From Haliotis rufescens (Eukaryota), in NCBI RefSeq assembly GCF_023055435.1, contig NW_025963779.1, forward strand, positions 6,634,001-6,698,000: DNA of 64,000 nucleotides, in the 5' to 3' direction. The notes under the pieces were generated by a model. That model saw only the letters and a list, made by a program, of their open reading frames with translations, did not search any database and had not been told where the DNA came from. Within the stretch, counting starts at the first letter, position 1, and each line of letters starts with the position of its first letter. Below are positions 1 to 64,000 of this stretch, piece by piece. Both the position numbers and the translations under genes were made by a program.

Positions 1-276
1 AATTAAGTCGAGATGTATGACTAATATGCTGTTTCGGCTACGTTGTTATAAAACACCATCCTTATCTTATAACAATGACCTTGAAATATTTTGTAAGCAA
101 CTCAAATCCATGGAGGATAAATATAACATGGTATTGTTCAAAAACATTTTACTTGAACTTATATATGTAAAATGAGTGTATCATACTAATGTGCCAACTT
201 GATTTTAAGGAACGTTTGATGGTCACAACGTTTGTATTCACTGATTTAAACTCACACCCAGTTCATCAAATTAACT

Positions 277-445
277 CCTGGTTAGAAAATGTATTGTTCT
301 TCAGCAACCAATGCTTGTCGTAGGAGACGACTCATGGGATCGGGTTGCTCAGGATCAGGCTCGCTGATTTGGTTGATGGATGTCATCGTATTCCATTTGC
401 GTAGATTGATGCTCATGATGTAAATCACTGAATTATCAGGTCATA
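277..445 (+). mobile_element. Degenerate SINE-like/non-autonomous retroelement fragment with GTCGTAAGAGGCGAC-type (Meta-domain-like) hairpin
   Basis: GGTTAGAA...CAGCAACCAATGCTTGTCGTAGGAGACGAC resembles the LINE 5' UTR module at 7055-7104 and the reverse-strand copies at 52460-52712; boundaries approximate. Confidence 0.6.
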
Positions 446-1599
446 CCGATGTCACATACATTCAAGTATAAAAGAAGTGCCTAAGGAAGAGCATCTTGTT
501 GGAAGATCAGATCTGAAATACATGATTAACATATTTAACTAAACTCAAATATGATTCTTATACAGTAAACCTACTTTGAAAGTGTAACATTGGAAAGGTG
601 AAAGGATTAAGGTACTGAACTATATACATGAACCCTACATAAAATGGTAATGGACTCATATATGGTATGCGAATTTAAATAATATTTCATAATGATTTAT
701 TCAACACGAACTAATAATTCATAGTTTGTATCTGAACCACGTTGACGTGAAAAAGCTGCATCCTCACTATCGGTTAATGTACATATCAACACTCTGTTGG
801 AGATAATGAAACTAGTCAAACCAACAAACCAAGGGGCGGATCATTTGATATTTTATAGGCTTCACAGTTCTGTTATTATAGTGACAGACATTGTGATGTC
901 CATATCATCATGAAACATAAGGGCTTTGGCTTGATTAACTGACTCTCATTAAAATATCATCTGCGACACAAAACAACTGCCTACAGTATAAATAATCCAA
1001 TATTGCCAAGCAGTGAAGCAAGAGGAAACTATTTTATACACCTGTTCATGATAACGTGTTTCCGTCTCCCTCGAATCATAAATGAAACATTCGTTGAGTC
1101 TCACAGTCAAGTTGTTAAACATTGCTAATAAATTGTGAAATTCAATCACAAAACTCTGTCATACATAAAATGATTCTGATCAAATTCGACAAATTCTTGT
1201 ATGCTTTTTCATTCCATGTGATGCTTAGTTCTAGTTTTGCAGGAGTTTTACATAGGATAGAAAAGAACGCAAATATATAAGTAAATCCATTTTGATTATT
1301 ATGCTAGAATGTCCCAGAATTTCGGCGAAAGAGCAAATGAATTTATCTATATCAGTTAATAAGTTTGAAGTGGATTAAACAAACTGGCACAGCTGACTAT
1401 GTCGTGTCAATACGAGTGGCGACCCTTGTTTCGTTATTCCTGAACACCCCCCTCCAACAGCCTACCGTTGGAGTCTTGAAAAACTGTTTGAAGAATGTAT
1501 GAAGCACATATTAAACATGTAGCTGGTGTTTTCACACCAAACATCCCATCATTTCGAAACTTCTACTCGGATTGACACAATCAAAACAATGGAATTTGG

Positions 1600-2230
1600 A
1601 CAAGAAATTTAACTTAGGTTTCAGGAATATCGATGGTCTAAAATCGTTCAATAATGGGCAAATAGGCAATTCCCTTCCACTGATTTATCTATCTGAGCTA
1701 CAAATGATGGAGACCTCGTCTGATTCGTATTTAGATCCGTGGAGATTCGGAGATTCGGAGTGCCCGCGGACCTGTATGCCAAGAGGGATGACTTCGGCTT
1801 TCCAACGGTCAACTTTCCCTTCATGTCCAGCAATATTCCAGCGGTTCCTGCCTTTGGTGTCATCACTGATTTGCAATGATCCACCCATGCTATTGTCAAC
1901 GCTGTTTTGCCTTTCAGGTCCAATGGAATCTGTTTCGGCGGATAATAGAGCCTGGTTATTCTCTGGCGTTGACAATTTATATGTTTTCATTTCCAAACAT
2001 CTGCTGTACAATCGAGCATGCTCTTTCTCAAGATTTCAAAGAGCGTCAATTGGCTTTTTATTAATGGTTGTTTGATAAGGGTTACAACTCTCAAGGCCTT
2101 GGTAATTTTAAAGCCCTCAATGGGTTTTAAGGTAAAAACTGTGGAAGCCATTTCAAAATTTGACGCAGTAGTAGTGATAAATTTGATGTAATATGCAATT
2201 CCATATTTTGACTATTTTCACACTCTTTGG
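1600..2230 (+). pseudogene. Penelope-like retroelement RT remnant (frameshifted)
   Basis: Pieced translations FNLGFRNIDGLKSFNN (cf. FRYIDD), SYLD, YAKRDDFGFPTVNFPFMSSNIPAVPAFGV and FISKHLLYNRACS are typical of PLE RT C-terminal motifs; boundaries approximate. Confidence 0.7.
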
Positions 2231-2792
2231 GTTCCCGTGGGGTTTTTTTGCCGAATGACAATTGGTTTGCCATAGTATATGTTTGTGTTTGTATCATCGT
2301 TATTTGGTTGTGATTAATAAACACATATGATATGGTCGGGATCTAACAGTGTATTTTAACTGGGATTTCTTAGGATCATAGAACGGTTTTTATCGAGTCT
2401 ATTGAAGTGATAAGTGGAACAGATTAAAAACAAAAGAAAAACCTGCAGAAAATATTGAACATAAACAATTTTCGTGACAAGTAAACTGTTACTTCGGAAC
2501 TTCAAATATAGTGAGTGAACCACTTGCTATTAAAACAACTTTATTTTAGCAAACACGGCATGACACATATACCTTCACAGTATGTGTGAACATGAAATAA
2601 TACGATCAGTTATGGCGAATAAGAGAACAGAAAAACGGACGGGTGGTATGCAAATATAAACTTGCTTTCTAAACTGCAGGTGGTATATTTACACTAAAAC
2701 AAGTAATTTATCAAAATGGCGACATCTGTGTTCTTTGCATCGGATCGGAAAGCAATACACTTTCGTTTCATGTTTTCAACTAAGTTTAATTA

Positions 2793-3093
2793 AACAAAGA
2801 GTTTTCAGACAATATTGGCGCATATTTAAGTATATTTAAAGTGACATTTTCATAAACAATACCATCTGCAATTCTGCCTTAAGCTATAATTATTAATATC
2901 TATCAAATGTTTCCAATCAGTCTTCATCAGGGATGTAAGATTAATTCAACAAAGAGTTTTCAGACAATATTGGCGCATATTTAAGTATATTTAAAGTGAC
3001 ATTTTCATAAACAATACCATCTGCAATTCTGCCTAAAGCTATAATTATTAATATCTATCAAATGTTTCCAATCAGTCTTCATCAGGGATGTAA
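2793..3093 (+). repeat. Direct tandem duplication, 2 x ~146 bp (2793-2938, 2948-3093), homologous to the apextrin upstream region
   Basis: Near-identical units; both contain ATACCATCTGCAATTCTGCC...TCAAATGTTTCCAATCAG, also found ~100 bp upstream of each apextrin TATA box. Confidence 0.85.
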
Positions 3094-3341
3094 TCATTAT
3101 TATAGACACCTGTTGAGACACATGTTGCTTGGCACAAGAGACAAATCATCTATAAAGGTAGACAGAAACATTTTCTCAATATACTGTTTACATTTAAAAA
3201 AACGCCTGTAATAAACCATCCTATCCATGTCGACGGGATATAAGTAAGGTCTTGTTTTAGTGTCAACGCCTAGGCAAATTTCCCTTTTACTGTTTGAGAA
3301 AAACTGCGAGCACGAGATGTTCTGTACTTATAAAATTAACG

Positions 3342-3603
3342 CGTTAACACCGCTTTAAGCGGTATTCAAGTTATATCACGGCGTGTTAGCTTAATGTGGG
3401 AGGAAAGCCCGAAGCGATGCAGGTTTCATACGTTTACCAGTTTGGTGAAATTCACGAGAACGGATATGGTGCTGACAAACTTAGACACATAATCGGGGAG
3501 AACTAGGATCAAATCCACGATCATAGGTGTCTGGCGTGCCCAAAGTACAAAACTCTCCAAATTGAATTGCGTTGCCTTACACGACTGGGCCACCCGTTCC
3601 CCT
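3342..3603 (-). mobile_element. tRNA-derived SINE (family A), diverged copy
   Basis: Homologous to 15940-16218; minus-strand head GGGTGGCCCAGTCGTGTAAGGC. Confidence 0.75.
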
Positions 3604-5899
3604 ATAGTTAAAGATACAGTATTAAGTTAACAATATCAACAGAATAATGTCTTCACATCTGAGATTTAAAACAACACAAGCCAGTAATAGATTTCGTCTC
3701 TCTTTTCACGAGTAGCCACTCTTAAGCGTGTTATCCCTGAAATCTTCTCTCCAAACAATCTGGTATTTCCTGCATAATCAATCAAGCTGTGTTTTAAGAC
3801 GTGTTGTAGAATGATTGAAACACCTGTGCAATTTAAACACGCAGTGGGTTTTTTCACATTTAACGTCCGACTATCTGTTTAGTGATGAGGATGTTTCTCA
3901 GACACAAGGTCGGTACTTAAAGTTACCGTTCAGAGCCGAGAAAACCTGCGACAAATAGTTGTGCTCAAAAAAAAAAATCTACTTCAACTAGATAACTCAT
4001 ATACATCTTCCAAACTTTTCCTAACAAGTTGACATCTTGGATATAACTCTAACTTTTAACGAAAAACATGTTCCTGTGCTGGCTGACATTGCATTTAATG
4101 TGTATTATGCTGTTTTGTTGTAGCTGCGGATATATACAACATGTGTGATACGTACAACATAGTGTTTAGAATATCACTACTTTTGTCGCAAGTGGAATTA
4201 AACTTTGTTACAAACGGCATCAACTACCCGATGAAGAACATTTTCATACATGACCGTCTCAACTGACTTGCAAACCAAAGTCAAATGGTGTGGAGGTTTT
4301 ATCCAAGAAAAATATCGGGCAGAAGCCAGTGATTGATATGTGCAACATCCACGCACTCAGGGATCGAAGCCTCTTTTTGTGACAAGCATTAAGTTGTTGG
4401 ATGGGGCCTTGTTCTAACCCGTAATCACCGAGGGGTATATGCACGTACCTTACAGAAAATGACTGTATTTGAAGTTTATGGAATGCACGAGCTTTGAAAC
4501 TGCTAATATATTATTGACTCATCGTAAACAGTTTACATTAGAACTTAAGAACAAAACAAACGATTAAAAATACTTTTATATGAAAATATATGGAAAATCA
4601 TCAACAAGACATCATTTAAATATCTATCAAGCACAAAGATAAGACGGTTTTATCTTTTTCGCGAAGACCTGGTGTCTTTCTCATATTTTCGGTGACCCAT
4701 TCATATAATTTTCATCACAATTTCCACTTTTATGTCCAATGGTATCTGTTTCGGCAAATAATCGAGCTTTTCTTCTGGGATTGACATTTTATATTGAGTG
4801 TTGTATTATCGAAAGATGTCTATCTACAAATGATATGTTTTATAAGAAGAGATATGTTGGAAACACTGTAAAGGAGGATAACAATACCAGAACTACTCTA
4901 TGAACAAGCAAAACAAGCCAAGACGTTAGTCAGGAACTTCAATTTACATAGAGAACAACATGTCAAGTTAAATGCTTGTCAAGTTTTCTTTTCTTGAAAC
5001 AGAAATTTAAATTAAAATCGGAAAAACCTTTCCGTGTAGTAACTTTGAATATTACAAAAATAATTCTACTTCAACTAGATAACTCATATACATCTTCAAA
5101 ACATTTCAAAACAAGTTGACATCTTGGATATAACTCTAACTTTAACGAAAAACATGGTTCTGTGCTGGCTAACATTGCATTTAATGTGTATTATACTATT
5201 TTGTTGTAGCTGAGTACATGTACAACATGTGTGATACGTAAAACATAGTGTTTAGAATCTCACTACTTTTATCGCAAGTGGAATGGTATCTGTTTCGGCA
5301 AATAATCGAGATTTTTTTCTAGGGTTGACATTTCATATACATTGTTGTATCATAGGAAGATGTCTTTCGACAAATGATCTGTTTTATAAGAAGAGATATG
5401 TTGCAAACACTGTAAAGGAGAATAACAATACCAGAACTACTCTATGAATGCAAATAAAAGACAATAAGGAATAAACTGGATTAACTAAAGGTAAATACAT
5501 TACTAAAAAAAAGATACGTGTGTTTGGATATCAAGAAAGAAGGAATGATGTGTTAACTCCTTGTCACAATTTCGAAAATTGTATTTTTCATAGACAAGTA
5601 TTGAATATTGTATCTACTTAAGATTACGAGAAATATTTATGGCTATCCAATGGCTGTTTTTTCCTTAAACCGTCATACATTCATAAGATGTTTTGCCGTC
5701 ATAAATTATTCAAATCTTATAAAATAGGCGCAAAACAGAATATTATTCTCGATATATTTTCATTTCAGCTGATAAAGAGAGTTCAACAGACAAAGGAATT
5801 GCAGTTCTCTGAATTATTTACTTATATTGTGATACATAGGAACAGAAGGACACCAATCTGCAATATGTAAGTAACGAATTCATTAACGAACTTTCATTG

Positions 5900-6021
5900 T
5901 TATACCATCTGCAACTCTGCCTTGAGCTATGATTAAATTAATCAAATGTTTCCAATCACAATACGGAAGTATGATATACACCTGTTGATGACGCGAAAAC
6001 AGTGTTTCTGCCATGTATAAA
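5900..6021 (+). promoter_or_regulatory. Putative core promoter of apextrin copy 1 (TATAAA 6016-6021). Equivalent TATA boxes at 16641, 27828, 31365 and 35553
   Basis: TATAAA ~90-95 nt upstream of the ATG in all five copies, preceded by CACCTG and TGACG motifs; AATAAA follows each stop (e.g. 6907-6912). Confidence 0.65.
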
Positions 6022-6111
6022 TGTTACAGATGGCTCTCTCAGCATCATTGAAGTCTCGAGGAGTCCCACAGTCAGGATCTCATCTCAGGCCGTTACGACT
6101 ACCTAACTACC

Positions 6112-6855
6112 ATGAACGTCCTTCTCATTCTGACCGCTGTTCTGGCTGTCTCCTATGCTCGAGACTGTGGACACACAACGGAAACCCCAACGTCCAACCC
6201 CACTGAAGCCCCGACTACACTACAAATACCTACAACATGGCCTGAAGGATCCTTTGCTCTGCCTCAGACCAACGATGGCTGTCCTGGTAGTGAGTGGAAG
6301 GATGGAGCTTTCTATCAAGACACTGAAGATTATTACAACGGAAATACCTGGAACACCACCAATATGAGCGGAATTAAGAAGAAAGACGGTTATTTAAATA
6401 CTTATTGCATCATGGAGGGCACCACTGCCAGATCTGGGAGTTGGCCGGCCGGTACCTACTGCATCTTGAGGAAGAACGGCGTCTGCCCAGGAGGTTTCCA
6501 GGAAGGTTCCCTTCTTTGGGATGATGAGAACAACTACAACATGAACCATGTCTCAGACCAGAGCACCCTCCCCGATGGTGAGTTCAACAAAGACACCAAG
6601 CTGTTTTATTGTTGCCGAGAGGATGCTTCTCCAGCTCAAGAGATAGCCTTGCCAACATCTGCCCCCTTCTACCTCCTGATGAAGACAGGCGTGTGTCAGA
6701 GCGTCGCTGGGATGTCGGTGACAGTGGAGACGATGTTTTGGGATGATGAAGACACCAACAACCACAATGCCAGAGAAGGATCCACTCCCTTTCAAACTGG
6801 AAGTCCTGCCAACATTCATCTCAACTACTGCTACTACTCTCCTACAACACTGTAA
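6112..6855 (+). CDS. Apextrin-like secreted protein (ApeC domain), copy 1, 247 aa, single exon
   Basis: Signal peptide MNVLLILTAVLAVSYA and Thr/Pro linker, then WPEGSFALPQTNDGCP, QDTED, WPAGTYCI, CPGGF, WDDEN, LPDG, YCCR, WDDED and YCYY, the motifs typical of the apextrin C-terminal domain; good Kozak context ACCATG. Confidence 0.92.
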   Translation: MNVLLILTAVLAVSYARDCGHTTETPTSNPTEAPTTLQIPTTWPEGSFALPQTNDGCPGSEWKDGAFYQDTEDYYNGNTWNTTNMSGIKKKDGYLNTYCIMEGTTARSGSWPAGTYCILRKNGVCPGGFQEGSLLWDDENNYNMNHVSDQSTLPDGEFNKDTKLFYCCREDASPAQEIALPTSAPFYLLMKTGVCQSVAGMSVTVETMFWDDEDTNNHNAREGSTPFQTGSPANIHLNYCYYSPTTL

Positions 6856-6983
6856 ATTGTTCAAGAATGTAATCAAAAGGCTTGGGAGAGGTGTATTCTG
6901 CACTGTAATAAATGATATATTTTTCAAGAACTGTGTTGTTACATTTATGCGCTTTCTAGGTACACATACTCCTATTTTATTCA

Positions 6984-7041
6984 GGCACTCGTGAAGAGCA
7001 ACCTCCTCGTGGTGAGTGCTGGGTAGCGCTAATAGCTCTTC
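6984..7041 (+). ncRNA. HDV-like self-cleaving ribozyme (minimal P4) at the LINE 5' end
   Basis: P1 GGCACTC(6984-6990)/GAGTGCT(7014-7020) with G1-U wobble; P2 GAAGAGCA(6993-7000)/T-A-GCTCTTC(7033-7041); P3 ACC/GGT; L3 TCCTCGT; P1.1 CC(7005-7006)/GG(7021-7022); J4/2 GCTAA with candidate catalytic C7029. Confidence 0.88.
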
Positions 7042-7667
7042 CCCCGTGTGGAACCGGGGTAGAATATTTCCACAGCACCCCATTGCTGGTCGTAAGAGGC
7101 GACCAAAGTGGGCAGCCCGTTTGCCGTGGGTTGCGTCCCTGTGTCGGCGGAGGACGGGAGTCTGGTAGTTGAGGGCACTGGTTCCTGGAACTGTGTTCCT
7201 TTGCCCAACACACTACTTCGACCCTTACTTCGCCTAGACGGGTGGTAAGATGGGCCCGGTCTTATCAATCGGCTGGTCATGCCAGGCCCTGTGCGTAATA
7301 TTGTAAATGCACACATGTGTTGTATTTTGATGTATATTTTGGCCTTGGCCATGCATAATTTGTGTGAATTAACTATTTTGGATTATATAAATTGCCTAGA
7401 GTCTTACGCCAGAAGGCGGTGGCTCATGGGCCAATCTGGTGATGTTGACCTCCAAATTCAATATGTATCCAATTACTTGTCATGGGCCGAACCAGCCTGG
7501 CATTTAATTTGGTATACAAATATTGCTATTTGCGTCATACTTGCTGGAGTATATCATCCCTGTATCCCTGGTGTTTGCATGTTGGAGTTCCGGTGCAACA
7601 AAACATCGCTCTTTGTAGCACTCCTTGGTGGGTGGGGAGCAGGGGTGCTGAATTACTATATTTCACC

Positions 7668-8945
7668 ATGTCACACCAAAACCCTGGTTCAACCCGTTCC
7701 AAACGAAGACATGTCGATCTTGATGACATTGATCAAAGTGAACAATTATCTCGTGGCTTAGATTCCTGGTCCCGTTTTATTGTGATTGAGGCAGCTAACA
7801 AACAACCTATTAAGCTAAATCCATTCGCCATTTCCAAAGCTGTTTTAGGAATTTGCGGAGAAGTGAACAATGTTACACGTCTTCGCAGTGGCTCTCTTCT
7901 CGTTGAGTGTACACGGAGACAGCAATCTCTGAATCTTTTGTCTGTAACTACATTCGCAAATATTGAGGTTGCTGTGTCCGTCCACAAAACCTTGAATTCT
8001 TGCCGAGGCATTGTTCGAGACAGAGCTCGCTGCCTGTCCGACATGTCAGAGCAGGAAATTACTGATGAACTGACAACTCAAGGGGTAACAGCAGTTAAGC
8101 GTTTTACTATGAAATCGAGAGATGGTGACATCATCCCGTCAAACACTTATCTGCTTACATTTGCTCTTTCGGCCCTTCCTAAGTCAATCAAAGCTGGTTA
8201 TCTCAACATCGGAGTGGAGGTGTATGTCCCCAATCCACTCCGTTGTTTCAAGTGCCAAAAGTTTGGACATGGTTCTAAATTTTGCAATCACTCTGTAGTC
8301 TGTCAGCGCTGTGGCGAAGGCCATGACAACACTGACTGCACGGCTGAAGTGAAATGTGCCAACTGCAAAGGAACACATCTGGCTTCATCAAAGTTATGTC
8401 CTGAATGGCAAAAACAGACAAAAATCCTGAAGCTCAAACATGAGAACAATATCTCGTTTTACGAGGCTAAGAAGCTCATTGAAAATCAATCTCCACAAAC
8501 TCCACTAACCAGAACATATTCTGCTGCTGTAGCTATCGCTACTCCTGCAAATCCTACAAAAACATCCATTTCTATCCAGACAGATTTGACATGGATTACA
8601 TCCGATCAACCTGTTAACATATCTTCTGTAGTAACTTCACATACATCTTCCACTCAAACAGTAGGCCCATCCGAACCTTTGACTGCTGAAGCTGGTGTGG
8701 AGTCTGTTGCTAAAGATCCAGAGGCTGTAGAACCAGCTACTATCGAATCTGCCGTTGTTACTCTGACAAGAAAAGAAAGAAAAAAATTAAACAGAAAACA
8801 AACTCCTTTGAAATCCTCGTCTTCAGAGGTTTTTCTCAACAACCCCTTTGATGCTCTTGACATGGATGTCACCCCATCTCCAGAGACCAGAAGGGGTTCT
8901 TCTTCCTCACATTCTCGTGAGCGTTCACCAATTGAGCCACCGTGA
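7668..8945 (+). CDS. LINE ORF1, gag-like nucleic-acid-binding protein
   Basis: Three knuckles CFKCQKFGHGSKFC, CQRCGEGHDNTDC and CANCKGTHLASSKLC; frame is open from 7482, and ATG 7668 (CACCATG) is the inferred start. Confidence 0.88.
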   Translation: MSHQNPGSTRSKRRHVDLDDIDQSEQLSRGLDSWSRFIVIEAANKQPIKLNPFAISKAVLGICGEVNNVTRLRSGSLLVECTRRQQSLNLLSVTTFANIEVAVSVHKTLNSCRGIVRDRARCLSDMSEQEITDELTTQGVTAVKRFTMKSRDGDIIPSNTYLLTFALSALPKSIKAGYLNIGVEVYVPNPLRCFKCQKFGHGSKFCNHSVVCQRCGEGHDNTDCTAEVKCANCKGTHLASSKLCPEWQKQTKILKLKHENNISFYEAKKLIENQSPQTPLTRTYSAAVAIATPANPTKTSISIQTDLTWITSDQPVNISSVVTSHTSSTQTVGPSEPLTAEAGVESVAKDPEAVEPATIESAVVTLTRKERKKLNRKQTPLKSSSSEVFLNNPFDALDMDVTPSPETRRGSSSSHSRERSPIEPP

Positions 8946-11900
8946 CTCAATCATCACATTTAATACAGTGGAACTGTAGAGGACTTAGGAATAATTATAA
9001 CGATTTACAACTCTTAATTCAAGATTTTAAACCATCAGCGTTATGTTTACAAGAAACATACTACAAAGAAACCGACACATTTGATATACGAGGTTATTCC
9101 TCCTACAATGTATTTTCACCTCCTGGTGCTAAGGCCACTGGAGGCTCTTCAATCTTCATAAAACAAGGTGTTATCCATAGCCCCGTCCATCTTGCAACCC
9201 CCCTTCAAGCTGTTGCAGTCCGTGTGACTCTGCACATTGTGTTTACATTGTGCTCACTCTATATTCCACCATCTTCTTCTCTCCGACAGTCTGAACTTCA
9301 AGCTCTCTATGATCAACTCCCAAAGCCCTGTATTATCATGGGCGATTTAAATGGACACAATCCACTTTGGGGTAGTGTTCAGACTAATAACAAGGGAAAA
9401 CTTTTGGAAGATTTCATTTCCAGCAACGATTTTTGTATCCATAATGATGGTTCAAATACGTATCTGCATCCCGGTGCAGGTACCTACTCTGCTCTCGATT
9501 TGTCAGTAACAGATTCTGAATTATTAAACGAATTTGAATGGTCCGTCCATGAAGACCTCTGTGGAAGTGATCATTTCCCAACCATTTTAAAACCCGTCTT
9601 ACCTTCCGATGTTCCTCCTTCAACAAGATGGAACTTTTCTAAGGCTAACTGGCCTTTATTCGAAATACTTGCATCCAAAAAGTTACAACCTGATCTGTTT
9701 CTTGATGCTACTGACCCTGTACAATTATTTTCTGATGAATTAAACAAAATCGCTGATGACTGTATTCCTAAGTCCTCTACAAATCCTCACATTCGTAAAC
9801 CATGGTTTAACGATGACTGCAAACAAGCTAGGAAGGCACGGAAAAAGGCTGAACACTACTTCCGTCGCCATCCAATGGTACATAATTTGAATAAATTTAA
9901 AATTTTAAATGCTAAAGCCAGACGTACGTTTAAACAAAATAAACGCCAATCTTGGCAAAATTATGTTTCCAAGATAAATTCTCGTACGCCCATGTCTAAG
10001 GTATGGAACATGATCCAGAAAATTAAAGGTAAAGGTTCTAAATCTAGCATACATCACCTTAAAAATGGAGACGAACTATTGACTGATAAATCGGAAATTG
10101 CAAATAAACTTGGTGAAACATTAGCAAAACATTCTTCTTCCTCTAACTATGTGCCTAAATTCCAAAAATACCAAAAACTGCAAGAAACGAAAATCATAAA
10201 TTTTAAATCAAATAATGGGGAAGATTATAACGAAATATTTTCAATCCATGAGCTTCATACTGCTCTTGGACAAGCACACGATACTGCTACAGGAGCTGAT
10301 AATATACATTATCAACTCCTCAAACATTTACCAGACTCATGTTTAGAAACCCTTCTACTAATTTTTGATGAAATCTGGACATCAGGTGAATTTCCATCCT
10401 CATGGCGAGATGCTATAATTGTTCCAATACCTAAGCCAGGACGTGATCATACTGATCCTTCAAATTATCGTCCAATTTCATTGACCAGCTGCGTTTGCAA
10501 AACCATGGAACGCATGATCAATAATCGCCTAGTTTGGTACTTAGAAACCAATAACCTAATTACAAATATTCAATGTGGTTTCCGTAAAAATAGAAGTACA
10601 ATTGATCATTTAGTACGTTTAGAATCATTTGTTAAAAATGCCATCATAAACAAACAACATGCAGTGTCTATCTTTTTCGATCTCGAAAAAGCATATGACA
10701 CTACATGGAAACATGGTATTTTAAAGGACTTACACGATTTTGGATTGAGAGGCCGTTTGCCTCAATTTATATCCAAATTTTTAACTGACAGACAATTTCA
10801 AGTCCGCGTGGGCTCAACCCTGTCTGATCATTATAATCAGGATCAGGGTGTCCCACAAGGCAGTATCTTGTCTGTTACACTATTTAGTATTAAGATAAAT
10901 AGCCTGTCTAAGGTCTTAAATGATTCCATAGATGGGTCGCTTTTCGTGGATGATTTTAACATATCTTGTTGTGGTAAAAATATGCATTCAATTGAAAGAC
11001 AATTGCAGTTATGTCTTAATAAAATTCAAAGATGGTCACTTGAAAATGGCTTTAAATTTTCTAAAGCCAAGACAAATTGTATACATTTTTGTCGCAAATA
11101 TAAACCACATCCAGACCCTGTACTGTATTTGGATGGCACACCTATCAAAATTGTAAAGGAAGCCAAATTCCTGGGACTTATTTTTGATAGCCATTTGACA
11201 TTTAAACCCCATATCAAATACCTTAAAGCTAAATGCCTGAAGGCACTCAATGTGTTAAAAGTCGTTTCCAATTCAAAGTGGGGAGGTGATCAGAAGACCC
11301 TCCTCCAACTATATAGATCTCTCATACGTTCTAAACTGGATTATGGCTCCATCGTTTATGGGGGTGCTTGCAAAAGCAATCTAAAAATTCTGGATTCTAT
11401 ACATCACCAAGGACTACGGCTCTGCCTTGGCTCCTTCAGAACTTCTCCAATTAACAGTTTATATGTAGAGGCTGATGAACCATCACTAAAACTAAGACGT
11501 CTAAAATTATCTTTACAGTATATTACCAAATTATCTTCAAATCAGTCAAACCCTGCATATGATTGCGTTTTTCACCCCCTATATGAAGACCTCTACCCAA
11601 AGAAATCTTCTCTTATTCCCCCTCTTGGAATAAGGTTGAAAACTGCAATTTCTGATGCAAATTTACACCTTGAAAATATTTCTCCTTACCGCCTTTTGTC
11701 TTCACCTCCTTGGCAACTTATAAAGCCCGTAGTAGACCTGACACTCACACAACTAAAGAAATCACAAACTAATCCCCTAATTTATCAACAAGAATACCAT
11801 CAACTGAGAACTAAATATGATACATACAAATCTATTTTTACAGATGGATCCAAGGATGGTGACGCAGTTGCTAGCGCTACTGTCATTGGAACCAGAACAA

Positions 11901-12628
11901 TATCGTCCAGGTTGCCACATGACAGTTCAATTTTCACGGCAGAAGCACACGCCATCTTAACAGCTCTTAAATACATTCAAAATCAATCGAAGCATAAGAA
12001 GTTCATAATATTTTCAGACTCTCTTTCATGTCTTCAGGCTATTCACAATATGTCCAGCACACATCCACTTTTGCTCGAAATTGTCGAATTATACAATGAT
12101 CTAGCTACTGGCCAATACGACATCGTTTTCTGTTGGTTACCCAGCCATGTAGGAATCGTAGGTAACACAATGGCTGATGCTGCTGCAAAAGCAGCACTCA
12201 ACAAATCTGTGACACCACTTCTTCTACCCTACAGTGATTATAAACCTGTTGTTAGATGTTATATCAGAGATCTAATGCAGAAGAAGTGGGACACCCAAGT
12301 GGGTATAAATAAATTACATGAAATTAAACCAAATATCGGTTACACCTACTTGGGCTGTCAGTCCAGGTTTGAAGAGGTCATTATGCGACGATGTCGTATT
12401 GGCCATTCAAGATATACAAATGAATATCTTTTAAAAGGTGAGGATCCTCCATTTTGTATCCCTTGTGATGTGAGAATCACCGTCAAGCATGTCCTGCTTG
12501 ATTGTGTTGATTTTTCCATCACAAGGGATAAATATTTCAAAGTTTCATCCTTAAAGGATCTTTTTAGTATCAATGCTCGTTTAATTCTTGCTTTTTTAAA
12601 AGAAATTGAATTGTTACATAAATTTTGA
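8942..12628 (+). CDS. LINE ORF2: AP endonuclease + reverse transcriptase + RNase H + C-terminal zinc motif, 1228 aa, GTG start
   Basis: APE (QWNCRG, LQET, GDLNGHNPLWG, SDHFP); RT (YRPISLTS, DLEKAYD, GVPQGSILS, FVDD); RNase H (FTDGSK, AEAHAI, SDSLS, WLPSHVGIVGN); CIPC...HVLLDC. Confidence 0.95.
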   Translation: MTQSSHLIQWNCRGLRNNYNDLQLLIQDFKPSALCLQETYYKETDTFDIRGYSSYNVFSPPGAKATGGSSIFIKQGVIHSPVHLATPLQAVAVRVTLHIVFTLCSLYIPPSSSLRQSELQALYDQLPKPCIIMGDLNGHNPLWGSVQTNNKGKLLEDFISSNDFCIHNDGSNTYLHPGAGTYSALDLSVTDSELLNEFEWSVHEDLCGSDHFPTILKPVLPSDVPPSTRWNFSKANWPLFEILASKKLQPDLFLDATDPVQLFSDELNKIADDCIPKSSTNPHIRKPWFNDDCKQARKARKKAEHYFRRHPMVHNLNKFKILNAKARRTFKQNKRQSWQNYVSKINSRTPMSKVWNMIQKIKGKGSKSSIHHLKNGDELLTDKSEIANKLGETLAKHSSSSNYVPKFQKYQKLQETKIINFKSNNGEDYNEIFSIHELHTALGQAHDTATGADNIHYQLLKHLPDSCLETLLLIFDEIWTSGEFPSSWRDAIIVPIPKPGRDHTDPSNYRPISLTSCVCKTMERMINNRLVWYLETNNLITNIQCGFRKNRSTIDHLVRLESFVKNAIINKQHAVSIFFDLEKAYDTTWKHGILKDLHDFGLRGRLPQFISKFLTDRQFQVRVGSTLSDHYNQDQGVPQGSILSVTLFSIKINSLSKVLNDSIDGSLFVDDFNISCCGKNMHSIERQLQLCLNKIQRWSLENGFKFSKAKTNCIHFCRKYKPHPDPVLYLDGTPIKIVKEAKFLGLIFDSHLTFKPHIKYLKAKCLKALNVLKVVSNSKWGGDQKTLLQLYRSLIRSKLDYGSIVYGGACKSNLKILDSIHHQGLRLCLGSFRTSPINSLYVEADEPSLKLRRLKLSLQYITKLSSNQSNPAYDCVFHPLYEDLYPKKSSLIPPLGIRLKTAISDANLHLENISPYRLLSSPPWQLIKPVVDLTLTQLKKSQTNPLIYQQEYHQLRTKYDTYKSIFTDGSKDGDAVASATVIGTRTISSRLPHDSSIFTAEAHAILTALKYIQNQSKHKKFIIFSDSLSCLQAIHNMSSTHPLLLEIVELYNDLATGQYDIVFCWLPSHVGIVGNTMADAAAKAALNKSVTPLLLPYSDYKPVVRCYIRDLMQKKWDTQVGINKLHEIKPNIGYTYLGCQSRFEEVIMRRCRIGHSRYTNEYLLKGEDPPFCIPCDVRITVKHVLLDCVDFSITRDKYFKVSSLKDLFSINARLILAFLKEIELLHKF

Positions 12629-13450
12629 TTGATATGTTTTGTATATAATATAGTTTTTATAATTGGTAAAATAAAGTTGATGACTGAGATTGTTAGTGGC
12701 TGTATCCTTGAAGGGGGTTGAAGTAACGTAAAATTATTGTCCCCCAGAGAGGATATGTAAGACCACATCATTCAAAGTACATTTATTCTTGCCACAGTTT
12801 TAGACGTAGAATATTTGTTTATTTTAAGTGTTGGCTAAATTGCATATAATCACCAGCGGCTGAAGGGATGGTGTAAATCCTGCTGGGGAGTCGTGCAGGT
12901 AGCAAAAGTATTGTAAGTCCCCACAGTCCCCAGTACGGTGGCCTAACTTTGGTTGCTGGTGATCTATAGCCCATTTTTATATTGTATTGTTGATTGAAAA
13001 TGTATTCTTTTTAAAGCTCTCAACTAGTTTTAAAATCACAACTGTGATACTCTAGTTATTTTTACTGTCCTTCGATGACAGGTATTTACTCCATTCAAAT
13101 TTTTGTATTTTATGTCAGTTCTCGTCACGATATGGCTGAAATACTGCCGATGTGACGTTAAATATTAACTCACTCACTCACCTATTTTATTCAAGGAAAT
13201 CAAACAGATAAAGTTGCCTTTGCACCTTTCTTCGATCCAAATGCTTTACTTGTCTCCGAAAAGTCCATATGTTCGAAGTCAAAAGAACAAAGTATTATGT
13301 CCCATAACCAGTTTAGCCATCATTGCCAGCAACAGTTACTGCCAATCTTTTGACATCAATATTCTCAACAGTCCGAAGCATACATTTATTTAAGCAATTT
13401 CGGGGACAATATATTTTTGTTCTCTGACGTACACAAACTATCCGGTAATT

Positions 13451-13497
13451 GGGGTGGGGGTTGGGGGGGGGGGGGGGGGGGGGGGAACGGTGAGGGG
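13451..13497 (+). repeat. Poly-G / G-quadruplex-capable tract
   Basis: GGGGTGGGGGTT(G)~23AACGGTGAGGGG; other poly-G runs at ~42980-43000 and ~58163-58200. Confidence 0.7.
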
Positions 13498-15939
13498 ATG
13501 TTCTTTTCTTTCATTTTCGAATTAACTGCAACGTTCAATTTTACAGAATCGACTAAACATGAATGCCTATTTATGGCAAGGGATTTACCAACACACATAA
13601 TCTGAGACTGAGGTGGATGAAAATTATCTGATGGTTTGTGTCAGATGTCTGTGTCTTGTCAATGGGTATCACTGGCGGCGGCCTCCTGACATCAACAAAT
13701 ATATCAGCTCCGGCTCTGAGTAATTTCTCCGTCTGATTAGTAAATCCCTTATTCCCAAAGCTCAATGTGAAATCAATTGAAATGTAAAATAAACCAAATT
13801 GCCATCATTTAGGATTACTACATTTGAATAATTATCTTAAAGATATAGACGCATAGGTCAAGAGAAAAAGAAATCACTTTGATAGACATTGTTCCATGTC
13901 TTTGGAAATAATATCCTACCATGATTTGTATAGCGTGGTCGATTACAGTAATACAAAAAATTAATACACTGCAATTCGCATTATGAAATACTCTTTCCAA
14001 TAATTATTCAAAGAAAATATTTCTGTATTTGCATTAATCAACAATTGAAAGTCCTTTGGAAGTGTCAGATGCTTGGCACAGGACACAAATCATCTGTAAA
14101 GGTAGACAGAAACATTTTCTCAATATACTGTTTTCAATAAAGGAACGCCTGTAATAAACCATATCATCCATGTCGACGGGATATAAGTAAGATCTTGTTT
14201 TAGTGTCATCGCCTAGGCCAGTATCCCTTTTACTGTTTGAGAAAAGCTGGGAGCAAGAGATGTTCTGTACTTATAAAATTAACGGGTTAACACCGCTTTG
14301 AGCGGTATTCCAGTTATATCACAGCGTGTTAGCTTAATGTGGGAGGAAAGCCCGAAGCGATGCAGGTTTCATCAAAATTTTCAATTTTATAACCAATGGT
14401 ATCTGTTTCGGCAAATAATCGAGTTTTTCTTCTGGGGTTGACATTTTATATTCAGTGTAGTATTATCGAAAGATGTCTATCTACAAATGATCTGTTTTAT
14501 AAGAAGAGATATGTTGGAAACACTGTAAAGGGGGATAACATACCAGAACTACTCTATGAACAAGCAAAACAAGCCAAGACGTTACATAGGAACTTCAATT
14601 TACATAGAGAACAACATGTCAGTTTAAATGCTTGTCAAGTTTTCTTTTCTTGAAATCGGAAATACCTTTCCCTGTAGTTACCTTGAATATTACAAAAATA
14701 ATTCTACTTCAACTAGATAACTCATATACATCTTCAAAACATTTCAAAACAAGTCGACATCTTGGATATAACTCTAACTTTAACGAAAAACATGTTCCTG
14801 TGCTGGCTTACATTGCATTTAATGTGTATTTTTCTATTTTGTTGTAGCTGGGGACATATACAACATGTGTGATACGTACAACATAGTGTTTAGAATATCA
14901 CTACTTTTGTCGCAAGTGGAATTAAACTTTGTCACAAACGGCATCAACTACCCGATGAAGAACATTTTCATACGTGATCGTCTCAACTGACTTGCAAACC
15001 AAAGTCAAATGGTGTGGAGGTTTTATCCAAGAAAAATATCGGGCAGAAGCCAGTGATTGATATGTGCAACATCCACGCACTCAGGGATCGAAGCCTCTTT
15101 TTGTGACAAGCATTAAGTTGTTGGGTGGGGCCTTGTTCTAACCCGTAATCGCCGAGGGGTATATGCACGTAGCTTACAGAAAATGACCCTTTTGGAAGTT
15201 TATGGAAATGCACGAGCTTTTAAACTGCTAATATAAAATTGACTCATAGTAAACAGTTTACATTAGAACTTAAGAACAAAACAGACGATTAAAAATAATG
15301 TTATATGAAAATATAAGGAAAGTCATCAACAAGACATCATTTAAAGATCTATCAAGCACAAAGATAAGACGGTTTTATCCTTTTCGTGAAGACCTGGTGT
15401 CTTCATTTATTTTCGGTGACCAATTCATATAATTTTCATTACTTTTTCCTTATTTATGTCCACTGGTATCTGTTTCGGCAAATAATCGAGATTTGTTTCT
15501 GGGGTTGACATTTTATGTACATTGTTGTACTATAGAAAGATGTCTTTCGACAAATGATCTGTTTTATAAGAAGAGATATGTTGGAAACACTGTAAAGGAG
15601 AATAACAATACAAGAACTACTCTATGAATGCACAAAAAGACAATAAGGAATAAACTGGATTAACTAAAGGTAAATACATTAATAAAAAAGATACGCATGT
15701 TTGGATATCAAGAAAGAAGGAACGATGTGTTAACCCCTTGTCACAATTTCGAAAATTGTATTTTTCATAGACAATTATTGGATATTCTATCCACTTATTT
15801 AGATAACGAGAAATATTTATGGCTATCCAATAGCTGTTTTTTCTTAAAACGTCATACATTTATAAGTTTTCATAATTTATTCAAATTCTATAAAATAGGC
15901 GCAAAACTGAATATGATTCGTGCATAAAGTACTCCATGA

Positions 15940-16218
15940 GTGAGTGAGTAAGTGAGTTGGGTTTACCGCCGCTAGTATTCCAGTATTATCGCGGCGTGTC
16001 AGCTTAATGCGGGAGGAAAGACCGAAGTGATGCAGGTCTCAGACGTTTACCACTTCGGTGAAACCAACGAGCACTGGTATGGTGCTGACAAACCTAGAAA
16101 CATAATCGGGGCGAACCGGTATTCGAACCCACAATCATAGGTTTGTGGCGTGCCCAAGTGATGCAACTCTGCACAGCGAATCGCGGCGCCTTAGACGACT
16201 GGGCCACCCGTGATCCCC
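15940..16218 (-). mobile_element. tRNA-derived SINE (family A) with 12-bp TSD
   Basis: Minus-strand A box GGTGGCCCAGTCGTCTAAGGCGC and B box GGTTCGAATACC; (ACTC)n tail; TSD AGTACTCCATGA at 15928-15939 and 16219-16230. Confidence 0.88.
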
Positions 16219-16732
16219 AGTACTCCATGAAGACAAATTGCTTCCACATACAAGTTACATGAATACTTCTCAGTTCAGACAACGAATAATATACAATCTC
16301 AGGCAATGCGTATTGTAATATCTCCAAATGGTGATACCTGCATTGTCATCATCGCTGCATCGATATATTTCATTTCAGCTGATAAAGAGAGTTCAACAGA
16401 CAAAGGAATTGTAGTTCTCTGAATTATTTACTTATATTGTGATACATAGGTTATCATGGAACAGAAGGACACCGATCTGCAATATGTAAGTAACAGTTCC
16501 CTTAACGAACTTTCATTGGTGTACCATCTGCAACTCTGCCTTGAGCTATGATTAAATTAATCAAATGTTTCCAATCAGTGACGCAATACGTAAGTATGAT
16601 ATACACCTGTTGATGACGTGACAACAGTGTTTCTGCCATGTATAAATGTTACAGATGGCTCTCTCAGCATCATTGAAGTCTCGAGGAGTCTCACAGTCCG
16701 GATCATCACGCCGTTACGACTACCTAACTACC

Positions 16733-17476
16733 ATGAACGTCCCTCTCATTCTGGCCGCTGTTCTGGCTGTCTCCCATGCTCGAGACTGTGGACACACAAC
16801 GGAAACCCCAACGTCCAACCCCACTGAAGCCCCGACTACACTACAAATACCTACAACATGGCCTGAAGGATCCTTTGCTCTGCCTCAGACCAACGATGGT
16901 TGTCCTGGTAGTGAGTGGAAGGATGGAGCTTTCTATCAAGACACTGAAGATTATTACAACGGAAATACCTGGAACACCACCAATATGAGCGGCATTAAGA
17001 AGAAAGACGGTTATTTAAATACTTACTGCATCATGGAGGGCACCACTGCCAGATCTGGGAGTTGGCCGGCCGGTACCTACTGCATCTTGAGGAAGAACGG
17101 CGTCTGCCCAGGAAGTTTCCAGGAAGGTTCCCTTCTTTGGGATGATGAGAACAACTACAACATGAACCATGTCTCAGACCAGAGCATCCTCCCCGATGGT
17201 GAGTTCAACAAAGACACCAAGCTGTTTTATTGTTGCCGAGAGGATGCTTCTCCAGCTCAAGAGATAGCCTTGCCAACATCTGCCCCCTTCTACCTCCTGA
17301 TGAAGACAGGCGTGTGTCAGAGCGTCGCTGGGATGTCGGTGACAGTGGAGACGATGTTTTGGGATGATGAAGACACCAACAACCACAATGCCAGAGAAGG
17401 ATCCACTCCCTTTCAAACTGGAAGTCCTGCCAACATTCATCTCAACTACTGCTACTACTCTCCTACAACACTGTAA
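16733..17476 (+). CDS. Apextrin-like ApeC protein, copy 2
   Basis: ~98% identical to copy 1; private changes L4P, Y15H, CPGGF>CPGSF and QST>QSI. Confidence 0.9.
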   Translation: MNVPLILAAVLAVSHARDCGHTTETPTSNPTEAPTTLQIPTTWPEGSFALPQTNDGCPGSEWKDGAFYQDTEDYYNGNTWNTTNMSGIKKKDGYLNTYCIMEGTTARSGSWPAGTYCILRKNGVCPGSFQEGSLLWDDENNYNMNHVSDQSILPDGEFNKDTKLFYCCREDASPAQEIALPTSAPFYLLMKTGVCQSVAGMSVTVETMFWDDEDTNNHNAREGSTPFQTGSPANIHLNYCYYSPTTL

Positions 17477-19404
17477 ATTGTTCAAGAATATAATCAAAAG
17501 GCTTCAGAGAGGTGTATTCTGCACTGTAATAAATGATATATTTTTCAAGAACTGTGTTGTTACATTTATGCGCTTTCTAGGTACACATACTCCTATTTTA
17601 TTCAAGGAAATCAAACAGATAAAGTTGCCTTTGCACCTTTCTTCGATCCAAATGCTTTACTTGTCTCCGAATAGTCCATATGTCCATATGGGTGGGGGCT
17701 TGTGAGGGGATGTTCTTTTGTTTCATTTTCGAATTAGCTCCAACGTTCAATTTCAGAGATTGGACTAAACATGAATGCCTATTTATGACAAGGGATTTAC
17801 CAATACACAATATCTGAGACTGAGGTGGATGAAAATATTTGATGGTTTGTGTCAGATGTCTGTGTCTTGTCAATGGGTATCACTGGCGGCAGCCTCCTGA
17901 CATCGACAAATATATCAGCTCCGGCTCTGAGTAATTTCCCCGTCTGATTAGTAAATCCCTTATTCCCAAGGCTCAATGTGAAATCAATCGAAATGTAGAA
18001 CAAACCAAATTGCCATCATTTAAGATTACTACATTTGAATAATTATATTAAAGATATAGACCAATAGGTCAAGAGCAAAAGAAATCACTTTGATAGACAT
18101 TGTTCCATGTCTTTGGAAAGAATATCCTACCATGATTTGTATATCATGGTCGATTACAGAAATACAGAATTTGACAACAATTAATACACTGCAAATCGCA
18201 TTATGAAATACTATTTCTAATAATTATTCAAAGAAAATATTTCTGTATTTGCATTAATCAACAATTGAAAGTCCTTTGGAAGTGTCAGATGCTTGGCACA
18301 AGAGACAGATCATCTGTAAAGGAAGACAGAAACATTTTCTCAATATACTGTTTTCATTAAAGAAACGCCTGTAATAAACCATATTATCCATGTCGACGGG
18401 ATATAAGTAAGGTCTTGTTTTAGTGTCAACGCCTAGGCCAGTATCCCTTTTACTGTTTGAGAAAAGCTGGGAGCAAGAGATGTTCTGTACTTATAAAATT
18501 AACGGGTTAACACCGTTTTGAGCGGTATTCAAGTTATATCACGGCGTGTTAGCTTAATGTTGGAGGAAAGCCCGAAGCGATGCAGGTTTCATCACAATTT
18601 TCAATTTTATGTCCAATGGTATCTGTTTCGGCAAATAATCGAGATTTTCTTCTGGGGTTGACATTTTATATTCAGTGTAGTATTATCGAAAGATGTCTAT
18701 CTACAAATGATCTGTTTTATAAGAAGAGATATGTTGGAAACACTGTAAAGGAGGATAACAATACCAGAACTACTCTATGAACAAGCAAAACAAGCCAAGA
18801 CGTTACATAGGAACTTCAATTTACATAGAGAACAACATGTCAGTTTAAATGCTTGTCAAATTTTCTATTCTTGAAATAGAAATTAAAATCGGAAATACCT
18901 TTCCCTGTAGTTACCTTGAATATTACCAAAACAATTCTACTTCAACAAGATAACTCATATACATCTTCAAAACATTTCAAAACAAGTTGACAACTTGGAT
19001 ATAACACTAACTTTAACGAAAAACATGGTCCTGTGCTTGCTTACATTGCATTTAATGTGTATTATGCTATTTTGTTGTAGCTGGGGACATATACAACATG
19101 TGTGATTCATACAACACAGTGTTTAGAATCTCACTACTTTTGTCACAAGTGGAATTAAACTTTGTCACAAACGACATCAACTACCAGATGAAGAACATTT
19201 TCATACATGACCGTCTCAACTGACTTGCAAACCGAAGTCAAATGGTGTAGAGGTTTTATCCAAGAAAAATATCGGGCAGAAGCCAGTGATTGATATGTGC
19301 AACATCCACGCAGTCGGGGATCGAAGCCTCTTTCTGTGCCAAGCATTAAGTTGTTGGATGGGGCCTTGTTCTAACTTGTAATCACCGAGGGGTATATGCA
19401 CGTA

Positions 19405-20084
19405 TGTAATAACTTGAAGTCTTTCTTTCTTAAATGATGATTTCTTTATTCTTTCCTGTTTTGCATTCTTTCTTTTCCTCACATTCTTTTCTTTCCTTTT
19501 AGATAAATGTCTTTCTTTTCTTAACTAGAATCTAATTATTTTCAGATTGACTGAAATACAAATAAATAAACAATAATTACTATTTTGATCAAATGATGCA
19601 TTAATGCATATAATCATAATGACATTATAAATGAATTAACCTAATAAAATTGACTACCTTTCAGTGACATGAAATACTATGCAAAATGTAAACAAACGAT
19701 GAAAAACACTTCATGACTAAATAACTGCTCTAAAACATTTATACACATGTAGATAATGATAAAATAATATATATGACAAAATTTGGCAAACTCACCATTG
19801 TTTTTAGACTCTTTTATCCTGAAAACCTTTTCTCATTTCTTTCATTCTCTCATGCATGCTGCATGCTTTTTAGGGCCACATGGAAGATAATACACGATAC
19901 TAAGCAGTTATGCCCCTTGGCATATTATGATGAGTAAACATAAATTTGAATGGAAAAGAAATTAAATATGAATTAATACTTGCCAAAAACGAAATATGAT
20001 TTATATTTGAATACTTTGATAACAAACAAAGGAAATATGATTCTGAACTTTGAAAATAATAACTTAACAATTTTGACACTTACA
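19405..20084 (-). repeat. 3' LTR of BEL/Pao element
   Basis: TGTAATAAC...CACTTACA; about 9 differences (by eye) from 25672-26351. Confidence 0.93.
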
Positions 20085-20247
20085 CACCGGCCTCCTAATT
20101 GTAGAATGAAATGAAACAATTATCTTAACTAAGAAACAATTACCCACAAACACTCCTAAATAAACACTTAATTGTCAATATTCATGTGTTTACACTTTTA
20201 CTTAGCACATCCTTTTGAAATTTCTGTTATGTTTGTATACAGCTCTA

Positions 20248-23200
20248 CTAATTGTCTTCCATAACGAGACACAGTTTGTCAACAGGTCGCACAAATTCTG
20301 AAGAAGCAGTCTTCACTTTTACAGTTCGCACAAGGTTTTTCCAGTCGTGATAGAGTTCCGTTACTCTTGCAAGAGCCCACGCATTACGTGGTGTATTGTC
20401 CATAATTAGCACAATGTCTCCAATCTGAAGGTTTCTTTTGATCTGATTCCATTTTTGTTTTTGCTGCAGGAGAGGTAAATATTCTTGCTTCCATTTTTTC
20501 CAGAAAATGTCTGCAAGGTATTGTACTTGCTTCCATCGTCGACTATAGATGTCCTCTTTCTTGAATCTTCCGGGAGGCATCTTTTCACCAGAACGTAGGT
20601 ATAACAGATGGTTAGGAGTGAGCACAGATAGATCATGCACATCATATGACAGACCAGTGATGGGACGTCCATTGATGATAGATTCCACTTCGCAAAACAA
20701 AGTGTTCAACGCCTCATCATCCAGCTTAATGTTCTGCTCTTGTAGTAGACAATGAAGCACTTTCCGTACAGTCCTAATCATCCGCTCCCAGAATCCACAA
20801 TAATGGGAGGCTGCAGGTGGATTGAAGCTCCATTCAATCCCTTTGTCAACGAAGGCAGAGTGAATCTTTGATTCTTTTAAGTCCTTTAATGCTTCACTTA
20901 ACTCTCGCTGACATCCGACAAGGTTAGTACCATTGTCAGATTTGATGAACTTGGGTGGTCCACGTCGTGCGACAAATCTTCTGATAGCATGGATACAGGA
21001 GTCTGTGTCTAGGGTGGCAGCCACTTCCAGATGGATAGCACGAAGATTCATGCAAGTGAATACAACACCATATCTTTTTACTGAGGTACGTCCACGTATC
21101 ACTTTGAAAGGACCAAAAGAAGTCCATACCTACATTGGTGAAAGGTGGTAGGTCCGGAGTTATCCGTTCATCTGGGAGATCAGACATCTTTTGTTGTCCT
21201 GAAGAGGAGTGATATTTACGACATGTGACACACTTTGAAACTATTGACTTCACCAGTGACCCTGCTCCAATCACCCAGTACCATTGTCTGAGATGTGACA
21301 AGATGGAGTTCTTTCCTAGATGTCCAACAATCTTATGAGTCTCTTCAATGATCAAGCGTGTTACACGAGATTTCTTAGGAAGAATGATTGGGTGCTTTTT
21401 CGCTGAAGGAGATATTTGCATTCTTGAGGCGTCCTCCAACATGAATGACGTCATCTTGAAGAAATGGATCCAACTTGTAGACAGGGCTTGATTTATCAAC
21501 TGTTGCAGAAGATTGCTTGAGACATCGTTGTTCTTTCGAGAAATGTTGTGTCTGACAGTGTTGGACTAGGAGCTTTTCTGCATCTTCAAGGACTTGAACA
21601 TTCAAGGTGTAGTTCACTTTATTGGTGGATTGAGACTTGTTGACTCTCTGGCGCAAACATCTGATAGTTAAAATGATCCATGCTACTGCTCTTCTTAACT
21701 TTGTCCAACTTGAGAAGTGGTTGATTAGAATGTCTAGGAAGCTATCCTTCTCCATGATGGTTGCATGAACACATTCCTTAAGTTCAAGATCATCTTCTTG
21801 AGGTTCTTGGTTGATGTATTGCTTCGGCCAGTACTTGTGGTGCTGCCATAGGAATCTTGGTCCTCCCGTCCAATGCTGAATATGCTGCTCATTATCAAGC
21901 TTGATGCCTCTTGAAGCATAGTCTGCTGGGTTCTCTTTAGATGACACATACCTCCATTGATCAATATCAGAACAGTCCCTTTTCACAGCAATCCGGTTGG
22001 CTACAAAGGTTTTGAACCTGGCATTGGTGTTAAAGATACATCTCAACACTGACATGCTGTCCGTCCAGAAGAAAGTTGTGTCTACTTTGACCTGAAGTTC
22101 TTGAAGAATGAGGGATGACATGCGTACAGCTAGAGTAGCAGCAGTGAGTTCCATGCGTGGTATGGTTGTCTTTTTTAATGGAGCAACCCTTGATTTAGAC
22201 ATTACCAGAGCACAATGGATCTCCTCATCTTCATTCACAAATCTGATGTAACCGACGACTCCATATCCTACATTGCTCGCGTCTGCAAAAAGGTGAAGTT
22301 GACATGATGTTACAAGTCCAAACTCCATAGGCTTGTAGCATCTTGGAATGTGGATATCTTCTAACAAGGTAAGATCTTTCAGCCATTGATGCCATATCTT
22401 CTGTGTCTTTGAATCAACATCTTCATCCCAGTCTTTCTGTTCTTTATGCAGGTTTTGGAGCAGCTGTTTTGAAATGAGTATGAAAGGAGCCATGAGTCCA
22501 AGAGGGTCATACACATTGCTAACAACAGACAGGATGCCACGTTTAGTGTCTGGTTTCAACTTGCTCTTTATCTTGAATCCAAGAGTGTCTGATTGCACAA
22601 ACAAGTAGACTCCTAAAGCTCTTTCAGATGGAAGGTCTTCACGGTCCAAGTTCAAGTCTTTAACATCCTTTGCTCTTTCTTGAGGTGGGATTGATTTCAT
22701 CACTGTAGAGCTGTTGGAGATCCACTTGGTAAGCCTGAAGCTGCCTTCACTGCACAAACTGGTAAGTTCTTTTACAGTTGATACTGCCTTTTCTTCCTTC
22801 AATTCGGATGCCAGACAATCATCTACATAGAAGTTGTCAGTCAACTTTTCTATAATTTCTGGGACAAACTTATCCTGACTGTCTCTTGCTGTTTGTTGTA
22901 AGGCAAAGGATGCACATGAAGCAGAAGATACAGCTCCAAAGATATGGACTAACATAGGTTCTTTTCTACAATCTCCATCCGGCCACCAGTAGAAGCGAAG
23001 GAAGTCATTGTCTTCTTTTGGCACTCTGACTCGATAGTACATGGATTCGATATCACCCATGAAGGCAATGTTCTCCTGTCTATATCTCATTAGAACACTG
23101 AGGAGGCTGTTGCATAGATTGGGTCCTTGAAGCAAACTACTATTTAGGGAAACACCTTGGAATGTTGCTGAACAGTCAAAGACAACTCTTATTTTCCCTT

Positions 23201-25646
23201 GCTTGCGTGGATGGTACACCCCGTGGTGTGGGATAAACCATACTTTGCCTGGTTTACCTTTCAGTTCATCTTGAGGAACAATTTCAGCATATTCTTTGCT
23301 AAGGATGTCTTCCATGAACTTCTTATAGTCTTTATGTATTTGAGGGTTCATTGTAAATTTCTTCTTGAGTCCTCTCAAACGCTGTAAGGCTTGTTCACTG
23401 TTGTCAGGCATGATGACATCCTTGTCTCGAAAGGGCAGATTGCCAACATAGTGTCCATCTTCTTTATGAATAGAGTTTGTCACAATCTTCATAAATTCTT
23501 TGTCCTCTTGTGACATTTCTTTTCTTTCTTCTGCTGCTTTCTCTGGAAAGTCATAGTTCATGCTGTCTTACATCATAGTATTAATGTTCTGTAGATCTTC
23601 CATTGCTTTTATTGTTATGTCTGTTCTCATTGATGGAAATCTGTTTTCTTTTGCAAGTCTGGGGACATTCCAAAGTATCCATCCAAGCTTGGTTCTTGTT
23701 GCATGAGGACTTCCATCAGGACCGGTACGAATCTCTAGTGGTGCATAGGAATCTGGTACATTTCCCCCGATGAGGATATCTACACTTGCATCAATCTCAG
23801 GCAGATATATATCATTAAGGTGAGGCCATTTTTGAACGTCTGATGAAACAGGTATGTGTTTCTTCAAAACTGGTATGTGTTCTTTGGAGTAAACAGTAGG
23901 TAGTGCGATCGTGTTCCTGAGGTCAAGGTCGTGCACTTGTAAGCCATTCACTGCTTGCACTGAAGTAGTGTAGGGCTTCCCCGTTGACTGGGTGTTCTGA
24001 GTTGTATTTTCTACTATGTCTGTGCTGAAGGAAGGCTTGAATGATGATTGTGAAGCAATTCCTGCGTTCCTCTTTGGCTGTGTCTTTGTTCTGTCATCAT
24101 TCCTCAGAGCATCTTTTCCATCCATTGGATCTGTTGCTTTTCTTGCTTCTCTCTTCACAAACTTAACTAGGTTATGGAATGCTACAGTTCCTCCTGAATC
24201 CCTGATAGATATGACAATATTCCTCCACTTCTCATGGCAATGGAAAGGTAGTTTCATAACGAGCCTTCTGATGTTGTCAGGATATTCCAGGATCTTTACT
24301 GCTGTGATGGAGCTTACTGCATTCTCACATTCTTGTAGGAAGATGGCATATTCATCCATGGATTTAGGGTTGTCTACTTTTACATTAGGCCATCCCAATG
24401 CTTTCTTGACGAGAGCAGATGCAATAGCGTCTTCATTGCCATATCGTTCATCAAGTTCCTGTCATGCCTTTTGATACCCTTGACTGGCCTCCAGGTAACT
24501 ATATCCCTTGACAATTTTCAGCGCTTCACCTAATGTGAACTGTTCTAGATATGACATCTTCTCATCTTCTGTTTCTGAGTTGACAACAATCTTCACCTTG
24601 AACTGACGCTTGAATCTTTGATATTCAATAGGATCCCCAGAGAACTTCATGATTTCAGGAGGCGGCTTTCGGAGCTGTTGCACAACACACTGAATAAGAT
24701 TCTCACCGCTTGCTGCAGTAGTTTGTGGAGACAAGTGTTGATTGAAGTCTTCTTGAAGAGGTAAGTTTATGTTATCAGGTAAGTACCGTTTACGTTCAGT
24801 GTTGAAATTTTCATTTACATCTTCATTCACAGGAACAGGGACATATGGATCGTGCGGTTCTAGTGAACGTTCTGATTTCACACTACCTCTGACAGAGAAA
24901 TAATCTTGAAGCACTTTAGACTTTGCTTGAGAAATCTCCATTTCTGTTTTCAGTTCTAACTCTTCTTCTTCATTTTCAATTCCATCTTAGCTAAGTCTAT
25001 TTTCTGTTTCTCTTTCAATGCTTTCATCTTTGTCTCTAATTCAACTTGCTTTTGTTTTTCTTTCAGATGGGCTGATGAAACACGACTTGTTAGTGATGAA
25101 TGACTTCCTTTAGAGGAGGCTGATTCTTCTTTAAATATACAAGCACTTTTCAGGCTGACTGAACCTTGTCTACTTATCTTTCTTATCAGTTTGTTTAACT
25201 TCTGGTTTCTGTTCATCTTCACTTTTGTCATTCAGTGAATCTTTAACATTCTTTTTCTCCGTTTCACTTGGTTCACGGATGTGTTTGAGAAAGAATTCTT
25301 CTAACTTTGATTTACATGTCAGCAGAACAGAGTCTTGTGATTCACATTCTTCAATAAAAGGACTAAGTTCAATTTCATCCAACAGTGATGCAAAGTCTTT
25401 GCAGAGATCTAACAGTGTTTCGTAGAATTTCAACCAGCTTCCATGACTACATCTAATCTCCTCTATCTCTTCAGAAGTGAAAGTTTCAACATGAGATTGG
25501 GCATAAAGTTTATCAAAATCATCCAACAATTGTTTATATAAACTCTTAATTTTCTTATATTTAGTTTGCTTAGCATACTGCAAACCCTTTTCTGTCATCT
25601 TCCTTAGTCTTTGTTTCAAAACATTATCCTTTTCTTTTTCTTCCAT
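20248..25646 (-). pseudogene. Disrupted BEL/Pao gag-pol polyprotein
   Basis: Fragments: gag (FSGDPIEY..F); RT (WFIPHHGVYHP, IRVVFDCS, GDIESMY, FYVDD); RNase H (LFADAS, IPRMEL, NPADYASRG); integrase (H..GH...CVTC, SDNGTN, GFWERMIR, VRPVDKL). At least 6 stops/frameshifts. Confidence 0.9.
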
Positions 25647-25671
25647 ACCTTTGTCTAAACAATGTCAATGC

Positions 25672-26351
25672 TGTAATAACTTGAAGTCTTTCTTTCTCAA
25701 ATGATGATTTCTTTATTCTTTCCTGTTTTGCATTCTTTCTTTTCTTTACATTCTTTTCTTTTCCTTTTAGATAAATGTCTTTCTTTTCTTAACTAGAATC
25801 TAATTATTTTCAGATTGACTGAAATACAAATAAATAAACAATAATTACTATTTTGATCAAATGATGCATTAATGCAAATAATCATAATGGCATTATAAAT
25901 GAATTAACCTAATAAAATTGACTACCTTTCAGTGACATGAAATACTATGCAAAATGTAAACAAACGATGAAAAACACTTCATGACTAAATAACTGCTCTA
26001 AAACATTTATACACATGTAGATAATGATAAAATAATATATATGACAAAATTTGGCAAACTCACCATTGTTTTTAGACTCTTTTATCCTGAAAACCTTTTC
26101 TCATTTCTTTCATTCTCTCATGCATGCTGCATGCTTTTAGGGCCACATGGAAGATATTACACGATACTAAGCAGTTATGCCCCTTGGCATATTATGATGA
26201 GTAAACATAAATTTGAATGGAAAAGAAATATAATATGAATTAATACTTTCCAAAAACGAAATATGATTTATATTTGAATACTTTGATAACAAACAAAGGA
26301 AATATGATTCTGAACTTTGAAAATAATAACTTAACAATTTTGACACTTACA
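25672..26351 (-). repeat. 5' LTR of BEL/Pao element
   Basis: Direct repeat of 19405-20084. Confidence 0.93.
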
Positions 26352-27117
26352 ACGTACCTTACAGAAAATGACTGTATTGGAAGTTTATGGAAATGCACGA
26401 GCTTTTAAACTGCTAATATAACATTGACTAATAGTAAACAGTTTACATTCGAACTTAAGAACAAAACAAACGATAAAAAATAATGTTATATGAAAATATA
26501 TGAAAAGTCATCAACAAGACATCATTTAAAGATCTATCAAGCATAAAGATAAGACGGTTTTATCTTTTTCCGTGAAGACCTGGTGTCTTCACTTATTTTC
26601 GGTGACCCATTCATATAATTTTCATTACTATTTATGTCCACTGGTATCTGTTTCGGCAAATAATCGAGATTTGTTTCTGGGGTTGACATTTTATATACAT
26701 TGTTGTATTATAGAAAGATGTCTTTCGACAAATGATCTGTTTTATAAGAAGAGATATACTGGAAACACTGTAAAGGAGAATAACAATACCAGAACTACTC
26801 TATGAATGCAAATAAAAGACAATAAGGAATAAACTGGATTAACTAAAGGTAAATACATTAATAAAAAAGATATGTATGTTTGGATATCAAGAAAGAAGGA
26901 ACGATGTGTTAACCCCTTGTCACAATTTCGAAAATTGTATTTTTCATAGACAATTATTGAATATTGTATCTACTTAATTAGATTACGAGAAATATTTATG
27001 GCTATCCAATAGCTGTTTTTTTCTTAAACCGTCATACATTTATAAGATTATAATTTATTCAAATTCTATAAAATAGGCGCAAAACTGAATATGATTCCAG
27101 CATAAAGTACTCCATGA

Positions 27118-27404
27118 GTGAGTGAGTGAGTGAGTGAGTGAGTTGGGTTTAACGCCGCTAGTATTCCAGTATTATCGCGGCGTGTCAGCTTAATGTGGGA
27201 GGAAAGACCGAAGTGATGCAGGTCTCAGACGTTTACCACTTCGGTGAAACCAACGAGCACTGGTATGGTGCTGACAAACCTAGAAACATAATCGGGGCGA
27301 ACCGGTATTCGAACCCACAATCATAGGTTTGTGGCGTGCCCAAGGGATGCAACTCTGCACAGCGAATCGCGGCGCCTTAGACGACTGGGCCACCCGTGAT
27401 CCCC
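27118..27404 (-). mobile_element. tRNA-derived SINE (family A), co-duplicated with the array unit
   Basis: Same TSD AGTACTCCATGA and position as 15940-16218. Confidence 0.88.
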
Positions 27405-27919
27405 AGTACTCCATGAAGACAAATTGCTTCCACATACAAGTTACATGAATACTTCTCAGTTCAGAAAACGAATAATATACAATCTCAGGCAATGCGTTTT
27501 GTAATATCTCCAAATGGTGATACCTGCATTGTCATCATCGCTGCATCGATATATTTTCATTTCCGCTGATAAAGAGAGTTCAACAGACAAAGGAATTGCA
27601 GTTCTCTGAATTATTTACTTATATTGTGATACATAGGTTATCATGGAACAGAAGGACACCGATCTGCAATATGTAAGTAACAGTTTCCTTAACGAACTTT
27701 CATTGGTATACCATCTGCAACTCTGCCTTGAGCTATGATTAAATTAATCAAATGTTTCCAATCAGTGACGCAATACGTAAGTATGATATACACCTGTTGA
27801 TGACGTGACAACAGTGTTTCTGCCATGTATAAATGTTACAGATGGCTCTCTCAGCATCATTGAAGTCTCGAGGAGTCTCACAGTCCGGATCATCACGCCG
27901 TTACGACTACCTAACTACC

Positions 27920-28663
27920 ATGAACGTCCTTCTCATTCTGGCCGCTGTTCTGGCTGTCTCCTATGCTCGAGACTGTGGACACACAACGGAAACCCCAACG
28001 TCCAACCCCACTGAAGCCCCGACTACACTACAAATACCTACAACATGGCCTGAAGGATCCTTTGCTCTGCCTCAGACCAACGATGGCTGTCCTGGTAGTG
28101 AGTGGAAGGATGGAGCTTTCTATCAAGACACTGAAGATTATTACAATGGAAATACCTGGAACACCACCAATATGAGCGGCATTAAGAAGAAAGACGGATA
28201 TTTAAATACTTACTGCATCATGGAGGGCACCACTGCCAGATCTGGGAGTTGGCCTGCCGGTACCTACTGCATCTTGAGGAAGAACGGCGTCTGCCCAGGA
28301 GGTTTCCAGGAAGGTTCCCTTCTTTGGGATGATGAGAACAACTACAACATGAACCATGTCTCAGACCAGAGCACCCTCCCCGATGGTGAGTTCAACAAAG
28401 ACACCAAGCTGTTTTATTGTTGCCGAGAGGATGCTTCTCCAGCTCAAGAGATAGCCTTGCCAACATCTGCCCCCTTCTACCTCCTGATGAAGACAGGCTT
28501 GTGTCAGAGCGTCGCTGGGATGTCGGTGACAGTGGAGACGATGTTTTGGGATGATGAAGACACCAACAACCACAATGCCAGAGAAGGATCCACTCCCTTT
28601 CAAACTGGAAGTCCTGCCAACATTCATCTCAACTACTGCTACTACTCTCCTACAACACTGTAA
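27920..28663 (+). CDS. Apextrin-like ApeC protein, copy 3
   Basis: Near-identical to copy 1; T8A and GVCQ>GLCQ. Confidence 0.92.
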   Translation: MNVLLILAAVLAVSYARDCGHTTETPTSNPTEAPTTLQIPTTWPEGSFALPQTNDGCPGSEWKDGAFYQDTEDYYNGNTWNTTNMSGIKKKDGYLNTYCIMEGTTARSGSWPAGTYCILRKNGVCPGGFQEGSLLWDDENNYNMNHVSDQSTLPDGEFNKDTKLFYCCREDASPAQEIALPTSAPFYLLMKTGLCQSVAGMSVTVETMFWDDEDTNNHNAREGSTPFQTGSPANIHLNYCYYSPTTL

Positions 28664-30660
28664 ATTGTTTAAGAATGTAATCAAAAGGCTTGAGAGAGGT
28701 GTATTCTGCACTGTAATAAATGATATATTTTTCAAGAACTGTGTTGTTACATTTATGCGCTTTCTAGGTACACATACTCCTATTTTATTCAAGGAAATCA
28801 AACAGATAAAGTTGCCTTTGCACCTTTCTTCGATCCAAATGCTTTACTTGTCTCCGAATAGTCCATATGTCCATATGGGTGGGGGCTTGTGAGGGGATGT
28901 TCTTTTGTTTCATTTTCGAATTAGCTCCAACGTTCAATTTCAGAGATTGGACTAAACATGAATGCCTATTTATGACAAGGGATTTACCAGTACACAATAT
29001 CTGAGACTGAGGTGGATGAAAATATTTGATGGTTTGTGTCAGATGTCTTCGTCTTGTCAATGGGTATCACTGGCGGCAGCCTCCTGACATCAACAAATAT
29101 ATCAGCTCCGGCTCTGAGTAATTTCTCCGTCTGATTAGTAAATCCCTTATTCCCCAGGCTCAATGTGAAATCAATCGAAATGTCGAACAAACCAAATTGC
29201 CATCATTTAAGATTACTACATTTGAATAATTATATTAAAGATATAGACGCATAGGTCAAGAGCAAAAGAAATCACTTTGATAGACATTGTTCCATGTCTT
29301 TGAAAAGAATATCCTACCATGATTTGTATAACGTGGTCGATTACAGTAATACAGAATTTGACAACATTTAATACACTGCAAATCGCATTATGAAATACTA
29401 TTTCTAATAATTATTCAAAGAAAATATTTCTGTATTTGCATTAATCAACAATTGAAAGTCCTTTGGAAGTGTCAGATGCTTGGCACAAGAGACAAATCAT
29501 CTGTAAAGGAAGACAGAAACATTTTCTCAATATACTGTTTTCATTTAAGAAACGCCTGTAATAAACCATATTATCCATGTCGACGGGATATAAGTTAGGT
29601 CTTGTTTTAGTGTCAACGCCTAGGCCAGTATCCCTTTTACTGTTTGAGAAAAGCTGGGAGCAAGAGATGTTCTGTACTTATAAAATTAACGGGTTAACAC
29701 CGCTTTGAGCGGTATTCAAGTTATATCACGGCGTGTTAGCTTAATGTGGGAGAAAAGCCCGAAGCGATGCAGGTTTCATCACAATTTTCAATTTTATGTC
29801 CAATGGTATCTGTTTCGGCAAATAATCGAGATTTTCTTCTGGGGTTGACATTTTATATTCAGAGTAGTATTATCGAAAGATGTCTATGTATAAATGATCT
29901 AACCCGTAATCGCCGAGGGGTGTATGCACCTAGCTCACAGAATGACTGTATTGGAAGTTTATGGAAATGCACGACCTTTTAAACTGCTAATATAACATTG
30001 ACTCATAGTAAACAGTTTACATTCGAACTTAAGAACAAAACAAACGATAAAAAATAATGTTCTATGAAAATATATGGAAAGTCATCAACAAGACATCATT
30101 TAAAGATCTATCAAGCACAAAGATAAGACGGTTTTATCTTTTTCGGTGACCCATTCATATAATTTTCATTACTATTTATGTCCACTGGTATCTGTTTCGG
30201 CAAATAATCGAGATTTGTTTCTGGGGTTGACATTTTATATACATTGTTGTATTATAGAAAGATGTCTTTCGACAAATGATCTGTTTTATAAGAAGAGATA
30301 TGTTGGAAACACTGTAAAGGAGAATAACAATACCAGAACTACTCTATGAATGCACAAAAAGATAATAAGGAATAAACTGGATTAACTAAAGGTAAATACA
30401 TTAATAAAAAAGATATGTATGTTTGGATATCAAGAAAGAAGGAATGATGTGTTAACCCCTTGTCACAATTTCGAAAATTGTATTTTTAATAGACAATTAT
30501 TGAATATTGTATCTACTTAATTAGATTACGAGAAGTATTTATAGCTATCCAATAGCTGTTTTTCCTTAAACCGTCATACATTCAAATATTTCATAATTTA
30601 TACTAATCCTATCAAATAGGCGCAAAACTGAATATGATTCCAGCATATAGTACTCCATGA

Positions 30661-30941
30661 GTCAGTGAGTGAGTTGGGTTTAACGCCGCCTTTAACAGTA
30701 TTCAAGTTATATGGCGGCGTGTCAGCTTAATGTGGGAGGAAAGCCCAAAGTAATGCAGGTCTCAGACGTTTACCACTTCGGTGAAGCCCACGAGCACGGG
30801 TATGGTGCTGACAAACCTAGAAACATAGCCGGGGCGAACCGGGATTCGAACCCACAATCATACATTTCTGGCGTGGCCAAGGGACGCAACTCTGCACAGC
30901 GAATCGCGGCGCCTTAGACGACTGGGCCACCCGTGATCCCC
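30661..30941 (-). mobile_element. tRNA-derived SINE (family A), co-duplicated with the array unit
   Basis: Same TSD and position upstream of the gene. Confidence 0.88.
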
Positions 30942-31456
30942 AGTACTCCATGAAGACAAATTGCTTCCACATACAAGTTACATGAATACTTCTCAGTTCA
31001 GAAAACGAATAATATACAATCTAAGGCAATGCGTATTGTAATATCTCCAAATGGTGATACCTGCATTGTCTTCATCGCTGCATCGATATATTTTCATTTC
31101 CGCTGATAAAGAGAGTTCAACAGACAAAGGAATTGCAGTTCTCTGAATTATTTACTTATATTGTGATACATAGGTTATCATGGAACAGAAGGACACCGAT
31201 CTGCAATATGTAAGTAACAGTTTCCTTAACGAACTTTCAATGGTATACCATCTGCAACTCTGCCTTGAGCTATGATTAAATTAATCAAATGTTTCCAATC
31301 AGTGACGCAATACGTAAGTATGATATACACCTGTTGATGACGTGACAACAGTGTTTCTGCGATGTATAAATGTTACAGATGGCTCTCTCAGCATCATTGA
31401 AGTCTCGAGGAGTCTCACAGTCCGGATCATCACGCCGTTACGACTACCTAACTACC

Positions 31457-32200
31457 ATGAACGTCCTTCTCATTCTGGCCGCTGTTCTGGCTGTCTCCTA
31501 TGCTCGAGACTGTGGACACACAACGGAAACCCCAACGTCCAACCCCACTGAAGCCCCGACTACACTACAAATACCTACAACATGGCCTGAAGGATCCTTT
31601 GCTCTGCCTCAGACCAACGATGGCTGTCCTGGTAGTGAGTGGAAGGATGGAGCTTTCTATCAAGACACTGAAGATTATCACAACGTAAATACCTGGAACA
31701 CCACCAATATGAGCGGCATTAAGAAGAAAGACGGATATTTAAATACTTACTGCATCATGGAGGGCACCACTGCCAGATCTGGGAGTTGGCCTGCCGGTAC
31801 CTACTGCATCTTGAGGAAGAACGGCGTCTGCCCAGGAGGTTTCCAGGAAGGTTCCCTTCTTTGGGATGATGAGAACAACTACAACATGAACCATGTCTCA
31901 GGCCAGAGCACCCTCCCCGATGGTGAGTTCAACAAAGACACCAAGCTGTTTTATTGTTGCCGAGAGGATGCTTCTCCAGCTCAAGAGATAGCCTTGCCAA
32001 CATCTGCCCCCTTCTACCTCCTGATGAAGACAGGCGTGTGTCAGAGCGTCGCTGGGATGTCGGTGACAGTGGAGACGATGTTTTGGGATGATGAAGACAC
32101 CAACAACCACAATGCCAGAGAAGGATCCACTCCCTTTCAAACTGGAAGTCCTGCCAACATTCATCTCAACTACTGCTACTACTCTCCTACAACACTGTAA
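31457..32200 (+). CDS. Apextrin-like ApeC protein, copy 4
   Basis: Near-identical; T8A, YYNG>YHNV and SDQS>SGQS. Confidence 0.92.
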   Translation: MNVLLILAAVLAVSYARDCGHTTETPTSNPTEAPTTLQIPTTWPEGSFALPQTNDGCPGSEWKDGAFYQDTEDYHNVNTWNTTNMSGIKKKDGYLNTYCIMEGTTARSGSWPAGTYCILRKNGVCPGGFQEGSLLWDDENNYNMNHVSGQSTLPDGEFNKDTKLFYCCREDASPAQEIALPTSAPFYLLMKTGVCQSVAGMSVTVETMFWDDEDTNNHNAREGSTPFQTGSPANIHLNYCYYSPTTL

Positions 32201-34857
32201 ATTGTTTAAGAATGTAATCAAAAGGCTTGAGAGAGGTGTATTCTGCACTGTAATAAATGATATATTTTTCAAGAACTGTGTTGTTACATTTATGCGCTTT
32301 CTAGGTACACATACTCCTATTTTATTCAAGGAAATCAAACAGATAAAGTTGCCTTTGCACCTTTCTTCGATCCAAATGCTTTACTTGTCTCCGAATAGTC
32401 CATATGTCCATATGGGTGGGGGCTTGTGAGGGGATGTTCTTTTGTTTCATTTTCGAATTAGCTCCAACGTTCAATTTCAGAGATTGGACTAAACATGAAT
32501 GCCTATTTATGACAAGGGATTTACCAGTACACAATATCTGAGACTGAGGTGGATGAAAATATTTGATGGTTTGTGTCAGATGTCTTCGTCTTGTCAATGG
32601 GTATCACTGGCGGCAGCCTCCTGACATCAACAAATATATCAGCTCCGGCTCTGAGTAATTTCTCCGTCTGATTAGTAAATCCCTTATTCCCCAGGCTCAA
32701 TGTGAAATCAATCGAAATGTCGAACAAACCAAATTGCCATCATTTAAGATTACTACATTTGAATAGTTATATTAAAGATATAGACGCATAGGTCAAGAGC
32801 AAAAGAAATCACTTTGATAGATATTGTTCCATGTCTTTGAAAAGAATATCCTACCATGATTTGTATAACGTGGTCGATTACAGTAATACAGAATTTGACA
32901 ACATTTAATACACTGCAAATCGCATTATGAAATACTATTTCTAATAATTATTCAAAGAAAATATTTCTGTATTTGCATTAATCAACAATTGAAAGTCCTT
33001 TGGAAGTGTCAGATGCTTGGCACAAGAGACAAATCATCTGTAAAGGAAGACAGAAACATTTTCTCAATATACTGTTTTCATTTAAGAAACGCCTGTAATA
33101 AACCATATTATCCATGTCGACGGGATATAAGTTAGGTCTTGTTTTAGTGTCAACGCCTAGGCCAGTATCCCTTTTACTGTTTGAGAAAAGCTGGGAGCAA
33201 GAGATGTTCTGTACTTATAAAATTAACGGGTTAACACCGCTTTGAGCGGTATTCAAGTTATATCACGGCGTGTTAGCTTAATGTGGGAGGAAAGCCCGAA
33301 GCGATGCAGGTTTCATCACAATTTTCAATTTTATGTCCAATGGTATCTGTTTCGGCAAATAATCGAGATTTTCTTCACGGGTTGACATTTTATATTCAGA
33401 GTAGTATTATCGAAAGATGTCTATGTACAAATGATCTGTTTTATAAGAAGAGATATGTTGGAAACACTGTAAAGGAGGATAACAATACCAGAACTACTCT
33501 ATGAACAAGCAAATCAAGCCAGGACGTTAGTCAGGAACTTCAATTTACATAGAGAACAAAATGTCAGTTTAAATGCTTGTCAAGTTTTCTTTTCTTGAAA
33601 TAGAAATTAAAATCGGAAATACCTTTCCCTGTAGTTACCTTGAATATTACCAAAACAATTCTACTTCAACTAGATAACTCATATACATCTTCAAAACATT
33701 TCAAAACAAGTTGACAACTTGGATATAACACTAACTTTAACGAAAAACATGATCCTGTGCTGGCTAACATTGCATTTAATGTGTATTATGCTATTTTGTT
33801 GTAGCTGGGGACATATACAACATGTGTGATTCATACAACACAGTGTTTAGAATCTCACTACTTTTGTCACAAGTGGAATTAAACTTTGTCACAAACGACA
33901 TCAACTACCCGATGAAGAACATTTTCATACATGACCGTCTCAACTGACTTGCAAACCGAAGTCAAATGGTGTGGAGGTGTTATCCAAGAAAAATATCGGG
34001 CAGAAGCCAGTGATTGATGTGTGCAACATCCACGCAGTCGGGGATCGAAGCCTCTTTTTGTGACAAGCATTAAGTTGTTGGATGGGGCCTTGTTCTAACC
34101 CGTAATCGCCGAGGGGTGTATGCACGTAGCTCACAGAATGACTGTATTGGAAGTTTATGGAAATGCACGACCTTTTAAACTGCTAATATAACATTGACTC
34201 ATAGTAAACAGTTTACATTCGAACTTAAGAACAAAACAAACGATAAAAAATAATGTTCTATGAAAATATATGGAAAGTCATCAACAAGACATCATTTAAA
34301 GATCTATCAAGCACAAAGATAAGACGGTTTTATCTTTTTCGGTGACCCATTCATATAATTTTCATTACTATTTATGTCCACTGGTATCTGTTTCGGCAAA
34401 TAATCGAGATTTGTTTCTGGGGTTGACATTTTATATACATTGTTGTATTATAGAAAGATGTCTTTCGACAAATGATCTGTTTTATAAGAAGAGATATGTT
34501 GGAAACACTGTAAAGGAGAATAACAATACCAGAACTACTCTATGAATGCACAAAAAGATAATAAGGAATAAACTGGATTAACTAAAGGTAAATACATTAA
34601 TAAAAAAGATATGTATGTTTGGATATCAAGAAAGAAGGAATGATGTGTTAACCCCTTGTCACAATTTCGAAAATTGTATTTTTAATAGACAATTATTGAA
34701 TATTGTATCTACTTAATTAGATTACGAGAAGTATTTATGGCTATCCAATAGCTGTTTTTCCTTAAACCGTCATACATTCAAAATATTTCATAATTTATTC
34801 AAATCCTATCAAATAGGCGCAAAACTGAATATGATTCCAGCATATAGTACTCCATGA

Positions 34858-35137
34858 GTCAGTGAGTGAGTTGGGTTTAACGCCGCTTTTAACAGTACTC
34901 AAGTTATATGGCGGCGTGTCAGCTTAATGTGGGAGGAAAGCCCAAAGTAATGCAGGTCTCAGACGTTTACCACTTTGGTGAAGCCCACGAGCACGGGTAT
35001 GGTGCTGACAAACCTAGAAACATAGCCGGGGCGAACCGGGATTCGAACCCACAATCATACATTTCTGGCGTGGCCAAGGGACGCAACTCTGCACAGCGAA
35101 TCGCGGCGCCTTAGACGACTGGGCCACCCATGCCCCC
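34858..35137 (-). mobile_element. tRNA-derived SINE (family A), co-duplicated with the array unit
   Basis: Same site; TSD with one mismatch. Confidence 0.86.
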
Positions 35138-35648
35138 TAGTACTCCACGAAGCTAAATTGCTTCCACATACAAGTTACATGAATACTTCTCAGTTCAGAC
35201 AACGAATAATATACAATCTAAGGCAATGCGTATTGAAATATCTCCAAATGGTGATGCCTGCTTTGTCAGCAACGCTGCATCGATATATTTTCATTTCAGG
35301 TGACAAAGAGAGTTCAACAGACGAAGGAATTGCAGTTCTCTGAATTATTTACTTATATTTTCATACATAGAAACAGAAGGACACCGATCTGCAATATGTA
35401 AGTAACGAATTCATTAACGAACTTTCATTGTTATACCATCTGCAACTCTGCCTTGAGCTATGATTAAATTAATCAAATGTTTCCAATCAGTGACGCAATA
35501 CGGAAGTATGATATACACCTGTTGATGACGCGACAACAGTGTTTCTGCGATGTATAAATGTTACAGATGGCTCTCTCAGCATCATTGAAGTCTCGAGGAG
35601 TCTCACAGTCCGGATTTCATCTCACGCCGTTTCGACTACCTAACTACC

Positions 35649-36392
35649 ATGAACGTCCTTCTCATTCTGACCGCTGTTCTGGCTGTCTCCTATGCTCGAG
35701 ACTGTGGACACACAACGGAAACCCCAACGTCCAACCCCACTGAAGCCCCGACTACACTACAAATACCTACAACATGGCCTGAAGGATCCTTTGCTCTGCC
35801 TCAGACCAACGATGGCTGTCCTGGTAGTGAGTGGAAGGATGGAGCTTTCTATCAAGACACTGAAGATTATCACAACGTAAATACCTGGAACACCACCAAT
35901 ATGAGCGGCATTAAGAAGAAAGACGGATATTTAAATACTTACTGCATCATGGAGGGCACCACTGCCAGATCTGGGAGTTGGCCTGCCGGTACCTACTGCA
36001 TCTTGAGGAAGAACGGCGTCTGCCCAGGAGGTTTCCAGGAAGGTTCCCTTCTTTGGGATGATGAGAACAACTACAACATGAACCATGTCTCAGACCAGAG
36101 CACCCTCCCCGATGGTGAGTTCAACAAAGACACCAAGCTGTTTTATTGTTGCCGAGAGGATGCTTCTCCAGCTCAAGAGATAGCCTTGCCAACATCTGCC
36201 CCCTTCTACCTCCTGATGAAGACAGGCGTGTGTCAGAGCGTCGCTGGGATGTCGGTGACAGTGGAGACGATGTTTTGGGATGATGAAGACACCAACAACC
36301 ACAATGCCAGAGAAGGATCCACTCCCTTTCAAACTGGAAGTCCTGCCAACATTCATCTCAACTACTGCTACTACTCTCCTACAACACTATAA
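35649..36392 (+). CDS. Apextrin-like ApeC protein, copy 5
   Basis: Differs from copy 1 only by YYNG>YHNV at protein level; divergent 3' flank. Confidence 0.92.
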   Translation: MNVLLILTAVLAVSYARDCGHTTETPTSNPTEAPTTLQIPTTWPEGSFALPQTNDGCPGSEWKDGAFYQDTEDYHNVNTWNTTNMSGIKKKDGYLNTYCIMEGTTARSGSWPAGTYCILRKNGVCPGGFQEGSLLWDDENNYNMNHVSDQSTLPDGEFNKDTKLFYCCREDASPAQEIALPTSAPFYLLMKTGVCQSVAGMSVTVETMFWDDEDTNNHNAREGSTPFQTGSPANIHLNYCYYSPTTL

Positions 36393-36795
36393 GTTTATTC
36401 TTACTTGGCCTATAATAAATGATTTTTATGTCAAGAACTATGTTGGTACATTTGTCCTAGTGTATTCAATTAAATCAAAAGCACAATTTTCTAAGATCCA
36501 TTTATTTAACTTGTCTCCGTATTTGCCCTATTTCAGACTGGTGACTTCAGAAAGATCAGACTATCTGTTACACGATATATATGGGTAAAATGGTGTCCTG
36601 ACCGTTGTTACGATGAAAGTAAGACATTAGATACAACACTTTGAGCCTCATGCTTGAACATGGATAAAAATACAAGGCATTATGCCTTGTGACATACCTT
36701 AGGGACTACGAATTAATATATATTCGTATATAAAAATCCGTATATATCACTGTGGCAACATTTACTGCCAGGCTTCAGACATCTATATTTTCAAG

Positions 36796-36955
36796 TGAGA
36801 GAATGAATATGGTTTTGGGTCGCTTTTAGAAATATTCCAATAATATTGCGGCGCTGAACACCAGAAATGAGCTTTACACATTGCGCTAATGTTCGGAATC
36901 GAACCAGGGTCTTCAGCGTCACGAGCGAACGCTTTAATCACTAGGCTACCCCAGC
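36796..36955 (-). mobile_element. Short tRNA-derived SINE (family B)
   Basis: Minus-strand head GGGTAGCCTAGTGATTAAAGCG...GGTTCGATTCC; relatives at 42560-42729, ~50287-50430 and 61320-61460. Confidence 0.75.
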
Positions 36956-37494
36956 GTTCATATTTTCAAGATAGGACACGGGAAAACGTGTGTAGGTTAT
37001 TGTCTTTTTTTAGAACAAGAAGGCAAATGTTCAACATATATATGCATGCTCCTTCGTCGCGCGTCATGGTAATTTGTTGTTTTAAATGGACGAACCAGGA
37101 TTCGAACCAACAATCATAGGTTTCTGGCGTACCCAAGTGACCCAACTCTGGACAGCGAATCGCGGCGCCTTAGACGACTTAAATCTTTCACCCGTGCCGC
37201 CAGTTAATATGAAATTTTGTCCAGTAGTTTATAAAAATGTGTGAGAATAAGTTTTGTTTTTTAAATTTCGCTTCGAACAAAATCCTAGTGGGTGTAAATT
37301 ATAAGGGATTTACAGATGCACAGCCAGCGTCTTGTGAATACGTATAATGTCGGCAACAGTTACTGCCAGCCTCCTGACATCTACAAGTATATCAACGCCT
37401 GCTTTGTGTTATTGAATTTCTCCGTCTGATTAGTAGACCCCTTATTCCTCAGGATCAAAAAGAAATCAATCCTGAATGCGGAATAAACCAAATA

Positions 37495-38385
37495 GTGCCA
37501 TGTTGTCCCGATAGTATTTCCCTTTGACTCTGCATGGACAATATGGAGCGGAGTTCGGCAAGTCATAGTGATACCATCCCGTATCATTATCGACCCAACC
37601 CCAAAACGATCATACCGTACGATATTAATGTCCATATAACGCTCATTAGGACGTCTCCCAACTCGATTCTTTTGGTCATGAAGGTCGAGAGTAGACCGCG
37701 ATTCGTCAGAAAACATGACATTATCCCAACGTCGATTGTCCAAATGCTGACGTTCTCTACACCACTGACGCCTCTAATTCAAATGACGTGCAGTAAGTTG
37801 TGTAACAGGTGGACATCTTCTGTGCAGACGATATCTCAAGGTCTGGACACGTACTCATGTACCAGTTGCCTGTTGCAACCGGTCACTTATCTGAGTGGCA
37901 GATTTGCAACCGATATCTTAATATCATTGTTCTGACTAATCTGTCCTGGGCTGGACTTGTTGCCCCTTGGCGTTCTGGTCATCGACGTTATGTGTTTGTT
38001 GGTCTCGGGCTGATGACATTTTGAGAAACATGTAGCGTTTGGGCAACACTGTTCTGATATGTGCCCAACTGCAAAATGTCCATGGCGCGTGAACGTTCAG
38101 CACGTTACAAACATCGCATGGTGACTGCTGTTGCTTCCTGAATGATTAAATGTGTTTTGTGTCGTTGAGCGTTGCAAGAAGACAATATGTGTCAGCTCAC
38201 AACGCCTGAGTGACAATCGTAAATTACCACACCTTGCACATGCTGTCCAAGATTACGTGTCTCATGACTGTCACAATGTTATGTTTGAGAGCTAGATTTC
38301 TTCGGAAATGTTCTTGCCACATAAATCACGTACTTTCATTGCCAGACATTAGTGTATATTCCTCTCCTCCTTGTTTTGCATATTA
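37495..38385 (-). mobile_element. Tc1-family transposon remnant (5' half of transposase)
   Basis: WDNVMFSDESR...RVGRRPNERY...FGVGSIMIRDGI...TPLHIV matches the Tc1 first catalytic-Asp region; disrupted; boundaries approximate. Confidence 0.8.
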
Positions 38386-38659
38386 TATTTAACAGTTGTA
38401 CAGTGTTCAGTTTTAACCACATATTTCAATGTTGAAAACTAAAGGAGTTAAGAAACTTGTAAATTGTGTACAGCAGTATGAAAACTTTAACAGCTTCCGG
38501 CTAACTGCTGTCTGCCAGTAGGGTACATGAAGTTATTTCAATTTCAATATGCGAACATTCTCGTCTTCGTGGAAATAAATGTCATCAGTAATACAAACTT
38601 CCAGACACGTTTATTACTGATGGCGTGTTTAATATTATATATCAATGCACCCACTGTTG

Positions 38660-38900
38660 TTAGACTATCTCTGCGATCAATAGCATCTGCACGGAAAGGG
38701 GAAGGTTGGTGGTTCGATCCCCGGTCTGAGCATCGTATTACCAAAAGACTTTAAAAGATGGTACTTTTTGCTACCCTGCCTGGCGCTCGGCATTATGGGG
38801 ATAAAACAAGGACTGGTCGTCTCCGAGAGTATAGTGTTTCTGAGTCTGGCATTGATGTTAACACTGCGTCGTGGTATCAGTGGGCTAGCACTGTAAAAAA
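38660..38900 (+). mobile_element. tRNA-derived SINE with V-domain-like body (family C)
   Basis: GGTTCGATCCCC followed by ACCAAAAGACTTTAAAAGATGGTAC...CCCTGCCTGGCGCTCGGCATTA; related to 48705-49040. Confidence 0.65.
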
Positions 38901-39414
38901 AGAAGTATAATCATTTCCATAATTATAATATAAAACGTCACCGCCAGAGAAAACACAGTCTCGATTTATCAGCCGAAACAGATTCCATTGAGTGTAAAAG
39001 TCAAATAAGCGGTAACCATTATATGAAGGGATCACTGAAAATCAGTAATGACACCAGGTGTTCACGAAAATTACCTGCCCTACCGACAGCAACCACCACT
39101 CTCTCACTTTGCATAGAACAGTCTGTGTTTGTTGCCTGGCGCCTGAGAAATCCATTGTACGATTTCGACCATGTCATAATCATGTGTTCATAAATCACTA
39201 TCAAATAGTGATGATACCAGGTTTCGCGAAAAGGCGAGCGTATCTTGCCCCACCGGGGGCACCTGTCACAAACACATGCAAAGGCAAGTCAACTGTCGAA
39301 TGACGCACTTTGACATCTTCATAGAAAGTTCAATTTCGAGTGTACCTCATTAAGGCTGGAGCTGCTGAAATATTGTTCGACATGAAGGGAGAAACTTTAC
39401 TGAGGGAAATCTGA

Positions 39415-40125
39415 AGTCTTCTTCAGAAGAGCAATGGATCCTGGAGCCTGTTCTGTGGGTATGTGTAGGATAGTCGGGTTTTTAGTGGTGTTTTCTGGTT
39501 TGTTTACAGGCAGCCGTGGCGTGTCAGATGAACAGCTGTGCCTCGACGGATATTTGAGATAATAAGCCGCGGAATCTCTTCACGTGCACACAACAGATAT
39601 ATTTCAAATATAGCAACCAAAATAGTTTCTACAAAATCATGAAATGCGCTATTGCGTCACAAGATTTTCTCGTCCATCACTTGACTTTCGGTTGTTAACA
39701 GACCGCGGCCGCGTTGCAGGAGTACTGCTGCACGTTTTATGCAAATTGTGTGAATGGCGGATGCTACTGGAAGGGCAGGACATGCTTACCCTTTTCGCGA
39801 ACACCAGGTGTCATCGATGATTTCCAGTGATCCATTCATATAATTGTCACCGTTTTTTTGCCTTTTACGCACAATGCAATCTGTTTCGACGTGTAATCGA
39901 TATTATATATATTCATGAGAGATTTCCGTTGTGTGTCCACGGTCTCGGGCATTACAAACAGTCAACACACTGTGCTCCAGCTGTGAGACACAAAACAGAT
40001 ACATTGCAGAAACACTGCTGTGGCCTCATCAGCAGGTGTATATCATAATTATTGCACTACTGATTGGAAACATTGGATTAATGTTATAATAGCTTTAGGC
40101 AGAGTTGCAGATGGTATATTAATCA
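39415..40125 (-). pseudogene. Inverted, fragmented apextrin-like pseudogene (promoter + N-terminal coding remnants)
   Basis: Minus strand: promoter homology 40125-39995; VLTVCNARDRGHTTEI (~39970-39920) vs VLAVSYARDCGHTTET; NTTKNPTILHIPTEQAPGSIALLKKT (~39495-39415) vs NPTEAPTTLQIPTTWPEGSFALPQT. Confidence 0.8.
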
Positions 40126-40819
40126 AAGTTTGCTATTCAGATTTTTACTTAAAGATTTCATATCGCAATCCTTTATTTCCGTGATAACACAGGTATCAAA
40201 ATGTTTGTCATTCTTTTCGAAACGGACGCTTTTAGCAAATGTTGATTAAGGAAATGGTTTTGATTTATTTATCTGTCACTTTCAGTGACATTACCATCAT
40301 GTGTGCATATATGTGAGACATACATCGCTATATTCTATAAGCTGTGATATTTACAAACGTGTAGAATCAATAAGCATTACCGTGGACTGGCAGTTAAATC
40401 ACAAAGATCAACGCCAGAGAATAACCAGTCTCGAAGGTTTTTTTATGTCTACCAGAAGAAATTCCACAGAGCGTAAAGGTCAAAGCAGTAATGAAAAGTA
40501 TATGAATGGATCACTGAAAGGCTGTGTTCGACAAAAGGGTAAGCATGACCTGCTGTACTTTTAGCACCTGCCATTCACACAGTGGTCGTGAAAATGTCAA
40601 TGACAAAAGACGTGTGAAACCTCCATGTGATGGTATCTCGCACCATGTTGAAAAGAAACGTATCATATTTAGTCAATTCCTCTGAATGTCTACCATACAC
40701 GTTTGGAATGACCTCACCAGCCATTTCATGATGAAACATTGATTGTAAAGCTAAGTTTTAATTTAGAAATGTAGACGCCTTAAGCTTCAGTGGATGTTAT
40801 ATTGTTCAACATCAAGGGG

Positions 40820-41180
40820 AAGTTCACGATTGGAAAATCGAAAAAAGCTCCCTCTTGTCATACAGCTCAAAACATCATTTTGAAATTCTAGATCCAGATA
40901 AGACTCTCAATATGATTTCTCAGTGGCTTCTTTCATTTTCAACTCTGGTAGATTGATGAGGTGAAGACTTTATTGTCATTGTTAAAAGTAATGAAGTCAT
41001 CCACATATCCGAGACTAAGGATAAGTTTTGGCAACGTCTCATTTCTTTGAATTATAAATGTAGTCAAAATGTAGTGAAATAGATCAGCTAGGAGAGGGGC
41101 ACAGTTAGCACTTAAGGGGGCACCTGATACTTTGCTCTACCCCCATATTTGACAAACATATTGTTAATAAGGTATTCCAT
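40820..41180 (-). pseudogene. Penelope-like RT remnant (paralogue at ~56040-56420)
   Basis: Minus-strand NCAPLLADL, GYVDD, SYLDL, YDKR and IVNFP motifs. Confidence 0.7.
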
Positions 41181-41429
41181 ATTACTGAGTAGATATTAAA
41201 ATATCAATTAAACCTGGATCAAGTAACCTTCCGAAAACCCAATGCCCCTTTCAGAAATGCTAAAAATACTGTGATATGTATCAAATTTCTTAAAATCTTG
41301 TCTCATAAACATGCATTAACGGCTTTGCTGTCCGTTTAGATACATTTAGCTTCACATTGAACATTTGACCTTCCTCTCATTCTCATTTACTGATTTGCTT
41401 ACCGATTTCGATTTCATATTACATGTGTG

Positions 41430-41745
41430 TGTCCAACCGTCCTGGATGGACTGTGACGTCAGCAACATCAGAAATTATCCCGAAAATCCACGAGATGGTG
41501 ATGACCGACGGGGGAATGACTTTGCATCATATTGCTAGTTCAGTAGGCATATCCCAGGAGAGAGTATGATCGATTATCTCAGACATTTTGGCAATGAAGA
41601 AAGTATCAGTTCGTTGGGTTCCAAAGCTTTTGACTTCTCACGCACCTGGAACAACATGTTTCATGATGATCCAACTCTGTTTGAAGCTGGTGCAGAAAGT
41701 TTTTTACGACGATGTGTGGCTATGGATAAAACCTCGGCGTTAAAT
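41430..41745 (+). mobile_element. mariner transposase remnant
   Basis: IHEMVMTD..MTLHHIASSVGISQERV*SII.DILAMKKVSVRWVPKLLT (WVPxxL motif) and FLRRCVAMDKT. Confidence 0.8.
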
Positions 41746-42559
41746 ATGTACAGAATGTGAATGTTCGCTTGGCAAAATTACGCCATTCCTCAACAACTAC
41801 CTGACTGCTTCCTGAGCAGATAGGACCATCATAGATCGTTACATATAGCAAGTGAAAGTGCGCGTGTTTGACTACATACGATCTGGACCGGGTAGTGACA
41901 GATTTTCATACTTGCAACAAGAAATCTTATCTTCACTTCACATACACATATAGTGTATTTTCTGTGGTATATACAGTAACGTATCGCTGGAGTTTTATAT
42001 CTATCAATATGATCGCGTGCTTCAGATCCCAAAGGAACAGTTCTGGGAAAAATAGCATGGCTGTTTAAGCTTTAGCTACGCAACAGTGGCGTTCAGAATC
42101 CATGCTCGCATGCATGTTCTAAAAAGCTCTTTCAATGCTGAATACCGCCCATGGTGATATAGTGCATGAGTCCTCGTTTGTTGAGTCGTAAAACTACATC
42201 AATATATTATTAAAGGAAAGTTAATTACTGGTATCCTACCTAAATGATATTTTATGCAACTAAATTATGTTCTTTATGCACAGTAATTTAGTTAGAGGCC
42301 GACTTCACACAGAAACGCAAACCTGCACTGACTTTTTAATGATTGTAACACTGGCGCCAATTGTCAAATAAATCTTCATGTATTTTATGATAATAGAAAA
42401 TACCAAGTGGTCTCATGCAATATACGGGAACGAGCGACTAGGCGTTAATAATAAAATAAGACGTTCCCTATATTGTACCTATTTTCATGATAGTAGTGTG
42501 TTTTTTTCATAGGCGTTTTTATGAAGATGTTTCTAGGCCTTTATAGATAATTGTTTCTT

Positions 42560-42729
42560 ATGAGTGATTGAGTATGGTTTTACACCGCTTTTTTTTAGCA
42601 ATATTCGAGCAATATCACGGCGGGGGACACCAGAAATGGGCTTCACACATTGAACCCATGTCGGGAATCGAATCCGGGTCTTCAGCGCGACGCGCGAACG
42701 CTTTAACCACTAGGCTACCCGACCGCCCC
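42560..42729 (-). mobile_element. Short tRNA-derived SINE (family B)
   Basis: A/B boxes on the minus strand and LINE-like tail; absent from duplication copy B. Confidence 0.8.
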
Positions 42730-43334
42730 TTTCTCTTTGGAGAAGTATTGGAATTAAAGTGTTATTTCAGACTGCAATGTGTACTGCATGTGCTCTATTT
42801 CAAATTTTATATCACTGTATCAACTTATACTTATAAACTTTAATGGTTACTCATAATGTCTAATCCACATTCAAATCGGGCGGAATATTGAACCGAAAGG
42901 ATCTACTTATGAGAGAAATTCAATCATTCTGGCAGTAACTGTTGCGGACAATAACACGTTTTGACAAGCCACGCTCTTCTGGGAGGGGGGGGGGGGGGGG
43001 AGGTTATAGGCGTTTTTATGAAGATGTTTCTGGGGCGTCTTTTATAGATAATTGTTTCTTATGACGAGCATTTGACAATTGCTATGTGTACTGCATGTGC
43101 TGTATTTCAAATGTTATAACACTGTATTAACTTATACTCAAAAATTCTAAATCGTTGAAAAAAGTTTATTTCGGATTCAAATCGGATGTGATCTGAGATG
43201 GAACCGAAAGGGTCTACTCATGAGACCGAGAAATTCAATCCTGGCAGTAACTGTTGCCGGCAATAACACGTTTTGACAAGACATAGTCTTCTGGCCATTA
43301 TCACCTACGACTAGTATGTATTTCATCCACTTTC

Positions 43335-43447
43335 GGGTCCCGTTCCACAAAACGATCTTAGTGTTTCGACGATGGTAATACTCATACGTTAACATTACGA
43401 CACTTACGACAATCGTAGCACTGAAATCGCTTTGAGGAACGGGGCCC
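43335..43447. mobile_element. MITE with ~17-bp imperfect TIRs (possibly Harbinger-like); paralogue at 58557-58669
   Basis: GGGTCCCGTTCCACAAA ... TTTGAGGAACGGGGCCC; TSD not clear. Confidence 0.65.
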
Positions 43448-46400
43448 TGGATTAGATATCCCGCTGCTGAGTGCGGCGTTAAACAAATAATCACATCAAT
43501 ATGGACACATGTCTGTGTAGGCTATTTGAGAGACATTGACGTCAAAGTATGATAATAAACATGACATCGAAACAATGAACGAGTTCGTAAGTGTGCTTAC
43601 AAATAAGAACTAAACAGAACTTCATTTAATCAAAGACGAGAACCTATAAGATTCAAATACGAACATTTTTACATAAACTTACATGGACGCAACTGGCAGA
43701 CAATGTGTATCCTAAAGATATTACAGTTTCAATACATATTGCACATGATTGACATACTTTTTTATAATTTTATAGTTTTATTTTCTAACGTTGAAATATA
43801 TGTTAAATATTATGATATTTACGGTAGATTAGTATATTGTCTAGGGCTATACAAATTGCGTGTTTGAAAGAGTAGCTTTGAAAATGATAGGGAATTTGTA
43901 ATGGAAATAATCAACATCGTTTAGGTTACACCAATTCTTTCGTTTACACCATATCGTTTGCAAGACTAAATTCAGTTCTAAAGATGAAGTAAATTTTAAC
44001 CGTTAGGGAACGTTGAAAAAGCTTAACAAGTGGAAAGAATTGATCAAAAGCAAATTTAATTTTGTACGAAGTTCACTTTAATGTGATATTATGAAAATCT
44101 TTTATCAATGTGAAATACGTATCATTCAGGCTTGTATACGTCTATGCCGAATTTGAAGGTCATCGTCATTTACCATTGTAATAATTTAACCTTTCAACTG
44201 ATTGGAATCCGATGGGGTTTTCTGCCCTCTCTTAAATACCAATACATGTACTTTAAATGGAGGCATAGACTGTATCTTTTATCTATTTAGCTGACCACCT
44301 TACTTTACTTCGATCGATGTGCAGATAAATCTGCCACAGTAGTAAAGCTTCGAGTTTCCTGAATGAAGCTTGTTCATAGAGCGACGCCATGTATATGCCT
44401 TTATGTCATCAAGGGAGTTCCAGATCATTTCTATTTAAATATTTGAGAACCTTCCCGCAGTTCGTCAGCATTTGCTTCGACTCTTTGTCGTTAATTTCTT
44501 TCAGAATGAGAATATTTCAAAAGACATGTAACAAAAAAGAGATCAGTGACTCAATCAAGTACGGTTTGTCTTGTTTTAGATACCAAGTAACAGGTGAACA
44601 GCTTTAAGTGATTTCGGGTGACGCCCGATGGTTGCTGTGGCAACCATCACCGGCCATGTCCATCTTGTCTCAGACAAATAGAGTTCTTTCATCAAAGTCT
44701 ATTCACACGGGTTTCAAGCCATCACTTTCAGAAAAAGCTGGAATGGAAATGAATAGTTTATATCTATCTTGTCAATATGTGGTGTAAAACATTTAGCTAT
44801 ATAATTCTGGGTCAGCAGGGCGCATGCTGACGTCTTTTATTGGAAGGTACCTAAGGTAGTATTAGTGTACTTCGTCTTTAAGCCATATCTCACTTCAGAA
44901 GATACTTTTCAATTCCGAGTAAAGAAACCTTATGTTTTAGGTTAATCGGGCCCTGATTACAAAAACGTCATTACATGATATATCCTCTCCCGGAGGGAAG
45001 ACGAGTTTTACTGGGAAAAAAATAAGGTACACGTGAGGTCACAATATCATAAAACGTTGTTCTTGCCCGGAGAGAGGGATAAAACATAGTTGGGATGAGG
45101 TGATGGAATTAGGGGTTACAGTTGTATTAATGAATGGATGGTTTTATTGATTGACTCTATCTTCCCCTTGTCATTTCTGGAGGACATTACAAAACAAGAC
45201 ATCTATGTAATTCTAAAATCGATAACCTGCGTACTTCTAACCACAAGATGACAACACGTAGGCAGAAACTGTTGTAACGAGCCTAAACTTTTATGAAGCC
45301 GTACGTCGGGTTCAACGTCAGAAGTACTAATGCACTGAGACAGTCCAATTAGTGAGTTCTTTGCTTAAGGTTACAAATGTGTGGTAGATCGATCTTGAAT
45401 TTGATGATAAAATCACATCAATTACAGTTCAAATTAGCTGTATATTTAAACTGATATATCATTGAAATACGTAAAGCCCTACTTCTGTAATATTTAAGAT
45501 AGTCCAGTCATTCTATGGAACATTTAGATACACCTTTAATAAATTTCAATAAACAATATCTAGAACTTAATGTTCCACTTGCATTACTTAATAATATATA
45601 CAAAGTATAGAGAAGTATACATAACGGAAAACGGATTCTTGGTCCAACCGCATTTAATTCATAGGTCTATCATTAGCAAAAGGGAACAACAAAAACAATG
45701 TACAACAATTTAGAGAATGTATATACCAATGTATGATTATGTGACTAACCAATAATCCCGCCTTGGAAAACAAATATATTTAATAGTTTTTCTTCACATC
45801 CTGCAACTACATTAGCACTAGTTTGGAACACAATTTATACAAATCCAAGGTAAATTACTTTGTTAGCTCTCCCCAAGTGCATGAAAACCTCACTACTCAT
45901 TTTGGAACAATATTTCATATTTATGTTCTTTTTAGGATATTATAATAAAATAGAGAGAGAGATCAGAAGAAAGATTCGATTCTGAATTTATGATGGATTC
46001 ATAACGTTTTTCACTCAGTCCAATATCCAAATATCCAGAATGTGTGTATATTTTTATATAACGCAACAGTCACGGAGACGTATTAACAGGGACATGTAAG
46101 CATGTGCTAAATTTCCCGTTGATTTATTCTTTCAAATGTCATCATAACACTGAAGAAACGTGCTATTAAATTTGATGAATAGTTTTGATGAATTTACTTA
46201 ATTAAAGTTGTGACACGTTTAAAAGAGCATTGAATTCGCCGAGCATATAACAAGGAGAGTCCGCTAAGTAATTCAATTGTGAGAATTCATACCTCACTGT
46301 AAAGGAAATTAAAATAAATATTGAACGGCATGCTATTGTAAACGTCTAGCAGAAACTAATCGGGTTTCATAGAATAGCTATTTTTCTTTTTGAACATAAT

Positions 46401-46856
46401 TCATGTTACGCAGCACTGTTTATTTTCAATTCCATTAGTTGAAGATTGGTAACACAGTTTAACAGTTTAAGGTTCAGAGAAAACGATGGGATTTCAAATT
46501 CGAGCATTATCACTGAAATCAAATCATCATTATTGTGGTGCAAAAAAGATCGTCAAGAAGACGTGATATATGAAGAAATATTTTGTTTTTCTTTGTCTTA
46601 GTAACAGAACACATTGCAAGTTCTGTACAATATCAAATCACAAGATGGCCACTGACTTAAGTTATACGATCTGTGGCTGAAAAACAGAAACACAAGTTTT
46701 CATCCATACGATAGTGGATGTAATAGGCGAGCTCTGAATATCACTTTATTTCTAAAAAAAAAAAAAAAAACTACCTTTAAAGAAACGAAATTGTTGTAGC
46801 ATACGACCAGTTCTATCGCCTATCACATCTGTACATAAAAAACAACGACATATAGG

Positions 46857-47127
46857 TGAGTGAGTGAGTGAGTTGAGTTTAACGCCGCTTTGAACGGCAT
46901 TCGAATTATATCACGGCGTGTCAGTTTGATGTGGGAGGAAAGCACAAAGTAATGCAGGTCTCAGACGTTTTCCACTTTGGGAAAGTCCACGAGCACGGGT
47001 AAGATGCTGGCAAACCTAGAAACATAATCGGGGCGAACCCACAATCAAAGGTTTCTGGCATATCCAAAGTACGCAACTCTGCACAGCGTATTACGGCGCC
47101 TTAGACGACTGCGACACCCGTGCCCCC
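46857..47127 (-). mobile_element. tRNA-derived SINE (family A), independent insertion
   Basis: (TGAG)n tail, with body homologous to 15940-16218; more diverged relatives at ~49115-49290 and ~52242-52425. Confidence 0.8.
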
Positions 47128-48704
47128 ACAAAATATGCGGTTACATGTAAACTTCGGGTTTGATATGCCAATAAATTGCTCTCATGAGGACTGCTAAATT
47201 ATGTTTAGGGAAGGGCTGTGAGATTGTCTTAAGACTGTATATTTTTCTGAATCCCGTTTATCATTTTTCGTATTTCATATTTCAATACCCCAATATAGAT
47301 CTGATAAACTTTCGCTGTCAAATTTTATGACACCCGGCTTAATCTCCCTACCAGAGTGAAGTCAAATTGAAAAAGAGTGTTGTGAAATATATCCCAGTTG
47401 CTTTCATCTTCACCAACTATTAAAATTATTTAAACACCCCATGCAAAGTAACCTTCCTGGTCAAAGCGTATGCTGGGTTCAACGCCATAGGTGTGGCGGG
47501 ACTTGTGGGCTGCACTAAGCTATTATTAGAATGAGTTATATTTGGCAACTTGAGTTACCAGCAAGCAGCAAGCAGTAGCAGCAGCAGAACAGCAATGGGT
47601 AACTGTGTTGCCAGCAGCAAAATACCGCTAAAAAGTAGACATGAATTTAGTTTAGCCAAAAGGTTCCCATCTGCTGAAAAGCAGTGGGACGAAACAGATT
47701 CCCGCTGATAATTTTGATGATTACTTGGTGATTAAGTTAGTATTACAATTGTAGCCCATAAGAACCAAGCCCACCTAAAACAATTTTTGAATACAGAAGA
47801 AATGTACATGCTTTTGCCCTGTGTCATAGATGTACACAAGATTGATTAGAAAAAATATGAATGTGGCAAACTAGAGGAGGGTGGGAGGGAGCCAAAGAGT
47901 GGAGAATTGCTGTTCCAAAAAAGGGTACAGAATGTTTTGGACAGAACGTAAAGGACGATGGTGATGAAAGTTTGATGACGTCATAGGAAACAGAATTATG
48001 ACGTATGTGGCGGGAGATTGGAAGAGGAAATGATGTAACGGAGGTACACAAAGAGATGCATTGTGGTTACTGGAAACCCATTTAGTGAGACGAACTAAAT
48101 GAAATTAGTAACATAGAACACGTTTATTACTCAGTGTGTTCTATATCGCCACATGTCCCATGTATTAACATCACTGCATGAAATGCCACTTTACGAACGT
48201 AGGACAAAAAGGACTTGCCAGCGTGTTACTTAATGTATATGTTACAAACATGAAAATAACTTATTATTCAACATGTACTATCCTGTGCAAATTTTCCATT
48301 GCCCACGGACCGCCTACGATAAAATCAGCATATGACCTATTGTAGGTATGTATTTATGGGTGGGTGGGAGGCATGGATCCACCGTCTGATGCATATAGCT
48401 TGAGGCAGTCTCTTGTTAGGGATGTATTATACAGGTATCCATCTCATTATAAGAAGAGGCCGATTAACACGAGTGTCGTACTAATGAACCAGCCCCATGA
48501 ATACGTGACGTGAATAGATGTTTGAACACTAAACTTAGAATTCAGATGAATGTATTACTAGTGATTTATTTGTAAGTGGTCTTTAATTTGAAATCGGAAA
48601 CTGTATAAACTGTATACATAGATCGTGTAGTGTTGATCTTTTTAGCTACAGCTACATGTATATCTCATGTTAGATGGTGTAGTGCGTCATTGTCATTGCG
48701 CACC

Positions 48705-49040
48705 CGACCGCCTCCGTGATGTAGTGGATAGAGCGGTAGTCTGGAGAGCGGAAGGTAGATGGTTCGGTCATACTAAAAGACGCTAGAAGATGATACTTGT
48801 TATTACCCTGCCGGGCACTCGGCATTGATGGGATAAAACATTGCCTGGTGGGTTCGGGGTCAGTATACTGTGTTTTAGCAGGGTATCCATGTTAGATTGA
48901 GGCATGGTATCACAGTGGGCTAGCACTATTAAAAGGGTCATTAGTCCGGGATAATCCAAACAGCTTCACACACACGTGCATGTACAACGCTAATTACGTG
49001 CAATAATCTGAAACGCGACGTTAAACCCCGTTTCACCTCA
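48705..49040 (+). mobile_element. tRNA-derived SINE with V-domain-like body (family C)
   Basis: Head CCGCCTCCGTGATGTAGTGGATAGAGCG; GGTCATACTAAAAGAC...; tail CGACGTTAAACC like the LINE 3' end. Confidence 0.7.
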
Positions 49041-52000
49041 TCTATTGCCCACGAATCATCGTTTTCATAATTCAGCATTGTGTAACAGGTCTGAATTCTT
49101 GGAGTAGTGAGCAAATGAGTGTTTGGTTTATCGCTTTGAACAATGTTTCTGTTACGTCACAGCATGTCAGTTGGATGCGGAGGGAAGTCCAGCAGGTGTA
49201 CACGTATACAACTTTGATGCAACTCACGAGTATTGTGCTGACAAACCTATAAACATAATCAAGGTAAATCCAGGATTCGAAACCACGAACGTTTGTCCGG
49301 TCCGACAACTGTGAGTGGTTTGTATATTGAGCTGTTGGCCATGATAGGCTGCACAATTACCTGTCTGGATGAAAAAGGCAACCCCAGTAAGTTTCATTGT
49401 GAACTCTTCATGTGTATTCCAAGATGAATCTTAACTGAAAAATTCACAATTTTATAATCTGTAGACATGATAAACATATGTTGAACATCCGCAACCCTTC
49501 AATTTCGACCACGAAAACAGATATTATATTTGTTGTGGCCTGACCAATTTATTTTAATTTCTTATTGTTATTATATTATTCACACTTGTCAGACTACATG
49601 AGTAGTGAACAAATCGTTAACTTGTGTTTCTAACCAATGGAACCTTTTTCATCCACGTGAAATAGATACCATTTCGACTCTGTGGCGTTACGATGTTACC
49701 AACCGTTAACAAACCATTCATACAAATAGTTACAAATTTGCTTCATTTGCATCCGAGATAGTCACTTGAATACTGTCCTTAGTTGTGCTCCCAGAGAACC
49801 ATCTCTCTTAAATTGGGGGTCATCACACAACTCTCAACAGGATGAAAATGTCAATTTACATTCGTCTTAAAGTGACACATTTCTTTTCCTATCAGTTTTA
49901 ATCAGGCTATTCCAACCTATATCACGTGCAGCTTTTTAAGATTACTGTAACCTGTTATTCGATCTGAGGATGTAATGGCACTGAATTGCTCAATCTAAGA
50001 AATTTAGAAAACAGGAAACCCGCTCCATGTTTTTTTTCAAATATTGATTCTAGAGTTTCGACCTTGGATGGTTCCTTCCCCAAGTGTTCGCATTTTCTCA
50101 GTGTCTTGTCAGACCGTTGTCCTTTAAATCATTGGACATTTGTTTTAATTATTTTCCATCAATTAACAATTTAACCACAAGGTGTGAAATTGTTTTTAAA
50201 ATGTGCTTGCGGCTTCATGGCTGTGGGTCAAAATGTAGGTGTTAGCGATTGTGTGACGTTTATTTATGACAGAAGCTCATATCACAAGTGAGTAAGGTTA
50301 TACGCCTCTCTTGGCAATATTCCAGCCATATCACTCAAGAAACGGACTTCTCACATTGTACCCAGGCGACATTCCAACCCGGACTTTCAGGTGAAGAGCA
50401 CATGCTTCAACACCAAGCAACCCCATGCTATCTACATAAAAATGCCACAACATGGGTGACTCAGCGCTCAACAGAATGTTGCCCCTCACCCCGTGATAGG
50501 ATCCGCTGATCTGTTGACACAGACATGAAAAACATTGATGCTACAATAACATATACACTGTAAAATACTACAGGAAATCGGTCTAACTTATTGTCGTTCC
50601 CGACAATGTTATAGGCCAATGTTATGATTCAGATAGAGCACCTATCCCGACGACCTCTTTCTTAAAAAGCGTATTTGAAAGCAGAGTCTTTATTTGTGGT
50701 TAGCAGAAAACCTAAAGGTTTCTAAGTGTCTTTAGATCGATAAAATCGATTCAACAACTCAAAATTAACTGTTTCAACTGGATCCAGTACGGCAAAATGA
50801 TTGCTCATCGTCTTTGAGCTCATTTATCGAAACGATCTTTTTTAGGTCAAAACACGATTGGAAAAATTTAAAGAAGCAGATTCGGTACTAAGTTCCAATC
50901 TACCGACGACAGCAGAAATTTAACTCCAATTATGGCTATGATATAATACAGCGATCTGATTAACAAACATACAAAGATTGACATGCCGCTGGCAGGGGAG
51001 AGTAATTAGTCCATGATCTACGTCAGTGCTGATAACCTGGATGCTCCGTACACTATGGAATATGAACTAACCATGCCGTCTTTTGTAGAGACGGACCCTT
51101 AAAGCATTATAAAACGTCGTCAATCTCATTCTCCTTCACGCGTAGTTAAATGGTGTCAGGTCCACATCACAGAGACCCATACAGGCGTAGTGTATGTGTC
51201 CAATAACATCACATTAAGTACCCTCTATGGCTTAATTGGATTGATGTGGATCAGGTCTGCAGAACAGAACTCTTCATTTAACACAATGTTCACCAGCGTA
51301 TTGCCTTAACAGCAACGCTTCGATAACGATGTCATCAACAGAACTGAAGGGGATTATACTATGACCTATGATACATGAATTTGTTTCAAATCTTTTTTTT
51401 CTTATCGTTGCATTAATTGAATCGGTTATAAATCAGCTGACAAGATTGATTGTACTTTATTAACTCATTTACCTTCATTGTTACAATCGATCCTTACAAT
51501 TTAATTAGATAACAACCAGCTTTCAGGCTTTATAAAATCGATAGGATTAACAACTACAATCGCAGTGCCAGAAGCAGCGGTACAGTCTGAAGCGTTGGGA
51601 TCGCAACAGTGCGGATCGCACTGGTGTCACCGACGTTGACGTCCGAATCCTTCAACTGTGGGGTTCTGTCAGGATGAAGAGGTTGCGACGGGGTTTAAGT
51701 CTTAGGGGCTCAACGTCTCAAGTCCAGAACGGGTATTATGCTATGAAAAAAACCATTGTGCTGATACAGCACACTCAAAATTATACCATATGTTTGAAGC
51801 CCAATACACATGTAACAACTGAGCTCAAATTATATTACTACATTCACTGGAAGCGAAAGTCGTCAAGTTATTGAAACGAATTCATCATATGGCGAAGCAG
51901 GTTGTTTTGGTGATATTTTCTTCTTTCAGACTTTTGTGCTTGTTGAAGTTGATGTTCCAGAAAAAATGTTTGATACTTGATTTACATATCGAGAGTCAAA

Positions 52001-52459
52001 TGTCCTTCATCAACATAAAAAGACACAGTGTTTCATCCATCTCAAACATTGGATTTGAAGACAGCAAGATGCATAGACTTTTAAATAAACATTTTTGAAA
52101 CTATCAAATTCGCGAACAGGGGTAATATAATTATATAATTGAATTAGTTCAATACACATTGTATCAAATATGCACGTCAGATTGAACGAGTTTCTCTACT
52201 GTTATTTGGTATTTGTACCGTGTCTTTGATACGATTAATGTGAGTGAGTCAGCTGACATTAACGCCGCTTTAAACAGTATGGCACTATATAACCAGGCGT
52301 AAGCTTGATGGAGGAGGAATGCCCGAGATGATGCACGCCTTAGACGTTTACCGCTTACGAGAAACCCTTGACCACGGATTCGATGCTGAAAAACATAGAA
52401 ACATAATCAAGGCAAACCCAGATTCCATGAAAAGCGAGAAAACCCTTACTGTCCATTGT

Positions 52460-52712
52460 CCAGCTGTATGACGACAGCCTGTAAATAATCGAGTCCGGAC
52501 CAGACAATCAGTGGTAGATATTCAAAGCAACGATCCACGACGTCACGTCTCACCCCCGTATCAATTACGTCGCCTCTTACGACCAGCATATGTTCATGTT
52601 GCTAAGGGACCAATTCTAACCCGGAATCCTAATGAGTTCCAAATTTAGTCGCCTCTGTCGACCAGCATATGTTGCTAGGGACCAATTCTAACCCGGAATC
52701 CTCATGGGTTCC
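52460..52712 (-). mobile_element. SINE-like element with tandemly duplicated head carrying the GTCGTAAGAGGCGAC module
   Basis: Minus strand has CCGGGTTAGAATTGGTCCC..AGCAAC..TGCTGGTCG(T)AAGAGGCGAC twice, followed by a body related to 277-445. Confidence 0.7.
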
Positions 52713-53089
52713 TAATGCATAGGTGGCAGCAGCTATTAGTAGAAGACCATATAAGTGCACTCACGAACATGCAGCGTATTGTCTCCGGTACAGAATTCAG
52801 AACAGTGTTGGAAGCTGGCAGGAATTCGGGGTATACAAATAGGTATCCAATCCGCACTTGACAAGTGGATAAGACACCAGTATGGTCTAAAAGGTAACAA
52901 ATCGCCCTCCTTTTGCTCTTATATAGATATAACAGAAACTGTTAAAGTTCTCGAATGATCCAGCCTGTCATGGTCATGTATACAAAGTTCTACCCGCTCG
53001 CACCGAAAGCACTCGATATTTTACAAGCACCACAACTATTTGCTGTCACGGTAAATTACTACAAATACACTTACACCAGTCTCTTCTGC

Positions 53090-54060
53090 CACAAAACAAT
53101 GTCTAACATAAAACATTTTGAAAGCTCATCTTGTGTCTTGAATGCTGTAACATCGATCAACAAGAGTCGAGTGACGTTCTTCGAAATCTTCGTTGAAGAG
53201 CATGCACGAATGTACCGCAAAAGTGCAGACACCAAAGGCTGGAGCTGCTGGAATATTACTTGACATAAAGGGAATGCTGATGTCATCCCTCTTGTTTTTT
53301 GTCACTCTGAATCGTTATGCAAAGATCCAAATATGAAACAAATAAGGCGGTCGCTCTGTTCTCTTTTATTTCTAGTTCTGGTGGGAAAATCCATGGAATG
53401 GAATTGGCTGTTTAAACTTAATTCAACGACATCAGGTCATCCAAGTACCTGAAGCTTAAGTTAAACTCATTTCCCTTGTCTTCATTTTGCCAGTCCAAGC
53501 AGGACTTCCGGTTCATATGCATAAAGAAACATATCAGCAAGGATGGGAACGCAACTGGTGATGATGTGGATGCATATGTCTTTCCTAAATGACCTATATC
53601 CATATTTCACACACATGTTATCGATGAAAAGCCCAGTATTTTACATATGGCTTTCTCAATAAACATCAGATGGCATTTATTTTGACAAATTGTACTGAAC
53701 CTTTGAAAGTAGAGATGTGACTATGACTTTTGTGACCACGTCTAGTGACAAAGTTTCTCAATCGGTTTATCATGTAAGGTTTTCGTTTTCAAAGAGGAAA
53801 ATCACGTTTTGACAAGATTGCAAAAGATATTCCAGTAATGCCTTTGTGTTTTTGAGAATCCAAATGGAATTAATTTCACTGAAATACTTCCCGTGACTAG
53901 AAAGAAAATCCTTTCTTGATTAAGGATCAGTGTTAATCTTTGACAGAGGGGTTTGGTGGCATTAGTGCTGAACACTACAGCATATCTTTCTGTGTGGATT
54001 GTGTGAAGCTTTGGGATCCGGTACGAAAGAGGAATGAATATGTCTTCAGGTTTTCAAGAG
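53090..54060 (-). pseudogene. Penelope-like RT remnant
   Basis: YRIPKLH, INSIWILKN, FNLSFRYLDDLMSLN and RYIRACSS on the minus strand, with multiple frameshifts. Confidence 0.75.
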
Positions 54061-55149
54061 TCATTTCAAGATTGATATTTCCGATGGTGGTCTTGGTAGA
54101 TTTCTTCCTCGATTAACAGACTCAACCCACGATCTCACTTTTCTGGCAGGCCTTAGGGACGCAACTTTGCACAGTGATTTGGGCACCTTATTTTTTATCT
54201 CTTTATACAGATGAATTAATATAAATATCATTACAAACAGCTAAAAAGGTCGTAATATTTACAATAGCAAGCCGTCCCAATTTGACTGAAATATTCAGTT
54301 AAACAGAATTTAAAACAGCCAGTTGTTGCAACTAAATGCTATTCAAAGCGTTAAACTAACAATATGGATCTATATGTGTCCGATATGTTGACTGTTTGAT
54401 GTGATAACTCGCCCCTATTTAGTTATCACTTACCGTGTCACACAACCCACAGCAATAACTATTAGATATTACAGGATTCCTTCCACTGAAGTAAACAGTT
54501 AGATACTACCTTTCCCCAAATCCTCATTCACACTAAAGGCAAGTCGACGTGACACTTCTACCGAGGCAAGACACTAAGCCCGACTGCATCAGCACTGATT
54601 ACAACGATAGAGGCGTCATTAGACAGTCCAAACAAGATCTAAACTTTGACATGGAGCCCGGAGATTACGTGACCTTTTCCACCCAAATCTGTCAATTAAC
54701 AGATTTCGCATCACAACTCTTGCAAACGGTTTAAGTACATTCTTTGTTTCAAAATGTCCCTTCTGACTTGGAATGATTTGTTGCACATATTTGTTGTAAT
54801 GTTAGTTATTTAAAATGACGCTTATCTATATCCTTAACTCTTCATCTTATGGCTAATTGTAGACTCGGTGTCTGCACCAGAAAGGAATCACTTAAAACTG
54901 ATCATAAAGCGAATAATCATTGTCATTTTCTATTAACGGGCTGGGAACAGTTTGGGGAGTAGAACTATGTATCTGCCGCATTGATGTGACAAGGCCAGTG
55001 GTCACAATAGGAGTTTCGTGTAGACAGTTATATATTGCATTATTGCCTGTGGTCCATAAATACATCCCCATAAATACAGTAGAAATGTCATTATATAAAT
55101 TATGTAAAAGTTGAGAGGTAAAATGTCGGAGCTACAACATGGAAAAAAC

Positions 55150-55228
55150 GATTATACCAGTGATGCATACTAATATACCACTGATGTATAACATTATACC
55201 ACTCATGCATGAAATTATACCAGTGACG
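55150..55228. repeat. 21-bp minisatellite, ~3.7 copies
   Basis: ATTATACCAGTGATGCATACT / AATATACCACTGATGTATAAC / ATTATACCACTCATGCATGAA / ATTATACCAGTGA. Confidence 0.75.
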
Positions 55229-55232
55229 GTGT

Positions 55233-55395
55233 CATGGTGGTACGGTAGTCGTGAGGGCGTGCCCCTGGCTGTGAGATACATTGCAGAAACACGGCTGTGG
55301 TCTCATCAGCAGGTGTATATCATAAGTATTGCATCAGTGATTGGAAACATTGGATTGATGTTATAATAGCTTTAGGCAGAGTTGCAGATGGTATA
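55233..55395 (-). pseudogene. Second inverted apextrin promoter/5'UTR/ATG relic
   Basis: Minus strand ATACCATCTGCAACTCTGCC...ATATACACCTGCTGATGA...GTGTTTCTGCAATGTA|TCTCACAG...CACGCCCTCACGACTACCGTACCACCATG, compared with CACGCCGTTACGACTACCTAACTACCATG in the intact genes. Confidence 0.8.
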
Positions 55396-57029
55396 ATAAT
55401 CAAAGTTTGTTATTCAGATTTTTACTTGAAGGTTTCAGATCGCTGCCCTTCGCTTCGTGATGACACACGTATCAAAATGTGTGTCATTCTTTTCGAAACG
55501 GACGCTTTTAGCATATATTGACAAAGGAAATGTATTTGACTGATTTATCTGTCACTTGCAGTGACGTTACCAACATGTGTGCATATACGTGAGACAAACC
55601 TCGCTCTATTTCATGAGTTGTGATATTTTAAAACGTGTGTAGTTGACAAGCATTACCGTGGACTGGCAGTTAAATCACAAAGATCAACGCCAGAGAATAA
55701 CCAGTCTCGATGTTTTTTTTATATGGGAAATTCCACTCTGCGTAAAGGTCGAAGTAGTGATGAAAAGTATATAAATGAATCACTGAAAAGCTGTGTTCGC
55801 CAAATTGGAAAGCATGGCCTGCTGTACCCTTAGCACCTGCCATTCACACAATTGTCGTTTAAATGTAAGAGCCAATGAGCAAAGAGGTGTGAAACCTCTA
55901 TGTGAAGGTCATAGCATGTGATAGTATCTCGCACCATGTTGACAAGCAGCCATTTCATGATGGAACATCGATTGTAAAGCTAAGTTTTAATTTAGAAATG
56001 TAGACGCCATAAGCTACAGCGGATGTTATATTGTTCAACATCAAGGGGAAGTTCACGATTGGAAAAACGAAAAAGATCCCTCTTGTCATACAGCTCAAAA
56101 CATCATTTTGAAATTCTAGATCCAGATAAGACTCTCAATATTGTTTCTCAGTGGCTTCTTTCATTTTCAACTCTGGTAGACAGATGAGGTTAAGTCTTTA
56201 TTGTCATTCTTAAAGGTAATGGGGTCATCTATATATCCGAGACTGAGCATGAGTTTTGGCAACGTCTCATTTCTTTGAATTATAAAAGTAGTCAAAATTC
56301 GGTTTCGTAACTATGCGAAGGGAAATAGATCAGCTAGGAGAGGGGCATAGTTAGTACCCTAGGGGAAACCCAATACTTTGTTCTATTGCCATATTTGACA
56401 AACATATTATTAATCCGGAGATAAAATCCCACATCTCACATATTGGGGTATTTCAATATTAGTAGTAGACATTACAATATCCATTAAACTTGTGATCAAA
56501 GAAAACGCCAATGCCCCTTCAGAAATATTAAAAATAGTATGGTATTTATCAAATTTCATAAAATCATTTTATGCATAAACGGTTTTGCTGTCCTTTTGGA
56601 TACATTTAGCTTCACGCTGAATAATGCTCTCATTCATCATAACTGATTTGCTTATCGATTTCGATTTCATATTGCATGTATGTGTCCCAGGCTACAAAAA
56701 TGTGAAGTTCATTTTAGTGAAATTCTAAGTCATCCATCGCAGGGAGAGATTTTAATTGATATATAGTCATGTGCTCTATTTCATCTATGCGAAACGGTTT
56801 GCCTGCAGTAAGCTCACTGTATAATTGTACCTGTAACGTGTTCACCAAACATATACAGTACTGAATATGCCTGTTCTAAACACGTGGTGCCAAGGTTGAT
56901 TGTCACGTTCTGAGCCTCACATAGAAGGAATTGCGTAATAGTGAAATCTATTGCTTTGGACAATACACGATGTCATACAGATATATATCTACACTCAAAA
57001 ATAAATCACTTGAAGTCACAAACTTGAAT

Positions 57030-57410
57030 ATTTGCAGTTGAGGGCTTGACTCCAAAAGCCATTCATGAAGATATGAGTACAACACTAGGATAGGATGTCT
57101 CTTCCTTTGCCACTGTTAAGAGGTAGATAGCTGAATTTAAGCATGGCAAGGGGTGCCTTGGAGATGACAATCGGTTTGGAAGGACTGTGACGTCACAAAC
57201 ACCAGAAATTATCCGGAGAATCCACGAGATGGTGATGATCGACCGGCGAATGACTTTGCATCATATTGCTAGTTTAAAGTTACAAAGCTTCTCACTTCTC
57301 ATCAAAAACGCACTGGGACAACATGTTTCATGATGATCCAACTTTGTTTGAAGCTGACCCAGAAAGGTTTTTGCGACGATGTGTGACTATGGATAAAACC
57401 TGGGTGTTAA
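57030..57410 (+). mobile_element. mariner transposase remnant (paralogue of 41430-41745, with more N-terminus retained)
   Basis: GLTPKAIHEDMSTTLG*DVSSFATVKR*IAEFKHGKGCLGDDNRFGR (mariner HTH region). Confidence 0.8.
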
Positions 57411-60400
57411 AGATGTACAGAATGTGAATGTTCGCTTGGCAAAATTACGCCATTCCTCAGCGACTACTTGACTGCTTCCTGAGCAGATAGGACCATTATA
57501 GATCGTTACATATAACAAATGAAAGTACTGGTGTTTGACAACATACGATCTGGGCCGGGTAGTGACAGATTTACATACTTGCAACAAGAAACCTTATCAT
57601 TGTGTATTTTCTGGGGTATTTAAAGAAACGCATTGCTGGAGTTTTGTATCTAACAACATGATCGCGTGCTTGAGATCCCAAAGGAGCTGTTCTGGGAAAT
57701 ATAGCATGGCTGTTTAATCTTTAGCGACGCAACAGTGGCGTTCAGAATCCATGCTCGCATGCATGTTCTGAGAAGCTCATTCAATACTGAATACCGCCTA
57801 TGGTGATATAGTGCACGAGTCCTCGTTTGTGGAGTCGTATAATGGTGCGTAAACTACATCAATGTATTATTAAAGAAGAGTTCATTACTGGTATCCTACC
57901 CAAATGATATTTTACGCAACCATATTATTTAGTTCATGCTCAGTAATTTTGTTAGAGGCCGACTTCACACAGAACGCAAGCCGGCACCGACTTTTCAATG
58001 ATTGTAACACTGGCGCCAAAAGCAATTTCATTTCAATCAATGTTCATGTTGTATTTTATTATACAAAATATCAAGTGGACTCAAGCAGTATACGGGAACG
58101 AGCGGCTAGACGTTAATAATCAAACAAGAGGTTCCTGCAATGTACCTTTTTTCATGATATTAAGGGGGCGGGGGGGGGGGGGGGGGGGGGGGGCAGGGGG
58201 AGGTGTTGTAGGCGTTTTTATGAAGATGTTTCCAGGGCTTATTTTATAGATAATTGTTTCTTATGACGACCATTTGACAATTCAAAGGGACTCTCTGTTT
58301 GGAGAAGTATTGGAATTAAAGTATTACTGCATGTGCTGTTTTTCAAATGTTATATCACTGTATTAACTTATACTCAAAAATTCTAAAACGTTGAAAAAAA
58401 GTTTATTTATGATTCAAATCGAATGTGATCTGAGATGGAACCGAAAGGATCTACTCATGAGACCGAGCAATTCAATCCTGGCAGTAACTGTTGCCGGCAA
58501 TGACACAGTCTTCTGGCCAATATCACCTACGACTAGTGTGTATTTCATCCACTTTAGGGTCCCGTTCCACAAAACGATCTTAGTGTTTCGACGATGGTAA
58601 TACTCATACGTTAACATTACGACACTTGCGACAATTGTAGCACTGAAATCGCTTTGAGGAACGGGGCCCTTGATTATATATCCCGCTGCTGAGTGCGGCG
58701 TTAAACACAACAAACAAACAAATAATCACATCAATAGGGACACATGTCTGTGTAGGCTATTTGAGAGACATTGACGTCAAAGTATGATAATAAACATGAC
58801 ATCGAAACAATGAACGAGTTCGTAAGTGTGCTTACAAATAAGAACTAAACAGAACTTCATTTAATCAAAGACGAGAACCTATAAGATTCAAATACGAACA
58901 TTTTTACATAAACTTACATGGACACAACTGGCAGACAATGTGTATCCTAAAGATATTACAGTTTGAATACATATTGCACATGATTGACATACTTTTTTAT
59001 AATTGTATAGTTTTATTTTCTAACGTTGAAATATATGTTAAATATTATGATATTTACGGTAGATTAGTATATTGTCTAGGGATAAAGGGATTGCGTGTTT
59101 GAAAGAGTAGCTTTGAAAATGATAGGGAATTTGTAATGGAAATAATCAACATCGTTTAGGTTACACCAATTCTTTCGTTTACACCATATCGTTTTCAAGA
59201 CTAAATTCAGTTCTAAAGATGAAGTAAATTTTAACCGTTAGGGAACGTTGAAAAAGCTTAACAAATTGAAAGAATTGATCAAAAGCAAATTTAATTTTGT
59301 ACGAAGTTCACTTTAATGTGATATTATGAAAATCTTTTATCAATGTGAAATACGTATCATTCAGGCTTGTATTCGTCTATGCCGAATTTGAAGGTTAAAG
59401 TCATTTAACATTGTAATAATTTAACATTTCAACTGATTGGAATCCGATGGGTTTTTCTGCCCTCTCTTAAATACCAACACATGTACTTTAAATGGAGGCA
59501 TAGACTGTATCTTTTATCTATTTAGCTGACCACCTTACTTTACTTCGATCGATGGGCAGATATATCTGCCACAGTAGTAAAGCTTTGAGTTTCCTGAATG
59601 AAGCTTGTTCATAGAGCGACGCCATGTATATGCCTTTATGTCATCAAGGGAGTTCCAGATCATTTCTATTTAAATATTTGAGAACCTTCCCGCAGTTCGT
59701 CAGCATTTGCTTCGACTTTCTGTCGTTAATTTCTTTGAGAATGAGAATATTTCAAAAGACAAGTAACAAAAAAAAAAGATCAGTGACTCAATCAAGTACG
59801 GTTTGTCTTGTTTTAGATACCAAGTAACAGGTGAACAGCTTTAAGTGATTTCGGGTGACGCCCGATGGTTGCTATGGCAACCATCACCGGTCCTGTCCAT
59901 CTTGTCTCAGACAAATAGAGTTCTTTCATCAAAGTCTATTCACACGGGTTTCAAGCCATCACTTTCAGAAAAAGCTGGAATGGAAATGAATAGTTTATTT
60001 CTATCTTGTCAATATGTGGTGTAAAACATTTAGCTATATAATTCTGGGTCAGCAGGGCGCATGCTGACGTCTTTTATTGGAAGGTACCTAAGGTAGTATT
60101 AGTGTACTTCGTCTTTAATCCATATCTCACTTCAGAAGATACTTTTCAATTCCGAGTAAAGAACCCTTATGTTTTAGATTAATCGGGCTCTGATTACCCA
60201 AACGTCATTACATGATATATCCTCCCCCGGAGGGAAGACGAGTTTTACCGGAAAAAAAATAAGGTACACGTGAGGCCCCATATCATAAAACGTTGTTCTT
60301 GCCCGGAGAGAGGGATAAAACATAGTTGGGATAAGGTGATGGAATTAAGGGTTACAGTTGTATTAATGAATGGATGGTTTTATAGATTGACTCTATCTTC

Positions 60401-61319
60401 CCCTTGTCATTTCTGGAGGACATTACAAAACATGACATCTATGTAATTCTAAAATCGATAACCTGCGTACTTCTAACCACAAGATGACAACACGTAGGCA
60501 GAAACTGTTGTAACGAGCCTAAACTTTTATGAAGCCGTACGTCAGGTTCTACTTCAGAAGTACTAATGCACTGAGACAGTCCAATTAGTGAGTTCTTTGC
60601 TTAAGGTTACAAATGTGTGGTAGGTCGATCTTGAATTTGATGATAAAATCACATCAATTACAGTTCAAATTAGCTGTATATTTAAACTGATATATCATTG
60701 AAATACGTAAAGCCCTACTTCTGTAATACTTAAGATAGTCCAGTCATTCCATGGAACATATAGATACACCTTTAATAAATTTCAATAAACAATCTCAAGA
60801 ACATAATGTTTCACTGGCATTACTTAATAATGTATACAAAGTATAGAAAAGCATACAGGACAGAAAACCGGATTGTTTGTCCAACCGCATTTAATTCATA
60901 GGCCTATCACTAGCACAAAGGAACAACAAAAACAATGTAAAACAATTTAGAGAATGACCAATGTATGATTATGTGGCTAACCAATTATCCCGCCTTGGAA
61001 ACAAAATTGAATAGTTTTTCTTCGTATCCTGCAACTACATTACCACTAGTCTGGAACACAATTTGTACAAATCATAGGTGTCTTACTTTGTTTGCACTCC
61101 CCGAGTGCATGAAAACCTCTCTTTGGAACAATATTTCATATTTGTGTCCTTTATATGATATTACGATGAGAAAGAGAGTGCGCCAGTCTACAATATCAGA
61201 AGAAAGATTCATTCTAAATTTATGATGGATTCATAACGTTTCTCACTCAGTCCAATATACAAATATCCAGAATGTGTGTATATTTTCATATACAGCAACA
61301 GAGTCACGGAGATGTATTA

Positions 61320-61460
61320 GTGAGTGAGTGAGTTTGGTTTTACGCCGCTTTTAGCAATATTCACGCAATATCAAGGCGGGGATACCAGAAATGGGCTTCA
61401 CACATTGTACCAATGTCTGAAATCGAACCCGGCTCTTTTGCGGGACGAGCGAACGTTTAA
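61320..61460 (-). mobile_element. 5'-truncated SINE (family B), specific to duplication copy B
   Basis: (TGAG)n tail; flanked by GTATTA; absent at the equivalent site ~46080. Confidence 0.75.
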
Positions 61461-62004
61461 AACAGTATTAACAGTTATTCTTGCAAATGTCATTATAACA
61501 CTGTAGAAACGTGCTATTAAATTTGATTAATAGTTTTGTTGAATTTATTAAATTAAAATTTGTGACACGTTTAAAAGAGCATATAATTCGCCGAGAATAT
61601 AAACAAAGCGACTCCGCTAAGTAATTCAATTAGTGAGCATCCACACCTAACTGTAAAGGGAATAAAAAAATATTGAATGGCATGCTATTGTAAAAGTCTA
61701 GCAGAAACTAATTAGGTTTAATAGCATATCTATTTTTTTTCTTTTTGAACATAATTCATGTTACGCGGCACTGTTTATTTTCGATTCCATTAGCTGAAGA
61801 TTGATAAAACGGTTTAACAGTTTAAGGTTCAGAGAAAACGATGGGACTTCAACTTCGAGCATTATCACTGAAATCAACACATCATTATTATGGTGCAAAA
61901 AGACGTGATATATGAAGTGATATTTTGTTTCTCTTTGACTTGGTAACAGAACACATTGCAAGTTCTGTAAAATATACAAAATTACAAGATGGCCGCGGAC
62001 TTAA

Positions 62005-63937
62005 AGGGGCACTGATCTAAAGCAATTCCCCGGGACTGGTTGTTGCCTTTGTTATTGTTTTTCCCAGTGAGTACCCGGATGTATAGCAGAAATCTAGACT
62101 AGTTCGCGACCTCTGCTGCGCCATTCGTAAGCGCATTAGTCACTTTTTTGGGTAGTAAGGTCCCATTGATCAACAAAATGATCGAAATAATAAGGAAATG
62201 TAGGTATCTTTGTGGGTAGCATCGGTAATGGTGACGAAGTTTTGATAAGTCACTTGCTTGGTAAATTTGAGATTTTCGTTTACACTATTTTGTCTTGCAA
62301 CACAAAGTAAATATTTCACCTGAGCATCCCTTTTTTTTAATAGTGTGTATATTTTTTTACTGTCAAAATGTGTAACATTTTCAAATTTATTAAACGCCTA
62401 AATATTCAGTTTTTTTACAATGTGTCTGAAAAACATTTCCATCTGTATTATTATCATAACGAATTCCAAACATTTTGATGTTTTATTTTATCACCAAGAG
62501 ACTGAAAATGTTACGTTGAAAAGTACATTTCTATGTTGTTTGGCTTCTAAAACTACATAATAATCTGTTGTGATGTTTATAGGCCCTTTTGCTCGTCTTA
62601 ATCAATTTTAGTCAATCTGGACAGATTTCTCAGTCAAAATGACTGAAATATTTACACATTTTAAAAATTGCCTGAGAAAATCACATTTTACAAATTGACG
62701 GTAATATATACACGATTACAAAGGAAAAGACTCGTGAAAACAACGTCTATCGCGCATTGAAGAATTTCCAAACTGACACGTAGAGAAACAAGAACGAATC
62801 GGTTCAATGCTACAGCAAATGAAGGAAAACAATATCCCACTCGTCTGCAGCTGTACAAAGAAACTTATTGGATGTCACGTGTCGCTGTTACAATCAAATA
62901 TTTTAAAAGATATATATCGTTTCGGGATATTATAACCCGTGTTCGTTTCTCAGCTGATCACTTAGATTGTTTCAGGTGTTTCACATAGGTGTCCAGTCTC
63001 AAGGGTCGGCTGAGAAAGCCCACGTGACAATTATTTTCATAACGTCCACGGTTCCTAAATAAATCCATTGAGTGATAGATAACAATGAGCAATCAATCAA
63101 CGTATTATCAGTTAACCCTTTGAACAAATGTCTTGTTTTTACATCGGCACTTCACGCCATGACATGAGTGTATTCCCTTTGTTTGAGTAAACCTAGACAT
63201 GTAAACACTCACTTTTGACATATCCACTGTGCAAGATAACAGTGATTAATCAATCAACGTATTTTATGTTAATCCTTTGATGACTAGGAACGATCCGTTG
63301 ATTTACATAAAAAGTAAATCAACTGATCATTCATCTCTTGCTGGGCTGCCACGTGCATATTACATAACACACATTTCACCTCACTTCAAACCTGAATTTA
63401 GATTGAATAATTACCCCAGACACAATAAATGCCAAATGGGAACCTTTGTCAGGTAATCTAAGTGGTGCTACCACTAATTGTACCTGTAGTAAATTCATTA
63501 ACTGAGCATCAGGTGAATGACGACAAATACACAAGCATAGGGTTATACCAGAAAACGTGGATGACAACAAGGGAGTAGTAATCCTATTATCGACGCAATC
63601 CGAAAATGCTTTCACTGCATGGATCCTTTTTTATTATTTTAAACTATAACCATCTGGGGTATTTCCAAATGACGACATCCGATGAGCTCCGCCGTTCTTT
63701 TTGTCTGTTTGTTCAAGCTGAAGAAATTAAGTAACATGCGCCCTTTGTTAACCAATCAGTGTTCAAAAATGCGTAAAACAAATATTGCCTCCAGCCTCCA
63801 AGTTTATTTGGCTGTCCTTGCAGACGGTAGCCCAGTCTCTGGTCACGCTCAGTTGCATATCATCCGGGTACTTACGGGGAAAAAACAATAACAAAGGCAA
63901 CAACCAGTCCGGGGAATTGCGTTAGATCAGTGCCCCT
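62005..63937. mobile_element. Non-autonomous Kolobok-like DNA transposon, 1933 bp
   Basis: TTAA TSD (62001-62004, 63938-63941); ~75-bp imperfect TIRs starting AGGGGCACTGATCTAA; single TTAA at the empty paralogous site (~46657). Purine-purine termini point to Kolobok rather than piggyBac. Confidence 0.85.
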
Positions 63938-64000
63938 TTAAGTTCTATGATCTGTGGATGAAAAACAGAAACACCAAAGTTTTCATCAATCCGACAGTGG

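Follow-up and report, generated by a model that had tools for sequence, protein, structure and literature searches.

The LINE examined here, which lies in a 64,000-nt stretch of Haliotis rufescens DNA (the whole of it hereafter called the window), raises the question of how an abalone retrotransposon comes to have a 5' end that is precise to the base, and whether the 58 nt with which the element opens are themselves responsible for that precision. HDV-like ribozymes are an established route by which LINEs such as R2, RTE and L1Tc free their RNA from host co-transcripts. We consider it likely, from the comparisons set out below, that positions 6984-7041 constitute a 58-nt minimal, P4-less HDV-like self-cleaving ribozyme heading a ~6.2-kb APE/RT/RNase H LINE of Haliotis.

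Boundaries of the element and the fold at its first base

The TSD and the three empty target sites in sister units (Table 1) define the insertion as 6984-13181, with a first base that is unambiguously G6984. The original prediction had placed the ribozyme cut site exactly at the junction of TSD and element, and it is at this base that the duplication and the empty sister sites fix it. The same prediction spoke of an intact RNase-H-bearing LINE, a description that agrees with an ORF2 that is intact and encodes an APE endonuclease, a reverse transcriptase and an RNase H. No ATG is found near the beginning of ORF2, whose frame instead starts from a GTG sharing bases with the stop codon of ORF1 (GTGA, 8942-8945), an arrangement that suggests that translation of the two frames may be coupled or reinitiated.

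The host sequence into which the element has inserted also deserves description. The apextrin-like (ApeC) gene units form a tandem array (6112-6855, with sisters near 17593, 28780 and 32317), and the LINE is found in the first unit only. Co-transcription of the LINE with the apextrin-like gene is plausible from this arrangement.

Table 1. Coordinates of the element, its flanks and the parts of the predicted ribozyme (positions in the window unless given as ribozyme positions).
Feature	Position	Strand	Remarks
Upstream host exon, apextrin C-terminal (ApeC) domain	6112-6855	+	Pfam PF16977, E 4e-54; same strand as the LINE, ends 129 nt before it
5' TSD copy	6972-6983		CTATTTTATTCA, 12 bp
Minimal (P4-less) HDV-like ribozyme, predicted	6984-7041	+	58 nt; predicted cleavage 5' of G6984
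P1, 5' strand	6984-6990	+	Pairs with 7014-7020, 7 bp, including the G6984-U7020 wobble; also paired in the Rfam and model R1 alignments
P2, 5' strand	6993-6999	+	Seven contiguous pairs with 7035-7041; helix also in the nested minimum-free-energy structure
P3	7001-7003 with 7011-7013	+	ACC/GGU, encloses L3; paired in the Rfam and R1 alignments
L3	7004-7010	+	UCCUCGU; read from the sequence
P1, 3' strand, then GG of P1.1	7014-7020, then 7021-7022	+	Sequence reading and R1 alignment
P1.1	C7005-G7022, C7006-G7021	+	Two G-C pairs, L3 with the bases after the P1 3' strand
Linker replacing P4	7023-7027	+	GUAGC, 5 nt
J4/2	7028-7032	+	GCUAA; presumed catalytic C is C7029; aligned to GCUAA of the Rfam and R1 models
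P2, 3' strand	7035-7041	+	Sequence reading
Variable sites in L3	ribozyme positions 24, 25
Variable site in the linker	ribozyme position 43
Variable site in the P2 bulge	ribozyme position 51
Variable site in P2	ribozyme position 55		G-C to G-U
Structured 5' UTR module	7042-7290	+	Opens with a covarying H-type pseudoknot; common to bivalve LINE relatives and abalone SINE-like elements
ORF1, gag-like, CCHC zinc knuckles	7668-8945	+	ATG at 7668; open frame back to 7482
ORF2, intact, APE, RT and RNase H	8942-12628	+	Domain search, ORF list
3' tail, short (ACTC)n repeat	13168-13181	+
3' TSD copy	13182-13193		CTATTTTATTCA, 12 bp
Empty target sites in three sister units	17593-17604, 28780-28791, 32317-32328		Uninterrupted 12-mer once each, identical flanks on both sides

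Followed from its 5' end, the sequence presents the strands P1-5', P2-5', P3, L3, P3', P1-3', P1.1, linker, J4/2 and P2-3' in the order that makes up the HDV nested double pseudoknot. Direct reading of the sequence bears out the originally proposed fold in every detail (P1, P2, P3, L3, P1.1, J4/2 and a P4 that is nearly absent), and the cytosine that had been put forward as catalytic, C7029, aligns within the GCUAA J4/2 of both the Rfam models and the covariance model R1 described below. It is followed by U7030, A7031 and A7032, giving the J4/2 cytosine and two adenosines that the HDV-like class requires, while a G-U wobble closes P1 at the predicted cut site and U7004 and G7009 of L3 stand at their expected places. 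A7000 and U7033 offer an optional additional pair of P2, with A7034 then bulged. By minimum-free-energy folding the nested folding energy is no better than that of shuffled sequence (z = -0.36), an outcome that is expected because the proposed structure is a double pseudoknot. A competing hairpin between 7015-7020 and 7025-7030 is also possible and would sequester C7029; the G43A variant would be expected to weaken it.

Abalone copies, bivalve relatives and the 5' cassette

In a search of the genome, the first 300 nt of the element were found at 100% identity in at least 40 places among 2184 first-look candidates. In all 30 of the loci that were fetched, the G is the exact point at which similarity sets in, with unrelated sequence upstream, and another 30 loci reached by way of a diverged ORF1 have the same starting G and again unrelated flanks. 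For the readable abalone copies the count is 65 out of 65 that begin at the G homologous to G6984 behind unrelated upstream flanks. The ribozyme is variable at only five sites among these 65 copies (positions 24, 25, 43, 51 and 55) and no base pair is broken; as 38 of the 58 positions are paired, the chance probability of this distribution is ~0.05 by our own arithmetic, so that it would give the fold weak support and is not covariation. The common start and the conserved P1, P2 and P3 pairing that the original prediction expected of other genomic copies are thus both present, but the 65 copies are near-identical and show no covariation within the lineage, covariation being seen only across the wider minimal HDV-like class.

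One locus has a more complex organization. On its minus strand (L001), a 401-nt unit that starts with ribozyme and module (1501-1901) is followed immediately by a second ribozyme-headed copy that runs from 1902 into a LINE, and this double head could reflect one insertion nested in another or a tandem arrangement of the 5' unit.

Homologues of ORF1 were found in Haliotis cracherodii, H. rufescens, H. asinina and H. rubra. Two proteins annotated in the spider Trichonephila clavipes are also ORF1 homologues, at 42-43% identity, and the LINE lineage is therefore not restricted to molluscs. Between the abalone LINE subfamilies conservation is unevenly distributed. The ribozyme and the module behind it (~300 nt) are 100% identical across subfamilies (6984-7290 compared with loci L003, L005, L007, L034, L036 and L056), whereas the rest of the 5' UTR and ORF1 are only 40-94% identical in 50-nt bins, with a sharp break near element position 300. 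This pattern suggests that the 5' cassette may have been exchanged or homogenised recently, or else that selection on it is very strong.

ORF1 relatives whose 5' UTR has a structured module of ~250 nt in common with the abalone LINE were also recovered in symbiont MAG contigs of lucinid and solemyid clams. The contigs concerned (L061-L070), filed as Sedimenticola, Thiodiazotropha, Solemya symbiont and other MAGs, carry mollusc-type LINE ORF1/ORF2 together with the module, and by their sequence content are almost certainly host DNA that was binned with that of the symbiont. Three independent copies in one lucinid clam, each with unrelated upstream flanks, show similarity that starts exactly at the base homologous to 7042, which is the base directly after the last P2 pair. 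An HDV-like fold upstream of the module is absent from all ten bivalve-relative loci when these are searched with Rfam, the descriptor and model R1. Because the bivalve relatives start at the base homologous to 7042, the 58 nt can be delimited as a separate unit that reaches, on its 3' side, just to the end of P2; judged by these alignments, the predicted ribozyme is a discrete cassette that was added before an older 5' end.

The module that follows the cassette (in the relatives at L064:312-571, L065:119-378, L067:271-530, L066:699-966 and L070:2284-2542) opens with an H-type pseudoknot that has the stem CCCCG/CGGGG and a loop that pairs with a segment just after the conserved GUAGAAUA, and both stems covary between species. 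The module matched no Rfam family, and a metagenome scan for its conserved part returned three matches only, all unrelated and by chance. Its pseudoknot could serve as a promoter, as an RNA that defines the 5' end, or as an exonuclease block. We also considered the module as a candidate HDV-like fold and rejected it, as no P3/L3 lies between the strands of its first stem.

This pseudoknot head is likewise the starting point of SINE-like copies in the abalone genome (L005:36-108 on the plus strand, L005:1386-1457 and L041:702-773 on the minus strand), whose homology to the module is confined to the first ~77 nt and which are not preceded by a ribozyme. In all probability these copies belong to the Haliotis LP-SINEs of Matetovici et al. 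2016 (PMC4758252). As presented there, a ~70-bp LINE-derived head occurs in Nimb-17_LMi, I-3_DR, RTE-9_CPB and LP-SINEs and is proposed to be a promoter; in Haliotis, Littorina and oysters it is found in LINEs as well as in SINE-like elements, which are homologous over the first ~70 nt only. The published head resembles the pseudoknot head (7042 onward) with which the abalone SINE-like copies start, and the paper describes no ribozyme. Judged by lengths and positions, the published head would correspond to the pseudoknot domain and not to the ribozyme.

A fixed transcription start would give all copies an identical 5' end just as self-cleavage would, and the uniform end might thus be set by an RNA polymerase II internal promoter starting at G6984, with the fold acting as a back-up that trims read-through transcripts, or having a role in translation or 5' protection. 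The ~300 nt that remain 100% identical across subfamilies with ORF1 regions of no more than 50-90% identity would fit a conserved promoter or regulatory cassette, the promoter function proposed for the ~70-bp head of mollusc SINEs (PMC4758252) points in the same direction, and L1Tc combines a promoter and a ribozyme within 77 nt (Pr77; PMC4035085). However, a start site alone leaves unexplained the base-for-base match of the 58 nt to a known catalytic core, as well as why the bivalve relatives manage on the module alone, and we regard such a promoter as an unlikely explanation of the 5' end. A promoter and a ribozyme are in any case compatible and not mutually exclusive.

Comparison with Rfam models and with the ribozymes of phages

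That the site would answer to a search with HDV models was part of the original prediction, and three HDV-family models of Rfam do align there, but each of them below its threshold. RF02682 (HDV-F-prausnitzii) scores 27.5 bits against a gathering score of 44, with an alignment that begins exactly at 6984, RF00094 (HDV ribozyme) scores 21.7 bits against 50, and RF01787 (drz-agam-1) scores 16.5 bits against 37; the whole window contains no Rfam match at or above a gathering score. The scores at the site are sub-threshold because 16-31 P4 positions of the models have no counterpart: P1, P3, L3 and J4/2 align with the abalone sequence, whereas P4 takes up 16-31 nt in the models versus 2-5 nt in abalone. 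The core ACCUCCUCGUGGU is common to drz-agam-1 and the abalone ribozyme. For RF02682 the E-value is 0.016 in a 2-kb search over 4227 families and 0.51 over the whole window; counted per single model in the 2-kb search it is ~4e-6, which is relevant because the hypothesis specifies one family and one position. A loose HDV descriptor, with ~8 chance matches in 580 kb, is no evidence on its own. Ribozymes of other types were found neither in the 264 kb of loci L001-L070 nor within the window.

Closer counterparts came from viruses. A core pattern taken from the abalone sequence (P3-L3-P3', seven free bases, GG, 1-25 free bases, GCTAA) was searched in viral contigs and led to 57 loci in phage or viral contigs, 55 of which have a perfect 7-bp P1 and a P2 of 4-9 bp, detected per sequence and formed by many different sequences. 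Several of the loci lie directly downstream of tRNA genes, including those of CUA suppressors. These loci represent the theta ribozymes defined by Kienbeck et al. 2024 (PMC10879173), four examples of which self-cleave in a Mg2+-dependent manner and are inactivated by a C-to-U change. The same paper covers minimal HDV-like ribozymes without P4, for which it cites Riccitelli et al. 2014, and places nearly 99% of the minimal and theta ribozymes in phages only, with few eukaryotic genomes searched (PMC10879173).

From six of the phage ribozymes, and with no abalone sequence, we built a covariance model (R1). In the window R1 has a single match, at 6984-7043, which aligns without an indel and with model position 1 at G6984, and whose 59.3 bits (rough E ~1e-13) are partly circular in that the phage set was retrieved by the abalone-core motif, a choice from which ~40 of the 59 bits follow; what the match contains independently of it is the pairing in P1 and in P2, the spacings and the linker. 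The abalone score is higher than that of many phage members left out of model building. Over the whole genome at least 148 R1 matches were scored, and all 148 align over the full model, positions 1-60.

For comparison of the class as a whole, model-based alignments were used, MAFFT having misaligned P1 where J1/2 is shorter. Among 19 members of the class P1 is 100% paired, with compensatory changes in six of its seven pairs, and the abalone sequences conform to this; G-U is the commonest type of first P1 pair, occurring in 13 of the 19. P3 and P1.1 do not vary among the 19, these being comparison sequences selected on that motif, and P2 is 63% paired in the fixed alignment columns, its register shifting between members.

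The likeness between the minimal and theta ribozymes and the abalone sequence extends to a size of 56-60 nt, the same order of helices, the P3/L3 core ACC UCCUCGU GGU, the GG of P1.1, a linker of 5 nt (GUAAY or GUAGC), the GCUAA J4/2 and the G-U wobble at the cut site, and the two are co-linear with no indel. Variation within the abalone family follows the same lines: the linker variant GUAAC, which is common in the family, is the linker of several phage theta ribozymes, and UCCACGU, an L3 variant seen in a single abalone copy, is also present among phage members. The abalone ribozyme has a higher GC content than the minimal and theta ribozymes, and it differs from the latter in its setting. 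In phages, theta ribozymes stand behind tRNAs, whose 3' ends they release, whereas the abalone one heads an animal LINE and would release the RNA downstream of it. The context that defines theta is a phage genome and a position directly after a tRNA, and the abalone sequence, at a LINE head with no tRNA upstream, is for this reason classed by us with the minimal drz ribozymes rather than with theta.

A chance resemblance or an inactive relic, that is 58 nt without catalytic function, would be in keeping with the sub-threshold Rfam matches (E 0.51 over the whole window and all families), a nested folding energy no better than that of shuffled sequence and the ~8 chance matches of the loose descriptor, yet it is very improbable given that chance alone would be expected to produce the strict core motif ~0.1 times in 1.33 Gb, and only ~4e-6 times with 7-bp P1 and P2 helices in addition (our own arithmetic), that the fold lies exactly at an independently defined element start and is intact in young, intact, high-copy elements, and that the few variants spare all base pairs.

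A proposed route to the 5' end and its relation to known systems

If the predicted ribozyme is active, the LINE could be transcribed from any upstream promoter, here possibly the one belonging to the apextrin-like gene, which lies 129 nt before the element in the same orientation. The transcript would fold through P1, P1.1, P2 and P3 into the nested double pseudoknot, whereupon C7029 of J4/2 together with bound Mg2+ would catalyse attack on the phosphate 5' of G6984 by the 2'-OH of the nucleotide before it. The LINE RNA so released would carry a 5'-OH at G6984 and be free of host sequence, and its complete reverse transcription would yield copies that every time start at the same G. We infer the catalysis and the joint transcription with host genes, and likewise any part that the retained fold may play in translation or in stabilising the RNA. 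Self-excision, as the original prediction had it, gains strength because the predicted cut site is the 5' end of 65 of the 65 abalone copies read, because the abalone sequence aligns co-linearly with minimal HDV-like (theta) ribozymes that have been validated by experiment, and because the bivalve relatives lack the 58 nt, which thus make up a discrete cassette.

Both halves of this combination are already known: HDV-like ribozymes stand at LINE 5' ends, including that of the RNase-H-bearing L1Tc, and P4-less ribozymes occur in metagenomes and phages. A P4-less HDV-like ribozyme in an animal LINE appears to be new, and our literature search found no report of an HDV-like or minimal ribozyme in a molluscan LINE. 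The element is a young LINE with hundreds to thousands of copies, and should the ribozyme reading be true, the minimal class would gain a second biological context, an animal one. It would also explain the base-precise 5' ends of this abalone LINE family, provide annotators with a marker of full-length copies, and mean that the LINE is able to exploit the transcription of host genes, here possibly an apextrin-like immune gene. An active ribozyme of this size would be a very compact natural 5'-end processing module working in a eukaryote. The bivalve comparison shows in addition that LINE 5' ends are assembled from exchangeable RNA modules.

Although speculative, and put forward here as a tentative idea that may well prove wrong, it is attractive to think that the minimal ribozyme is a portable 5' cassette of metazoan retrotransposons and not a phage speciality. 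In abalone it would have been grafted before an older, phylum-spanning pseudoknot head, the resulting ~300-nt cassette being exchanged or homogenised among LINE subfamilies and short derivatives, and the pseudoknot head might itself be an undescribed RNA that defines 5' ends.

A close retrotransposon precedent is L1Tc of Trypanosoma cruzi, which along with other elements of the ingi clade has an HDV-like ribozyme, L1TcRz/Pr77, at the LINE start (PMC3185411, PMC4035085). As in the abalone LINE, the ribozyme makes up the first bases of the element, APE, RT and RNase H are encoded, and the head is common to short non-autonomous derivatives; in L1Tc/ingi as in abalone, conservation between elements that have otherwise diverged is limited to the extreme 5' end. 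L1TcRz differs in its length of 77 nt and in its protist host; it also doubles as an internal promoter. Apart from the general fold, we saw no similarity in sequence between the two.

HDV-like ribozymes of the R2, R4, R6, SART, Baggins and RTE retrotransposons were reportedly described by Eickbush & Eickbush in 2010 and by Ruminski et al. in 2011. To the best of our knowledge, a P4 helix is part of the known retrotransposon HDV-like ribozymes, many of which also have large peripheral domains. The ribozymes of R2, R4, R6, SART, Baggins and RTE resemble the one predicted in abalone in that 5'-terminal self-cleavage frees the element RNA and the cut site coincides with the 5' junction. R2-type elements are, on the other hand, site-specific, whereas the abalone LINE inserts at dispersed sites with variable flanks.
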